A stretch of DNA of 64,000 bases from an uncultured Alphaproteobacteria bacterium. Lineage in GTDB: Bacteria > Pseudomonadota > Alphaproteobacteria > RF32 > CAG-239. Location: positions 24,244-88,243 of the forward strand of contig CASFSV010000017.1 of NCBI GenBank assembly GCA_949297415.1, written 5' to 3'. A program made the translations under genes and the position numbers. Shown one piece after another: positions 1 to 64,000 of this stretch. Position 1 is the stretch's first letter. Every line of letters begins with the position of its first letter. The notes under the pieces were generated by a model, which made no database searches, was not told the origin of the DNA, and saw only the letters and a program-made list of their open reading frames with translations.

Positions 1-3000
1 CAACTATTAGCCGAAAATTTAGTTCGACAAGTCGGTATTGATGATACTCAGGATTTGTTTGAAGGTTTGGTTGAAAGTGCTATCGGGGCTATTGCCGGTA
101 CGTCTGCTCTGATGGCTGTTGATGGCTCAACTTACTATGCGCAAAAATCTTATGAAGATGCGCGGAGACGTATGTTACTCAAAGGGGTGAGTGATGAAGA
201 TATTGAATTGTTTAAGAAAAATGCTTTGGAATTGTTGCAAAGTAAACCAGATGCTTTTTCTAAAGTCTTTTCTTATTCTTTGGAGCAAAATCTTAAAGCT
301 CTCGAACTTGAAGCTTCGCAGGCTAAACCCTTAGAACGTTCCGCTCGAAAAGCTGATGTTGATGCTTTTAGAAAAATCTATGACGAAATGTATCAGCGGG
401 CTTTTAATGCAACACAAGATGATACAAAAGCGAAAATTACGGCGGGTATGATACAAGCTAATATTATGGCTTTTTATAATGTCGATAAGTCCTTTTCTCC
501 GCAAAAAATTCTTCAAGATAATTTGCCGAAAATAAAACAGATGACGTATGATAAATTTAAACAACAAGTATCTTCGGAAGATAAACTCTTATTCCAATTT
601 GGCGGTGTTGATGCTAAATATGCCGATATTGTAAAACTCAAAGAGGCGTTGAAGTTGGAAGATGAGGAAGTTAATCCTCGCGTGATTTGGTCCAGAACAG
701 GTTGGTTTCATGGGCAAGACGGTAAATGGCGTTTTGAAATCAGTGATGCTGATGCTAAATTGAAGCTCAATTTCGATGTTAATGAAAATGAACTTCCCAA
801 ACGTTATTGGCAAACTTATATTCAAAAGCTGGAAAAACAAGAAGCTCAAGAAATTATCAGTTTGCGTGCACTTGAAAAAAAAGTTACCGATGATGCTGAG
901 GTAATCGAAGAAATTTATAATTATCTTTATGGCGATTTTATTGATTTCTTGGATAAAAATTATACCGGACATTTTTCTTTCGGTATTGATAAAAACGGTG
1001 GTTTCTCTTTTACCGATCCTGAAGTGGATTTTGAAGAAAATATTAAAAAGCAACAAGAAAAAGTTAATGATAACGTTGTTGCTTTGGTGAGCAGTTATGA
1101 TGCCCGCAACGCAACAAATAAACTTAAACAAGATAGCTCTATGTCTTCTTATATCCGCGATAAAACCTTAAAGCAATTATTAATTGACAAAGAAAAATTT
1201 AATGTTTTGGATGATGAAGATATTGCCGAACTTACTTCCGCTAATCAAAATACGGCCACTTCTTATAATATTCAGAAACCTAATTCAGGGGGCTTAGCCG
1301 TTGTTGTGCGTTCTTCTGACTTTAAGAATAATACGACAAAAGTGTTTAATAAAGATATGAGTAAATTACTCAATTCCTATAAAGGTATGAAAATTTATAA
1401 TCCGTCTTTAGACAGTAACATTGAAATCGGCAAAACTTCGTTTAAAAATTTGAGTGATGATGCTAAACTTTTAATTCCTTATTTTCCGATGCTTTTGGAA
1501 AAGGCAGTTTTTGGTGCGCGTATCGAAAAGGCTCCCCAAAATACAAAATCTGAAATTAAGGCTTCTTACTATTCTTATTTGCCGGTAGAAATTGACGGAA
1601 ATCGCGGAAATGTTCGGATTGAAGTTAATGAAAATTCTAATGGCGATTTATTGTGGAATTTGCAGATAAAAAATATGTCTGCGCAAGAAATTGAAGCTCA
1701 TATTACTCATACAACCGGTGAAGATGTTACTTTTGATGATTATCTGACTGAGCAAGAACGTAAAACGGAGGAATTGCGTAATTCGTCAAAAGCTCCTTGG
1801 ATTAAACGTAAGGCTGCAAATACCAATTTTCAGTCGCCCGATAAATTTTATACAGATGAACAATTAAAAATTATTCATGCGGCTTTGGAAGAAAGGTCTT
1901 TTTTTCACTTTATGGAAGAAATTTGGTCCTCTCCTTTGGATGAAGATGCTAATCTTCAGAGATTTGATAAATTTTTAGAAGATAATCATGCTAAAACCGA
2001 AGGACTTATGAATTTAGCTCAAAAACTCGATGACGAACTCATTCATGAGGTAACTAAAAGACAAAAAGCTATGCAAAATATGGGGATTCGTGAAAATTTT
2101 GATATGTTTGATGATTTGACAATTAACAAATTTTATCAGTTGTATCTTGCAGGACAAGGAAATTATCACAAACCTTATTTTAATGCTAATTATCTGTCTA
2201 ATTTGTATCGTCAAGCTCACATTCCAATGTCTATGAGTGAAAAATTTTTGGCGCTTCCTCGTTATCGTTCTTGGGATAATACGTATAAATCGCTTATGAA
2301 AGATTTTTTAGATAGAATTTATCGTATCTATCGTTTTCATAAAGAAATCGATTTTGCAAAACAAGCGGAGTTACGCGATATTCAAGCGGCAAATGAATTT
2401 ATTAAACAACGTGTTGATGAGGGCGATGAAAGTCTTAGAACCTATTGGTTGGAAAGACAACTCCTTTTGGATAAAAAAGAAATGAAATTGGGGGATTTGT
2501 TGGAGCATCAAGAACTTTACAAAAATTATCCTGATTTGAAAAATGTGATTGTTCGCTTTGTCGAACTTGATAATGATGACGGATATCATTTCTATCGTGA
2601 TAAAAATTTTGAAAATGATGTTTTGGAAATTGATCCCAGACAGTTTGATTACACTAATCTGAAAAATTTGTTGATGAAAGGTGCTGCTTTTGCTATTCAG
2701 ATGCGCGAACATTTTGATTTGGTTCTCACGCCTTCTCAGCGACGTAATTTTATGGATAGGCATATTTATTTGGCCAAAAAGAAAGCTGCGGAACATTTAG
2801 GGTCTTTTGTTGATGAGTTTGTTACTACATATCTTCCGGAATTGGCTCCGGGTAGTTTTTGGATTTATAGAGATGTACCGCTTCCGCTTATAGATGTTTA
2901 TGAAAGCCAGAGTAAACAAAATAAAACGAATAAATCAAAAAAATCGGAAACTTCTGATGCTGTTCGTCATCTTAAATTCAGAGATGTTGATTTTGATTTT

Positions 3001-3993
3001 TTGTTTGAAAAAGTTGATGAAAAATATGCTAATCATATTCTTGATCCTCATGAACGTCAACTAGGGGATTTTGCTTATGCTTCATTACGGGATTTGATTA
3101 GTAAATTTAATAATTTTGAATTGGTGGCTTCCAGAGTGTCTTCGGGCTATTTTCATACTGCTCCTTTTCCTTGGGCAGGCGGTGTTTCTCAAGGCGAAAT
3201 TGATGTTAGAAACATGATGCAAAGACAAAATTATTCTGATTGGCAGAGAAGTTTTGCTTATTGGGATGATAGAGTACGCAAACCTTCTTTGGATAAAAAA
3301 CAACTCTCTTTTTCGGCACTACACAAATTTATGAACGCGGCCGAAGGTGATAAAGAGTTTATTGATTTTGATCCTGAAAAAATGAATAGCCTTCCTGATG
3401 ATGATAATAAAATCAGAGGTCCTTATGACAGTTTGTCGCTTGTTATACAAAGGTTTGCAAGAGGGGCGTATGAAATTGCTGATAAGACTATCTATTTGTT
3501 TGAAAAAGCTGATGAACAGACAATTATGCATGAAACTTTTCACTATTTAAGCCAGTTGCTTAAAACTTCTATCTATAATACTGATTCTAAATTGAGATAC
3601 GCCTATAACGGTATGTTGGATGATTTGAGAAAAGAGGTGCTCTATAATTATAAAATCGTTAAAAATAAAGGTAAATATAGTTTTGTGAGACACCTAGAAA
3701 GTCGTAATTTTCCTGATATCTTAGGGAGCTTCTCTACAACCAGTGAAGCTCTTGATTATGCAGTTGAAGAGTTGTTTGTGTATCAGTTACGCAATAGCTT
3801 TTCTTATAAAAGGTATCCTAAAGACGAATATTTTGATTTGTTAAACTATTTTTATTGCACTTGGATGATTAACGTGTCTCAAGCGGTTGTCCTTAATGAG
3901 AAAAAATATAGTGAAGCAGCGCGCCATCTTATGGAACAGGTTAATCATTATTTGACTAAAGCTTGGTTTCGATTGGTGGATAAATTAAAATAG
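1..3993 (+). CDS. Large phage-type polyvalent protein (LPD23 domain, LPD3-like region, zincin-like motifs), 5'-truncated
   Basis: Frame is open from base 1. IWSRTGWFHGQDGKWRFEISD (LPD23 signature), LGDLLEHQELYKNYPDL, GEIDVRN and C-terminal TIMHETFH (HExxH). Confidence 0.75.
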   Translation, partial: QLLAENLVRQVGIDDTQDLFEGLVESAIGAIAGTSALMAVDGSTYYAQKSYEDARRRMLLKGVSDEDIELFKKNALELLQSKPDAFSKVFSYSLEQNLKALELEASQAKPLERSARKADVDAFRKIYDEMYQRAFNATQDDTKAKITAGMIQANIMAFYNVDKSFSPQKILQDNLPKIKQMTYDKFKQQVSSEDKLLFQFGGVDAKYADIVKLKEALKLEDEEVNPRVIWSRTGWFHGQDGKWRFEISDADAKLKLNFDVNENELPKRYWQTYIQKLEKQEAQEIISLRALEKKVTDDAEVIEEIYNYLYGDFIDFLDKNYTGHFSFGIDKNGGFSFTDPEVDFEENIKKQQEKVNDNVVALVSSYDARNATNKLKQDSSMSSYIRDKTLKQLLIDKEKFNVLDDEDIAELTSANQNTATSYNIQKPNSGGLAVVVRSSDFKNNTTKVFNKDMSKLLNSYKGMKIYNPSLDSNIEIGKTSFKNLSDDAKLLIPYFPMLLEKAVFGARIEKAPQNTKSEIKASYYSYLPVEIDGNRGNVRIEVNENSNGDLLWNLQIKNMSAQEIEAHITHTTGEDVTFDDYLTEQERKTEELRNSSKAPWIKRKAANTNFQSPDKFYTDEQLKIIHAALEERSFFHFMEEIWSSPLDEDANLQRFDKFLEDNHAKTEGLMNLAQKLDDELIHEVTKRQKAMQNMGIRENFDMFDDLTINKFYQLYLAGQGNYHKPYFNANYLSNLYRQAHIPMSMSEKFLALPRYRSWDNTYKSLMKDFLDRIYRIYRFHKEIDFAKQAELRDIQAANEFIKQRVDEGDESLRTYWLERQLLLDKKEMKLGDLLEHQELYKNYPDLKNVIVRFVELDNDDGYHFYRDKNFENDVLEIDPRQFDYTNLKNLLMKGAAFAIQMREHFDLVLTPSQRRNFMDRHIYLAKKKAAEHLGSFVDEFVTTYLPELAPGSFWIYRDVPLPLIDVYESQSKQNKTNKSKKSETSDAVRHLKFRDVDFDFLFEKVDEKYANHILDPHERQLGDFAYASLRDLISKFNNFELVASRVSSGYFHTAPFPWAGGVSQGEIDVRNMMQRQNYSDWQRSFAYWDDRVRKPSLDKKQLSFSALHKFMNAAEGDKEFIDFDPEKMNSLPDDDNKIRGPYDSLSLVIQRFARGAYEIADKTIYLFEKADEQTIMHETFHYLSQLLKTSIYNTDSKLRYAYNGMLDDLRKEVLYNYKIVKNKGKYSFVRHLESRNFPDILGSFSTTSEALDYAVEELFVYQLRNSFSYKRYPKDEYFDLLNYFYCTWMINVSQAVVLNEKKYSEAARHLMEQVNHYLTKAWFRLVDKLK

Positions 3994-4020
3994 TTCGTAT
4001 GCGTTTTTAGTGCAAAATGC

Positions 4021-4049
4021 TTGCATTTATATATCAGCAGTTCTATAAT
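4021..4049 (+). promoter_or_regulatory. sigma70-type promoter
   Basis: TTGCAT-N17-TATAAT upstream of the 4082 ORF. Confidence 0.6.
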
Positions 4050-4081
4050 GCCTTAGTTTTTTCTTTTTGACGGAGTTTTTT

Positions 4082-5584
4082 ATGGATAATCAAGATATCT
4101 CTAAATTAAAAGCTAAGAGCAGAGTGGAACTGCTGATTTTGTTTTTTGTATTGGTTCTTGCTGTGGGAGGAGTGGCTGAATATCGTCATTTGACTGCTCC
4201 GATGTCTTCGGCTATGGTTGTTTTTGATTATGCTGAGGATAAGAATTTGGAGAAAACTGATAATACTCAAACTCAAAAAAAACTTTCATCTTCGCTTGCT
4301 CAAAAAAATACTATTACTGCACCAGCAGAAGTTAAAGCTCCAATTTCTAAACTTAATCCCCCTAAAGCTCAGGAAATTTCCGTTTCGTCTGTCGCAAAAG
4401 ATGAAAAGGTACAGCTTGATGATGTGAAAAATTTAAGTGAACGTGTGCAACCTCAAAATTCTGAACAAGTGGCTCAAAAGATTCAGGATAACAACAAGCA
4501 AATCGCAGAGAAGGGAATTATTCAGGATGAAACCATTGTTCAACGCGATGGTGCTGCTGAATTGACTAATTATATGCAAGATATTCACCAAAAAGCTGAA
4601 ACCATTACTCGTCCGCAATCTGCTTTGGGACAAATTCAAGAACGTCAAGAAGTTAAAAAAACGCAACGTCAACCGCAGCCTGTGTTTGAAGCTGGTAAAA
4701 TCGAAATTTATGACAGCGAAAAAGGGGTTGTTGCTGTTCATAAAACTGTTGAAGTTATTGTACCAGAAAAGACAGTTCAAGAGGAGAAAATGGTAGATAA
4801 AGAAACAGCAGAGCTTTCTGAATCGCAAACTATCGATAATGTGAAAAAGCCTGAAACTGCTAAAGCTTCAAATGCGCAATCAGCAGAGGTAGTGAAAACA
4901 GAAACTAATTCTGTTGAACAAAAAGTTGTTGCACAAACTAAAGAGCTTGCAAATGTAGATGTCAATAAAACGGCAACGGCCGATGTATCAGATAAGGCAC
5001 AGCCGACTCTTTTGGTTCCGGTTAAAAACGAGCCGGTAGCAAATAATGAAGTTGCACCGAAACCCGCAGAAACAAAATCAGAGATAAAGCAGGATTCTGC
5101 TCAAGAAGCACCGGTTGATATGATTAAGGCTATGCAAGAAAGCAAAGCTCCGGTTAAAGAAAATACGGTTAAATCAACAACTGCTCAGGAAAATATCATC
5201 AATCAGAATGATGAAATATCATCAAATATTGTTTCTGAAAAGCCGATAACTTCTGTAACTAAGACGGTTGAGGAAAAGCAAAATGAAGTTAAAGAGCAGA
5301 TTGTAGATGATAAAGAGGCTAAAAGTAAAAAGGCTAATGAGGCTTTAGAAAACCTATTTAAGAAAATGTCTGAACCGAATGCCTTGACTAACTCTACATC
5401 TGGAGAGTTAGTTGGCGAAGTTACGGTTCCGGTTGTTGAGGCTATAAAGAGTGAATCGGTTGAAAATAAGTCTTCTATATCTCAAGGTGTTGAAAATAAT
5501 GCAAAAAATAATGCAGAAACGATTTCAAAAGTTGATGAGAGTGGGGCTGTTGATATGATGAAAGCTATTGTTTCGCGTCAATGA
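4082..5584 (+). CDS. Hypothetical membrane-anchored protein with long low-complexity (Q/E/K/V/S) disordered region
   Basis: ORF 4067..5584; ATG 4082 preceded by GGAG; one N-terminal hydrophobic helix (LLILFFVLVLAVGGVA). Confidence 0.75.
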   Translation: MDNQDISKLKAKSRVELLILFFVLVLAVGGVAEYRHLTAPMSSAMVVFDYAEDKNLEKTDNTQTQKKLSSSLAQKNTITAPAEVKAPISKLNPPKAQEISVSSVAKDEKVQLDDVKNLSERVQPQNSEQVAQKIQDNNKQIAEKGIIQDETIVQRDGAAELTNYMQDIHQKAETITRPQSALGQIQERQEVKKTQRQPQPVFEAGKIEIYDSEKGVVAVHKTVEVIVPEKTVQEEKMVDKETAELSESQTIDNVKKPETAKASNAQSAEVVKTETNSVEQKVVAQTKELANVDVNKTATADVSDKAQPTLLVPVKNEPVANNEVAPKPAETKSEIKQDSAQEAPVDMIKAMQESKAPVKENTVKSTTAQENIINQNDEISSNIVSEKPITSVTKTVEEKQNEVKEQIVDDKEAKSKKANEALENLFKKMSEPNALTNSTSGELVGEVTVPVVEAIKSESVENKSSISQGVENNAKNNAETISKVDESGAVDMMKAIVSRQ

Positions 5585-5682
5585 GTTTTTATACTGTGTA
5601 AGTTATTTTGTGTCTAACCTCTTGATATTATTGTGTTTGTTTGAATCGTGTGCAAAAATGTGAAAAAAATTAAAAGAAAGTG

Positions 5683-5711
5683 TTGACTTCTTATTTTTTT
5701 CTATATATAAA
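5683..5711 (+). promoter_or_regulatory. sigma70 promoter of tRNA-Glu
   Basis: TTGACT-N17-TATAAA, about 20 nt upstream of the tRNA. Confidence 0.75.
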
Positions 5712-5730
5712 CGCTTTTGTTCCGATCATT

Positions 5731-5805
5731 GGTCCCATCGTCTAGTGGTTAGGACATCGCCCTTTCACGGCGGTAACATGGGTTCAAATCCCGTTGGGAT
5801 CACCA
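5731..5805 (+). tRNA. tRNA-Glu (UUC)
   Basis: GGTCCCATCGTCTAGTGGTTAGGACATCGCCCTTTCACGGCGGTAACATGGGTTCAAATCCCGTTGGGATCACCA: cloverleaf, anticodon TTC, T-loop GTTCAAAT, encoded CCA. Confidence 0.97.
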
Positions 5806-5809
5806 ATTC

Positions 5810-5843
5810 AAACGGCAGGTATAAAAACTGCCGTTTTTCTTTT
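5810..5843 (+). terminator. Intrinsic terminator after tRNA-Glu
   Basis: AACGGCAG-loop-CTGCCGTT followed by a T-rich run. Confidence 0.8.
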
Positions 5844-5861
5844 ATAAATCAAGCACTTAAC

Positions 5862-5952
5862 CGAGTTCGAATGTTTGTTTTTTGAAAATTGCGTTTTGGG
5901 AGAATTTTCCGAACTCGTTTGAGGATAATCCTTTGTTTTTCAATAAGTTAAA
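5862..5952. repeat. Degenerate ~90-bp direct repeat, copy 1
   Basis: CGAGTTCG(A/G)ATGTTT...TCCGAACT...TTTTTCAATA(A/T)GTTAAA shared with 6191-6279. Confidence 0.65.
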
Positions 5953-6139
5953 TGAGTTTGAATCTCGTTAGGTCTTGGGATTGACTTTTAATTATGAATC
6001 GGATTTGAAATTTGTGATGATGAAAGTTTTTGACGTTGACGATGATTTATTTTGGCTCCGACGGCTAAGCACCAGTGGTTTATGACTTGGGATTATTAAA
6101 TTGCCTGACATATATTTTTGCTGGTATTGTTTAAAGATA

Positions 6140-6177
6140 AATAGATATCCCCCCAGTTTACTGGGGGGATATCTATT
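6140..6177. repeat. Perfect 17-bp-stem palindrome (REP / IS200-IS605-end-like hairpin)
   Basis: AATAGATATCCCCCCAG-TTTA-CTGGGGGGATATCTATT. Confidence 0.7.
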
Positions 6178-6190
6178 CCAGGACTTTCAG

Positions 6191-6279
6191 CGAGTTCGGA
6201 TGTTTTATTTTCAAAAATCATCATTTTTTCAATTTGTCCGAACTTTTGCAATCTAGTTTATTTTTTTCAATATGTTAAA
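6191..6279. repeat. Degenerate ~90-bp direct repeat, copy 2
   Basis: Aligns with 5862-5952 (same inverted GAGTTCG/CGAACT ends and terminal TTTCAATANGTTAAA). Confidence 0.65.
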
Positions 6280-6305
6280 AATATTAATATAGCTATTTTT
6301 AATCT

Positions 6306-6821
6306 CTAAACAATTCCAAAAGCATCATCATATTTTATTACTCCGTTTAGTGGCTGCGGATTATTATCAAAGCTGATTGCCATAAAATTTTCATCTGCCA
6401 CATCAAAAGGAGGTACTATTCCATATTGACTAGCCGGAACATATCCAGCTTTTGAATAATAGGAAAAATCCCCTAAGACTATAGAATAATTATATCCTAA
6501 ATTTTGTGCGATTTTATGTCCTTCTTGAATTAAAGCTTGTCCTATTCCTTGTTTTTGAAACTCAGGTAAAACAGATAACGGCGCAAGCGCTAAAACCTCT
6601 GTTGTATTAATCATTGCTTTTGTAAAAAGGATATGCCCAACTATCTTATTGTCAACTATTGCAACAAGTGATAGCTCAGGGACAAAAGATTGACTTTTAC
6701 GCAGTTTTACGACTAAATCTTGTTCATTCCCATCGCTATGTTTTGCAGATTTAAATGCTTCGATTATAACATGATAGACTTGAGCATAGTCTTCTTTTTG
6801 CTCTGTTCTAATGATTAACAT
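6306..6821 (-). CDS. GNAT family N-acetyltransferase (YhbS-like)
   Basis: ELSLVA..IVGHILFT..LALAPLSVLPEFQKQGIGQALI acetyl-CoA-binding motif; likely start ATG 6821 after AAGGA. Confidence 0.92.
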   Translation of the reverse strand: MLIIRTEQKEDYAQVYHVIIEAFKSAKHSDGNEQDLVVKLRKSQSFVPELSLVAIVDNKIVGHILFTKAMINTTEVLALAPLSVLPEFQKQGIGQALIQEGHKIAQNLGYNYSIVLGDFSYYSKAGYVPASQYGIVPPFDVADENFMAISFDNNPQPLNGVIKYDDAFGIV

Positions 6822-6913
6822 TTTCCTTACTTCCCTTAACATATTCTATATTTTTAATTTAACATTATTATATTAAGATGATGTAAAATAGACTCGTAAA
6901 CCGTGAGTTAAGC

Positions 6914-6925
6914 ATCACCAATTCA
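6914..6925 (+). repeat. attR-like 12-bp duplication of the tRNA-Glu 3' end
   Basis: ATCACCAATTCA identical to 5799-5810, and likewise followed by a terminator. Confidence 0.6.
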
Positions 6926-6927
6926 GT

Positions 6928-6954
6928 AGCGCTCTTTGTTAGGGCGCTTTTTTT
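6928..6954 (+). terminator. Intrinsic terminator
   Basis: AGCGCTCT-TTGTT-AGGGCGCT followed by a T-run. Confidence 0.7.
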
Positions 6955-7145
6955 GTGTCTAAATCATCTCTTTCGGGATTTGAACCCATCGCTTTTTGCA
7001 AAGCGAATGGAGGCTCTCAATTCCGACTAGAATTTTTTTAATGTCAGTGTCTGATGTGCAAGTGTGTCTGTGTTTTTTATTTACTATTTATATAACATGT
7101 TGTATTATAAAATAAGAGGTAAAAGCGTAATTTTATAGGTTTAAT

Positions 7146-8207
7146 ATGGTAGCAAAAACGGAGAATTTTGATGAAATTGTTTTTTCATTAAAAGAAAAAC
7201 TTAGTTCTATGAGTGACAATGATAAGAATGCTTTTTTTGCTAAACCTGCGGATAATGCTTCTTTTAAAGGGCAATGTGCAGGACAATACTTATATGCATT
7301 AATTGCTAATAATGTAGAAAATTCGGAAGATATTAAAGATAGGTTATGTGAAATTGTTGGGGCTGAATATATTGATAAATATATGGAACATTTGGAAAGA
7401 TTAAGAAAAGTTAAACAAGATGAAATAATGAGTTTGACTGAGCATTTGTATCACTTTTCTCAAAATTCTCAATTATCTGAATTGGAACCAAGATTTCAGT
7501 ATTCATGCACACTAAATGAAGAAGCCGGAAAATCGTTGTGCTTTGCAACAAAAGAAAAAATATCTCCATATATAGGTAAACCATCTTCTAATAATCCTAA
7601 TGAGTATAAGGGAATTTCCGTATTTATGGACGAACCTTGTTTGGTTTTGAGCGGTATTGATTTAAAAAAATATGCAGTAGATGTAGAAAAAAATCAATCT
7701 TATCGTTATGAAGTCGATAAAAGTGTTTTTCAACCTCTTGTTTCTTTATCCGGTGAGTTTACTAACGAATACGCTTCTGACAAAACTGCAAAAATAATCA
7801 ATGTATCAGGTCCTTTCGGTCTCCATGATATTTATAAAGCTGATATTCCAATTTATTATATTCCTGATGCAGAAGATAGAAATACTCTAAAGAAAGTCTG
7901 GCAACAACATATTAATGAGGGGATGAGTCGATATCAAGCGATGGAAATAACTCAATTGAAATATCCTGATAAAATGTATTGTTTGAATAAAGATGAAGAT
8001 TTACAGCAACAAATGCAAAATGCAATTCAGATTGAAAGAGTAAAATCTAAAATTGTAGATAGGCAAGGTAATGAAAATAAGAACAATATAAGATATAAAT
8101 CAAAAGGAGGATTAAAACAGACTGAGGTTTCTTATAATTCCAAAGTGAAAATAAAAGAAAATTTGAATAATTTGTGTTGTGTTTCTGATACATTTGATAG
8201 AAGATGA
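7146..8207 (+). CDS. Hypothetical protein with possible ADP-ribosyltransferase-like (Arr-like) domain
   Basis: 353-aa ORF; LYHFS..LSELEPR..LCFAT..YRYEVDKSVF..NEYAS pattern. Confidence 0.6.
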   Translation: MVAKTENFDEIVFSLKEKLSSMSDNDKNAFFAKPADNASFKGQCAGQYLYALIANNVENSEDIKDRLCEIVGAEYIDKYMEHLERLRKVKQDEIMSLTEHLYHFSQNSQLSELEPRFQYSCTLNEEAGKSLCFATKEKISPYIGKPSSNNPNEYKGISVFMDEPCLVLSGIDLKKYAVDVEKNQSYRYEVDKSVFQPLVSLSGEFTNEYASDKTAKIINVSGPFGLHDIYKADIPIYYIPDAEDRNTLKKVWQQHINEGMSRYQAMEITQLKYPDKMYCLNKDEDLQQQMQNAIQIERVKSKIVDRQGNENKNNIRYKSKGGLKQTEVSYNSKVKIKENLNNLCCVSDTFDRR

Positions 8208-8216
8208 GGTGTGTAA

Positions 8217-8429
8217 ATCATCAATTCAAATTATGAGGCAGCTTCTCGGGGAAAGTATGGCTCGGTTGTATCAACTATTGGTGGGTATTTGAAAGAGGCA
8301 AAAGATATTTTTAAATATCCAATAGATGATTGTAAGCGTGATTTAGGGGCAAATGCTCGTGGAAGAGAAGGGGCTAGACAAGGAAAAAGTTTACAAGAAA
8401 CGTGTCCGACACACTATAAAAGATACTGA
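8217..8429 (+). pseudogene. Start-less fragment of a serum-amyloid-A-like toxin C-terminal domain
   Basis: Manual translation SNYEAASRGKYGSVVSTIGGYLKEAKDIFKYPIDDCKRDLGANARGREGARQGKSLQETCPTHYKRY*; in-frame stop at 8214 and no upstream start codon. Confidence 0.6.
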
Positions 8430-8445
8430 AGAGGAAATGTGTAAT

Positions 8446-8847
8446 ATGACTAAACAATCATTAAAAAATGTGATATTGATGAGTTTTAAGTTCATTATCC
8501 TATCTTTGTTATTGGTGGCATTTTTAGAAGATTATTTTATTGTTCAAAACGCAATAAGGGGGATTGTTTTATTTGCATATGCTTTTGTAATGCTTGTTTG
8601 TTTTATTTCTTTAGGCTACGCTTTCTTTTTTAGATTTCGTTATAAACGTATACTATACATCATCTCAGGAGTGTTTTTTATAGGGTATTGTGCTATGAAT
8701 AATCTGGTGTCTGGTATTTATGAAGCGAGAATGGTGTCTTTTTGTTTGCAAAATGGTCAAGTATATGATTACAATGAGCATAGATGTCGTATTGATTGCA
8801 GACATTGGAGTAAAGAAACAGGTTGTGTAAAAATTGAGACCGAGTAA
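8446..8847 (+). CDS. Small 3-TM membrane protein with Cys-rich tail (candidate immunity protein)
   Basis: Part of ORF 8353..8847; GAGGA RBS at 8431; three hydrophobic helices then FCLQNGQVYDYNEHRCRIDC. Confidence 0.65.
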   Translation: MTKQSLKNVILMSFKFIILSLLLVAFLEDYFIVQNAIRGIVLFAYAFVMLVCFISLGYAFFFRFRYKRILYIISGVFFIGYCAMNNLVSGIYEARMVSFCLQNGQVYDYNEHRCRIDCRHWSKETGCVKIETE

Positions 8848-9016
8848 GTGTCAGATATTTACAGAGGTGAAAGAAAACTGTTTTTAGCTTAGAAACGATG
8901 CGTAAAGCATTATATTCTTTAAGCTCTTCTTTTGAGTGGTTAGTTTATAGATTTCTTCAAAAAACTTGATTTTGTGTGGAAAATGTGGTATACTCAAATT
9001 CTAAAAATTAATTATT

Positions 9017-9463
9017 ATGAGACAGAAGTATACAAAATACATCTTTGCTGCGATAGTAGCATTGATGATGACAAGCTGTTACTCAGTAGCCAGATTGTCT
9101 AATAACGTTGCCTGTTTAGTAGGTAATGTAAAAACAGAGGTGGTAACTGCCAGATATTCCGGATATCCGGTATGTGGCGGAGGTTTTTATATCCCACAGT
9201 ATAATTGTACTGTATGGGGTAAAAACAAAGAACACCCCTATATGTTGCAAATCGGTTCACTCATTATGACGTTGGACCGAAGGAACAACATTATAATTGA
9301 AGAAGGTAACGGTCATCGCGTGGTCGTTACCGAAAGAGCAGAGAAAAAATATAGAGTTGGGGATTATTTGGTAGAAGTTCTCAACGCAGGTTGGGAATGT
9401 GTATACATCACAAACCCTTACGGATACAGAAAGCAGTTTATACTGTTGCCGTATCAGAGATAA
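9017..9463 (+). CDS. Hypothetical lipoprotein
   Basis: Signal peptide ending MMTSC; own promoter (TTGATT..TGGTATACT) and downstream hairpin. Confidence 0.7.
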   Translation: MRQKYTKYIFAAIVALMMTSCYSVARLSNNVACLVGNVKTEVVTARYSGYPVCGGGFYIPQYNCTVWGKNKEHPYMLQIGSLIMTLDRRNNIIIEEGNGHRVVVTERAEKKYRVGDYLVEVLNAGWECVYITNPYGYRKQFILLPYQR

Positions 9464-9626
9464 ACTAACTCTATATTTGGTATAAGGAGGGGAAAAGCGC
9501 TGTTTTGCTTCTCCTTTTTTTATTTCTTTTTTTCAAAAAAAACAGCGTATTATTTTATAAATTGCTGGACAACAGGATATCTCTTTTCTACATTGGTATT
9601 AGTTGTTTATTTATTTTTATATCATT

Positions 9627-10097
9627 ATGGAAAAAGTTATTAGTCATGGAGGTGTTTTGACGATAGTTTGGGCTCTCCTTAGCATTCTGTTAACCGGGTG
9701 CTCTTTGTTTATTGGAAACAGTTTTAGTAAATCTATCTATTCCTCTTGGAAGGAATTTTATCACGATGGTGAGAAGTATTTAATTAGTCCGCATGGTTCT
9801 AATGAGTTCTTCTTAAGAGATTATGATACCTTTTTGTGGGGAGATGTTGATAATCCCAGATGCTTAGCCATTGGGAGGTTGTTCTTTAAATATAAAGGTT
9901 TTCCTTATTTTTCCGTGTATCGCAAAGGTCATGATTCTTTGTTTGATGTTCGCAGAAATTTTGAAAACAGTTATATGGAAGATGGATATAAAGTTTTACT
10001 CAAAATCCATTATGCAGAATATCGGAAAGCTTTTATTACCGTCACTAATCCAAAAGGCAAATCAAAAATCTTTGAAATGTTGTTGGAGGGGAAATGA
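9627..10097 (+). CDS. Hypothetical lipoprotein, divergent paralog of 9017..9463
   Basis: Lipobox LLTGC; shared L(Q/A)IG(S/R)L and (I/V)TNPxG motifs. Confidence 0.65.
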   Translation: MEKVISHGGVLTIVWALLSILLTGCSLFIGNSFSKSIYSSWKEFYHDGEKYLISPHGSNEFFLRDYDTFLWGDVDNPRCLAIGRLFFKYKGFPYFSVYRKGHDSLFDVRRNFENSYMEDGYKVLLKIHYAEYRKAFITVTNPKGKSKIFEMLLEGK

Positions 10098-10160
10098 ACT
10101 CTCTCTCTGATGACTAAATCTACATTCTCTGTTGCCTTTCAACAGATGATGGTCAAAATT

Positions 10161-10188
10161 AAAGAGGAGCTTTTGTGCTCCTCTTTTT
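10161..10188. terminator. Bidirectional intrinsic terminator
   Basis: AAAGAGGAGC-TTTTGT-GCTCCTCTTT between convergent genes. Confidence 0.8.
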
Positions 10189-10190
10189 GC

Positions 10191-11330
10191 TTAGAGATTA
10201 TTCAATTTACAATAGCCTTTTTTATTTAAAATCTTATATAAATTTAAACTAGCTTTTTCTGCTCCAACAGATGGCTTTTGGCGGGAGGATGTATCCAAAA
10301 CTTTTTGGTATGGAGATATTAAATCTGCGATTTCACTGTCCGAAAAAACACAAACCGTTTCATATTCTTCATAATAATCCGGACGCGAAACTTCTTCCCT
10401 ATATTTCAGAACACAATTATGGTCTTGATTGTAAGATTGGGTTTGTTTGGTCATTTGAATTGCATTTATCATTTGGGTATTGGTCGGTGATGTGTATTCT
10501 TCTTCGTTAAAGCATGATTCTAACGCAAATAATGTGTATCGTAACTCAGGGGAGGGAACATATTGGGCAATTTGCGGATCTGTTGCAAATACACTCAGTT
10601 GATCATAATTGGTTAGCTTATATATTTCTGTCATCGGAATATGATATATAAAAGCAGAACTGTCTATAACGCAACTATTGGCTTCTTTGCCGATAATTTT
10701 TATGGGCTTGGTTAAATATGGGGTTCTTATATATTCTTGTGCCGGAGTGCAAGTTTGGAGCTTCTTTTGAAAGTTGTCCGAAAAAGTCAATATATATTCA
10801 GCAAATTGTTTTTGATCTTTTTCGTTCGGTTCTTCATATTTTGCTTCACAAGCATTTTGCTTTAATTTTTCTATGGTGATGTTTATTAAACTGTCTGTCA
10901 TGGTTTTTAGGGTAGGCTCGCGGTAAATATTGCCGTTTTCGTCTTCATACTCTTCTAATACGGTAAAAGTTGAAGTTATTGGTTCGGATGAACGTGTCAT
11001 TATCGCATTATACAATTCACCTCTTTGGGAACGATTGAGTTTACATTTGTAGGTGGTCTTGCCCATGTTTTGCGTTTTGTGCGTAATTGTTGCATGGCAG
11101 AGATTATCTGCTTGTATTCCGTTTATGCGAATATTGATACGCTGACATGTTGCATCCATATCGGCTAAGTCCGGATTGATTTTGGTGAATTCTTCGTTAT
11201 ATTTGTAACAGTTACGAATCGAATTTATTAAGCTGTTACTAAAATGGTATTGTAAAGTGGTGTCTGTTTCTGCGTACGCATTTATTTCCATGCTTCCTAA
11301 TAACAAAGCGGCTATGATGTATTTTTTCAT
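10191..11330 (-). CDS. Secreted hypothetical protein with internal Cys-containing repeats
   Basis: Sec signal MKKYIIAALLLG..AYA; GGAG RBS; repeated FS(N/D)xxxxxIxxC modules. Confidence 0.8.
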   Translation of the reverse strand: MKKYIIAALLLGSMEINAYAETDTTLQYHFSNSLINSIRNCYKYNEEFTKINPDLADMDATCQRINIRINGIQADNLCHATITHKTQNMGKTTYKCKLNRSQRGELYNAIMTRSSEPITSTFTVLEEYEDENGNIYREPTLKTMTDSLINITIEKLKQNACEAKYEEPNEKDQKQFAEYILTFSDNFQKKLQTCTPAQEYIRTPYLTKPIKIIGKEANSCVIDSSAFIYHIPMTEIYKLTNYDQLSVFATDPQIAQYVPSPELRYTLFALESCFNEEEYTSPTNTQMINAIQMTKQTQSYNQDHNCVLKYREEVSRPDYYEEYETVCVFSDSEIADLISPYQKVLDTSSRQKPSVGAEKASLNLYKILNKKGYCKLNNL

Positions 11331-11413
11331 TGATGCTCCTCTCTTTCAGGTTTACTCTAAATCTCGTTTTTTAATATGTGCTTAAAAAAAATTTTTTTTA
11401 TTTAGCCGAAAGT

Positions 11414-11441
11414 CTTGATTTTCGTTTTTCACTTCCTACTT
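11414..11441 (+). promoter_or_regulatory. Putative RpoH (sigma32) promoter of hsp20
   Basis: CTTGAT-N15-CCTACTT resembles the alphaproteobacterial CTTG-N17-CCTATAT consensus. Confidence 0.55.
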
Positions 11442-11515
11442 CTTTTATAGAACGTGATGCGAACACACTGATAAACAGTGAGATGAACGCAAAATTGAAA
11501 TTGGAGGATAAAATA

Positions 11516-11998
11516 ATGTCAGATTATATGATTAAACGTCAAGATAACAACCATAGTAACATCGCTTCCCGTTATGGTTACCGTAAGGATTTTAACGATA
11601 TGGTTAACAGCTTCTTTAATAATTGGTTGGATTTTCCGTATGAAAATAACGCTGTTAAAGCGATTGAACCAAAACTTGAAATTTCTGAAGATGAAAATGA
11701 AGTTAAAGTTGCTGCAGAACTTCCGGGAATGAACGAAAATGATGTAGATTTGGAAATTTCTGCCGACGGATATTTGACTATTTCAGGCGAAAAGAAACAA
11801 GAACACAAAGAACATGCCAAAGGCAGCTATTTCTCGGAATTTTCTTACGGTTCTTTCAAACGTACTATTGCTCTTCCTTGGGATATGCGCTTTGATGATG
11901 CTAAGGCTGAATTTAATAACGGCGTGTTGACCGTTATTATTCCTAAGTCTTTGGATGAAAAAGATAAAAAACGCAAAATCGAAATTACTAAGAAATAA
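11516..11998 (+). CDS. Small heat shock protein, Hsp20/alpha-crystallin family
   Basis: AELPG..LTISGEK..SYGSFKRTIALP..AEFNNGVLTVIIPK; GGAGG RBS before ATG 11516. Confidence 0.95.
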   Translation: MSDYMIKRQDNNHSNIASRYGYRKDFNDMVNSFFNNWLDFPYENNAVKAIEPKLEISEDENEVKVAAELPGMNENDVDLEISADGYLTISGEKKQEHKEHAKGSYFSEFSYGSFKRTIALPWDMRFDDAKAEFNNGVLTVIIPKSLDEKDKKRKIEITKK

Positions 11999-12016
11999 GG
12001 ATTAAACCTTTAACTT

Positions 12017-12056
12017 CAACGCCTTGTCGCTCTGTGCGGCAGGGCGTTTTTTTTTA
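12017..12056 (+). terminator. Intrinsic terminator after hsp20
   Basis: AACGCCTTGTCGC-TCTGT-GCGGCAGGGCGTT plus long T-run. Confidence 0.85.
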
Positions 12057-12137
12057 TTTTATCGGTTGACACGGTGGTGAAAAAGTGGTACTTTCTTTTT
12101 GTTAAATTATATTTATGAACTTTAAAATTTTTGTATC

Positions 12138-12590
12138 ATGAATGATTTATTATTTTTTGCAGCTTGTCTATTGACGGCTGTCGGTGTGTGTGCTTGCATT
12201 ATTTTTTTCGTCTTAAGTTCGGTTACTAATCATCGTATTTTGCTCAAGATGCTAAATCATGAACGGGTTGATTTGGATATAGATGATAAAAAATATGAGC
12301 GAATGAAGTATTTGACACCTTTTGATGGAGTGGACAGATATTTGATAAAAATTGGTGCACGCCGATTAAATGATGCCGAAAAATTTTTAAAAAAAATGGG
12401 TGTTTGGTGTCTATGGATAGGGCTCATGTTGTGGTCGTTTAATTGTTATTCTGTTTCCGATTGGTGGGGCTATCCGTTGGTTGCTTTTATGGCTTTTGTG
12501 ATGAAGTATGCCTTATCATTGGTTCTATTCTGCATCATGTCTGCAATTACCAGCAAATTGGGGCTAAGAGCTTGTAAGAAATATGACTAG
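12138..12590 (+). CDS. Hypothetical membrane protein, tandem paralog 1 of 3
   Basis: xxLLF(F/W/Y)A N-terminus and three hydrophobic segments; own promoter TTGACA(12066)-N17-TACTTT and terminator 12619-12647. Confidence 0.8.
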   Translation: MNDLLFFAACLLTAVGVCACIIFFVLSSVTNHRILLKMLNHERVDLDIDDKKYERMKYLTPFDGVDRYLIKIGARRLNDAEKFLKKMGVWCLWIGLMLWSFNCYSVSDWWGYPLVAFMAFVMKYALSLVLFCIMSAITSKLGLRACKKYD

Positions 12591-12721
12591 CAATAAACTT
12601 AATATCTTAGAGAATTTTAAAAAGGAGCTTTGTTGCTCCTTTTTTTATGCTTGACGAGGTATTTAAAATGTGATATATTTGTTTCCGTTTTAATATATTT
12701 ATGAACTTTAATCTATATCTT

Positions 12722-13177
12722 ATGCTAAATTTATTATTTTGGGCTGGGTTGATGTTCTTGGGACTCAGCGTGGTGTTGTTTTATATTCATGAAGTTCTGC
12801 GGAGAAAAAAAGATTTGGATATCTTTATGCTTTTGATGAAGGATAGAAATTATCCGTTAAACCTTAAAGATAAAGATATTATGTCTCAGGTACCGGTAGA
12901 TCTTGATGATTTTAACTATTGTTGGCTTTCTATCGTTTTTCGGAGGTTGACGGTTAAAGAAGAAAACTTAGCAAACCATGCAAAATGGATGGGGCGTTGC
13001 GGAGGTTTGGCAGTGTTCTTGTCTTTTTCCGCTTTGCCGGCGTTGTTGACTTTTTTGTTGGCGATTGTTTTTGCCAATAGTTTTGTCGGTGTTTATCGAC
13101 GCTTGATTTCTATTATCTTTGAGGTCAGAACATTTAAAAAAGCGTGGCGTTTGTATAAAGCGCAACAGAATGATTAA
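12722..13177 (+). CDS. Hypothetical membrane protein, tandem paralog 2 of 3
   Basis: Shares DxNYP, CW, GGxAxFLSFS and VYRxLI with paralog 3; promoter TTGACG(12651)-N17-TATATT; terminator 13197-13221. Confidence 0.8.
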   Translation: MLNLLFWAGLMFLGLSVVLFYIHEVLRRKKDLDIFMLLMKDRNYPLNLKDKDIMSQVPVDLDDFNYCWLSIVFRRLTVKEENLANHAKWMGRCGGLAVFLSFSALPALLTFLLAIVFANSFVGVYRRLISIIFEVRTFKKAWRLYKAQQND

Positions 13178-13297
13178 TCTCTTAAACGTTTTTTATGGAG
13201 TGCTTGGCACTCCTTTTTTTTGTGATTGACGGAAACGATTATTTATGCTAAATTGCTCATAGTTTGAATATTTTTATGAACTCTAAATGTTTTGGGT

Positions 13298-13759
13298 ATG
13301 GAAAATTTATTATTTTACGCGGCGCTTTTGCTGCTGACATGCAGTGTTATTTCCTGCATTGTTTACAATGTTGTATGTTGGTCTCAAAATCTGAAACTCT
13401 TTGAAAACTTGCTCTTTGATGAAAATTATCCGTTTGAAGTTACTAATTCTGATGAACTTGCTAAAACGGCGGAAATTAAAGATTTTTGCAGCAGATGTTG
13501 GGCTAAAACCTCATTTCGCTCTAAAACTGAAGGTGAGAAAAAATTGGAGAATCTTATTACCGGAAATGGGCTTTTCGGCGGAATAGCATTATTCCTTTCG
13601 TTCTCTTTAGTGCCGGTGATTTGGGGCGTAATCGCAGGTTTTGTGTTGGCGGTTCTGTTACAATATGTTTACAGAAATCTCATATTCTTTATTGCTCATA
13701 TTTTTGCTTGGCGGAAAGCTCGCAAAATTTATTGGCAATATCGGCGAGGGGAACTTTAG
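13298..13759 (+). CDS. Hypothetical membrane protein, tandem paralog 3 of 3
   Basis: Promoter TTGACG(13226)-N17-TAAATT; terminator 13776-13806; aligns with paralogs 1 and 2. Confidence 0.8.
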   Translation: MENLLFYAALLLLTCSVISCIVYNVVCWSQNLKLFENLLFDENYPFEVTNSDELAKTAEIKDFCSRCWAKTSFRSKTEGEKKLENLITGNGLFGGIALFLSFSLVPVIWGVIAGFVLAVLLQYVYRNLIFFIAHIFAWRKARKIYWQYRRGEL

Positions 13760-13810
13760 ACACAAAATGTTGGGTGAGGGGGTGCTTAATTGGCACTCCT
13801 TTTTTATGCG

Positions 13811-14290
13811 CTAACTACGAGCGATAATATCCGCAGTTGTGATTGGGACTATACTTGCTAAATCTTTTAGCGACATCTCTACCTGATAACCAATCATGCC
13901 GGCACTGAATATAATTGTCGCAAAGTCTTGTGCGGTTTGGTGTGCAACGGTCTTAAACTGCTTTTTCATACCAATCGGAGAACATCCTCCATGTACATAT
14001 CCGGTTAAAGGTAACAGCTCCTTTTGTTTCAACATCTCTACTGATTTTTCACCAACTGATGCTGCCGCTTTTTTTAAATCCAATTCCTCTGCAACAGGGA
14101 GCATAAACACATAATGTGTTCCGCTTTTTCCGGTGGTTACCAATGTCTTAAATACTTGTGAAGGATTTTCTCCCAATGCTTCAGCTACTTCTGTTCCCGA
14201 TATGGCGGAAGTGTTGGCGTAGCTATATGTCTTATAAGCTATTTTATGTTTATCCAAAATTCTCATAGCATTGGTTTTTACACTGGACAT
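13811..14290 (-). CDS. ybaK: Cys-tRNA(Pro) deacylase YbaK/EbsC
   Basis: KTNAMRILD, VFKTLV and TGYVHGGCSPIGMKK motifs. Confidence 0.95.
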   Translation of the reverse strand: MSSVKTNAMRILDKHKIAYKTYSYANTSAISGTEVAEALGENPSQVFKTLVTTGKSGTHYVFMLPVAEELDLKKAAASVGEKSVEMLKQKELLPLTGYVHGGCSPIGMKKQFKTVAHQTAQDFATIIFSAGMIGYQVEMSLKDLASIVPITTADIIARS

Positions 14291-14432
14291 GGTGGCAGAA
14301 CTCCCTTGACTTTTTTCTCGTGTCTATGTGCGTGGTATACGGCGCTCAGTTTTATTTGTAAAGTGCTTTTTTTGAACAATAAAAAAAAGACACCCTGTTG
14401 AAGGTGTCTTTTTAAAGGTTGGCGGTTTGGTT

Positions 14433-15260
14433 TTATATCCAAAACACCGGAGCAATACATGCACAGTCGTTAAAGTCTTTAGTGTAAAACTTCGCTTGTG
14501 CCTGCTCGGGATAATACAAAAAGCACAAAATTGAATTTGGGGCAACCAGATTGGACGTAAATAAAAAGTGTTTTAATATGGTTATATTTGTTCCAAATCT
14601 TTTATTACGCACTCTTTCGGATGTGCCAAAATCAAATGATTCTATTTGATTGACTAAGTCGAGAAATACCGGCTCTATCAGTCTTAATTCCTCTTGCGAG
14701 GGGAGAAAACAATCGCCTTTGCTTAAGCCGTTTTCTGCATAATTTAAGCAATGATTAAGAGCTATAATGTCAATTTGATGCTTTTTCGCGAGTTCTTGCA
14801 ATTGGAAACTATTTTGTTTACCGGATGTTCCTTGTATGTCATAGAGGGAAAACTGATTGTTTTGACTGAATGCTTGAGTACTCATGAAATCATCATATTT
14901 CCAACCATGAAAAGTAAAACAAAGTGCGCGTTTGCCAACAGGGGCTTCTTTATCAGGATTTTTCCAGCCGATGATGCCGGTGATTTCTTGATTTAGACGC
15001 TTGGGGCTGATATCACCATTAGCGTACAAATAATCCAGAGCTTTAGCTGAGACTAAATTTTGCGTGTAACGCTCAGCGATTGAAGCGTGTTGCGGTTGCG
15101 GATCTTTGATTTCTGTTACGCCTAACGGGCTGGATACTTTTACAACAGCTCGACTGGCATCTTTGCCATAACTTCCGTCCGGATAAAAATAGTACGGATA
15201 ACCGATTTGGTTTCCAATTGCATTTAATTTGCGGATAATAATTTTAATACTTTTTTCCAT
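14433..15260 (-). CDS. Hypothetical protein with degenerate DUF1566/Lcl-C-like C-terminus
   Basis: YFYPDGS; FLPSQEEL; terminal CIAPVF; own promoter and terminator (14381-14415). Confidence 0.6.
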   Translation of the reverse strand: MEKSIKIIIRKLNAIGNQIGYPYYFYPDGSYGKDASRAVVKVSSPLGVTEIKDPQPQHASIAERYTQNLVSAKALDYLYANGDISPKRLNQEITGIIGWKNPDKEAPVGKRALCFTFHGWKYDDFMSTQAFSQNNQFSLYDIQGTSGKQNSFQLQELAKKHQIDIIALNHCLNYAENGLSKGDCFLPSQEELRLIEPVFLDLVNQIESFDFGTSERVRNKRFGTNITILKHFLFTSNLVAPNSILCFLYYPEQAQAKFYTKDFNDCACIAPVFWI

Positions 15261-15431
15261 GATAATTTAATTTTAGAATAATTTTTGTGTCGAGGGGACA
15301 ATAATACAGGCTGATTTTTTCGTCAAGTCTATTTTGTTTTTTTATTTCTTAGGGGTAGGGCTTATAGCTATAAAAAAAAAGAAAGTCTTTGCCGGTGAGG
15401 GCAGAGACTTTCCGTTTGGTTTAATGCAGCG

Positions 15432-15704
15432 CTACAACAAATTGCCAAAGCGCAGATTGAAAATTTGTTTTGCTGTTTCGGTCAGGCCATGTATCCTGCG
15501 GTAAAACAGAATCATAGCAATTTTACCGAACTCAACAAATTGATTTTCAACTTCGGCATCAAAGCGATTATCGCTTATATAGCCTTTAAGAAATTCTTCG
15601 TCATTTAAACAAATCAATTCGATTTGTTCAGCTGGGTTAAGAACTCTTGACTGCGCAGCGGCAACTTCTTGGTTGCTTTGTCTGCATGAAAATACTTTTT
15701 CCAT
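15432..15704 (-). CDS. Small hypothetical helical-repeat protein
   Basis: 90-aa ORF with promoter TTGCAG-N17-TATACT and downstream hairpin/U-run (15371-15413). Confidence 0.7.
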   Translation of the reverse strand: MEKVFSCRQSNQEVAAAQSRVLNPAEQIELICLNDEEFLKGYISDNRFDAEVENQFVEFGKIAMILFYRRIHGLTETAKQIFNLRFGNLL

Positions 15705-15870
15705 ATATATATAATAAAAATTAAGTTATTGAGCTTTTAGTATAGCGCGTTTTCTTAGGCTCTGCAAGAAAAAAATACTTTCGTCGCGTTTAGGAAAACT
15801 AAATTGTTTAAATCAGGCGATTTCTCTTGCAAAAAGTACTTGCAATTTAAAATTATTTTGCTATATTTCC

Positions 15871-15940
15871 CTCTGTCCTTGCTGTAGAAAATCGTTTCTA
15901 CGGCTATACATTAATTTTGTTGAGAATCCATAAGGAGATT
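15871..15940 (+). promoter_or_regulatory. Probable S6:S18 ribosomal protein leader RNA
   Basis: TCCTT can pair with AAGGA of the SD; CCA immediately before the SD; internal hairpin GCTGTAGAAA/TTTCTACGGC; lies upstream of rpsF. Confidence 0.6.
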
Positions 15941-15947
15941 TTTTTAG

Positions 15948-16277
15948 ATGAATAAATACGAAAGTATGTTGATCGCACGTCAGGATCTCGGTCAGTCTCA
16001 AGTTAATGACATTGTTGCAACTTTGTCTGAAGCTATTAAAAAAGAAGGCGGCGAAGTTGTTAATGTTGATAACTGGGGCTTGAAAAACCTGGCTTACCGC
16101 ATTAAAAAGAACCGTAAAGGTTACTATGTTGTTTTGAATATTTCAGCTCCGGCTAACGCTATCTTTGAATTTGAACGCTTGGCTCGTTTGAACGAAGATA
16201 TTATCCGCTATATGACGGTTAAAGTTGAAGAATTTAGCAGCAAAGATGATAAAGCTGCTGATGAAGCTGCTCAATAA
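15948..16277 (+). CDS. rpsF: 30S ribosomal protein S6
   Basis: [34 protein letters not shown]. Confidence 0.97.
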
Positions 16278-16291
16278 TAGGAGATGGAATA

Positions 16292-16510
16292 ATGGCTAAT
16301 AAAGCATTTTTTAAAAGAAAAAATTTTAGCGATAATTCTAATTTTGTTATTGATTATAAAGATACAAAGTTTCTTTCTCGCTATATCTCGGAAAAAGGCA
16401 AAATTATGCCTAGCCGTATCACTAACGTAACCGCAAAAACTCAAAGAGAAATCGCTCGTGCTATCAAACGCGCACGTTATGTTGCTCTCTTGCCGTATGT
16501 TGCTAACTAA
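16292..16510 (+). CDS. rpsR: 30S ribosomal protein S18
   Basis: [35 protein letters not shown]. Confidence 0.97.
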
Positions 16511-16522
16511 GGAGATGGAACA

Positions 16523-17059
16523 ATGGAAATCATTCTTTTGGAACATGTCGAAAAATTAGGCAAAATGGGCGATAAAGTTCATGTTAAAAACGGTTACGCT
16601 CGTAACTACTTGTTGCCTCAAAATAAAGCTTTGCGTGCTACAGAAGCTAATGTTGCTTATTTTGAAAAACAACGCGCTGAATTGGAAGCTCGCAATAAGG
16701 CTCTCTTTGATGAAGCTAATAAAAAAGCTGAGGAATTGAAAGGTTTCTCCGCTGTTGTTATTCGTCAAGCTGCTGAAACAGGGCAACTTTATGGTTCTGT
16801 TACTATTCGTGATATTGCTCAAGCTATTAATGAATCCGGTGTTGCTTTGGAACGTCGTTTCGTTTCTTTGGATAAGCCGATTAAATATTTGGGCGTTTAT
16901 CAGGTTAAATTGAGCTTGCACCCAGAAGTTTCTCAAACTATCTTGGTTAACGTTGCAAGAACAACTGACGAAGCTAAAAGACAGGAAAAAGCTTATAATA
17001 ATCAATCTACCGATGCTGCTGTTAAAGCTGAACCTCAACAGACTGCAGCTGTTAACTAA
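16523..17059 (+). CDS. rplI: 50S ribosomal protein L9
   Basis: LGKMGDKVHVKNGYARNYLLP..GQLYGSVT..LHPEV. Confidence 0.97.
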   Translation: MEIILLEHVEKLGKMGDKVHVKNGYARNYLLPQNKALRATEANVAYFEKQRAELEARNKALFDEANKKAEELKGFSAVVIRQAAETGQLYGSVTIRDIAQAINESGVALERRFVSLDKPIKYLGVYQVKLSLHPEVSQTILVNVARTTDEAKRQEKAYNNQSTDAAVKAEPQQTAAVN

Positions 17060-17105
17060 TTTCTGTATTTTGCAGAGTTGGTCTTTTAGTGGACTTGTTT
17101 GATTA

Positions 17106-17143
17106 TAAGGAGTCGCTGGTTTATTTCAGCGGCTCTTTTTTTT
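17106..17143 (+). terminator. Terminator of the rpsF-rpsR-rplI operon
   Basis: GGAGTCGCTGG-TTTAT-TCAGCGGCTCT plus T-run. Confidence 0.75.
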
Positions 17144-17370
17144 AGTTGGTTGTCGTTTGCTAACTTACTTACAGCAGAATGTTTAGCTCTTAGGTAATAA
17201 CTTTTTTTGTTATTTCTTACGCCTTATAGAACTTGTTCTAATATTTTAGTCTTTATCCTTCTATGTACATTGGAGTAGGGGATATTTATTTTTTGAATAC
17301 AAAACACCTTGACTTTTTGTCTATTTACTCTATGATGCTCGCAATTACTAATTATTAATTCTCTATAGAT

Positions 17371-18240
17371 ATGAAAAAATTTTTGATTTTTTTAGGACTG
17401 TTCTTGTTGGTTGTTTATAACTTCCGCAGTTGTGAAGATGTCGGACCACGTACTTTGGAGGCCTATGGACTTGCTCAATACAATCCCGATGGTCCGTCTT
17501 TGACTATTCATGACGATCTGGATACCATACAAAAGCCAAAAACGTATATGACGACATATGCTAAAATGGGATGGTGCGGGGAAGAAATTGATTGGAATAA
17601 GAAAATCTATGTCTATATTACGGAAGGCTATGTTTCTGTCGTATCTAACGTAAATTTAGACAGAGCTAATGCTCTGCAGTTTTTCTGCGCAAAATTGGCT
17701 TATCATAATTTTATCCGTTCCTTTACTCCTTGGGTGCTGTTTGTTCTCGGGTTTGGCGTACTGCTGTTGTTTTTGTATGGAATTCAACTTCTGGAAAAGA
17801 AAAATCCCATGGGACTTAGGATTGTTAATTCTATCTGGTGGGGCATCTTCATCGTCTTTGTCTTTAATTTCTTTCATTTGTTTGATTTTATTGCGCAAAC
17901 CAAAGAAGCTAATCCGGTTGTTGTTGCTGTTGCAAAAGAGGAGTTGTCGCTTAATCTTGATGTTGTTACCGGACAGGAATTTGAAGATGTGGCCTTGAAA
18001 ACGTTTTATGAGTGGGATGGGAATTTTATTGCTTCTTCTTCTAAACTCAGAGATACGGATGTTACTCTTATGAAATGTTCCTATCGTGCATCGTCAGAAT
18101 TGTTGGTTAGAACTATTGTTCTTCTTACGCTTATTTGTTTGGTTATTTCCGCGCGGAAACAAACTAAAAGCTTTGCCAGAAAACTATCTGAGGAAAATGA
18201 GCAAACATCAAACAATGATGATTCCGAAACTAAGCGTTAA
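17371..18240 (+). CDS. Hypothetical membrane protein (about 4 TM, apparent internal duplication)
   Basis: 289-aa ORF; own promoter; terminator AAAGCATCGGT/ACCGATGCTTT at 18260-18290. Confidence 0.75.
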   Translation: MKKFLIFLGLFLLVVYNFRSCEDVGPRTLEAYGLAQYNPDGPSLTIHDDLDTIQKPKTYMTTYAKMGWCGEEIDWNKKIYVYITEGYVSVVSNVNLDRANALQFFCAKLAYHNFIRSFTPWVLFVLGFGVLLLFLYGIQLLEKKNPMGLRIVNSIWWGIFIVFVFNFFHLFDFIAQTKEANPVVVAVAKEELSLNLDVVTGQEFEDVALKTFYEWDGNFIASSSKLRDTDVTLMKCSYRASSELLVRTIVLLTLICLVISARKQTKSFARKLSEENEQTSNNDDSETKR

Positions 18241-18431
18241 TCTTACTAAAATCTTACAGAAAGCATCGGTCTTGTACCGATGCTTTTTTGTTTGAAAAAT
18301 ACCAACGCGTTTTATATGAAGGTATCGTTTTATGGACTTTTGAAAAAAACTTTGACAGATTTCAGTTGATTTTTACGTTTTTTTGTGTCTATAGTACTGG
18401 CAATTAAAAAATTATTATATCTTAAAAAAAT

Positions 18432-19940
18432 ATGCTTATGAATGATTTTTATGTTCCTTTACGACAGGAGTTTTTAGATGCGCGTTTTATGCGTGCTTGT
18501 TTGAGTAAATACTTGTATGATAGCGGATATTACTGTTGTGATGTCTTTTTTGCGCAAGTGCGGTTTAAATCCGATAAGCAACCTAAATCTTTTCAAAATG
18601 ATTTGGGGTTTAATCTTGTTTATGAAATGCTGGCCTATAAGCCTAAAGATGGGTGGAATTGGAAGCGTTTGACTGAAGAATGGTTTCCTTCTATCAATTT
18701 GGCAAAGTTGCCCGAACAACGTAATGTTAATATTAAAACATTTGTTGAATTAGCTCCTTATGAGACCGGAGATAGATATGATCGCAGAGCAGAGTATCTG
18801 AAGAGGAAACTTGATGAAAATCTTTTGTGGGAAGATGAATTGGCTCAAAAGTTTGATATTATTAAAGTCTATTTTGATATTCTTTCCGGACAATTCTTTT
18901 TCAGACCATTTGAAAATAAAAGTTTTCAACCTTATTTTCGGGGGGACCGATTTGATTGGGACGGGGATTTTGTTGAAGGTTATCGTGATAAGCCAAATGA
19001 AAAACGAGCTTTTTGCAAATGGCTCAGCCGATATTATCAAGACGATTGGTATGAGTATTGTCTTTATGATCCGGATTATATTAAAGTCGGGTTTAATTGC
19101 GTTTATAAAATTGGGCGCGAGCCGTATTATGAACTGCAACATAAAGTAGAGGCTACTCGGCAATGGATCGAAAATGAACATTTGCTTGTTGAAGATGTGC
19201 CGGTGTCGGCGTTGCTTTCTCCGCTTGAAATTGTCCAGATATTGTATTGGATTCATACTTCAAAGTGGTATCGTTCATATCATAGGTTTATGGATGTTTT
19301 TGACATTAATAAACTTGTGGTTTGGGGATATTCGGATACGAGTTGGTTATGGAATGAACGATTTATCAATCCCAGTAACGACGTTTATGCGAATCGTGCT
19401 TTCTTCTATACGGGGAATGTCTTGGAATTGACGACGGAACTTAAGGTTGATATTGCTAATTTACGACAAGATATCTATAAGTTGGCTGCAGCGACTGAAC
19501 ATGGTTTTTCTATGTTGACGGGGGTGTTGCATGATATTTCTCGGCAGATGTATCGGATGAGTTGTTGCCAAATTCAAGCTAAATGGGATCATTTTTCCGC
19601 ATTTGCTCGTGCTCATTGGCCTAATGAAGGGCAAAATTATTTGCAAACGGGACTTATTTTGAATGTGCTTCCATATGATGAAATGCCTGTAGACTTTATG
19701 AGAACTTACGAGACAAATTTGCTGAGACGTAGTGAGGCGCGAATGGAACAAATGTTTGCTCATCTTGAAGGTGAGGGTTCTGCTTCAGCGGAAATAAAAC
19801 GTTTGACACAAGATTTTAAGCAGAAATATCAAGATTATGTTAATGCGCTTAATCAACTTTCTACTTTAAAGAAGAAACTTGATACGGAACATGTTCTTTC
19901 TCTTGATGATGTTATCAATTTGCAAAAACTTGCTGAGTAA
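18432..19940 (+). CDS. Hypothetical protein (aromatic-rich, C-terminal coiled coil)
   Basis: 502-aa ORF followed by terminator 19948-19981; no recognised domain. Confidence 0.75.
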   Translation: MLMNDFYVPLRQEFLDARFMRACLSKYLYDSGYYCCDVFFAQVRFKSDKQPKSFQNDLGFNLVYEMLAYKPKDGWNWKRLTEEWFPSINLAKLPEQRNVNIKTFVELAPYETGDRYDRRAEYLKRKLDENLLWEDELAQKFDIIKVYFDILSGQFFFRPFENKSFQPYFRGDRFDWDGDFVEGYRDKPNEKRAFCKWLSRYYQDDWYEYCLYDPDYIKVGFNCVYKIGREPYYELQHKVEATRQWIENEHLLVEDVPVSALLSPLEIVQILYWIHTSKWYRSYHRFMDVFDINKLVVWGYSDTSWLWNERFINPSNDVYANRAFFYTGNVLELTTELKVDIANLRQDIYKLAAATEHGFSMLTGVLHDISRQMYRMSCCQIQAKWDHFSAFARAHWPNEGQNYLQTGLILNVLPYDEMPVDFMRTYETNLLRRSEARMEQMFAHLEGEGSASAEIKRLTQDFKQKYQDYVNALNQLSTLKKKLDTEHVLSLDDVINLQKLAE

Positions 19941-20058
19941 TTTTATTAGCGGCTGTTTCCTTATTGGAAACGCCGCTTTTTTGTTATATACTTACAAAAG
20001 AGTAGGGCTATATGTTAGCAAAGAAAACCCCGCCATTGTGACGGGGCTTGTTTCTTTA

Positions 20059-22125
20059 TTATTGATCTAAGAAAGAACGTAATTTCTTACTGCGGCTCGG
20101 GTGCTTCAATTTTCTTAAAGCCTTTGCCTCAATTTGACGAATACGCTCTCTGGTGACATTAAATTGCTGTCCAACTTCTTCCAATGTGTGGTCCGTATTC
20201 ATACCGATACCGAAACGCATACGCAAGACTCTTTCTTCTCTTGGGGTAAGGGAAGACAAAATGCGGGTGCAGGTTTCTTTTAAATTAGCATGAATTGCGG
20301 AATCAATCGGTTGCAATGCGTTTTCATCGGCAATAAAATCTCCCAATGATGAATCTTCTTCATCTCCGACCGGAGCTTCAAGGCTGACCGGTTCTTTGGC
20401 TATTTTCATTACCTTACGGATTTTATCAACCGGCATTGATAATCTCTTTGCCAATTCCTCCGGTATTGGTTCTCTGCCCATTTCCAAAGACATTTGGCGT
20501 GAGGTTCTTACCAATTTATTGATGGTTTCAATCATGTGAACCGGAATACGGATGGTGCGTGCTTGGTCGGCAATGGAACGTGTGATTGCCTGACGTATCC
20601 ACCATGTCGCATAGGTCGAGAATTTATAGCCTCTGCGGTATTCAAATTTATCTACCGCTTTCATCAAGCCGATGTTGCCTTCTTGAATTAAATCTAAGAA
20701 CTGCATACCACGATTGGTGTATTTTTTAGAGATTGAGATAACTAATCTTAAGTTAGCTTCAATCATCTCCTTTTTAGCACGGTCTGCTTCTCTTTCGCCG
20801 CGTTTAATGGTATCTACCATTTTACGATATTCGGAAATCGGCAGACCACATTCTTTGCTCATTTCTGCCAAAGAATTACGTAATTCGGTAATTTCTTCCC
20901 GATTATCTTTGATGAAGTTCTGCCAGTGCTTATCTTTCTTTTCAGCCATTTTTTCAACCCAATGCGGATCTAATTCCGAACGCTGGTAGGCTTCCAAGAA
21001 ATCTTCTCTCTTAACGCGGCAATTTAGTGCCAGACGCATCAACTTTCCTTCAACACCCATTAAACGGCGGTTTAATTCATTGAGTTGTTCAACCAATTCT
21101 TCAACTCGTGCCGAATTTAAGTGAATGGAGCTCATTAACTCTATCAATTCTTTTTTGATGTTGGTATATTTCTTTTCCAACGCAGGTTGTGCTTTTCTTC
21201 CGGCTAAGATTGCTTTCATGCGTTGGCTTTGAATACGGCTCAATTCATCGTAGTAGCTTGATATCTTATTTAAAATATCCAATACCGGTTCAAAGAGGGC
21301 TGCTTCCATAGCACTGATAGATGTGGTACTATGTCCGCCTTCTTCTTCATCATCCAGTTCGCCGTCACTTTCGCCATCTATATCGTTGTTTTCCGTAACA
21401 TCTTCTTCTTCAGGCTCATCATCTACCGTGTCATCGAATTCGATATCATTTTCTAAATCATCGTCGATTTCATCCAGATTTTTGCCTTCCAAATCTTTGG
21501 CTACTTGTTCTAAATCATCAACCTGTGGGGTGTCATCATCATAGACTATCGCTTCTGAATCCACACCATACATCATTTCCAGGTCGATAATGTTGCGTAA
21601 CTGCATGGTGCCTTCAACCAATTCATCTCGCCATTTGGATATGGCTTTTAATGTCATCGGATTTTCGCAAAGGCCACCTATCATTACCGTCTTTCCGGCT
21701 TCTATTCTTTTGGCGATGGCTATTTCTCCATCGCGGGACAATAATTCAACAGTCCCCATTTCTTTTAAGTACATACGAACAGGGTCGTCCGAACGCATTA
21801 ACTCTTTGCCGTCCAGATTGCCGACACCGTCTTCATCATCTAGTATTTCATCTTCTTCAAGACGTTCTTCTTCCCCGTTATCGTCTTCAAAATCTTCTGT
21901 TTCATCGGCCGAAATTATGCTGATTTCCATATCTGAAATCGCTGCCATGATGTCTTCTATTTGGTCTGATGTTTCTTTTTCGGACGGTAGGGCTTGGTTT
22001 AGTTCTTCTATGGTGATGTACCCTTGTTCTTTTCCTTTGGCAATTAGTTTCTTTAACGCACTGCCAAATGAATCTAACAGAGGTGCATCAGATGTTCTGT
22101 AATCTTCGTTATCTGTTTCTGACAT
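20059..22125 (-). CDS. rpoD: RNA polymerase primary sigma factor
   Basis: [64 protein letters not shown], region 4 [16 protein letters not shown]. Confidence 0.99.
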
Positions 22126-22358
22126 GTCGTTCCTTAAAATCGATTTTAAATTGCCTTTTTATACGTAGTATAAACCGGCAAAAAATTGCAAGCGGTTATA
22201 CACTTAATCTTTCTTCTTGACTTTGTCAAGCTATATTTCCGTTTAATGCATATTTTTTTGTGCTTCTTTATCGTGTGAAAAGCTTGATTTTCTACCTTGA
22301 CAGAATAGGGGGAAACTTTGTATAATTGCTTATTGTCGGTTGGGAGTGGTGTATCGGT

Positions 22359-25157
22359 ATGCTGTGGAATGATACTGAATTGCAGAATTTATACGGTCTC
22401 GGTAAGGAAATCGTTGTTGAACGTTTTATGAAAAATTTAGATGCTCCGGAAAATGGTGATTTGTTTCAAAAGGAAAATTTTTCTTACCTATGGGGCTTAA
22501 TCGGTATCGCCGGTATTAAAGGAACTTCGCCTCTTGTTCGACACAAAATCTGGAATGCTTTGCTTCAATTCGGCGTGGTAGATGCTTTTGATAAAGGGCA
22601 ACTTTCCGATTTTAATCGTAATCTTGCTGAGCGTTATAATGACGGACGCTTAAAGGCTTGGAAAGGTCTTGATAATTTTCAGGCAAGCGTTAAGTTTCGT
22701 AAAACCGTCTTGGATAAATTGGTTAAAACTGATGCCGATTTGGCTCAACAGGTGTCGCCTTATTGCGTTGATTATAAAAAAATGATGGAACAACTCGATA
22801 ATGCGGAATTAAATGATAAATTAAAAGCTTATTTGGAACGTTTCAGAGGGTTGGGAGCTGCTTGCGGGGTGACTACCGATGCCGTTGCCGCCGTGTACGA
22901 AAAAACTGATGTGCTTCGTAAACTTTGTGATGTTGCTGCTTATACACATCGTAAATTATCCGAAAAAGAAAAAAATTACTTGTTCTTGTATTTGTTTGAG
23001 GCGGTTAATGATGGGTTTTCTCCCAAATCTATCGGTCTTGATGATGCTGTTTTAGCGAAACTTATGGCTGATGAAGCTTTGGACGGTTTATCCGAGCTTG
23101 AAGCTGAACCGCTCTTGGCGCGAAATGCCGAAATTGAAGACTTTGCGGCTAAATTTGAAGATGAATTCGGTTTTTATGAGGAAACCGAAGCTAAGTTTAT
23201 TAAACATGAATTCGGTAAAATCCGACCGATTACCGAACGTTGTCTTAAATGTATTCAAAAAGATGCTGAACCTAAAGGTGTGGTTTTTGCAATGACGCTG
23301 GTGGAACTTAACCAAATTAAATCTGCCGTGCAAATCCTTCTCGAATTGGCTAAAAGAGGACGGGCTACCGAACTTATCGGCTTTTTACATCGATTGTTGC
23401 CCAAAGTTAAAGGTTCCGAATCCTTTATTTTGGATATTATTTGTATCAATTTACAGAATTTTCATGGCGATGACGATTATTTTGTGGAATATGCCGCAAG
23501 AAGAACTTTGGCTGCCGTTCGTACTTTTATTGAGGCTAATTGCCAACAACAGGCGGCTGTGCTTCTCAAATATTTGGTGCTCGGTAATTGGTTTTTAGAT
23601 AAAAATGAATTGGTTAAGCATTTTATTTTATTGGCTAATACTTTGATGGTGCTTGACGATAGTTTTACGCCTGAAATGTCGTTTTTGGCTCATCAACTCA
23701 ATTTAAGAGTTTTTGAAACCGAAAATGGTGTGATTATCGGTACTGATGAAGATAATCCTTTGGCTATGGCTCAACAAAAATTGGAACAATTTGTTGCCGG
23801 TACTTCTATGCTCAATTGGGCTAAATATGCCGAAGAAGATAAAAAAAGAATGCAGGCTAAGGTTTCGGAAGGTATTGAAGGGGATACTTGTGATATTGAT
23901 TTTGGTGGGCTTGCTTTTCATCAACAAACGTCGTTTCGGCGTAACTCTCCAAAATCTGACGACAATGACAATACTCCGGCTATTCGTTTGACCGATGTTT
24001 CTAACTTGAAAGATAAGGTTGCTCTTCAACCAAATATCTACAAAAAAAATGATGAAATTGTTATTCCTCAAAAAATTCAGGATAAAGCGCCGGAATTGTC
24101 TTCTCATTCACAGATTAAACCTTCTGGGAAAATTCCTTCTTCCGCTGATATCCTTCGTAGTTATAGGCAAACGGATATTTCTTCAAATGTTGTTTCGGAA
24201 TTACCCAGTACGCAACTTCGTGAGAAATTATCCGAATATCCTCCGGCTGTCCAGATAGATGTTGATGAACCTTCTGCTGTTATAAAAACATCTCATTCAA
24301 ATCCTATTAATTCGATATCCGCTGCGCCGCACGACGATAGTGTTTCAATTGATGGCATAGCAGATACAAAAAATACCGAATTTGCTCAAAAAAATCTTAC
24401 CGGCGAACGTTTGATAAACAATGTAAATCATGCGATTACATCGCCTTCGGAACAACCTGTTAAATCGTCCGTTATTACAAAACAAGCTCCTCAAATTAAC
24501 GAAAACACTCCAAAGCCCTATACTCAAGCTAATGTCGTTCAGCAGGAGGAGCGTGAAGGCATAACACCAATTAAAAAAACGGAAACTCCCTTACAGACTC
24601 CTGACGTGAAACCGTTAAATGAAGAAACACATCAGGATAATCAACAATCGGTAATAACAAATGTTGCGGAAAATGTTTCTGAACAGCCTATTGCTCTCTC
24701 CGAAAATTCAGACAATGCTGTATCTACTCCTCTTACGAATGCAGATGTGCAGGAGAATGCAATTTCCAAAGAGTTGCCTCAGATTAACGATGATAAAGTT
24801 TCTCCGCTGCATGGTAACGACGAAAATTCAATTCCACAAGTAGAGGATGCTCAAGCTGCCGTACAAACTTTAGATGAATTGCCGAAATTTGAGGAATGGG
24901 AAAGCTCCGATGATGAAAATTCTTCTTCCCAATCTTCGATAAAAATAAACATAAACAATATCTTAAACATCAATTCTAAAGAAGTAGATAAACATTTTGA
25001 ACATATTAAACAAATTGCTTCCGCCGCTATGAAAAAGGCCGAAGAACAGGCGGCTGCTATTAAGAAAAAGGTGGAAGATGCCGATTTAGCCAACTCGCCG
25101 TCCGTTCATAAAATTAAAGCATTAGCTGAAAAAATTAAATTCTTTCGCAAAAAATAA
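22359..25157 (+). CDS. Large hypothetical protein (helical N-terminal half, disordered C-terminal half)
   Basis: ORF 22326..25157; promoter TTGACA(22297)-N18-TATAAT and GGGAG before ATG 22359. Confidence 0.8.
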   Translation: MLWNDTELQNLYGLGKEIVVERFMKNLDAPENGDLFQKENFSYLWGLIGIAGIKGTSPLVRHKIWNALLQFGVVDAFDKGQLSDFNRNLAERYNDGRLKAWKGLDNFQASVKFRKTVLDKLVKTDADLAQQVSPYCVDYKKMMEQLDNAELNDKLKAYLERFRGLGAACGVTTDAVAAVYEKTDVLRKLCDVAAYTHRKLSEKEKNYLFLYLFEAVNDGFSPKSIGLDDAVLAKLMADEALDGLSELEAEPLLARNAEIEDFAAKFEDEFGFYEETEAKFIKHEFGKIRPITERCLKCIQKDAEPKGVVFAMTLVELNQIKSAVQILLELAKRGRATELIGFLHRLLPKVKGSESFILDIICINLQNFHGDDDYFVEYAARRTLAAVRTFIEANCQQQAAVLLKYLVLGNWFLDKNELVKHFILLANTLMVLDDSFTPEMSFLAHQLNLRVFETENGVIIGTDEDNPLAMAQQKLEQFVAGTSMLNWAKYAEEDKKRMQAKVSEGIEGDTCDIDFGGLAFHQQTSFRRNSPKSDDNDNTPAIRLTDVSNLKDKVALQPNIYKKNDEIVIPQKIQDKAPELSSHSQIKPSGKIPSSADILRSYRQTDISSNVVSELPSTQLREKLSEYPPAVQIDVDEPSAVIKTSHSNPINSISAAPHDDSVSIDGIADTKNTEFAQKNLTGERLINNVNHAITSPSEQPVKSSVITKQAPQINENTPKPYTQANVVQQEEREGITPIKKTETPLQTPDVKPLNEETHQDNQQSVITNVAENVSEQPIALSENSDNAVSTPLTNADVQENAISKELPQINDDKVSPLHGNDENSIPQVEDAQAAVQTLDELPKFEEWESSDDENSSSQSSIKININNILNINSKEVDKHFEHIKQIASAAMKKAEEQAAAIKKKVEDADLANSPSVHKIKALAEKIKFFRKK

Positions 25158-25315
25158 TTACTTTTTGGGGAACGGTAATTTCTTTTTTTAGGTTTGTTTC
25201 TTCCGCTAATTGAGAGCTGAGGAGTATAATATTTGATAATCTGTTCTGCTCATTAAGTAATCTTGTGTTGAGCTTTTAATCTTAACCAAACTCGGATTTT
25301 TGTTATGAAACTCAT

Positions 25316-25667
25316 AAAAAAAACGCCCGATTTTCACAAATCAGACGCTTTTCATTCTTTAACTATAAAAAAATAATTTGTCAGAATCTACCGTTTTTCG
25401 CAAAGGGGCAGATTAGCGATATTTTCTTTGCAGAAAACATCTTTATTTAGCAAATTTAGATGTACTCGAATCTAAGTGAACCGTCTATTTTCACAAACAA
25501 ACGGTTCCATCATGACTAAAGCAAGACTTACTCTTGCACGAAGTTGTTAAACTTTTTAAACTCTGTTCCGGCATTCGCATGCGGGATGGAGAAAATGTCT
25601 GCGTTATTCATAGTATAAAAAAATAAGGCAGACTAAGAGAGAATAATATTTAAGTGATAATTTAGTG
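25316..25667 (-). ncRNA. Putative novel structured RNA (array of GNRA-capped hairpins); may also encode a 27-aa peptide (25528-25611)
   Basis: Promoter TTGACA-N17-TAAAAG (25702-25674); hairpins at 25567-25586, 25478-25507, 25418-25441, 25385-25414 and 25316-25352, with GCGA/GUGA/GCAA loops and G-U pairs that form only on the minus strand; the last hairpin ends in a U-run. Confidence 0.65.
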
Positions 25668-25673
25668 ATTTTT

Positions 25674-25702
25674 CTTTTAGCGCATCGGGGAGATTTTGTC
25701 AA
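25674..25702 (-). promoter_or_regulatory. sigma70 promoter for the putative ncRNA
   Basis: Minus strand TTGACA-AAATCTCCCCGATGCGC-TAAAAG. Confidence 0.6.
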
Positions 25703-25757
25703 GAATAAATTTGTTTTATATTGATTTTTATTATGCGCTGCGTTGTATGGCGAAATT

Positions 25758-27821
25758 TTAGTCGTCCGGTTCGGCTGCGTGCGACAATATTTCATCACGC
25801 TCTTTTTTTAAGCTACTCAGGCGTTCGTACGCTTCTTCGGTAAAGTTTTGGCAGATTTCTTTGGTCAGATCTTTGATTTCTTCTTCTAAATTACGTAATT
25901 TGTCTTCTAAAAGTAATTTGTCTATATTACGGCGTAAATCGTTGATAAAAGGCGGACGTTTCTGCAACATATCCAACTCCCATAACTCTTTTATTTGTTT
26001 GTTTTGTGGAGTGGCAGCTAATTTTTCCAACAATTCTTCCGTTGATATAGGTTCCTCTGTTTCGTGATATGTATCCGATATGGTGGTTAATAAATCTTTT
26101 AATTGCGGATTTTTTATTTCACAGCTTAACAGTTGTTCTTCATAATCATCAATCAATTCCGGATAAATCAGCTCGGCAGCTATAATAAATCGAATATTCT
26201 TATCATTTTCACTTTCCGCACTTTGACGCAAGGTTTCAGGTGCATTGCTAATTACATGGTTAATTTGCGGGCGAGGGGAATTATAATTATTGCGGCGGTT
26301 ATTGTTGTAACGATTATTGCCATAGCCGTTGTTGGTGCGTGAATAAGTCGAGGTCTGAGTGGTACGCGGACGAGCTACTGATTCTTCATAAGGTTGCGGT
26401 ATCGGCAATGGTTCACTTGTTGGGATATTATCTAAATAAGCCGGCGGATTTTGATTTTGTATCGGTGCAGATGTTACAGGTTTAGGCTGTGGGCGAGGAG
26501 CGTATGGGTGCGACTGTGGCGTTGAATACTCTCGCTTTTGCCAGGCTGTCTGTTTGAACGCCAAATAAATACGGTTGCGAATTTCTTGCGCATAATAACT
26601 TCTGACCGTCGCATCTCCTATTTTGGCGACTTCTGCCAATAATGTCTTTTCGATTAAGGCTTTCTTTTCCGGCGTGGAACTATCTTCATTTTCGGTATAT
26701 TTTTGCCATAAAATATCTATCAGCGGTTTCGTCTTTTTCATCAAGGCTCCGAAACTTTCTCGGCCATGTGCTTGTAAGTATTCGTCCGGATCTTGATTAT
26801 CCGGCAAAAATAAAAATTTCAGCGAGTATCCCGCTTTTAATATCGGTAAGACTCTGTCTACCGCTCGCATCGCGGCTTTTACTCCAGGACTGTCGCCGTC
26901 CAGACATAATATCGGTTCGGGACAAACTCGCCATGCTTCCATAATTTGTTCTTCCGTCAATGCTGTTCCCAGTGGTGCTACCGCGTAGCCAAAACCGTAT
27001 CTATCCAGAGCGATAACGTCCATATAACCTTCGCAGATAATCAGGTTCTTTTCTTTATAGGCAACTTCACGTGCTTTATCTAAGTTATAGAGATTTCGGC
27101 GTTTATTGAAAATAGGGGTGTCGGGCGAATTTAAATATTTCGGCTCAATCTTTTCCATTACTCTGCCGCCGAACGCAATTATCTTGCCTTGTTTATTGGT
27201 TATCGGTATCATCACTCGATTGCGAAAGAAATCATGCGGGCGGCGTGATGTGTCTTCCGGAATAGCTATCAAGCCCAGCTCTTTCAACTCTTTTTCGTTA
27301 ATACCTTCCGCTTTGAGATGGGCCATTAACGCATTGTTATTTGGGGCAAAGCCTAAACGGAATTTTTGGATGGTTTCTTTAGATAAACCGCGCTTATCCA
27401 TAAAATATTTTAGGCCTTCCGCACCTTCCGGCATTCTTAAAGATTTTTCAAAAAAGCTGCAGGCGCTTTCCATTATGTCATATAACGATTTGCGTTCTTC
27501 TTCTTCCTTTTTATCTTTGGCCGTTAGTTGAGGCATCTGTAAACCGGCCTGATGCGACAATTTTTGCAACGCATCTATAAACGGAAGTCCGTTGCCTTCC
27601 ATCTCAAACTTGATGATATCGCCATGTGCTCCGCAACCAAAGCAATGGTAAAAACCTTTGCTTTCATTGACCGTAAAAGAGGGAGTCTTTTCGTTATGAA
27701 AGGGGCATAATCCCTGATATTCTCTGCCTTTTTTGGTCAGTTTTACTTTCGCACCGACAACATCAACTATTGAAACGCGAGCGCGTAATTCCTCTATAAA
27801 GCGTTGCAAATCGTCGTTCAT
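25758..27821 (-). CDS. dnaG: DNA primase
   Basis: CPFHNEKTPSF..CFGCG zinc finger, PKYLNSP, EGYMDV, TOPRIM DGD and DPD motifs. Confidence 0.98.
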   Translation of the reverse strand: MNDDLQRFIEELRARVSIVDVVGAKVKLTKKGREYQGLCPFHNEKTPSFTVNESKGFYHCFGCGAHGDIIKFEMEGNGLPFIDALQKLSHQAGLQMPQLTAKDKKEEEERKSLYDIMESACSFFEKSLRMPEGAEGLKYFMDKRGLSKETIQKFRLGFAPNNNALMAHLKAEGINEKELKELGLIAIPEDTSRRPHDFFRNRVMIPITNKQGKIIAFGGRVMEKIEPKYLNSPDTPIFNKRRNLYNLDKAREVAYKEKNLIICEGYMDVIALDRYGFGYAVAPLGTALTEEQIMEAWRVCPEPILCLDGDSPGVKAAMRAVDRVLPILKAGYSLKFLFLPDNQDPDEYLQAHGRESFGALMKKTKPLIDILWQKYTENEDSSTPEKKALIEKTLLAEVAKIGDATVRSYYAQEIRNRIYLAFKQTAWQKREYSTPQSHPYAPRPQPKPVTSAPIQNQNPPAYLDNIPTSEPLPIPQPYEESVARPRTTQTSTYSRTNNGYGNNRYNNNRRNNYNSPRPQINHVISNAPETLRQSAESENDKNIRFIIAAELIYPELIDDYEEQLLSCEIKNPQLKDLLTTISDTYHETEEPISTEELLEKLAATPQNKQIKELWELDMLQKRPPFINDLRRNIDKLLLEDKLRNLEEEIKDLTKEICQNFTEEAYERLSSLKKERDEILSHAAEPDD

Positions 27822-27846
27822 GTATTTTTTATACCCGTATCACAGA

Positions 27847-28299
27847 CTAAGCGAGCATTGTTTTGATTAAACCGGAGGCTTTACCCATATCTATTTGTCC
27901 GGCATAGGCACTCTTTAATTCGGCCATAACTTTGCCCATGTCTTTAATTCCGGCGGCTCCGGTTTTGGCAATAGCTGCTTCTATAGCGGCTTTGGTTTCT
28001 TCCTCATTTAATTGTTTGGGCAAAAAGCGTTCTATTACTTCAATTTCGCCTTGTTCTTTTGCTGCTAACTCCGGTCGACCGCCTTCATTGTAGATTTTTA
28101 TTGATTCATTTCTCTGTTTTATCATCCCTTGCATCATTGACAATAATTCGGCATCCGTTGCGCACTCTTTGCCGGCTCCTCTGGCCGTAACATCTTTTTC
28201 TTTTTGACCGGCGATAATCAAACGAACGGCCGCTACCGTCGTCATATCATGATTTTTCATTGCTTCTTTTAAGGCATTTTGCAAATTTTCTCTTAACAT
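27847..28299 (-). CDS. GatB/YqeY domain protein
   Basis: LKEAMK..MIKQRNESI..GRPELAAKE..FLPKQL..KDMGKVM. Confidence 0.93.
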   Translation of the reverse strand: MLRENLQNALKEAMKNHDMTTVAAVRLIIAGQKEKDVTARGAGKECATDAELLSMMQGMIKQRNESIKIYNEGGRPELAAKEQGEIEVIERFLPKQLNEEETKAAIEAAIAKTGAAGIKDMGKVMAELKSAYAGQIDMGKASGLIKTMLA

Positions 28300-28350
28300 T
28301 TTTCTCTCCTTTTCGGTTAAGATTATTTGTGAAACTTCTTTCGGCTCTGA

Positions 28351-29343
28351 TTAGGGCTTGGCAAAGTTCAAATTCAAACTTACCGCCGTATTACTTTGCG
28401 GTGCCGGTAAGCTAAATACAGCTCGTGTGCTTTCTCCGCCTTTTAATTTGGATTGTTCGGGCGCAAAACGTTCTTTCATATTATTAACGGTAATTTGCGG
28501 TACATAAGTCATATAGGGCGACGTGTTCTTTATTTCTGCCGTCACTTTAAGTACAATTTTCTTGTTTTCCGTAACGCGATTAACGCTTATCTTGGTAAAT
28601 TTGAGGTATTCTTCATTATATAGGCCGCTTAACCCGATTTTATTATAATATGCTTCTGCTTGCGGATAAATACTGACAACCTCTCTTCTTAAAAATAAAA
28701 TACCGGAACATAACAGCAACAGTAACAAAAAGGCTGAAGTTTTTTTGTAACCCTTAAATGGTTTGGGTGTATCAAAACGATCTGCCGGAGTTACTTTTAA
28801 GTTAAATCCTCTGTCTTCTTCTCCAAAAAGATGGGGTTCTTTACGATTTTCTTCTTTCTTTTCTTCTCGTAACGGCATCGTACTAATCGTAAATGATGTT
28901 CCTTGATCTGACGTTAAGGTTATCTCATTTTGTTTTTGGGCTGCGCCCAATATAACCGCTGAGGATAATATTTGTGGCGGTTCCGGCTTGTCTTCGGACG
29001 GTATTGATGTTTTCGGTGTTATCATCGGGGCCACAAAATTCGGATTGCCTTCTTGTTGGACTATTTCTGACGAGGATGGTGTTTTTCGACCGGATTTGCT
29101 ATCTGCCGGAATAATAAATTCTTTTTTTTCTGACGGCCATGGTCGTACTGTTGGTTCTGCTACTTGCAGTTCTTCAATATATGGTGTTTCTTCCTCTTTT
29201 TCTTCTTCATAACCTAAAGCATCGCTGCGCATGGCATGCCATACGTTGGCACAAGCCTGACAACGAAATTTTTGACCCGTCTTACCGATTAAATCATCCG
29301 GTATTTCGTAGATACTATGACATTTGGGACAACTTATTAACAT
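28351..29343 (-). CDS. MJ0042-type zinc-ribbon / DUF3426 bitopic membrane protein (ZitP-like)
   Basis: CPKCHSIY..RCQACANVW; one TM helix then RREVVSIYP; lies divergent from ftsE as in alphaproteobacteria. Confidence 0.85.
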   Translation of the reverse strand: MLISCPKCHSIYEIPDDLIGKTGQKFRCQACANVWHAMRSDALGYEEEKEEETPYIEELQVAEPTVRPWPSEKKEFIIPADSKSGRKTPSSSEIVQQEGNPNFVAPMITPKTSIPSEDKPEPPQILSSAVILGAAQKQNEITLTSDQGTSFTISTMPLREEKKEENRKEPHLFGEEDRGFNLKVTPADRFDTPKPFKGYKKTSAFLLLLLLCSGILFLRREVVSIYPQAEAYYNKIGLSGLYNEEYLKFTKISVNRVTENKKIVLKVTAEIKNTSPYMTYVPQITVNNMKERFAPEQSKLKGGESTRAVFSLPAPQSNTAVSLNLNFAKP

Positions 29344-29544
29344 CTGACCTTCCTTTTTTCATTTCTTGTTAGTATATAAAGAAAAAATATTTAATCAAAT
29401 CTTTTTTGGGACTATAGGTTAAAAAAATATTAATTGCTTCAGAGGGAATTCTCTCTACAGAGTCTTTGTTTTTTTTATATGGGGATGACGGTGCGGCAAA
29501 ACAAGAGGATAAATAACAGCGATATTGTGACTGAGAAGAACTCT

Positions 29545-30123
29545 ATGAAAAAAAAGAGCAAGCAATCTCATGTCGCTCGTAAACGTTCACCTGTGTCTTG
29601 TGATGACACTGTTTTATCTCAAAATCCTCATTGTAGAATTAAACAAAAAAATAGGGGAAATCATAATTTTTCTTGGTATGATACCTTCAGCCTGCTTATC
29701 ATTTATTTGGTTATGGACGTTTTGATGCTTGTTGGATTTGCTCGGTTCAGACACCTTTTTGTTGTTGTTCTGTTTATTGTGGCGTATCTCTTGCAAAAAC
29801 ACCATAAAGCTAATCTCTTGTGGGCTTGGCTCCTGACTTTGTTCAGTTTGTTGACTGTCGGGGTTTGTAGACTCTTTTGCAAAAATGAGATACTTTATCC
29901 TGCTTCGCAAATCAGTCTTATGTCTACTCATCAAATAGAGGAAATTTTTTCCGTTACATCTTTGTTGTGGACACTGGGACTATTGGCTATTGTGTTTAGT
30001 GCTTATATATATTATGTCAGAAAAAAGGATAGGGCATTATTTACTACGGAATGGTTCGCCGCGCTGCTTAATATGCTGCTGTTTTGGGGCTTTATGTATC
30101 TTATCTTTCAAAATGCTTCGTAA
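29545..30123 (+). CDS. Hypothetical integral membrane protein
   Basis: ORF 29434..30123 with about 5 hydrophobic helices; start uncertain. Confidence 0.65.
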   Translation: MKKKSKQSHVARKRSPVSCDDTVLSQNPHCRIKQKNRGNHNFSWYDTFSLLIIYLVMDVLMLVGFARFRHLFVVVLFIVAYLLQKHHKANLLWAWLLTLFSLLTVGVCRLFCKNEILYPASQISLMSTHQIEEIFSVTSLLWTLGLLAIVFSAYIYYVRKKDRALFTTEWFAALLNMLLFWGFMYLIFQNAS

Positions 30124-30172
30124 ATCGGAGATTTTTTACTAATAATGTTGTTGTGGGACAAAAGGAGTGAAT

Positions 30173-30871
30173 ATGAATACGGGACAATTTGAACCGATTG
30201 TGGAAATGAAAAATGTTGCACTGGCATACGGTGATAATCCCGAAGTGCTTAAAAATATCAATTTCTCTTTTCGACGCGGCTCAATCCATTTTTTAACCGG
30301 AAAAAGCGGTGCCGGCAAAACTTCTCTGCTTTCTATGCTCTATTTGGCTCAGAAACCAACTGCCGGTACTTTGAAAGTTTTTGGAAATAACGTGGCAATG
30401 ACGGATCGTGATACGTTGGCGTTTTTAAGACGGCGAATCGGTGTCGTCTTTCAGGATTTCAGACTCTTGGAGCATTTGAGCGTCTTTGATAATGTGGCTC
30501 TACCCTTGCGCATTCGCGGAATGAAAGAAAAAGAAATTCGGCAAAGGGTTATCGAACTTTTGGCGTGGGTGGAACTTTCTCATAATATGTACGTCAAAAG
30601 TTCTGAAATTTCCGGAGGAGAAAAACAACGCGTTGCCATTGCTCGCGCAGTCATTAACCGTCCGGAATTACTGCTTGCCGATGAACCTACCGGTAACGTC
30701 GATAGTGAAATTGCATTAAAACTTATGAAATTGTTTGCTGAACTTAATCGCTTGGGGACAACGGTCGTTATTGCTACTCACTCAAACGAATTGATGAACC
30801 GGTATAATTATCCCCGCTTGGTTTTGGCGGACGGTAATCTGGCTTATTTGAAAGATAAAGTTGATGATTAA
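30173..30871 (+). CDS. ftsE: Cell division ATP-binding protein FtsE
   Basis: Walker A GKSGAGKT, IGVVFQDFRLL, SGGEKQRVAIARA, LADEPTGNVD; upstream of ftsX. Confidence 0.93.
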   Translation: MNTGQFEPIVEMKNVALAYGDNPEVLKNINFSFRRGSIHFLTGKSGAGKTSLLSMLYLAQKPTAGTLKVFGNNVAMTDRDTLAFLRRRIGVVFQDFRLLEHLSVFDNVALPLRIRGMKEKEIRQRVIELLAWVELSHNMYVKSSEISGGEKQRVAIARAVINRPELLLADEPTGNVDSEIALKLMKLFAELNRLGTTVVIATHSNELMNRYNYPRLVLADGNLAYLKDKVDD

Positions 30872-30910
30872 ATTTTTATATTTGTTTCTTTGAAGAGGAG
30901 TGAATCTTAA

Positions 30911-31948
30911 ATGGCTGTAACTGAATTGGATGAGATTAAACAAGCAATGGCTCTTGAAGAAAAGATTACTCCTAAAGGAAGTAATCGTAAAGTCGGTAAT
31001 TCTGTTTCTAAAGCAACGGCAAAGCAACGTGCCGCTCGTATTCGTGAATTAAGGAGACAAAAAGCTCCGGCCGATAAAAATCAAGAATTGCCAATCGATG
31101 AAGGTTATTCCAAAACTTTTTTGCGTGTTACCGTTGCGGTTTCCGTCTTTTTATTTGCTATTACTCTTGCCGGTGTTCTCGGTATTAACTCTATGTTCGA
31201 AAATTCCAGAAATCAGGTTATTTCTAATTTTACTGTACAAGTGCTGCCTTTGCCCGATATTCAGGAAAGTCGCGAGGATTTGCTTAAAATTGTTAACTTT
31301 TTAGAGAAATATCCCGATATTGAACAGGTTACGGTATTAAGTGATGCTGAGTTGCGCGCTCTATTACAGCCTTGGTTGGGAACAAATGTGGATATCGAAA
31401 TGCTCCCCATTCCGAAACTCTTAGACGTTAAAATCCGCAACGGTCGTAACTTTGATTATCGGGAATTAACGGTGCGCTTGTCCGAAATATCAGCCCAAGC
31501 TTCCATTAACGACCATAATCTTTGGCTCTCCAGATTGCTCAAATTTATTAACTCTTTGAAAATGTTGGCGGTGACAGTACTTATTCTGGTGGCCGGTGGG
31601 TGTGTCGCTTCTATTGTTTATGCTGCTAAAACTGGTCTTAATGTGCATCGCGATATTATCACTATTTTACATACTATGGGGGCTACCGATGAATATATCG
31701 CTCTTAACTATGTAAAACAGATTTCTCATATGTCTGCGCTGGCTGGAATTATCGGTGCTTTGCTTTCCGTGCCGGCTATCCTTATTATCGGACATATGGC
31801 TCAGGGTATTGAAGCAGGCATTTTTAACTCTGTTACTTTCGGACTTGAAGATTGGCTCTTCATCCTTTTATTGCCTTTTATTTCTGCGGCGCTGGTGGCT
31901 CTTACCGCTTATGTAACCGTGGTTAAAACATTGCGCCATATGGTATAG
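30911..31948 (+). CDS. ftsX: Cell division permease FtsX
   Basis: Four TM; LLQPWLG..LPIPKLLDV, ILHTMGATDEYI. Confidence 0.88.
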   Translation: MAVTELDEIKQAMALEEKITPKGSNRKVGNSVSKATAKQRAARIRELRRQKAPADKNQELPIDEGYSKTFLRVTVAVSVFLFAITLAGVLGINSMFENSRNQVISNFTVQVLPLPDIQESREDLLKIVNFLEKYPDIEQVTVLSDAELRALLQPWLGTNVDIEMLPIPKLLDVKIRNGRNFDYRELTVRLSEISAQASINDHNLWLSRLLKFINSLKMLAVTVLILVAGGCVASIVYAAKTGLNVHRDIITILHTMGATDEYIALNYVKQISHMSALAGIIGALLSVPAILIIGHMAQGIEAGIFNSVTFGLEDWLFILLLPFISAALVALTAYVTVVKTLRHMV

Positions 31949-31965
31949 ATTTTTTGAGTGAAGTT

Positions 31966-33525
31966 ATGAACTTGTGGGCTAATAAATTATTAAACTTTGT
32001 TGCACAGATGGGGCTTTATTTATTCTGTGTGATGGCTTTTTATCTTTCTACGGGTAATTGCTATTTTATAGACGGAAAAATAGTTGATTTCTCACTCTTG
32101 GGATGGGCTTTGATGCTCGCTATTTGGGGGTGGGGGCTTGTTTTCTATTTTCGCCGGAAAAATGTTAAAATTTTAATATTTGCTACACAATTATCTGTGA
32201 TTTGTTTTACTTTTGATTGTTGGCGCCTGTTTGCTTTTGCTGCTAATTTATCTGCTAAATCTTATATTAATATCCTCTTAGTTGCTGAATTTATTGCCAT
32301 TCTGATTGCTTGGTGTATTAAAAATAATTTCTTGCTTTCTTCAGCTTTAATCTCTTTGCTATTAATCTATACTGGATGTGTTACCGCTTATCCGGCTTTA
32401 TTGTCTTGGAACCAAATATTAGCTGTTTCTGCTGTATGGGCTTTTATGGCTTCTTTGCAATTTTCTCATTGGCTTAAACCTAAATTTATGTTTCTTTTTA
32501 TTGGTGTTTTGCTTAGTGGTTGGTGCTGTTATTTATATTATCAAACTAATGGTATCCATTTTTATGAAGCAAAAATTACCAAACCAGCACAAAATGTTAA
32601 AGTCAGTATCATTGTGCCTGTTTATAATGCCGAAAAATCATTAAAGCGTTCTCTGGATAGTCTACGTAAGCAAACGCTTAAAGATATTGAGATTATTTGT
32701 GTTAATGACGGCTCTATTGATAAATCTGGTCAAATCTTAGCCGATTATGCCGCTCATGATGCTCGTTTTAAAGTGATTACACAAGAAAATAAATATATCG
32801 GAGCGGCTCGTAATACCGGACTTGCTGCTGCTACAGGTGAATATGTCGGTTTTCTTGATAATGATGATTGGGTGTCACCCGATTACTATGAGAACTTATA
32901 TAGACGGGCTAAATTTCATGATGCTGATATTGCTGTTGTAGCTCAAAATTATGAAATTTTTAATAGAGTAGGTAACAAATTTAATAAAAACAGTCAAATT
33001 ATGTTTTTACTAAACACTGATGTAATTGATAATTTAAAAACCGAATTCTTTAAAATTCCTCGCTTTGTCTGGGATAAAATTTACAGAAAGAGCTTTTTGG
33101 ATAAATATTATATCAAAAGTTCAGAGCGTCGAACTTTTTATGAAGACTTTTTCTTTATCTTACAGGCAGAGATTAATGCTAATAAAATCGCTGTAGCTCA
33201 CGAGGGAAAACATTACTGGAACCGTTTGGGTAAAACAACTAGCCGTGTTTCTAATGTTCCTTTTTCGGAGGAACCAGCGTTGCTGTATCTTGATATTTTT
33301 AAGTATATTCAAAATGCTGCTCTCTCTCCCGAAGATAAAGAAGATTGGAGAAAATTAACTCTGATACATATGGAGATTGTGTTTATTGATATCTATTTAT
33401 CTTTACGTGAAGAAGATAAAGATAAATGGGTTGATTATTGTCAGAAATTATTCCCAGATGTGTCTTTTACTTTTAGCGAAGAAAAATTTAATGAACTTAT
33501 GCTTAAATATATTGTTTTCAGGTGA
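31966..33525 (+). CDS. GT2 glycosyltransferase fused to an N-terminal multi-TM domain
   Basis: KVSIIVPVYNAE..ICVNDGSID..ARNTGL..GEYVGFLDNDD after ~200 aa of hydrophobic helices. Confidence 0.9.
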   Translation: MNLWANKLLNFVAQMGLYLFCVMAFYLSTGNCYFIDGKIVDFSLLGWALMLAIWGWGLVFYFRRKNVKILIFATQLSVICFTFDCWRLFAFAANLSAKSYINILLVAEFIAILIAWCIKNNFLLSSALISLLLIYTGCVTAYPALLSWNQILAVSAVWAFMASLQFSHWLKPKFMFLFIGVLLSGWCCYLYYQTNGIHFYEAKITKPAQNVKVSIIVPVYNAEKSLKRSLDSLRKQTLKDIEIICVNDGSIDKSGQILADYAAHDARFKVITQENKYIGAARNTGLAAATGEYVGFLDNDDWVSPDYYENLYRRAKFHDADIAVVAQNYEIFNRVGNKFNKNSQIMFLLNTDVIDNLKTEFFKIPRFVWDKIYRKSFLDKYYIKSSERRTFYEDFFFILQAEINANKIAVAHEGKHYWNRLGKTTSRVSNVPFSEEPALLYLDIFKYIQNAALSPEDKEDWRKLTLIHMEIVFIDIYLSLREEDKDKWVDYCQKLFPDVSFTFSEEKFNELMLKYIVFR

Positions 33526-33635
33526 GGCTTTGAAACCCTTTATTAAATCTTTTTTTTGACTAATTGTGGAGAAAATGAAAAAAAGTGTGGGAAAATAAGC
33601 CCATTCGACGTATATTCTCGTAAAAGTGAGGTTTT

Positions 33636-35426
33636 ATGAGACATAAGCTTTTGTTACTTACCGTTCTTTGCTCGGTGATTTTATTCTTTGTTTGGTTGGG
33701 CGGTTTCTTTATCTTTAACCGTACCGTTTTTGCTTATGTCAAAAATAATCATACCGATATTGATGGTCAGGCTTTGGAACAACGAAGAAATCTGGCAGAA
33801 GATTATGTGCGGGCTTTATTTGATAAGGAAAATCTGCAACGAGATTTTGTGCCGCTTAAAACTTATCCCTTAAAGCCTTTTGATGTGCGCTTAATTGCTC
33901 TTTATTTGCCGCAATTTCATCAATTTAAAGAGAATAATCTTTGGCATGGGCAGGGGTTTACCGAGTGGTCGAACGTTACTGCCGCAAAACCGCTCTTTGT
34001 TGGACATTATCAACCTAAACTCCCTATTGATGTCGGTTTCTATGACCTTGCTCACGATGAGGTTATGAAAAGACAAATCGAACTTGCGCAAAATTATGGT
34101 GTCGGTGGTTTTGCTTTTTATTACTATTGGTTCTCCGGAAAAAAATTGATGGAGAAACCTATCTATAACTACTTGGCTAATCCAAAACTCAATTTTCCTT
34201 TTTGTCTGAATTGGGCTAACGAAAATTGGTCAAAACGTTGGGACGGCGGTAATCAGGAACTCTTAATCGAACAGACTTTCTCTCGTGATGACTTTGAACC
34301 CTTTGCGCAAGATTTACTTCCTTTCTTCCGAGATGAACGCTATATTCGTATTGATGGGCGACCTTTATTCATTATCTATCGTCCGGCTGCATTTGATAAA
34401 ACTCTGTTTGTCGAATTTACTCAATATCTTCGTCATTTTATGCAAGAGCATGGCGTGGCTAATCCATACCTTATTGCTACAAAGGCTTTTGGCTTTTTCG
34501 ATAATCCGCAAGATTGGGGATTGGATGCCGTGATGGAGTTCGAATTAAACGATATTTACGGATTGCGCCAAAAAAATGTGGCTAAAATTGATGATGCCGC
34601 CGATTTTCATATCTATGACTGGGCTGAATATATCAAAGCTGATAAAATGGTTAAAGACTATACTTACAAAACCTTTCGTACCGTTTTTCCGCGTTGGGAT
34701 AATACGCCGCGCAAGGCTTATTCGGGAGCACTGATTTTTGATGGGACAACACCTGATATCTATGCTCAATGGCTTGATTATGCCGTTAAAACTACTCGGC
34801 AAAACATGATTGGAGATGAGCGCATTGTCTTTATTAACGCTTGGAACGAATGGGCTGAAGGGGCTATGCTTGAACCTGATAAACGCTTCGGTTACGCTTA
34901 TCTTGATATGACACGGCAAGTTATGGATGGAAATTTTGTTTCTTCAGCAGACAAACCCACACCGATTGGTATTGCGGTCTTAACCGGCGGTATTAACCGC
35001 ATTGAAAAAGCCATACAGTTACTTAATGATGGAGTAGGGGAACGTTTACTTATTTCCGGTGTGCGGCCGGGGACAAGTTTGAATCTTATTGCTTCTCGTA
35101 AAGATGTTGTGCTTAAAAATGCTCAACCGATTGATTTGGGATATGAAGCAACCGATACCGTCGGTAATGCTCGTGAAGTTCGCGAATGGACGGAAAAATA
35201 TAATATTAAAGAATTTTATGTGGTGACTTCTTTTTATCATATCCCTCGCAGCCGCTTAGAACTTCAGCACGAAATGCCAGATGCTGTGATGCACTTTGTG
35301 GCGGTTGATACACCGAATGTTTTGCCTCAATGGTGGAAAAATTGGTGCAGTTTCAAATTTATGGCTGCCGAATATACGAAATTCTTAATTGTTTATTTCC
35401 AATATGCTTTGGACAGACTTTTATAA
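33636..35426 (+). CDS. YdcF/ElyC (DUF218) protein with inserted WbsX/GH99-like domain
   Basis: N-terminal TM (WLGGF); RLIALYLPQFH..GFTEW..FINAWNEWAEG (WbsX); then IAVLTGG..RLLISGV..TVGNA..VTSFYHIPRS..EYTK (DUF218). Confidence 0.9.
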   Translation: MRHKLLLLTVLCSVILFFVWLGGFFIFNRTVFAYVKNNHTDIDGQALEQRRNLAEDYVRALFDKENLQRDFVPLKTYPLKPFDVRLIALYLPQFHQFKENNLWHGQGFTEWSNVTAAKPLFVGHYQPKLPIDVGFYDLAHDEVMKRQIELAQNYGVGGFAFYYYWFSGKKLMEKPIYNYLANPKLNFPFCLNWANENWSKRWDGGNQELLIEQTFSRDDFEPFAQDLLPFFRDERYIRIDGRPLFIIYRPAAFDKTLFVEFTQYLRHFMQEHGVANPYLIATKAFGFFDNPQDWGLDAVMEFELNDIYGLRQKNVAKIDDAADFHIYDWAEYIKADKMVKDYTYKTFRTVFPRWDNTPRKAYSGALIFDGTTPDIYAQWLDYAVKTTRQNMIGDERIVFINAWNEWAEGAMLEPDKRFGYAYLDMTRQVMDGNFVSSADKPTPIGIAVLTGGINRIEKAIQLLNDGVGERLLISGVRPGTSLNLIASRKDVVLKNAQPIDLGYEATDTVGNAREVREWTEKYNIKEFYVVTSFYHIPRSRLELQHEMPDAVMHFVAVDTPNVLPQWWKNWCSFKFMAAEYTKFLIVYFQYALDRLL

Positions 35427-35441
35427 AATAAGAAAGGTTTA

Positions 35442-36164
35442 ATGATGTCTAAATGTTATCTTTTTATTCGCTCTTTAATTGCTAATTTGTATTTTTATCC
35501 GGTAATGGCGGTCGCTTTTGCCGTTTGTATTATTATCGGGATGTGTTCTCGCAAAGCTATGATTAAACTTTGGGATAAATATCTCCACAAACTGATTTGG
35601 GGCGGTATGCTCAAACTTTGCGGTATTACCGTTGAAGTGCGCGGAAAAGAATTTATCACTCCGAACGTTATTTTTGCCAGCAAACATGAGTCTGCTTTTG
35701 AAACCTATGCCTATACCGGTATTATCCCTAATTCCGTTTTTGTGCTTAAAAAAGAATTAACTTATATTCCTCTGTTTGGGTGGGGACAGGCACTCTATGG
35801 TATGATACCCGTAGACAGAGGCGCTGGCGCAAAAGCAATGAAAGGTATGGTTAAAGAAGCTCAGAAAAGGGTCGCTGATGGGCGTTCTATTATCATCTTT
35901 CCTGAAGGTACTCGCTGTAAACACGGTCAAGTCAAAGGGTATAAATCCGGTATTGTCTTTTTGGCCGAAAATCTTGATATGCCGATTGTGCCTGTCGCTC
36001 TTAACTCTGATTTGGTTTGGTCTAAAGCCTCGTTCATTCGTAAACCGGGGAAAGTTATCTTCCAATTCTTACCGCCGATGAATATCAAAGATTTTGCCGG
36101 AAAGAAAGAATTTATGGCAGAACTCCAAAATCGTATTGAAACGGCTTGTGCTCAATTAGGTTAG
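35442..36164 (+). CDS. plsC: 1-acyl-sn-glycerol-3-phosphate acyltransferase
   Basis: SKHESAFET, KKEL..PLFGW, IFPEGTR, PIVPVALNS. Confidence 0.9.
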   Translation: MMSKCYLFIRSLIANLYFYPVMAVAFAVCIIIGMCSRKAMIKLWDKYLHKLIWGGMLKLCGITVEVRGKEFITPNVIFASKHESAFETYAYTGIIPNSVFVLKKELTYIPLFGWGQALYGMIPVDRGAGAKAMKGMVKEAQKRVADGRSIIIFPEGTRCKHGQVKGYKSGIVFLAENLDMPIVPVALNSDLVWSKASFIRKPGKVIFQFLPPMNIKDFAGKKEFMAELQNRIETACAQLG

Positions 36165-36192
36165 CCATAATGCTTGCAAACTAATTTCGGTT

Positions 36193-37380
36193 ATGGTTGG
36201 TATGAATAAGGGGGATAGTCTTTATAAGCAAACGGTGACAGAACAAACGGCGGGAGTAGGGAATATTGCCGTTGGATTGCCTGATGATGATAAACTGGCT
36301 GTTTATATCCATTTCCCTTATTGCAAAAGTCGATGTCCTTATTGCGACTTCTTTCGTGCCGTTCTTCCGAAATCGTTTGATGAAAATGCTCTTGTTCAGC
36401 GATATCTCTCTGATATTGCCTATTTTGCTGATTTATTTGCACAAAAGCAAACCGTTAAATCTGTCTTTTTTGGTGGGGGAACTCCTTCCTTATTATCTCC
36501 TCTGGCGGTTGATGTTGTCTTAAACGAACTGCAAAAGAAATTTAATGTTGCTCATCATGTGGAAATTTCTTTGGAAGCTAACCCTAATACTTTTGAACGT
36601 GATAAATTTTTGGCGTTTCATCATGCCGGTATCAATCGTCTTTCTCTAGGCGTGCAAGCTCTTCATTCAGAAGATTTGAAAAAACTCGGACGTACTCACT
36701 CTTTATCCGATGCACTTACGGCGATGGAGCTGGGATCTAAGACTTTTCCGAAATTTTCGATTGACTTAATCTATGCTCGTCCCGGGCAACAATGGGATAA
36801 TTGGCAAAGGGAAATTGATACCGCGCTGCAATTTGACCTTTCGCATATTTCTTTATATGAACTCTCTATTGAAGAGGGAACGCCTTTTTATCGCAAAAAT
36901 GTTCAGCCTATGGACGAGGAAAATTCTCTATCCCTCTATAACAACACGGTTTCTTATTTGCGCTCGCTGGGATTTCAACGTTATGAAGTATCTAACTTTG
37001 CCAAATCAGTTTCTGCTCAAAGCATCCATAATTTGACTTATTGGCAAGGCGGTGACTACATCGGTATCGGGGAAGGAGCGCACGGTCGTCTTCGGCTTAA
37101 CGGACAAATTTTTGCGACCTTAGACGGACAACTTGCGGAAAATTTATCTCCTTATGAAAGAGCCCTTGAACTTCTCTTAATGGGACTTCGTATTGAGGAT
37201 GGAATTTCTGAAAATCGTTTTTATAATGCTTGTGGAATACATTTATTTGACTTTTTGTCAAAAAAAATGACAAAAAGACTTGCGCAATTAAATTTATTGT
37301 GTTATGATGACGCCAACATTAAACTTACGGACAAGGGTTTTATCCTTTTGGACGAAATTATTTTAGAGTTAGTAAGTTAA
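36193..37380 (+). CDS. hemW: Radical SAM heme chaperone HemW (HemN-like)
   Basis: YIHFPYCKSRCPYCDF, FFGGGTPS, EANP, RLSLGVQ, YEVSNF, HNLTYW. Confidence 0.9.
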   Translation: MVGMNKGDSLYKQTVTEQTAGVGNIAVGLPDDDKLAVYIHFPYCKSRCPYCDFFRAVLPKSFDENALVQRYLSDIAYFADLFAQKQTVKSVFFGGGTPSLLSPLAVDVVLNELQKKFNVAHHVEISLEANPNTFERDKFLAFHHAGINRLSLGVQALHSEDLKKLGRTHSLSDALTAMELGSKTFPKFSIDLIYARPGQQWDNWQREIDTALQFDLSHISLYELSIEEGTPFYRKNVQPMDEENSLSLYNNTVSYLRSLGFQRYEVSNFAKSVSAQSIHNLTYWQGGDYIGIGEGAHGRLRLNGQIFATLDGQLAENLSPYERALELLLMGLRIEDGISENRFYNACGIHLFDFLSKKMTKRLAQLNLLCYDDANIKLTDKGFILLDEIILELVS

Positions 37381-37442
37381 GTTTTTTTCTATTTAATTTT
37401 GGTCGTTTGACCGTAAAACACATTTTAAGGAGATTTTCAGTT

Positions 37443-37961
37443 ATGAGAAAAATTTTGGCAGCCGTAGCGGTTTTGCTATTGGCGGGTTGTTGTTGTAATC
37501 CTAATTATGTTCCGACTTATCGTAGAGATAATCCGAAAATTGAGCCTAAACCTGTTTATTATCAACAATATACCACACAGCAACCAACTTATATCTACTA
37601 TAAACGCAAAGCTACATATACCTATTATGACCAACCAACCTATGCTTACTATAGTCAAGAACCGACATACACTTATTATCGCGCTCCCAAAGGTGAGGTT
37701 ATGCATGTGGCCGGTTTCGATATTCAACAAGGACAGCAAATGCGCGATTTCTTCGATGATTTTGAAGAACCTATGCACGCTCAATATATCGGAAATAATA
37801 CCGTCAGATGGGTTTACTATATAGATTATGACTATGAGGATAATGAAGGCGATATTGTTCGTTATAGCGACTTAGGTGATTATCAACCACATTCTTTGTG
37901 CTCTTTGACTGTCGAATTTTATCGCACTTATGTTACTACGGCTTATACGAACTGCTACTGA
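37443..37961 (+). CDS. Lipoprotein with Tyr-rich repeats
   Basis: Lipobox LLAGC; AAGGAG RBS; PTYxYY repeats. Confidence 0.8.
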   Translation: MRKILAAVAVLLLAGCCCNPNYVPTYRRDNPKIEPKPVYYQQYTTQQPTYIYYKRKATYTYYDQPTYAYYSQEPTYTYYRAPKGEVMHVAGFDIQQGQQMRDFFDDFEEPMHAQYIGNNTVRWVYYIDYDYEDNEGDIVRYSDLGDYQPHSLCSLTVEFYRTYVTTAYTNCY

Positions 37962-37983
37962 TTTCTAACTCGGTGATTGTATA

Positions 37984-38901
37984 ATGGGTTTACCTATCAC
38001 TTCTCCCAAAGGGGCGCTCAGAATCGAAAATATGTTGCGCCCCTATAAACGTGGTGAAAAAGAAATTACACTTGATGTCGGACTCGATGTACTGATGTCT
38101 ACCAACTATGCTCGCAGTGTGCGGGATATGTTGCTGTGTATTGAAAAAATACCGATTGATAAGCAACGAGAATTTGAAAGTGTCGTGCTTTTTACTTTTG
38201 TTGATCGTCTGCAACCCATTGATATTCATAATATTGCACAAAATTTAGCTCAAAACGGCGGATATGAAAAGAAATTGGCTAAGCGTATTGCGCAAACAGC
38301 TTGTAAACACGGTGAGATTCTTATGTCCTCGCCAACTCCCACATATTGTCTGCAAAGTCTTGATACTGATTTTGTTCGCTTTGATGCGGATAAATATGAC
38401 GGTCTTAAAGTCTTGAGAGAGAAATGCGGGATTAAAGCCGTTCCTAAATTGCCTAGTTTTATTGACTTGACTGAATGTTTAACGGTGGAAATTTACAGGC
38501 AAAATCTTCAGAATGTCAAAACATTAAAACTTGCGCCGAACTGCAATATTGAAATTACTCATTGTCAAAACTTGCCGAATAATATCGATTTTTCGAAAGT
38601 GCAAAATATTTGTCTTAATGGGTGCGATTTACGGAATTTTGATCAGTTAATCTTGGGAAAAGGACAACAAGCTCAACTTATCGGTGTGCAAAATTTACCG
38701 TCTTTTCTTGATATATCCGGTTACGATAAAGTTCTGTTGGTTGGGGCGGATTTATCTCATCTTAAATATCTTAAGCTCAAAAAAGCTCCTCCGGCTTATT
38801 TGGAAAATTTAATTCCTAATTCTTGTCAGGTAGAAATTTTATCAAAAAATGAAGTTTTGAAACCTTCTTTTTTACAGAAATTTAAACAGCGTTTTAAATA
38901 A
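37984..38901 (+). CDS. Leucine-rich-repeat-like protein
   Basis: Three ~41-aa repeats LPxx(I/L)D(L/F/I)(S/T)...(D/N)LxxxxxLxL. Confidence 0.7.
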   Translation: MGLPITSPKGALRIENMLRPYKRGEKEITLDVGLDVLMSTNYARSVRDMLLCIEKIPIDKQREFESVVLFTFVDRLQPIDIHNIAQNLAQNGGYEKKLAKRIAQTACKHGEILMSSPTPTYCLQSLDTDFVRFDADKYDGLKVLREKCGIKAVPKLPSFIDLTECLTVEIYRQNLQNVKTLKLAPNCNIEITHCQNLPNNIDFSKVQNICLNGCDLRNFDQLILGKGQQAQLIGVQNLPSFLDISGYDKVLLVGADLSHLKYLKLKKAPPAYLENLIPNSCQVEILSKNEVLKPSFLQKFKQRFK

Positions 38902-39028
38902 CTTATCTCTCTTTTTTAATGTTTAAATTTAAATGGATTTTCTGATTTTTTTTATTTTTTTACCTCCTTGTATCATCTTTTTTGATGATTATATCTGCCC
39001 TAAAAGGGATTTATAAGGAGAATTTTTG

Positions 39029-39370
39029 ATGAAATTACTCAAATCTAGTCTATGGGCTCTGGTTTTTATTTTAGGGGCTTGCCATTGGAACGATGATTCG
39101 AAAAATGCTTATTATCAACTTAATGGTATAGCGGTTTATAAAGGTCAAAGTATATCTGATCTTTGGCTGGCTAACGGTGCGCCTAATGTTATTAAAAATC
39201 TTAGTGACGGAGTTGTTATGTGGATTTATTATACTAATTTTCAATCTGTCGGCGGCGGAGAAATGATTTCTTATAACATACCATATCCTTCCAGCTCGGC
39301 AATTAAATGCAGTGTAAAAGTCTTGCTCCGTAACGAAAAGGTTATTTCCGCTTATTCTAATTGTGATTAG
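39029..39370 (+). CDS. Small lipoprotein (paralog of 37443..37961 core)
   Basis: Lipobox LGAC; GQ..P..W(I/V)YY..CS(V/L)xV..AY(S/T)NC shared with the upstream lipoprotein. Confidence 0.8.
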   Translation: MKLLKSSLWALVFILGACHWNDDSKNAYYQLNGIAVYKGQSISDLWLANGAPNVIKNLSDGVVMWIYYTNFQSVGGGEMISYNIPYPSSSAIKCSVKVLLRNEKVISAYSNCD

Positions 39371-39427
39371 ACTAAAAAAACAGACCTTACCGTTTTGGAT
39401 AGGGTCTGTTTTGTTTGCGGTGTGCGC

Positions 39428-39913
39428 TTACTTTTGGATGGTTGCTGCTTCGATTAGTTCTGTCAACAATTTTTTACCATCCTGATCACTTTTGATCATT
39501 TTGGCCGTACTCTCTGTCATTGCTCCATGTTGCAGCATCTTTACCATTACGGCTCTTGCTGCCTCGCGGTTTTGGCAGGTATCAAAGTAGTAGTAGTGAA
39601 AAAATAGATTGTGGAAGCAATTTGCTCCTTGCCAATCTTCTTCATTGACATCCGCTCCTTTATCTATCATCTTTTCTGCTAACGACCAGATTTGTTTGTC
39701 GGTGGCAACTTGCAAATAGGGGACATCTCCGCCAAATGGATAGTCAAGACGACCATTCAGTTCAGCTCCTTCGTCAATTGCTTTCAATGCAATTTCAACG
39801 GTTTCTTCATCAGTGTGGAGCCAATTTTCTTTGGTTTTAATTCTTTCACTTTGTTGATAATAAATCAGAGCATTTACCAGTAGTTGCTCCGCTGTTTCTT
39901 TGAGCTTTTCCAT
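39428..39913 (-). CDS. Ankyrin-repeat-like protein
   Basis: IDEGAELN, MIDKGADVNEEDWQGANCFH, MLQHGA. Confidence 0.75.
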   Translation of the reverse strand: MEKLKETAEQLLVNALIYYQQSERIKTKENWLHTDEETVEIALKAIDEGAELNGRLDYPFGGDVPYLQVATDKQIWSLAEKMIDKGADVNEEDWQGANCFHNLFFHYYYFDTCQNREAARAVMVKMLQHGAMTESTAKMIKSDQDGKKLLTELIEAATIQK

Positions 39914-40086
39914 ACAACTTGTTTTTTGGTGGTTAATAATAGCTCAAACTCCGTAAAGTTTGAATTTTTTTCTCAATTATATACAAATACTTAGGTTTTG
40001 TAGCCATATTTTATGAATTTTATATCTTTTGTCAAGTTTTTTTGTCGTTACTCCTTATTTTAATTTGGCATAAAAGTTAATTTGGG

Positions 40087-40115
40087 CTTGCATTGTCAAA
40101 ATATTGTACCTAAAT
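40087..40115 (+). promoter_or_regulatory. Putative RpoH promoter of dnaJ
   Basis: CTTG-N18-CCTAAAT. Confidence 0.45.
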
Positions 40116-40162
40116 ATTCTACAGATTTATATATGTAATGTTTTATTCTATGGTTTGATGAT

Positions 40163-41281
40163 ATGACTACCACGGCTGACTACTATGAAGTTTTGGGTGT
40201 AACCAAAACCGCTTCAGGGGATGAAATTAAAAAAGCATATCGTAAATTGGCGATGCAATACCATCCCGACAGAAATCAAGGTAATAAAGAGGCGGAAACT
40301 AAATTTAAAGAAATTAATGAGGCTTATGAAGTCTTAAAAGATGAGCAGAAACGTGCTGCTTATGACCGTTACGGACATCAAGCATTTACCAGCGGTATGG
40401 GCGGTGCAGGGGCTAATCCGTTTAACGGTTTTGACTTTACCGGTGCGGGATTTGCCGATGTCTTTTCCGATATCTTTTCCGAATTTACAGGGCAGGGACG
40501 TGCCAGACAACGTTCTTATGCCGAACGCGGCGACGATATTCGCTACGATATTGCGCTCACTCTTGAAGAGGCTTATGTCGGCTTGGAAAAAGAAATCAAT
40601 ATTACTACTTCAAAAGAATGTGATGCTTGTCACGGACATGGTACTGCCGATGGTAAAGAACCTCCGGTTTGTGCTACTTGCGGCGGGACAGGCCGTGTTC
40701 GTACTCAACAGGGTGGTTTCTTTGTTTTTGAAACAACTTGTCCGCAATGCCGAGGTACTGGACGCGCTGTTACCGATAAATGTAAAAAATGTCGCGGTAC
40801 TGGTAAAGAAAAACTTGATAAATCTCTTAAAATCAAAATTCCTGCAGGTATCGAAAACGGTACACGCATGCGGGTTGCCGGCGAAGGTGAAGTCGGTAAA
40901 CGCGGCGGGCCTAAAGGCGATTTGTATGTCTTTATTACAGTTAAGAGACATAAAACTTACGAACGGGACGGAGCGGATTTATTCACGCTTTCTCCAATCT
41001 CTATGTCTATGGCGGCTATGGGCGGTAAATTTAAGCTCAAAGGTATTGACGGAGAGGAAATTGATGTTGACGTTAAACCGGGTACGCAACCAAATGATAA
41101 ACTGCGTATCAAAGGTAAAGGTATGCGCTATATGAACTCCGATAAACGCGGTGATTTGTTTGTTGAATTTAAAGTGGTTATTCCGACGAAATTAACCGAT
41201 GCGCAGAAAGAGTGTTTAAAACAGTTTGATGCGGCTGCTCCTGAAGAAGAAAAAAGCTTTTGGGATAAATTGTTCGGATAA
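40163..41281 (+). CDS. dnaJ: Chaperone DnaJ
   Basis: J-domain with HPD, G/F region, four CxxCxGxG repeats. Confidence 0.98.
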
Positions 41282-41304
41282 ATCTTTATCTTTTAGCTTA
41301 TTAC

Positions 41305-41332
41305 GGCGCTTCTTCATGAGGCGCTTTTTTTT
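41305..41332 (+). terminator. Terminator after dnaJ
   Basis: GGCGCTTC-TTCAT-GAGGCGCT plus T-run. Confidence 0.7.
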
Positions 41333-41353
41333 ATTTGTAAAGCTATTTTCCTT

Positions 41354-42256
41354 TTATCCAACCAACCATAGCAATAATCCCAAAAAGATTATTACCGATA
41401 AACTCATCGGAGAGTGGGGAAGTTGCTTGGTCTTATATATATCAATGATTATCGGTGATAACAACAACATCGCAATTACATAAGCCGGATTTTCTGCCTC
41501 TCTTAACGCTATTGTCTTGGCGGCTATCAATATCGTGCTAAAAATTATCAACCACACGGCATTACCGGATTTTAACGGTGCAAACAATAATTCCTTGCGT
41601 GTCGGTACGGTTTCCTCTGATATCTCTTTTGGGATTGCCAGCGGATTTTGCATATCTCTTAAAAACATTATCGCATTGTATATTCCGCTGGTAAAACATG
41701 AGACCGTTAAATAATATATCACTCCCGTATATACTTTACCGCCATGTATTGCGATGAAGCGTGTCGCTATGCTCATCAACGCCAAGGCAAATACCGCCGG
41801 ATATAAATATTTTTCCGCTCGATGACTAATTTTTACTTTCATCATTTGCCAATAACTTACCGAAAAACCGCATAAAATCAAAAATAAACTAATCAGTAAA
41901 TGCGGCTTTTGAATTAAATCTTCCAGTTCTCGAAAATCTATACCCCACCACATAAACGTTGTTATCAAAACACACGTCGCCATAAAACCTGAACACGAAT
42001 GACTGCCATATTTTGCTGAGGCAAAGAATATATGGCTGTCATATACCCCAATCATTATCCCTTGCATTATTAATATTACATAATATGGGGCGGAATTTAT
42101 CAACGGTACTGTTAATAGCAACGGCGATACCAATATACTTACGCCAAAACCTCGCCATATTCCCAAAACATATCCGTTGTAACGGTGTTGTTCGTTAAAG
42201 GTGGTGTATATGGCGTTAAAAACTGCGTATATCAGGCTTAAAAATATCCAGCTCAT
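41354..42256 (-). CDS. DMT/EamA-like integral membrane protein
   Basis: About 10 TM; likely start MSWIFLS after GGAAAAGG; longer ORF 41354..42445 would overlap the neighbour. Confidence 0.7.
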   Translation of the reverse strand: MSWIFLSLIYAVFNAIYTTFNEQHRYNGYVLGIWRGFGVSILVSPLLLTVPLINSAPYYVILIMQGIMIGVYDSHIFFASAKYGSHSCSGFMATCVLITTFMWWGIDFRELEDLIQKPHLLISLFLILCGFSVSYWQMMKVKISHRAEKYLYPAVFALALMSIATRFIAIHGGKVYTGVIYYLTVSCFTSGIYNAIMFLRDMQNPLAIPKEISEETVPTRKELLFAPLKSGNAVWLIIFSTILIAAKTIALREAENPAYVIAMLLLSPIIIDIYKTKQLPHSPMSLSVIIFLGLLLWLVG

Positions 42257-42382
42257 TCTTCCTTTTCCGTTGCTTACTTGGTTTATATAATCGCTTTTTT
42301 GAGGATTTAAACGATTGTGTATTTTATTTGACTTCACTGCATCTTTGGTGTATAATTTCTCTATATTATTGCGGAGGCGGTT

Positions 42383-43393
42383 ATGAGTGATGAAAATGAA
42401 ATTTTTGTTGATGACGGTTTGGATATTTCTGATGCACAACGTCAAGAAGTACAGGAAGGTTTGTCTTCACTCAAAACTTGGTTAACCCGCAGACGTGAGG
42501 TTTCTAAAAATGCCGACGGCGAACCTGATTATCAGCAGGCTCTTGATAATCTTGATAAAACGAAAGTCTTTGTGACCGAAAAAGGTGTTGATCGGTTGAT
42601 TGACGCAGTTGAAAATGGTGAACTCCACTTAACCGATAAATTTGTGCAAGCTTTGGGCGGAAAAGATAAAGCTATGGCACATCTCCATAAATTAAGCGCT
42701 GAAAAAGGAGATAATAATATCGCTTTTAATACGCTCGGCATCATTAAAGAACCGACGGTTTTTCTTAATCTTAAAAATTATGAGCAAAATAAAGGACATC
42801 TTGAATTGCGCTCTATATCCAGTTTGGTTACGCACGAAGCAACCCACGCTTTAGGACTTAAATTTAGTGAAAATATGGCTAATGTCATTGTTGGTAAAGA
42901 GGTTAACGATGGCGTAGAGTACAGCAAATATCGGGACAGCGGCAAAGAAGTTTATGCACGCGTTATGCAACTTCGCCATGACCTGAAGCTTAGCCCAGAA
43001 CAGGAATTTACTTTAGATGATGTTACGAAAATGCGGCAGGATTGTATGGAAAAACGCCAAAACTATCAGAAAGTTGACGGAAAAGCCGCTCCCGAAAATC
43101 TTGATACAATGCTGTTTGAACACTATTCCGATGAGCAAATTCAATATCTGCTTAACGCAACTTCCGAAATCTTACCGCAACAAGATAATTCTATGGATCG
43201 TTATCAGTTAGCTGATGCCATGAAAAAGGATTTTGCGGCTTCACAAGCAGAGCTGCGTGTTAAATCGCAACTCTATAAAAACGATGCTAACCAGATACTT
43301 GTCGCGGATAATCAAAATAAAAACGCTCCTAAAGTCAATAATCTGTCACAAACCATTTTGCAACAAAAACTTCAAGAGCGTTATTATTCCTAA
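42383..43393 (+). CDS. Hypothetical protein with zincin-like HExxH motif
   Basis: VTHEATHALG..KEVYARVMQLR; GGAGG RBS. Confidence 0.7.
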   Translation: MSDENEIFVDDGLDISDAQRQEVQEGLSSLKTWLTRRREVSKNADGEPDYQQALDNLDKTKVFVTEKGVDRLIDAVENGELHLTDKFVQALGGKDKAMAHLHKLSAEKGDNNIAFNTLGIIKEPTVFLNLKNYEQNKGHLELRSISSLVTHEATHALGLKFSENMANVIVGKEVNDGVEYSKYRDSGKEVYARVMQLRHDLKLSPEQEFTLDDVTKMRQDCMEKRQNYQKVDGKAAPENLDTMLFEHYSDEQIQYLLNATSEILPQQDNSMDRYQLADAMKKDFAASQAELRVKSQLYKNDANQILVADNQNKNAPKVNNLSQTILQQKLQERYYS

Positions 43394-43400
43394 TCAATCT

Positions 43401-44300
43401 TTAATTCTGCGATTTTCTTTTCGGCTTTTGCTTAAAACTTCCGTCTGATTTCTTTTTGAAACTGTATGGCTCGTAATTGGTACCTTTATTTTCTTTACGG
43501 CTGAATTTTACACTTTTTTGACGTGCGTATGCCTTACGTTCTTTGTCATTTTTGAGTGCGGAACTTTTGTCTTTTTTCACAAATTTCGGCTTTTTAACAA
43601 TAACTTCCACGCCGTTTTCATAGAATATCGTCGTTTCTTTTGCTTCGGCGACTGTTTTTCCTTTCGGCATTTGGATTTTCTTTTTGCCAAACTTTTCATC
43701 GGCCTTCATTACGGTTGCAATAGATGGTGCCGCAGGATTTTTCTTCTTTTCTACAGAAAAACCAAACTTGCCGATTTTGCGTCCTAAAGTGTAATAAAAT
43801 CCATGTGCATAAGCCAATAATCCGGCTTTTTCCAAATCTAGCGCACCGTTTTCATCTATATATTTATCATCCACATTGACTGCTACAACTTCTGCCAAAA
43901 ACATATCATGAGTGCCAAAAGGGCGAACTTCCAATACTTTACATTCCATAGACACAGGGCATTCGGCGATTTGCGGTGCTTTGATTTTTGAGCAAGGTTC
44001 GGCTGTCAATCCGGTTAAGGCAAATTTATCCAAATCTCTACCCGATTTCACTCCTACCGTATCGGTCGCTTCCGCTATCTTCCATGTCGGCAGATTTATG
44101 GTGAATTCTTTGTTTTGGCTGATTAACTCATGCGTATAGCGGCTTGGTCTTAATGATACATAAGTCAATACCGGATCTGAACAGATAATTCCCGTCCAGG
44201 CGGCGGTCATTACATTGGGGTGTTCCATATCTCCCGAGCCGATTAATGCCGGCGAAAGAGGGGATATCATTGTTCCCGGTTGCCATGTTTGCTTGCTCAT
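43401..44300 (-). CDS. Flavin reductase-like family protein with Lys-rich C-terminal extension
   Basis: NVMTAAWTG..EFTINLP..GVKSGRDLDKF..ECPVSMEC..GTHDMFLAEV. Confidence 0.88.
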   Translation of the reverse strand: MSKQTWQPGTMISPLSPALIGSGDMEHPNVMTAAWTGIICSDPVLTYVSLRPSRYTHELISQNKEFTINLPTWKIAEATDTVGVKSGRDLDKFALTGLTAEPCSKIKAPQIAECPVSMECKVLEVRPFGTHDMFLAEVVAVNVDDKYIDENGALDLEKAGLLAYAHGFYYTLGRKIGKFGFSVEKKKNPAAPSIATVMKADEKFGKKKIQMPKGKTVAEAKETTIFYENGVEVIVKKPKFVKKDKSSALKNDKERKAYARQKSVKFSRKENKGTNYEPYSFKKKSDGSFKQKPKRKSQN

Positions 44301-44414
44301 TTTATTTTCCTTCTCTTAGATTGTTTTATTGCCGCGGAGTATAGCAGATTGTTTATATTTGTAAAGAGGTGAAAATAAAAAATATGTGGTCTTTTGTATT
44401 GTCCCTGTTATCTT

Positions 44415-45209
44415 TTAGCGCGAGAAAATTTTGTTCCATAACTTTTGTTTGACTATTTTGTTAAAGAGATTGTTTTTCTTTTTTGGCGATGGTTCTTGGC
44501 TCATATTCTCTTGCGATGGCTGAGCTACATGTTCTCTTTCTTTTATTTCTGTCGTAGTTTCTTTTACTGTATTTTCTTGTGATTGTGATGCAGCTCGCAC
44601 ACTTTGTTCTATTTCTACATGAGCCTCTTGAGGCGTATTTTCTTGTGGTTGTTGGAGAGAGCGCAGGTATTCTTCTCTTTCTGCCAACATCTCTTTGCGA
44701 GCAGCTACGTGTCTTTGCAGCTCTATTTCAAGAGCTTCTTTTGTCTTGTAGTTTTGATATTCTCGATCATTCATTGCCGTAAATTTTGGCGTTAGGAATA
44801 TTGTACTGTCAATATCATACGCGTTTAATATCCCCATATTATACTTAAAAACAACATCTTGGGGAAATCTTACCACATCGTAATCTTGTGATAACTTTTC
44901 AAAATCTATGCGGGGACACGTTTGCTTATCATTTATCAGATAGGGCTCTATATTCTCTAAATTTTCATCGGCGATTAAGGTTTTTGCATCTTTATCAGGA
45001 ACAATATGCCATTGCGTTTGGTAGCGCTCAGGATGAAAATCCTCTCTTTCACACCAACTTTGCCATGCACTCTTTCCATTACTTTTATTTAATGGGGATG
45101 TCCATAGTCCGCCATCGGGTTTTGAATATTTGGTATTAGTTATTGGTTCAAAACAAGCCTTACTCGGTCGGTCTTCACCATTATATATTAATTCTATATC
45201 TTCTGACAT
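44415..45209 (-). CDS. Hypothetical protein with phage-like N-terminal domain and repeat tail
   Basis: KPDGGLWTSP..WQSWC..IDFEKL..YDIDS; three QEN(T/M) repeats; GAGG RBS. Confidence 0.7.
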   Translation of the reverse strand: MSEDIELIYNGEDRPSKACFEPITNTKYSKPDGGLWTSPLNKSNGKSAWQSWCEREDFHPERYQTQWHIVPDKDAKTLIADENLENIEPYLINDKQTCPRIDFEKLSQDYDVVRFPQDVVFKYNMGILNAYDIDSTIFLTPKFTAMNDREYQNYKTKEALEIELQRHVAARKEMLAEREEYLRSLQQPQENTPQEAHVEIEQSVRAASQSQENTVKETTTEIKEREHVAQPSQENMSQEPSPKKKNNLFNKIVKQKLWNKIFSR

Positions 45210-45310
45210 CAGTTCCTCCTATTGGCATTATTTTAGCACAAATTCCCTTACTTAGCAATAGGAAAAGCGTTCCTTTGCAGAAACGCTTTCCTCTCTATCT
45301 TATGTTTTTT

Positions 45311-46792
45311 TTATTTTTTCTCTAAGTTTTGTAATAACTTGTTGATTAAGCGAACACCGAAACCACTTGCTCCCTTAGGATATAATGGTTTTGGTTTACC
45401 AAACATATCCATACCGGCAATATCCAAGTGTGCCCATGGAGTTTTGTTTGGCAAAAACTCTTCCAAAAAGCATGCGGCGGTAATAGAACCGGCGGCTCTG
45501 CCGTCTGATATATTCTTAACATCTGCCATGTCGGACTTAATCAATTTACGATAACCGTCCGTCATCGGGAAACGCCATAATTCTTCACCGGATTGTTCGC
45601 CTGAGATACTCAATAATTCTGACAAACAATCATCATTGCTGAATAAGCCCGCCATTTCACTACCCAAGGCAACCACAATCGCACCGGTTAATGTTGCCAA
45701 ATCTACAATACGTTCCGGCTTATATTCTCTTTCAACATAAGTCAAGCAATCGCCCAGAACCAATCTTCCTTCCGCATCCGTATTCAATATTTCAACGGTT
45801 TTACCCGATAGGGAGGTTACAATATCTCCGGGGCGGGTGGCTGTTCCGGACGGCATATTTTCTACCAACCCAACAATACCCACAATATTTAACTTCAATT
45901 TCTGCTGAGCAGCGGCTTTCAAACTGGATACAACCACAGCAGAGCCTGCCATGTCTTGTTTCATATCCCACATACCGGCTGCCGGTTTAATGGATATACC
46001 GCCCGAATCAAAGGTTACGCCTTTGCCGACCAACGCAATGTCATAGCCTTTTTTGCTCTTGTTGCCGTTATATTCCAAAATAGCCACATACGGACTGTTG
46101 ACGGAACCTTGAGCTACGGACAATAACATATTGAAACCTTCTTTTTTCAATTGTTCTTTATCTTTTAAGATAACCTTTAAGCCCAAATGTTCCAAACGCT
46201 TGATGTCTTTCGCATAAACTTCCGGCGTTAACTCGTTGGACGGTTCATTGGTCAAATCGCGCGCATATCTGACGGCATTGGCCAGAGCGGCGCTCTTTTC
46301 ATAATCTTTTTTATCCAATTTGTCTTTGGCTACGAAATTTAATGTTTCCAATCTCGGAAATTCATCTGCTTTCTTCGTCGTGCGGTATTTATCAAAGCTA
46401 TATGATGACAATTCCACACCTAAGCCCATATTAGAAGCGATGTCTTTGGCTTCAAAGTCAGTTTTCGGCAAGTGTCTTGCAAAAATTGTCGCAGATTTGT
46501 AGTTTTTTATCTGATTATACACTCTGCCACCTAAGGTTTGCAACATCACAGGTGTCGCTGTATTTGAAATTCGTAACAAAACAACCACGTCTTTGCCATT
46601 ATTTAGTATTAAGATGTCTTCTTTCTTTTCTCTACCTTCATCGGCTTTAGCGACTAAATCTTTCAGGCGATTAAAGGTTGAACGATCAATAATGCCGCCG
46701 GTAACGCCATAGTTTAAGGCTTCCTCTTTGGTTGCCAACAGAACTTTGACTTCGGTTTCTTTAGCCGAGCGGTTAAATGTAATTTCTGTCAT
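45311..46792 (-). CDS. pepA: Leucyl aminopeptidase (M17)
   Basis: VGKGVTFDSGGISIKP, MKQDMAG, NTDAEGRLVL, HLDIAG. Confidence 0.97.
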   Translation of the reverse strand: MTEITFNRSAKETEVKVLLATKEEALNYGVTGGIIDRSTFNRLKDLVAKADEGREKKEDILILNNGKDVVVLLRISNTATPVMLQTLGGRVYNQIKNYKSATIFARHLPKTDFEAKDIASNMGLGVELSSYSFDKYRTTKKADEFPRLETLNFVAKDKLDKKDYEKSAALANAVRYARDLTNEPSNELTPEVYAKDIKRLEHLGLKVILKDKEQLKKEGFNMLLSVAQGSVNSPYVAILEYNGNKSKKGYDIALVGKGVTFDSGGISIKPAAGMWDMKQDMAGSAVVVSSLKAAAQQKLKLNIVGIVGLVENMPSGTATRPGDIVTSLSGKTVEILNTDAEGRLVLGDCLTYVEREYKPERIVDLATLTGAIVVALGSEMAGLFSNDDCLSELLSISGEQSGEELWRFPMTDGYRKLIKSDMADVKNISDGRAAGSITAACFLEEFLPNKTPWAHLDIAGMDMFGKPKPLYPKGASGFGVRLINKLLQNLEKK

Positions 46793-46937
46793 TGTTTTCT
46801 CCTTTGTTTAATCTCGGTTATTTTGCGTCTTTATTAGTGAATAAAGTCTTAAAATTATGGGCTTGACTTTGCTTTTTATGGTGCTAATGTCTGAAAAATG
46901 TTGTTATCGCAGAGATTTTTTTATTTGTGAGGATATT

Positions 46938-47882
46938 ATGAGCGGAATTTTTAAGGCTGATGAGGCTAATATATGTCAGGCGGCGGAACTTATCAAGGGC
47001 GGTAAACTTGTCGCTTTTCCGACCGAAACGGTTTATGGCTTGGGGGCTAATGTGTATGACGCGCATGCCGTTGCCGGTATTTTTGCAGCTAAAGGTCGTC
47101 CTTCGTTTAATCCGCTGATTTCTCATATTGCAGAACCTTCCCAGCTTGCAGAATATGCCAGAGCTGATGAAAGAGCTTTGTTCTTAGCTAAAAAGTTTTG
47201 GCCGGGACCGCTAACCTTTGTTCTTCCGCGATTGGACGAAAATCCAGCGCTTGATTTGGTGTGCGCAGGGCTTAAGACTATTACTGTTCGTTGTCCGAAA
47301 CATCCGGTCGCTTTGGAACTTATCCGTCAATCAGGCGTGCCGATTGCCGCTCCTTCCGCTAATCGCTCACAGACTATTTCTCCGACTACCGCAGAAGCTG
47401 TTTATGAGAGTTTGGGCGATAATGTCGATATGATTTTAGATGGCGGTGCTTGTGAAGTCGGTGTTGAATCGACTATTTTGGATTTGACCACGTCACAAGC
47501 TGTTTTGTTACGAGCAGGGGGCATTACAAAAGAAGAACTTGAAGAAGCGCTTAACGAGCCGGTGGCTATTTCTGACGGCAATCCTAATCGTCCGACTTCT
47601 CCGGGGCAACTCTTAAAACACTATGCACCGTCCAAAAAATTGCGTATCAACGCTACTGAACGTCAAGATGGTGAGCTTTTTATCGGGTTTGGTCCGGAAT
47701 ATCCATGGGCAGAGATGAATTTAAGCCCTAAAGGGGATTTGCGTGAAGCCGCTGCGCATCTGTTTGCTTATATGCGTGAGGCTGATAAAAATCCAAACTT
47801 CTCTCGTTTGGCTATGGCTCCCATTCCGTTTGAAGGTCTGGGACTTGCCATTAATGACCGTATTAAACGTGCGGCTCGCTAA
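46938..47882 (+). CDS. tsaC: L-threonylcarbamoyladenylate synthase (Sua5 type)
   Basis: VAFPTETVYGLGA, KGRPSFNPLI, AAPSAN, GVESTI, PGQLLKHYAP (Sua5 C-domain). Confidence 0.95.
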   Translation: MSGIFKADEANICQAAELIKGGKLVAFPTETVYGLGANVYDAHAVAGIFAAKGRPSFNPLISHIAEPSQLAEYARADERALFLAKKFWPGPLTFVLPRLDENPALDLVCAGLKTITVRCPKHPVALELIRQSGVPIAAPSANRSQTISPTTAEAVYESLGDNVDMILDGGACEVGVESTILDLTTSQAVLLRAGGITKEELEEALNEPVAISDGNPNRPTSPGQLLKHYAPSKKLRINATERQDGELFIGFGPEYPWAEMNLSPKGDLREAAAHLFAYMREADKNPNFSRLAMAPIPFEGLGLAINDRIKRAAR

Positions 47883-47961
47883 TACATCTTCACTTTTCGA
47901 TATAAAAAAAATAAAGCACTTCTTTTTTCTTGAAGTGCTTTTTTGAGAGATTGTGTTAAAT

Positions 47962-48366
47962 CTAACCTTTTACTTGAATATTCTCTTTTATTTTGTTGAT
48001 TTTATTTTCTATTCTGGCTTTGCCTTTTTCTTTCATATCGTTGAACTCCTGAACCAAAGAACCGCGATATTCTACCGCCCAAGCAACCATCGAATCAATC
48101 ACCGGTTTTAAATTGTACCCGAGATTAGTCAACGTATAATCTACTCGCGGCGGAATTTGCGCGTATACTTTCCGCTTTAAGATACCGTTTTCTTCTAACA
48201 TACGCAAATTTGAGGTAAGAACCTTTTGCGTAATATTACCTAAGTCCTTTTTTAATTCGCCGAAGCGTTTCGTCCCGTCCATCAAACTTTCTATAATTTG
48301 TACTTTCCAACGGTCGCCAAGCATCTTTATTGTGGTTTCTGCAAGACTTAGAGATACTTCATTCAT
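47962..48366 (-). CDS. HxlR family transcriptional regulator
   Basis: WKVQII..KRFGEL..ITQKVLTSNLRMLEENG..PPRVDYTLT. Confidence 0.93.
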   Translation of the reverse strand: MNEVSLSLAETTIKMLGDRWKVQIIESLMDGTKRFGELKKDLGNITQKVLTSNLRMLEENGILKRKVYAQIPPRVDYTLTNLGYNLKPVIDSMVAWAVEYRGSLVQEFNDMKEKGKARIENKINKIKENIQVKG

Positions 48367-48578
48367 TTCTTATGGCTCCTTTTTTCTGTTCTCTTTTAAT
48401 CTATTAACTCAGCCTTTCTTTGACAAGGTATTTTTGTAAATAATGCAATGTTTTTTACTTTAATATATTATTGTGACAATTTTGTTACAAATAGGGGAAA
48501 ACGTTGCTTTTTTGTTGATTTTTTCGAAAAAATATGGTATGCTCTTAGCATATACGTATATATGGTGGAGCTTATTTT

Positions 48579-49487
48579 ATGTATTTATTGATGTTACTTG
48601 CGACGTTTATGGCGTCTCTTTACGGATATAATCTTTCCGCACGCCCCGATTATGATCGTGATATGGCGCGGAAAAAAGCTGCCGCCGTTATTTATAAATT
48701 TATTATCCACCATAACACTCTTAAAAAAGTCGGTATTGATATCAATCTTGGCGTTTATGAAGCTGAAGGTATTGATTGGGTTTTACCTAATGATCTGTTT
48801 TATACCGATTTTGATGATTCTTCTGCTCAAGATAACGAAGATATTCATACTTTCTTAGCTAGTGGCGGCGATAAAAAAATGATTTACCTTCGTGCTCACG
48901 ATAAAAAAGGTTCCTTAAATCCCGGAGGACGTGACTATCTAAATGTCGGAAGACAAATGTATGACGGTTCCGAAATGGCTTCAAAAATTCTTTGCTTGGA
49001 TAAACAAATGAACGAACCTGATAGCAAAAATTGTACGCCGGCTACAGATGCAGATGGAAATATTACCGGTACTTGTTGCGATTTGGCTAAAGGCGGAAGA
49101 TTTCTCGTTTCTTATAAAAAACTTGATGCACGTTGGATTAACCGTGTTAATGGTGATGTTAGTCTTGATTTCATTAGCGCCCTTAATAAAAAACAATACT
49201 ATGAACGTTTGGGCGTTATTCATTGGGGGAAGGGCACCGAATCAAATAAAGATGGGTGGATCTTTAAAGGTAAAATAAATTTTATTCCGGTTTTTGCCGA
49301 TGATATGGAAAAATGGGATCAGGAACACGCTGACGCAGGACGTGATTCTTACCCCGTTGAACGTAGAAATCGCTCATATTGGGAAATGCCTACTTGGATC
49401 TTTGATGAACATTTCTTCAAAGACAAAGAAGGTAATGATTTGTGCAGTAAGCAACAACCTTGTATATTTAAAATTGAGAGTTTTTAA
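48579..49487 (+). CDS. Hypothetical exported protein co-transcribed with the pilin-like adhesin
   Basis: Hydrophobic N-terminus, paired Cys, 14-nt gap to the next gene; GGAG RBS. Confidence 0.75.
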   Translation: MYLLMLLATFMASLYGYNLSARPDYDRDMARKKAAAVIYKFIIHHNTLKKVGIDINLGVYEAEGIDWVLPNDLFYTDFDDSSAQDNEDIHTFLASGGDKKMIYLRAHDKKGSLNPGGRDYLNVGRQMYDGSEMASKILCLDKQMNEPDSKNCTPATDADGNITGTCCDLAKGGRFLVSYKKLDARWINRVNGDVSLDFISALNKKQYYERLGVIHWGKGTESNKDGWIFKGKINFIPVFADDMEKWDQEHADAGRDSYPVERRNRSYWEMPTWIFDEHFFKDKEGNDLCSKQQPCIFKIESF

Positions 49488-49501
49488 AAGGAGGCTAAAT
49501 T

Positions 49502-52500
49502 ATGAGTAAATTATTTAATAAGTCAGAACAGCGCGGTACGCTTCTTGTTGAAGCGCTCGCTATGCTGGGACTGATTGCCATGGTTACGCCAACCCTTTAT
49601 AAAAAATCTGCCGAACGTTTGCAGGAAATACAAGATATTAACTCGGCTTCGCAGGCGCGTACTATGGGTAATGTGATCGATGCTTTTATTAGGCAGAATT
49701 TTGCCGGATTGATGAGTTCCGCAGCTTTTACTGATAATAGTACTTTGGTTATTGAATTTGAAGATGAGCAACCGGGGAATAATGTCTTCCACGTCGGATA
49801 CTCTAGCTATCTCCCGTATGGCTATAAACCTAATGAAATTCGCGGTTATGATATGCCTAAAGTTTATGTTCACCGTGATAACAGTACTTTGGTTTCATAT
49901 GTCCTTTATCCGAAAATAGTTGATCTGGGTGCTAAACGTGCAGCTCGTTTGGCTTCTCTTGTTGGAGCTAACGGTGGTGTTATTACTGAGTTGAAAGAAG
50001 CTAAAGGTACCGGTGGCGCTTGGTTCTTGGACAGTACTATGGTTGATGATTTGGAGTTTGATTCTTCTGCTTTGACGGAAAACTCTCTTATCGTGACTTC
50101 TAATGAACCGGTTTCCATGAGTTATGACGATAGTATGAAATATTTGTATCGTGTACCACCGGATAACTATGATGATCCGGCAGAGTATTATCATAATACA
50201 ATGGTGACTGACCTGTATCTTGGCGGACACGCTTCTCCGGGTGACGATCAGCCGCGTTCTGACTATTACTATTCTATCTTTAACGTTAAAAAATTAACTA
50301 TGAATACTGACTGTAATCGTGCGTTTATCGGTGAAGATATTTCTTCCGGTATTACGGCTTGCGACCCTAATGTTGCTGACTTGTATATCGGTAAACCTTT
50401 CAGCAAAACTTTAGTTGATTCTCCTTATGATCAAAAATTGGAAGCTAATAACGGTGCGGCTTGGATATATGGTAATTTGGCGGCCTTAAGTGAAAGCTTC
50501 CAGTTATTCCGCGAAGAAACGCTTTATGACGGTAATGTTAAAGATACTTTAGGGTATAACGCTGATATGGATCGTACTGCCGATGGTTGGGATGTTTTAC
50601 AGTTCGCTCGTATGAACAGTTCCGGTACAGGCGATGAGGAAGTTATCGTATTTCGTGCAGAAAATAAAGAAAACGCCGAACGCGTTTCTATGATGGATGA
50701 ATTTGTTCAAGTTAGACGCAGAGAAGATTCTTCTGATATTGTGGACTTTTTAGTCGGATCTTCGGGTGTAAGTAATCTCGGTACGTTAATTCAAGCTTTC
50801 TCTAATAATAATTTTAATGAAGTTCATATTAACCAAGCGTCTAACTCTTCTGAAACTACAATTAATAGGCGAGGTGGTACCGTCTTTATTAATGGTGGTT
50901 CTACTACTGCTGATAATATGGTTACTTATATCAACGATATGGGCGGAAACCTGTATGCCGGTCATAATGCAGGGTGGATGATGGCTCAGGGTGCCGATAA
51001 TAGTTCAAGAATTCACTTGCTTGGTAATGTTAAAACCGTTAACAGCTCCGCAGCCGATAGTCGTATCTTTACGGTTGGACATGATGTTAATAATGAAAAC
51101 GGAGTTATCGGAAATGCTTATAACTCTAACCACATGATTTATGCCGATACCGATAAAGTTTCTTTACGTGGTGGTGCTATTCGTGTATATAGTGGGTTAG
51201 GTTATAGTGATGAGGGTATGGAGTCTGGTCCGGTTGCTTTCCTACCAACTCATAATAATGCTATTAAAAATGACTATGCTGATTTAACTACCCCTTCTGC
51301 TCATTTGACGACTATAGCTTCTAAATATACAGATATTATCGGTAGAACTTATATGGGTAATAAAAATATGAGTTCTACTGCTTCTAATGAAGGTACGTAT
51401 ACTCGTAATGAATTTACTTTGGGTGTTGCCGGTTCGGCTTGGGTTGATGAATTGTTATGGGCTCGTAAAGCTTGGTTGAAACAAGCCGGTATGCAAGAAC
51501 TTCACGCCGGTTTCGAATCTTATTCACAATTTGTCAGCGCTCCGCAAACGGCTTGGTTAAATGCTTATGACGATATGGTCGTTATTCGTAATATGACTAA
51601 AGGCGGTACTAATGATAAACGCGGAGAAATGAATACCGGTAAAAACGATTTGATGTTTATGGCTGATTCTACCAAAGTTTTAATTAACGATACCGATGGT
51701 GCTTGGGCTGCCTTTGAAGATGGTAGTTCTCGTATCGGGGCTGGTGATCCTAATACCGGTGCTCTCAAAAACTATTTCTTGGCTGATACCGTCGGTGGTG
51801 ACGGTTCGGCAAACGTCGTCGGTTCTACTTTGGTTAACCTCTATACTATCAATGATAAGACTTCCAGCGTGGTTGATGTGCAACGTGAAGCTATGCGATT
51901 TGCCGGGCATTGGACTTCTTCTTACGCAAACAGAATTGACGCTAAAACCGGTACTTTTACCATTAAAACAAAAGACGTAAGCTCTACTGATGAAGACGAA
52001 GGGGCTCAATTCTATGCCGATGCAGATAAAATCAGAACAAGATGGGTTGATTTTCAAGTAGAAGATGATTCCAGTCTGGCTCGCTTTAAAGTTGCTCCTA
52101 ATATGGATCCAGAAAGCTTGACGACAGAAGCTAATGTTCAAGTTAACGGTTCTTTCCACGTAACAGGTAATGAAGTTATACATATTGCTTCTAACTCGTC
52201 TAATGCCGTCGGAACAACCGATAATGATCATGCAATGTTTGAAATTGATCCTGAGTATATCCAAGTATGGGCTAAGGATTCCGACGGTAACTATGCCGCA
52301 GGAGGATCTTCTGCCGGCGGATATTACGCTATGTTGAAAATCAATCCGACTGATGTGAGAGGCGGTTCCAGCGATATTGATGATACACGCGAAGCTTCTA
52401 TCTATATCCGTAAAGGGGCTATTGAGTTAGAAGAAAGTTACAGTAGCGGAGGGTCTTCTTCTACTTATGCTGCAGATGAAGGGTTCGGTTATATTAAAGC

Positions 52501-53746
52501 TAACCGCTTTGTTTCTAATACTAATGAAACTGTCCCTGAAATTGCCGGTAAAGAGGATAGGGGGACTATGTATGACCAATATATGGTTAATCCGGCTTAT
52601 ACCTCGGTTATGCATGATATTAAATTAACTACTCGAGGGGGAGCTCGTTTGAGCGATATCTTACCTGACTTTATTCTTAAAGGCGTTTATAACGTTTCTA
52701 ACGACTTTCTTGAGGGGACACATACGGATAGAATTTCTTGGAGCTGTGGTCCGAAATGTACTGAACAGGGATTTAAGCCAATTCCTGCTAACGTGGCATG
52801 GGCAGATCCTTATGTCGGTCATATTCCTTATGCTCTTTGCCCTCCGGGATATAAAAATATGGCGACAATTATCCCTATTTCATTTAATATGGGACAAGCC
52901 GGAGAAATTATGCAAGCTAGCAAACTTGGTGGTATGTATAAACCTGAGAGTGTTGCTAACAGATGGGTGGTTAATCCGGGTACTCGACAAGCAGATATCT
53001 TGAAATCTGCAGAAGATATTGCGGGTATGTCCGGAGGTAGCTTGAACGATGCTATCATCTATCCGGGAATGGAAGAAGTCAGCAGTTTGGTTTATAATGG
53101 TATTTATCAAGACGGAAATACGCATGACTCATTCTTGGCGCAGACGTTATCCCGTACTGAAGGTTGGTATTTGGGCTTAAAGGCTTATTATACTGATGTT
53201 TCTTCTGTTACAACGGATTCAGATCTTACTGCAGCAGTTAGTGATCAAAATATTGGTACTTATACATATACAGATGATGGCACCAATCGTTATGCTGTTG
53301 CTCAACCTCTATATTTCCAACAGAATACGTGGTTGAAGACAGCGATTAAACCTGATACTGCCGGAGAAGGTTGGGATGCGCGTATGGGATTTATTTATGA
53401 TAAAAGTTATTATAATTTAGAGGGGGCTGCTGGATTGGATGATGAAGTTACATCTAACAACAATCAGGATGGTTATAATGATTTAAATAATTCTAACCCA
53501 ACATTCCAAAATGGTAGCTTTGTATGGAACTTATTCCCTGTTCCGACAAACACGATTGAAGGGCACGCTACCGTTTATTGTTACTTCGACAGAACTGTAT
53601 TTAAAGATGGTGATTGGGCGGATAAGGTTGACCAAATCGATCAGTTAGGTTCTTATCGTGATATTGATAATAAAAAATCAAGTTCAAACTCTGGTTACCT
53701 CAATCGTTTGCATGATCCATCGTTGAAGTATTCGGATCCGTGGTAA
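49502..53746 (+). CDS. Giant type IV minor pilin / PilV-like (Shufflon_N-like) adhesin
   Basis: Class III signal QRG|TLLVEALAMLGLIAMV with E5; AARLASLVGANGG..GTGGAW; long G/N/D/S-rich beta region; C-terminal CPPGY. Confidence 0.8.
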   Translation: MSKLFNKSEQRGTLLVEALAMLGLIAMVTPTLYKKSAERLQEIQDINSASQARTMGNVIDAFIRQNFAGLMSSAAFTDNSTLVIEFEDEQPGNNVFHVGYSSYLPYGYKPNEIRGYDMPKVYVHRDNSTLVSYVLYPKIVDLGAKRAARLASLVGANGGVITELKEAKGTGGAWFLDSTMVDDLEFDSSALTENSLIVTSNEPVSMSYDDSMKYLYRVPPDNYDDPAEYYHNTMVTDLYLGGHASPGDDQPRSDYYYSIFNVKKLTMNTDCNRAFIGEDISSGITACDPNVADLYIGKPFSKTLVDSPYDQKLEANNGAAWIYGNLAALSESFQLFREETLYDGNVKDTLGYNADMDRTADGWDVLQFARMNSSGTGDEEVIVFRAENKENAERVSMMDEFVQVRRREDSSDIVDFLVGSSGVSNLGTLIQAFSNNNFNEVHINQASNSSETTINRRGGTVFINGGSTTADNMVTYINDMGGNLYAGHNAGWMMAQGADNSSRIHLLGNVKTVNSSAADSRIFTVGHDVNNENGVIGNAYNSNHMIYADTDKVSLRGGAIRVYSGLGYSDEGMESGPVAFLPTHNNAIKNDYADLTTPSAHLTTIASKYTDIIGRTYMGNKNMSSTASNEGTYTRNEFTLGVAGSAWVDELLWARKAWLKQAGMQELHAGFESYSQFVSAPQTAWLNAYDDMVVIRNMTKGGTNDKRGEMNTGKNDLMFMADSTKVLINDTDGAWAAFEDGSSRIGAGDPNTGALKNYFLADTVGGDGSANVVGSTLVNLYTINDKTSSVVDVQREAMRFAGHWTSSYANRIDAKTGTFTIKTKDVSSTDEDEGAQFYADADKIRTRWVDFQVEDDSSLARFKVAPNMDPESLTTEANVQVNGSFHVTGNEVIHIASNSSNAVGTTDNDHAMFEIDPEYIQVWAKDSDGNYAAGGSSAGGYYAMLKINPTDVRGGSSDIDDTREASIYIRKGAIELEESYSSGGSSSTYAADEGFGYIKANRFVSNTNETVPEIAGKEDRGTMYDQYMVNPAYTSVMHDIKLTTRGGARLSDILPDFILKGVYNVSNDFLEGTHTDRISWSCGPKCTEQGFKPIPANVAWADPYVGHIPYALCPPGYKNMATIIPISFNMGQAGEIMQASKLGGMYKPESVANRWVVNPGTRQADILKSAEDIAGMSGGSLNDAIIYPGMEEVSSLVYNGIYQDGNTHDSFLAQTLSRTEGWYLGLKAYYTDVSSVTTDSDLTAAVSDQNIGTYTYTDDGTNRYAVAQPLYFQQNTWLKTAIKPDTAGEGWDARMGFIYDKSYYNLEGAAGLDDEVTSNNNQDGYNDLNNSNPTFQNGSFVWNLFPVPTNTIEGHATVYCYFDRTVFKDGDWADKVDQIDQLGSYRDIDNKKSSSNSGYLNRLHDPSLKYSDPW

Positions 53747-53763
53747 TCTAATGTTAAAACAGA

Positions 53764-53797
53764 AAGGGGAAGATTTTATTGCTTCCCCATTTTTTTA
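53764..53797 (+). terminator. Intrinsic terminator
   Basis: GGGGAAG-loop-CTTCCCC plus T-run. Confidence 0.75.
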
Positions 53798-53990
53798 GAT
53801 ATTCTTTTAGCTCTTTCATGTTTTATATAAGAGATTATTCAGTATTCCTCTCTTTTTTTTAATGTGTTTTAAAAGACGCTTTTATGTTAATTCTTGTTTA
53901 TAAGTTGTCGATTGGCTTTGCTAACCTTTTTTTTCATCGCTATGCTCTGCTCATAATGTAATAACTTTTATGTTTAAAGGATATATAAAG

Positions 53991-56573
53991 ATGGATATCT
54001 GTGAAAGTATCAGTAATCTGGCTTATCTTTCTGGTATTGAATTAAAAGCTACTATTGAAGAAAAGGTCGGATTGCTCAAGGCTATGGATATTCTCGATCA
54101 GAATTTTGATTATACTACTCAAGATGCTCAGAAACAAACTGAAAATATTCGTCTTATCGAGAAAATTATTGATGAAAAAAGAAATGCCAATTTTATCAAT
54201 ATTGTACACCATATTCCTATTTTAAGGCAAAATAAAGTTCCTTCTATGGAAATTTCTTTGCCAGATGGCGTTAAAAAACTTAAATGGAACTTTTATGAAG
54301 ACGAAGACCCCAAAAAATATTATAAAGGGGAAATCGTTATTGATGATTCTGAAAAATTTTATAGTGGTGAAGTCGCTATTGATGATTTGGAAAGAGTGGA
54401 AAGTAACGGCGATGAAGTTGAACGGACTATTGACGGCGTAACTTATCGTAAATATCGTTTTAAATTCCCGTTTGATGTGCGACTCGGTTATCATAATGTT
54501 TCGTTCTCTTATGTTAATGATAAAGGTGAAGAGGTTTCTCAAAAAACTAGCCTTATTTCTGCACCTGAAAAATGCTATGATGGTTTTGGTATTCGCGAAG
54601 GTAAGAAAACTTGGGGCGTTCCGGTACAACTTTATGAACAAGTCAGCGAGAATAATCTCGGTATCGGAAATTTTGGCGATTTGGCGCAACTCGGCTATAT
54701 CTTAGGTAAAAATGGAGCAGGGCTTATCGGCGTTAATCCGCTCCATGCCGCTCATGATGATAGACCGGAAATTGCTTCTCCTTATAGTCCTGATAGCCGT
54801 ATGTTCTTTAATTATCTCTATTTGGATGTTACGGCTATTAACGAATTTAAAAATTCTCCGGCTATTCGTGACTATTACAATAGTCCCGACTTTCAGGAGA
54901 AACTTAAAGTTAATCGGCGCAGAACTTATGTCGATTACTCAACTACTCAAGAATTAGTTGATGATATTTTACATCGTTGTTTTGATGAGTTTCGTTTTTC
55001 TCCGCTTAGCGAGGAAGCTCGTAATCGGTTTAATGTCTATTGTGCTGATCAGGGCGATAGTTTGGAAATGTTCGCAACATTTAGAGCGCTTTCTAAACAT
55101 TTCGCTAAACAAAATCCGACACCTGCCGGATGGCAAGATTGGCCGGCGGCTTATAGAGATAACCCAAATTCTCCTGAAATCATTGCTTTCAGAAATCAGC
55201 ATCGCGCTGAAATCGATTTTTATAAATATGCTCAATGGCAATGCGAAATCCAACTCCAATATGTTAAAGATACTTGCCTTAATTCTGGTATGAAAATCGG
55301 GCTTTATATGGATAATGCTGTCGGCGTTCATCCGAGAGGTTTTGAGGCTTGGTATTATCGCGATAATTATATTAAAGGTACTGCCGGTGCTGCTGAGGAT
55401 ATTTTATCCAAAAACGGACAACGTTGGTATTTACTCGGTTATAACCCTATGAAATTACAAGAACAAGGTTATGAACCTTATCGCCGTATTTTGGATGCTA
55501 ATATGCGGTACGCAGGTTGCTTGCGTATTGACCACGTTTTACAACTCCATCGCTTGTACATCTTCCCTGAAAATGCAGAAACCGGAAACTATATCTATTA
55601 TAACGTTAAAGAGTTGATGGCTATTGTGGCTCTCGAAAGCCATCGTAATAAAACTTTGGTTATCGGTGAAGATCTCGGTAATGCTACTGATGAAATTAAA
55701 CGCAGTATGGAAGATTTCGGTATCCTTTCTTATAAAGTGCTTCCTTTTGAACGACATAACGATATGTATAATTCTATGAAGCATCCTAGTGAATACCCGC
55801 AAATGTCCGTTTGTTCGCCATCTACTCATGATACACCTCCGTTGTCCAGCCAATGGAATGTTCAACATGTTTGGCAACAGAAACTCTTAGGTATTCTTTC
55901 TGATAAGCAGGCTGACGATACTTTTGAGCAATATGCTTCTCAACGTGAGGGACTAAACTGGATTTTAGAACATTATGGTATTTGGAATGAAGTTGGCGGA
56001 AAGGCTGTTGAGCACCCAAGAGAAGATGCTAATAATATCCCTGATAAATATGTTCAAGCCGTAACGACCTTTATGGCTCGTTCTAATTCCGCAATTATGC
56101 TTATGCCGTTTTCAGATATTTTTGGACAACGGGAAATGGGTAATATTCCGGGTATTTCTGAACTGGAATGGTCTCAACAGAAACCTTTACAGTTTGTTTA
56201 CGGTAATATTGCTTACCCTAACTGGCGCAAAAAAATGCATATTCCTGTTGAACATATTGAAGATGTGGAAATATTCCGTGAAGTCGCTCATATCTTAAAT
56301 AATTATAGACCTGACGGAAATAACGGAAAAGGTCGTTATTATCAGTTTGAGCGCTTAGGAAATAATAATTCTCCGACTATCGATTTTGATAAGTTTAAAC
56401 GTATGCTTGATATTATTAAGCATAAAGAAGCTTATCAAATGGAACAGCTACTTAAAAATCGTTATAGCGAAGCTTATAAAAAACGCTTGTCAAACCGTTT
56501 TGAAACTAATCAGAATCGATACAATAATATGGTGCAAGCTTGGATTGCTCATAAAAAAGCTCATGGTCTGTAA
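53991..56573 (+). CDS. malQ: 4-alpha-glucanotransferase (GH77)
   Basis: WGVPVQLY, GIGNFGDL, NPLHA, SPYSPDSR, LRIDH, IGEDLG, STHD, YPNWRKK. Confidence 0.93.
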   Translation: MDICESISNLAYLSGIELKATIEEKVGLLKAMDILDQNFDYTTQDAQKQTENIRLIEKIIDEKRNANFINIVHHIPILRQNKVPSMEISLPDGVKKLKWNFYEDEDPKKYYKGEIVIDDSEKFYSGEVAIDDLERVESNGDEVERTIDGVTYRKYRFKFPFDVRLGYHNVSFSYVNDKGEEVSQKTSLISAPEKCYDGFGIREGKKTWGVPVQLYEQVSENNLGIGNFGDLAQLGYILGKNGAGLIGVNPLHAAHDDRPEIASPYSPDSRMFFNYLYLDVTAINEFKNSPAIRDYYNSPDFQEKLKVNRRRTYVDYSTTQELVDDILHRCFDEFRFSPLSEEARNRFNVYCADQGDSLEMFATFRALSKHFAKQNPTPAGWQDWPAAYRDNPNSPEIIAFRNQHRAEIDFYKYAQWQCEIQLQYVKDTCLNSGMKIGLYMDNAVGVHPRGFEAWYYRDNYIKGTAGAAEDILSKNGQRWYLLGYNPMKLQEQGYEPYRRILDANMRYAGCLRIDHVLQLHRLYIFPENAETGNYIYYNVKELMAIVALESHRNKTLVIGEDLGNATDEIKRSMEDFGILSYKVLPFERHNDMYNSMKHPSEYPQMSVCSPSTHDTPPLSSQWNVQHVWQQKLLGILSDKQADDTFEQYASQREGLNWILEHYGIWNEVGGKAVEHPREDANNIPDKYVQAVTTFMARSNSAIMLMPFSDIFGQREMGNIPGISELEWSQQKPLQFVYGNIAYPNWRKKMHIPVEHIEDVEIFREVAHILNNYRPDGNNGKGRYYQFERLGNNNSPTIDFDKFKRMLDIIKHKEAYQMEQLLKNRYSEAYKKRLSNRFETNQNRYNNMVQAWIAHKKAHGL

Positions 56574-56593
56574 TTTGACCGTTGCTTTCTATA

Positions 56594-56623
56594 GGAGAGG
56601 AGCTTTATATGCTCCTCTTTTTT
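56594..56623 (+). terminator. Terminator after malQ
   Basis: AGAGGAGC-TTTATAT-GCTCCTCT plus T-run. Confidence 0.8.
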
Positions 56624-56749
56624 GTGCTGAAAAACTTTATCCTATTTCGTCTATCTTGGGGAAAATTAACTCTATTTTAATGACATATGATTATTTGTGG
56701 TCTTAGTATGTATATGTTAAATTGTTGATATTTTTCAAAAGGCAAAGTT

Positions 56750-57367
56750 ATGGAAAACAAACAGAAGGTTAGGGCTATTTTTCAGATTGGTGGGTGGCTT
56801 GCCTTTATTCTTTTGGGATATTTGGGAATACGTAGTTATAAACTTTCTGTTGAAAAACTCAAAACTAATGCTTGTATTGAGGAAATAGAAACCCTTTCCA
56901 GAAATATTCAGATGTATTTTCAAAGCCAGCGTGATTATGGTGAATTTAATTATAAACAAGCTGTTGACTTTAAACTGATCCCTCAAAGTATGTTTCGAGA
57001 AGGTTTTAAAGAAGCCACAAATGCCTATTTTGGGGGAGTTGATTTCTTTTATTCGTCTTTTGCGACTTTTAATGATAAAAGATCTTTTGAAATATCATTT
57101 CAAGGTTTGAGTAGTTATGCTTGCAAAGAATTGGTGCGTATGAATTGGGATAGCGCTGATATGACGAATCTTATTGCTGTGGGCGGATATTCCGTTCCAA
57201 CACCTTCAGGTGTGTTGGATGATATTTATCCTTCAACACCTCAGACAGATATAAAATCTCGTAATATTTTTAAGGCTAATGAAGCTCCTTATGTGGCTAT
57301 CGACAAATTAGAGACTATTTGTAACTGCAAAGAGGAAGTTTGTAGTGTTGTCTGGAAATTCCGTTAA
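56750..57367 (+). CDS. PilS-like (type IVb) pilin-domain protein
   Basis: N-terminal TM; LIPQSM..NAYFGGV..SFEISFQGLSSYACKELVRMNW..CNCKEEVCSVVWKFR. Confidence 0.7.
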   Translation: MENKQKVRAIFQIGGWLAFILLGYLGIRSYKLSVEKLKTNACIEEIETLSRNIQMYFQSQRDYGEFNYKQAVDFKLIPQSMFREGFKEATNAYFGGVDFFYSSFATFNDKRSFEISFQGLSSYACKELVRMNWDSADMTNLIAVGGYSVPTPSGVLDDIYPSTPQTDIKSRNIFKANEAPYVAIDKLETICNCKEEVCSVVWKFR

Positions 57368-57455
57368 TCCACTTTTTGCTTGCAAAATTTCTCGTTCGTG
57401 ATATAAAAAGACGAATTTTAACATTGTTTTTAATGTTTGTGCGTAATTTTTTCAA

Positions 57456-58940
57456 ATGGATTTTATGATGACAGAAGAAGTTAGTGAACAAAGACAGAGC
57501 CGCTTAAATAAGCTCGCTAAGTTACAGGATATGGGGTATAATCCTTATCCTTATCGTTTTCAACCCGATAGCTTTGCACAACCTTTGCAAGAAAAATATA
57601 AAGATTTGCCTAATGGCGAAAATACCGATGACAGAGTTACGGTGGCCGGTCGTGCTATGGCCGTTCGTAACGATGGTATGTTTATCGATTTGAAAGATAA
57701 AACAGGTAATATTCAAATCTTCTGCCATAAATCTCACTTAGACGAAGATAATCTTAAACTCTTAAAATGTTTGGATATCGGTGATATTATCGGTGTATCC
57801 GGCTTTATTCGCAGAACACCGCGTGGCGAACTTTCCGTTGCTGCAGAAAAGTTTGATATTATCGCTAAGTCTTTGGAACCGCTACCCGAAAAATTTCACG
57901 GTTTGACTGATGTCGAAACTCGTTATCGTAAGCGTTATGTCGATTTGATTATCAATGACGAGGCTAAACAAATCTTGCTCACACGTTGCAAAATCGTTTC
58001 TGCCGTTCGTGAGTTCTTTAATCAAAATGAATTTTTAGAGGTCGAAACACCTACGTTCCACCCAATTATGGGGGGAGCTAACGCAAAACCTTTTGTTACT
58101 CACTATAATGCTTTGGATAATGATTTCTATTTGCGTGTCGCTACCGAACTGTATTTGAAAAAATTAGTTGTCGGCGGCATTGATAGAGTGTTCGAAATCG
58201 GTAAAAACTATCGTAACGAAGGTATTGATAAAAATCATGTACCGGAATTTACAGGACTTGAAGCTTATATGGCTTATGGCGATTATAACGATATGGCTGA
58301 TTTGATTTACAGACTCGTTCGATTTGTCGTTAATAAAGTTTTCGGAACCGATAAATTGGTTTTGGATGGGCATGAAATTGACTTCTCTAAATCGTTCCCA
58401 AAAGTTTCTATCATTGATTTGATTAAGCGTGAAACAGGTGCTGATTTCTTAAGTGTTGAAACAGTTGAAGATGCGCGCGCTTTGGCAAAATCCGTCGGCG
58501 TTGATGCCGATCATTGCTCTAACTGGGGAAAGGTCGTTCAGGAAGTCTTTGACGAAAAAGTTGAAGCAACACTAATTGAGCCAATCCACGTTTCTGATAT
58601 GCCGAAAGATATTTCTCCGTTGGCCAAAACTCACCGCGATAATCCTCGTTTGGTTGAACACTTTGATACTTATTTACTTGGTATGGAACTTGGTTGCGCT
58701 TATTCTGAACTTTCTAACCCATTGGAACAATTGGAACGTTTTAAAGCACAAATGGCTGAACGTGAAAATGGTGATGATGAAGCGCAGATGCTTGATGAAA
58801 GCTTTATTGACGCTCTCTCTTATGGGTTTGTTCCAACGACCGGTATGGGAATGGGGATGGATAGATTAGCAAAGCTTTTAACTGGCGCAGCTACTCTTCG
58901 TGACGTTATTCTCTTTCCAACGCTCAAAAAAACAAAATAA
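57456..58940 (+). CDS. lysS: Lysine-tRNA ligase (class II)
   Basis: OB fold, LPEKFHGLTDVETRYRKRYVDL, GGANAKPF, YRNEGID..HVPEFT, GMDRL..RDVILFP. Confidence 0.97.
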   Translation: MDFMMTEEVSEQRQSRLNKLAKLQDMGYNPYPYRFQPDSFAQPLQEKYKDLPNGENTDDRVTVAGRAMAVRNDGMFIDLKDKTGNIQIFCHKSHLDEDNLKLLKCLDIGDIIGVSGFIRRTPRGELSVAAEKFDIIAKSLEPLPEKFHGLTDVETRYRKRYVDLIINDEAKQILLTRCKIVSAVREFFNQNEFLEVETPTFHPIMGGANAKPFVTHYNALDNDFYLRVATELYLKKLVVGGIDRVFEIGKNYRNEGIDKNHVPEFTGLEAYMAYGDYNDMADLIYRLVRFVVNKVFGTDKLVLDGHEIDFSKSFPKVSIIDLIKRETGADFLSVETVEDARALAKSVGVDADHCSNWGKVVQEVFDEKVEATLIEPIHVSDMPKDISPLAKTHRDNPRLVEHFDTYLLGMELGCAYSELSNPLEQLERFKAQMAERENGDDEAQMLDESFIDALSYGFVPTTGMGMGMDRLAKLLTGAATLRDVILFPTLKKTK

Positions 58941-58957
58941 TTACCTTTTCTTAAATC

Positions 58958-58991
58958 AAAAAAAGCCTGACCTTACGGTCGGGCTTTTTTT
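58958..58991. terminator. Bidirectional terminator
   Basis: AAAAAAGCCTGACC-TTAC-GGTCGGGCTTTTTT between convergent genes. Confidence 0.8.
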
Positions 58992-59010
58992 GCGTGTTTT
59001 TTCAAGAAGT

Positions 59011-59943
59011 TTACAGTTTTTTGTATACTCTCTTTTTGCTTTCTTTTAACAAGAGCTCTGCCTTGTCTTTGGCTAACAGTTTTTGATTACACAGAGTTTC
59101 CAACATAAAAATAATTTCCAATTCCAGACTCACTCGCATTTTGGGCTTGTTGCGTTTGACTTCACGCAATAAATGCAGAAACTGGAAAATAGATGTCAAA
59201 TTCTTGTTGGGTACACTGATGGTTTTGCCAAACAATTTTACACTCTTGTTCATCAGTTTCAGTTTGTAATGCTTGCGCAAGTAATGGTCGGCTTCGCGTA
59301 TCTGCGAATTAATGCGGATGATGTCATCTATTGGTTCTTGAAACGTTCCGGCATATTTGATGCATCGTTCCAATATGCTTGCCAATTCATGAAACATCAT
59401 CTCGTTTTCAGCAATTCCCTTACCATTCATTATCTTTGCAGCTTCACTTAGACTTTCTTCCACAACATAGAAATAAGAGATTAATCCGGGTGCTTGCTTT
59501 TTGACTGAGCGTTCTAATCGCAAAGACTGTCGTTTAGTTACACTCCAAATTACTGTACATCCTGCCGGCAGCAGCCTTTTTACTGACAGAATGTTCTCTC
59601 CAGTGTTGCGTCCTTTGGTCGATAAATTTATATCCGTTTCAGGTACGCCTAATTTATAACACACAGAGGCTAATAATTCGGCTTCACTTTTGTCGTGAGT
59701 ATATTTACTCAACAAACCTTTTCCGCCGACGCATAATATTGTCGGATGATAGCCATGTTGTTGGTAAATCTTATAATACAGCCATACAGCCCAGAATGCC
59801 GATGTCGGATCGTCATCGATGGCAATCACATAATCAGCTCGTATGACTTTGTTTTTAGAATCAAAGCAATTTGTTTTGATACATAAAGCTTCATAAATTA
59901 CTTCGGCAGCGTCCATGGAGCGCTCAAACTGTTTTTGGTTCAT
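59011..59943 (-). CDS. Divergent YdcF/DUF218-like protein
   Basis: ILCVGGKG..SEAELLASVCYKLGVP..RNTGENI. Confidence 0.7.
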   Translation of the reverse strand: MNQKQFERSMDAAEVIYEALCIKTNCFDSKNKVIRADYVIAIDDDPTSAFWAVWLYYKIYQQHGYHPTILCVGGKGLLSKYTHDKSEAELLASVCYKLGVPETDINLSTKGRNTGENILSVKRLLPAGCTVIWSVTKRQSLRLERSVKKQAPGLISYFYVVEESLSEAAKIMNGKGIAENEMMFHELASILERCIKYAGTFQEPIDDIIRINSQIREADHYLRKHYKLKLMNKSVKLFGKTISVPNKNLTSIFQFLHLLREVKRNKPKMRVSLELEIIFMLETLCNQKLLAKDKAELLLKESKKRVYKKL

Positions 59944-60132
59944 ACTAATTTGTTTTTATAATGTTTGACATAAAAATTTTTTAACGTGTTTCAATGTAAG
60001 CTTTTTTTGTCTAATAGTCAACCTTTTTTATCGCTGTTTTGTAATTGTTTGGTGATTAAATTTTTTTTTGCTTGTTTGTTTGGTGATTTTTAGGCAACCT
60101 TTAAACATAAATTATATTTTTTTGAGGTCATT

Positions 60133-61182
60133 ATGCGACGGTTAGGGCTTGTTTTTATTCTTTTGCTTTTGGGAATTGTGGTTGGCGTATGGTTTAAAAT
60201 TGCATCTTATCGACCTTACCAACTCGATTATAACCGCGCCGTGATTAATCTGCCGATTACTTATACTAAATATCTCCACGATAAAACGTATGCTCTGGGT
60301 GAAAAGTATTTGGCTGAAGATTTAGCCGCTGAGTTAATTAAACATGGTATTGATACCAGACTTTATACTTTTGAAGACTCGCTTTCCAATCGCAATTTTA
60401 ACGAAGGTTTTGAAATCTTTATGCGCTCAGGACCGGAATTGAGATTGAACCTTTATCATAATTTTGCCGATAAAGATAGAGTGGCGGTCTTGTTTGAAAC
60501 TATCCCTTATGACTTCAGTATCGTGCAAAATGCTGATATTGTCTTAACCGGATCCAGCAAAAAAAATAAAATATATAGAGAGAAGGGGGTTAATTCCCAT
60601 TTTCTGCCTCAATTTACCAGAGTGGATAAATTTTATCCCGCTGTGCAGGAAAACTTAAAACGTAAATTGTTGTTTGTCGCTAATCAGTGGCCGGATTTTC
60701 CTGTTCGAAAAACCGTACAATATGCAAAGAATACAGGGATTCAAATTGATGTCTTTGGCGATAATTGGGATAATATTTTAGTTGATGAGGCTGCTTCTTG
60801 GTGGAAAGCCAGACAAATTCCTAATGATCAACTAAAATTTTTCTATTCTTCTGCCGATATTGTCTTAAATGACACCAGACCTGATATGATTGAAGCCGGA
60901 TTTATCAGTAATCGTATCTTTGACGCTACTGCTTGCGGAACTCTTGTTATTTCTGATTATATGCCTGAAATTGAAGAAATTTACGGTGATTCCGTTCCTA
61001 TGTATAAATCTCCCGAAGAATTTAAACAACTCATCGATTTTTATCTCTCTCATCCCGAAGAACGACATCGCCTTGCCTTAAAAGCGCAAAAAATTACTTT
61101 GGAAAGGTTTACCGCTGATAAAGTTATCGCTCATATGATTGATATTTTACAAAGTTATGTTCATGAAAAGGGTTTTGACTGA
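60133..61182 (+). CDS. CgeB-like GT-B glycosyltransferase with N-terminal membrane anchor
   Basis: LLFVAN..YSSADIVLNDTRPDMIEAGFISNRIFDATACG..ISD. Confidence 0.85.
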   Translation: MRRLGLVFILLLLGIVVGVWFKIASYRPYQLDYNRAVINLPITYTKYLHDKTYALGEKYLAEDLAAELIKHGIDTRLYTFEDSLSNRNFNEGFEIFMRSGPELRLNLYHNFADKDRVAVLFETIPYDFSIVQNADIVLTGSSKKNKIYREKGVNSHFLPQFTRVDKFYPAVQENLKRKLLFVANQWPDFPVRKTVQYAKNTGIQIDVFGDNWDNILVDEAASWWKARQIPNDQLKFFYSSADIVLNDTRPDMIEAGFISNRIFDATACGTLVISDYMPEIEEIYGDSVPMYKSPEEFKQLIDFYLSHPEERHRLALKAQKITLERFTADKVIAHMIDILQSYVHEKGFD

Positions 61183-61183
61183 T

Positions 61184-62302
61184 ATGAGGAAACAAATACT
61201 TAAATCCGATAAAAATTCTATTAACGCTATGAAATTAAAAGAACAGGAAACCGCCGATGCTTCTGTGTTGTTTCAACGACTAAAACAGAATAAAAGAAAA
61301 CACAAACGTATTTCGCCAAAATCTATCAAAAATTCTTCTTTTTCTGTTCTGTGGCGCCTTTGGAGAGTAAAACTTCTGTTTGTTCTACTTTTTCTTGTCA
61401 TCGGTTTTGGAATAGGGACGTATTTCACTTCTTCCGCAAAACTTTTTCAAAATGATAAATCGGTTGCTATTCGTGTCGGGACTTCTCAGGAACACGTCGA
61501 TTATGATTTGTTATCCGCTATAAATTTTCTTAAATATGCTCTTGAACGGAATGGTTATAAAGTGGCCGGTCTTACTTATTCCGGTAACCTTTATCCTAAA
61601 GATTTAGACAATGTCGGCATCAATGTCTTTGTCAGAGGATTTGCTCAATTTTATGATTTAAGAATGCACCCCGAAAAAATAGATATTTTTTATATTCATC
61701 GTAATATTGATTTATATGCCGAGGAATTTCAAAATTTTGACTTTTACCTCTTTTCTCAGCAAAAAATTATGGATATTTCTGCCGATAAACTTGATGCTAA
61801 CTTTATGCCGTTTGGTTTTGTTCCGCACGAAATTCTTTCTCCGCAAAGTTATGACTATGATGTACTCTATATTTATGAGTATTATAACCCCATTTATGGT
61901 TCTTATATGCAACATAACCATTCTATCAAAATTTACAGTGGCAGTGCTTTTGCTGCTCTCTCTGAACAAGAACGGGTAGATGAATTAAAAAAAGCTAAAG
62001 TCGTTGTTTATGAAATGGGGAAAATCGGACGTGATGACGAAACTTATGTCCCTTATGCCGTTTTCGATATTATCAGCTATGGCAGACCGCTGGTTACTAA
62101 TCGGAAATTTTTACTCAATACCTATTTTCGAAACAATACGTGGCTGTTTGATGATAACGAAAGTATGATTTTAGCTACCAATCAGGCTCTTAATTCTGCA
62201 GATGCCGTCAGGGAGAAAAAAGCTGCTCGTGCCAGAACCGTTTTATACGACTTTTTTGATACTAATGCTTCTTTTCTTAAGAGAATCAAACAACCTCAAT
62301 GA
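61184..62302 (+). CDS. Divergent CgeB-like glycosyltransferase paralog with TM anchor
   Basis: TM LLFVLLFLVIGFGIG; INVFVRG; YVPYAVFDIISYGRPLVTN aligns with FISNRIFDATACGTLVISD. Confidence 0.65.
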   Translation: MRKQILKSDKNSINAMKLKEQETADASVLFQRLKQNKRKHKRISPKSIKNSSFSVLWRLWRVKLLFVLLFLVIGFGIGTYFTSSAKLFQNDKSVAIRVGTSQEHVDYDLLSAINFLKYALERNGYKVAGLTYSGNLYPKDLDNVGINVFVRGFAQFYDLRMHPEKIDIFYIHRNIDLYAEEFQNFDFYLFSQQKIMDISADKLDANFMPFGFVPHEILSPQSYDYDVLYIYEYYNPIYGSYMQHNHSIKIYSGSAFAALSEQERVDELKKAKVVVYEMGKIGRDDETYVPYAVFDIISYGRPLVTNRKFLLNTYFRNNTWLFDDNESMILATNQALNSADAVREKKAARARTVLYDFFDTNASFLKRIKQPQ

Positions 62303-62395
62303 TACTTCGTCTGGTTTTGCTTACTTAAAAAATATTATTTTTGTGTTTATAATTTAGAAACTGTTAACTAATTCAGTGCTAAATATAACTGTTAC

Positions 62396-62522
62396 TTACC
62401 GGTGGGGGAGGTCGCTCAAGTTCAGCGTGGCTTCAGCTTATGTCAGGCCGGTGGTTGCTGTTTTAATAGAGGAGGGTATTTCGATGTTCCTTATCTTGTC
62501 TGCGGCAATCCTTATGGCATAG
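62396..62522 (+). promoter_or_regulatory. Structured 5' leader of hfq containing a candidate 12-codon uORF (62484-62522)
   Basis: GC-rich relative to flanks; stems TTACCGG/CCGGTGG and GGTTGCTG/CGGCAATC; AGGAGG-N8-ATG inside a hairpin. Confidence 0.45.
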
Positions 62523-62553
62523 ATGTGTAATAATTATAATAAGGAAATTAAAC

Positions 62554-62778
62554 ATGACTACTAATGCACAAGTTGATTTTTTGAACGATATTAAAGATAA
62601 AAAAGTTTCAGTTACCGTCTTTCTTATCAATGGTGTTAAATTGCAAGGTGTTATTACTTGGTTTGATGCAACTTCTTTGCTGTTGAGACGTGATGGGCAT
62701 ACTCAACTTGTTTATACTCACGCTGTTTCTACAATTATGCCGGCAACTCCGATTGATGTTGTTGAAGAAAAAGAATAA
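62554..62778 (+). CDS. hfq: RNA chaperone Hfq (divergent)
   Basis: [37 protein letters not shown]; upstream of hflX. Confidence 0.95.
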
Positions 62779-62884
62779 TCTTTTTTAATTAAACTTCCGT
62801 TTGAGGATATGGGAACTTTTATCTTTTAGTGATAATTACCTTTTTTTCTTGAGCGGAAGTTTTCTTTTTTTCGGATAACCTCTC

Positions 62885-64000
62885 GTGTTGGAAATTCAAA
62901 AAGACAAAAAAACTAAAGTCGCTGTTGTTTGTCCCTTTATCAAAAACAGCTCTGAGGCTTTGTTTGTTTCTGATGAAAAAGCTCGTGAAGCTGAAGCAGA
63001 AGGTTTGGTTCTCGCTATGGGGCAAGAGGTTGTGTTGTTGAAAACGGTTAAACTTTCCGGTATTGTTCCTAAAAGCTTTTTCGGTAAAGGTACTTTGGAG
63101 CGTCTTAAAGAGGAATGCGCTCTGGTTGAGGCGGAATTGCTTGTTGTCGATATGCCGATTTCTGCCGTGCAACAGCGTAATCTTGAAAAAATCCTTAATC
63201 TTAAGGTCATTGACCGTACTGCCGTTATCTTAGAAATCTTTGGGCAAAGAGCGCATACCAATGAAGGTAAATTGCAAGTTGAACTTGCTCATTTAACTTA
63301 TCAGAGAGGACGTTTGGTGCGTAGTTGGACACACTTAGAGCGACAACGTGGCGGCGGCGGATTTTTAGGCGGTCCGGGCGAAACGCAAATCGAACTTGAC
63401 CGCAGACATCTTGATGAACGTATCGTCAAAATTAAAAAAGAATTGGAAAAAGTGCGTAAAACTCGTGCTATTCAACGTAGCGCCAGAGTGAAAGTGCCTT
63501 ATCCCGTTGCCGCACTTGTCGGCTATACAAATGCCGGTAAATCAACGTTGTTTAATCTGATTACGCATGCGGATGTGTTCGCTAAGGATATGCTATTTGC
63601 TACTCTTGATCCGACAATGCGCAAAATTCAATTGGATAAAAATTGCGATATTATTCTTTCCGATACCGTCGGCTTTATCTCTAATCTTCCTCATGAATTG
63701 GTTATGGCATTTCGTGCTACGCTTGAAGAAGTGTTGGAAGCTGATGTTATTGTTCATGTTATTGACGTTGCTAATCCTGATTTTAAAGAACAGCGCTTAG
63801 ATGTCTTAAATGTTTTGCATGAATTGGGACTTGCTAAAATCGAATTTGAAGACCGATATGTCGAAGTCTTTAATAAAATCGATTTGCTTTCCGATAACGA
63901 AAAAAAGAATTTTACGGATAAAATCGGACATAGAACCGTCGCTCTGTCTGCGCTTTCAGGGGAGGGAATTCCTGATTTTATCCAGTTGCTTAAAGCTAAA
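62885..64000 (+). CDS. hflX: GTPase HflX, 3'-truncated by the window
   Basis: Manual translation: QQRNLE..IDRTAVILEIFGQRAHTNEGKLQVELA..WTHLERQRGG..GPGETQIE..VGYTNAGKSTLFN..LFATLD..DTVGFI; GTG 62885 follows an in-frame stop. Confidence 0.95.
   Translation, partial: MLEIQKDKKTKVAVVCPFIKNSSEALFVSDEKAREAEAEGLVLAMGQEVVLLKTVKLSGIVPKSFFGKGTLERLKEECALVEAELLVVDMPISAVQQRNLEKILNLKVIDRTAVILEIFGQRAHTNEGKLQVELAHLTYQRGRLVRSWTHLERQRGGGGFLGGPGETQIELDRRHLDERIVKIKKELEKVRKTRAIQRSARVKVPYPVAALVGYTNAGKSTLFNLITHADVFAKDMLFATLDPTMRKIQLDKNCDIILSDTVGFISNLPHELVMAFRATLEEVLEADVIVHVIDVANPDFKEQRLDVLNVLHELGLAKIEFEDRYVEVFNKIDLLSDNEKKNFTDKIGHRTVALSALSGEGIPDFIQLLKAK

Follow-up and report, generated by a model that had tools for sequence, protein, structure and literature searches.

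A putative small RNA family with repeated mismatch-bearing GNRA hairpins in uncultured gut and rumen Alphaproteobacteria

Introduction

CsrB, RsmY and RsmZ are protein-sponge RNAs with GGA-bearing loops, their own promoter and terminator, a variable number of repeats, and paralogous copies. The RNA described here, from the genome of an uncultured alphaproteobacterium (G000), resembles them in having its own promoter and intrinsic terminator and in forming a chain of hairpins that repeats one apical motif, with a repeat number that varies by species and with paralogous copies. By analogy, a CsrB-like sponge logic would fit an RNA whose module is repeated and differs in number between species. 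However, the loops of this RNA are GCGA, GUGA, GCAA, GCGA, and GUGA, and none of them is a GGA loop; one GGA lies just 5' of the hairpin designated HP2 and is not conserved. CsrA was not found in G000, which is 89.6% complete, by a search with PF02599 whose control was positive in three known genomes. Furthermore, no Csr/Rsm family was present among the Rfam matches to the region even at E ≤ 10.

AbcR1 and AbcR2 are tandem, Hfq-dependent small RNAs of Alphaproteobacteria with C-rich anti-Shine-Dalgarno loops. The present RNA shares with them an alphaproteobacterial host that encodes Hfq, tandem units with promoter and terminator in related genomes, and a U-rich 3' end. In contrast, it is about three times longer, has no C-rich anti-Shine-Dalgarno loops and no Rfam match, and contains conserved GNRA hairpins that bear a mismatch.

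The boxB element of the lambdoid nut site is a short hairpin whose loop adopts a GNRA-type fold and is bound by the N protein. A short GNRA-type hairpin that serves as a specific protein site on a transcript is thus a feature of boxB, and a putative one of the RNA at this locus. The two differ in architecture: boxB is a single pentaloop hairpin within a cis-acting antitermination site, whereas the hairpins here have tetraloops with a C·C mismatch and are arrayed on a stand-alone RNA.

To our knowledge, the gut and rumen Alphaproteobacteria of this group are known only from metagenome bins, and we know of nothing reported on their RNA regulation. A literature search on small RNAs with GNRA-tetraloop hairpins in Alphaproteobacteria and on noncoding RNA of RF32 returned no such RNA among the titles and abstracts of the matches listed. 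In this study, the minus-strand element was analyzed for its fold, its homologues, the covariation of its stems, and its genomic context. The segment from 25316 to about 25667 on the minus strand is very probably a real, independently transcribed, structured noncoding RNA gene of about 350 nt.

Genomic location and organization of the RNA gene

The window is the whole stretch of DNA that was analyzed, 64,000 nt of contig C17. The host genome G000 comprises 1.56 Mb in 52 contigs with 36% G+C. Its close relatives are bins of uncultured Alphaproteobacteria from animal gut and rumen samples, and all of the genomes compared are metagenome bins.

The RNA element occupies positions 25316-25702 of the minus strand, where two convergent genes leave 600 nt (25158-25757) between them. 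The upstream neighbor on the same strand is the primase gene dnaG (25758-27821, minus strand), identified by the Pfam domains DNAG_N, Zn_ribbon_DnaG, and Toprim, and yqeY lies upstream of dnaG. The usual downstream neighbor is a convergent ORF of 943 aa (22326-25157, plus strand), which in tblastn searches adjoined the RNA in all six loci that carry dnaG and in 6 of 15 loci of a second set. No Pfam or NCBIfam family matched the 943-aa product and its Atlas scores (≤0.82) were at chance level, and no RNA-binding domain could be named in it from these three sources. The next gene on the minus strand is rpoD, 3 kb beyond the RNA.

The preliminary description had listed a promoter, five GNRA hairpins, two small stems, and a short ORF on the minus strand, and every one of these features was found where it had been placed. 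The -35 hexamer TTGACA (25697-25702) is followed after 17 nt by the -10 element TAAAAG (25674-25679), which we take to fit the alphaproteobacterial housekeeping consensus. The 5' end predicted from the -10 element lies at about 25667, and the transcript would begin with an A/U-rich leader (25642-25667). The near-invariant columns of this leader make it the most conserved stretch of the RNA, and it is unpaired in the consensus fold. It contains an 11-nt direct repeat of 1.9 copies as detected by TRF.

The leader is followed by hairpin A (25597-25633), which appears in both the predicted and the consensus folds and holds the start codon of the 27-aa ORF in its 3' arm. This hairpin had been overlooked in the earlier inventory. 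In HP1 (25567-25586), a GCGA loop closes four pairs, and a C·C mismatch at position 5 from the loop separates these from the lower stem. A small hairpin at 25521-25537, also present in both folds, precedes the conserved unpaired UCAUGAUG (25508-25515). The UGAU of UCAUGAUG may pair with AUCA in the leader according to the covariance model, in which this helix is weak (helix 1, 86% paired). HP2 (25478-25507) has a stem of 13 pairs with an invariant G-U at position 4 and the apex UUU-GUGA-AAA.

Toward the 3' end, the small stem at 25456-25475 was predicted in the single-sequence fold and is absent from the consensus structure of the 3' half. The same consensus lacks HP3 (25418-25441), a GCAA-loop hairpin whose stem base is conserved and whose interior and loop are variable. 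HP4 (25385-25414) carries the apex UUU-GCGA-AAA and, in G000, C·A mismatches in addition to the C·C mismatch. An A/U-rich linker (25350-25384) with a U run, variable among relatives, leads to the intrinsic terminator (25316-25349), a hairpin of at least 12 pairs with several G-U pairs, a GUGA loop, and eight U.

Fold stability and transcription signals

The 361-nt stretch folded to -97.6 kcal/mol, compared with a mean of -68.2 (sd 4.64) for 100 dinucleotide shuffles. This corresponds to a z-score of -6.34, and none of the 100 shuffles was as good. Both the minimum free energy fold and the centroid fold contained all five GNRA hairpins as well as the small stems. The plus strand folded less well, at -77.9 kcal/mol with a z-score of -3.08, as expected if the G-U pairs are readable on the minus strand only and become C·A mismatches on the other. 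This strand difference agrees with the earlier remark that the G-U pairs form on the minus strand alone. The apex motif TTTGYGAAAA was observed five times in the window against 1.79 expected, and three of the five lie inside the RNA element.

A scanner for consensus promoters and terminators called neither the promoter nor the terminator of the RNA gene. The promoter escaped because TAAAAG does not end in the T that the scanner demands, and the terminator because its stem runs into the flanking A and U runs and leaves too few free T for the scanner rule. The signals proposed earlier were conserved in the alignments of homologues. TTGACA was invariant in all seven aligned sequences and also stands ahead of more distant units, the TA of the -10 element kept the same spacing in 7/7, and the hairpins were retained. 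The terminator was present in 5/5 sequences, with exchanges among G-U, A-U, and G-C pairs.

Homologues and covariation

In a DNA search across 41 genomes, G000 and 40 relatives, four species of the same genus had clear homologues with 70-80% identity, and each homologue lies immediately downstream of dnaG, on the dnaG strand. The covariance model R1, which spans 200 positions of the 5' domain, matched 11 of 36 genus genomes. Among 151 genomes sampled across the order it matched seven, namely G000, five of 19 in the genus, and one of 34 in a second genus; the E-values of this model, like those of the module model R2 described below, are rough.

Covariation was evaluated in an alignment of 13 model matches, 12 of them distinct, from related sequences. 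In this alignment, 95.6% of the cells paired, compared with 37-47% when the partners were slid, 26 of the 36 pairs changed on both sides, and none of 500 shuffles reached any of five measures; these figures overstate the covariation somewhat because related sequences were aligned by fitting them to the model. Among the single helices, HP2 (helix 7) showed changes on both sides in 9 of 13 pairs with 98.7% of the cells paired, and hairpin A (helix 2) in 5 of 6 pairs with 95% paired. HP1 corresponds to helices 3 and 4 of this set, and the small hairpin at 25521-25537 to helices 5 and 6.

The 3' half was analyzed without model fitting, by MAFFT and RNAalifold on five sequences. HP4 and the terminator were the only consensus helices, and the stem at 25456-25475, the interior of HP3, and the linker were variable. 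Selection on RNA structure, which had been proposed from the shared apices and the G-U pairs, was thus borne out by covariation among homologues, in 26/36 pairs of the 5' domain and in 10/11 pairs of the module.

The repeated hairpin module and its copy number

A census of GNRA hairpins in twelve units showed a common design: the GYGA loop sits on four pairs, the fifth position below it is a mismatch, and the lower stem is variable. In class-I hairpins, the type of HP1 and HP4, the mismatch is almost always C opposite C. Class-II hairpins, the type of HP2, have the invariant G-U at position 4, and the terminators are fully paired. Twenty-nine class-I hairpins aligned without gaps, and 10 of their 11 pairs changed on both sides. 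The share of paired cells, 90.6% compared with 41-51% for slid partners, is circular because the rows were picked by a pairing filter; the diversity of pair types is unaffected by this choice.

A covariance model of the class-I module (R2) gave three matches in G000 at E ≤ 1, and all three lie in the RNA locus. HP4 was the best match in the genome with 37.9 bits, and HP1 scored 27 bits. R2 matched 23 of the 36 genomes of the genus in tight same-strand clusters, with 3 to 11 matches per genome: 11 in G024, 10 in G022, 8 in G009, 7 in G050, 6 each in G023 and G045, 5 in G004, and the 3 in G000. In a family-wide sample at E ≤ 0.001, 33 of 151 genomes had a match, and these genomes fall in 10 of 23 genera. 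G022, G024, G050, and G009 have a second tandem unit, complete with a TTGACA promoter and a terminator of its own, and in G023 six modules lie on a single unit of about 650 nt. Both G023 and G022 contain modules that are nearly identical to one another, which points to recent duplication.

The two class-I modules of G000 are imperfect and fail a strict filter. A strict scan of G000 for class-I hairpins with C·C returned five matches, compared with 3-9 in Markov-simulated genomes, and none of the five was in the RNA locus, so class-I hairpins are not in excess outside it. Among 133 terminator-like hairpins with tetraloops in G000, 14 had a GNRA loop, and the UUU-GUGA-AAA form occurred at the RNA locus only, which argues against the array being a side effect of terminator construction in this organism. 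A new structured small RNA family with an unusual repeated module of mismatch and tetraloop is a well-supported prediction from these data.

Comparison with known RNA families

The preliminary description had recognized no known RNA family, and the Rfam searches agreed. With Rfam 15 at the gathering score, the element had no match, and a tRNA at 5731-5802 was the sole match in the window. Eleven homologous loci gave no match at the gathering score either. At E ≤ 10, the region gave 18 matches, all far below the gathering score. The best were GibS (RF04182; 29.4 bits against a gathering score of 115), SSRC34_2 (RF02618; 28.9 against 48), and BTnc060 (RF04184; 28.5 against 228.9), and their alignments span the terminator hairpin only. 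GibS and BTnc060 of Bacteroides and SSRC34_2 of Streptococcus share with the present RNA a terminator hairpin with a UUU-GUGA-AAA-like apex. However, they come from different phyla, and the terminator is all that aligns. The RNA is structured and belongs to no Rfam family. As to its kind, we rate it as a putative bacterial stand-alone regulatory RNA.

6S RNA was rejected as a candidate. The present RNA is similar to it as a structured RNA of the abundant type and of the same order of size, and it lies between dnaG and rpoD. Nevertheless, RF00013 had no match in the region, and the predicted fold, a string of separate hairpins, lacks the 6S shape of a single long rod with a bubble at its center. 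G000 has a true 6S gene at another place (C50:5467-5624, 58.6 bits). A riboswitch or 5' leader was also rejected. The RNA ends in a terminator and is followed by the convergent 943-aa ORF, and rpoD on the minus strand is 3 kb away.

Possible function of the hairpin array

As the main mode of action, we tentatively favor a multivalent binding platform, at a confidence somewhat short of even. The RNA would act as a decoy or scaffold for a factor that is most likely a protein. This factor would recognize the class-I hairpin with its variable lower stem, C·C at the fifth position, four-pair helix, and GYGA tetraloop, and the valency would be set in each species by the number of modules per transcript. 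Hfq binding or base-pairing may also contribute, through the conserved unpaired leader and the U-rich 3' stretch with the terminator. The platform is favored because a conserved apex and mismatch on drifting stems, with a module number that is free to vary, are the marks of a repeated recognition site.

Several observations bear on such a platform from the other side. The presence of only two class-I hairpins in G000, both imperfect, counts against it. Because class-I hairpins were seen nowhere else in G000, a decoy would have no visible sites in mRNAs to compete with. Moreover, in two other genera (loci L079 and L080), a class-I hairpin with a U run directly follows a protein ORF as an ordinary terminator, so the apex could be a stable hairpin typical of the lineage that was spread by duplication, rather than a recognition site. 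Like CsrA, ProQ was not found in the 89.6% complete G000.

It is conceivable, although rather doubtful, that CsrA-less, host-associated Alphaproteobacteria have a new class of decoy or scaffold RNAs built as hairpin arrays, with this RNA as its first member and a dose tuned by module amplification and tandem gene duplication. That it represents a new sponge-type system is likewise a tentative proposal to which we give a minor share of belief. Should the module be a protein site, the sponge-RNA logic of CsrB and CrcZ would have a second, independent example in this RNA. Otherwise, the question would be why a destabilizing C·C mismatch is kept in terminator-like hairpins across genera. In either case, the locus offers a well-supported candidate for a new RNA family with a defined putative recognition module of mismatch and tetraloop, natural variation in module valency between species, and a small genome for a partner search.

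The strongest rival is a trans-acting, Hfq-dependent base-pairing small RNA, in which the leader, UCAUGAUG, or both would be the seeds and the hairpins would contribute only stability and shape. We regard this as possible without being probable, and it remains a strong competitor because the leader is conserved and unpaired, the 3' end is U-rich, and Hfq is present. The hfq gene lies in the same window (62569-62754; G000:C17:86812-86997) and was identified by PF17209 with 83.8 bits. Hfq-binding small RNAs follow a module rule of a terminator with a U tail plus an upstream U-rich stretch. The sequence features of this type are found here, namely the terminator hairpin with eight U, the U run in 25350-25384, which may form part of an Hfq-type 3' module, and hfq in the genome. 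In addition, tandem paralogous units with their own promoters recall the arrangement of AbcR1 and AbcR2. On the other hand, its length of about 350 nt and its seven or more hairpins put this RNA far above the typical size of a seed-type small RNA, and its candidate seeds are A/U-rich and poorly specific. When the two unpaired stretches were scanned against 1582 start regions by a crude, accessibility-blind duplex search (RNA.duplexfold), the outcome was long spurious duplexes, with neither a clear target nor a usable ranking. Base-pairing also leaves unexplained why paralogous hairpins carry the C·C mismatch and the apex and why the modules multiply. The platform and base-pairing readings are not mutually exclusive.

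The hairpins could also be modules of stability, processing, or leaky termination without a specific partner, giving nested or processed short RNAs, with an apex shared through duplication of a terminator hairpin. Besides the use of class-I hairpins as terminators of protein genes in other genera, they are the final terminators of units, a run of 4-6 U comes after several of the internal modules in G022, G019, G050, and G023, and the near-identical modules of G023 and G022 fit a duplication. We consider this rather unlikely. In G000, no U run follows HP1 or HP4. The mismatch would make a terminator stem weaker, and it has nevertheless been retained in several genera, on lower stems that covary. 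The scarcity of GNRA loops among the terminator-like hairpins of G000 and the restriction of UUU-GUGA-AAA to this locus also speak against it.

Genomic context of the homologues

The order dnaG-RNA-943-aa ORF was found in six of nine loci tested and is kept in G016, no strong terminator lies between the dnaG stop codon and the RNA promoter, so that read-through from dnaG is possible, and an A run upstream of the terminator could let it work in both directions. These points would suit a cis element of the neighboring genes, either a structured 3' UTR of dnaG or an insulator or bidirectional terminator between dnaG and the 943-aa gene. Such a role is quite improbable, since the RNA has its own conserved promoter and homologues occur in unrelated contexts, beside an M17 peptidase gene in G049, a phage terminase gene in G045, and GT8 and DsbA genes in G004, none of them beside dnaG. 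Furthermore, three loci in two further genera carry a TTGACA promoter, about 300 nt, and a class-I terminator as a unit after anmK; AnmK was confirmed by Pfam at two of them (L078 and L082). Conversely, in some relatives (among them loci L014, L019, and L022), dnaG is followed directly by the convergent gene without the RNA element. The unrelated contexts in G049, G045, and G004 indicate that the RNA is a gene of its own. As judged by sequence comparison, the RNA belongs to a lineage-specific small RNA family of uncultured gut and rumen Alphaproteobacteria. At one further locus (L028), read by eye, a TTGACA promoter follows dnaG and leads directly into a long ORF, putatively rpoD.

A small protein of 27 aa or a dual-function RNA is highly improbable. 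The ATG-started frame of 27 codons (25528-25611, minus strand) exists and was judged non-coding, because it has no Shine-Dalgarno sequence and measures 27, 16, 11, 11, 21, and 21 aa in six homologues, and its start codon is deleted in the seventh (G019). Beyond the first five codons, which make up the 3' arm of hairpin A, nothing of the frame is retained. The earlier suggestion of a dual-function peptide and RNA was therefore abandoned, as neither length nor frame is conserved.

A selfish or dispersed repeat of the REP or MITE-like type, or a repeat array resembling a type III antitoxin, is hardly credible: modules do multiply within the locus in some species, but G000 holds one copy of the element by DNA search of its own genome and no R2 match outside this locus, TRF found no tandem array in the element beyond the 11-nt repeat, and the gene that follows is convergent, so no same-strand gene is present as a toxin.

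Two minor observations concern the 5' and 3' parts of the element. Of the 11 sequencing runs listed, none is recorded as RNA. Read assembly yielded a 248-nt contig covering 25454-25701, including the -35 region, from run X5 and a 192-nt contig covering 25283-25474 from run X6, each at depth 2; the library kind is unspecified for both, and the contigs have no bearing on expression. In distant units, whose sequences were read by eye without a background statistic, an A/U-rich AUUAU-type motif of the leader recurs.

The convergent neighbour and the dnaG–rpoD region

The RNA gene usually converges with an adjacent ORF of 943 aa, located on the plus strand (22326–25157), which matched no family in Pfam or NCBIfam. 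Its N-terminal half looks structured, and its C-terminal half is long, of low complexity, acidic and serine-rich, with a conserved basic tail. The ORF also adjoins the RNA gene in genome G008, in which a gene other than dnaG lies upstream.

In the genus of the window, dnaG and rpoD are separated by an insertion of the 943-aa gene. At locus L028 (about 4290–4440), from a relative that is more distant, a TTGACA promoter lies immediately 3' of dnaG and leads directly into a long ORF, which was read by eye as a putative rpoD. Speculatively, the promoter of the RNA (25674–25702) might be a descendant of an old rpoD promoter.

The dnaG–rpoD spacer of two G+C-richer relatives from mouse-gut bins (L024 and L026) carries different, G+C-rich direct and inverted repeats within the first 600 nt past dnaG. 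One repeat in L026 is a unit of about 33 nt in tandem. The repeats of both spacers bear no relation to the hairpin modules.

Second units and units after anmK

A paralogous second RNA unit follows the first in tandem at three loci of relatives, namely L015 (5131–5780), L012 (5158–5558) and L048 (G009:C23). This second unit has its own TTGACA promoter and its own terminator. Its 5' part differs, and modules resembling HP2 (the class-II hairpin with a GUGA apex) and HP4 (the class-I hairpin with a GCGA apex) are present. The second unit of genome G022 contains about four or five modules of class I, the hairpin type defined by a C·C mismatch at position 5 from a GYGA loop.

Units built in the same style were observed directly 3' of anmK in other genera of the family (L078, L081 and L082). 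These comprise a TTGACA promoter, about 300 nt of non-coding sequence and a class-I GUGA terminator. The AnmK identity was upheld by Pfam for L078 and L082. The anmK-linked units may represent a sister sRNA family.

Other homologue settings and features of the window

In genome G045, an RNA homologue adjoins the gene for the large subunit of a phage terminase (Pfam Terminase_3; L038, 564–1517), and therefore this copy may lie within or beside a prophage. Module matches in G045 are spread over three contigs. In genome G041 (L062), a lysine-rich short ORF (about 50 codons) separates the 943-aa homologue from the RNA unit and lies upstream of the latter. This ORF has a TTGACA promoter and a terminator of its own.

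The conserved leader, an unpaired A/U-rich 5' stretch of the RNA, includes an 11-nt direct repeat of 1.9 copies (25648–25669). The RNA gene shares the window with hfq (62569–62754, plus strand) and a tRNA gene (5731–5802, plus strand).
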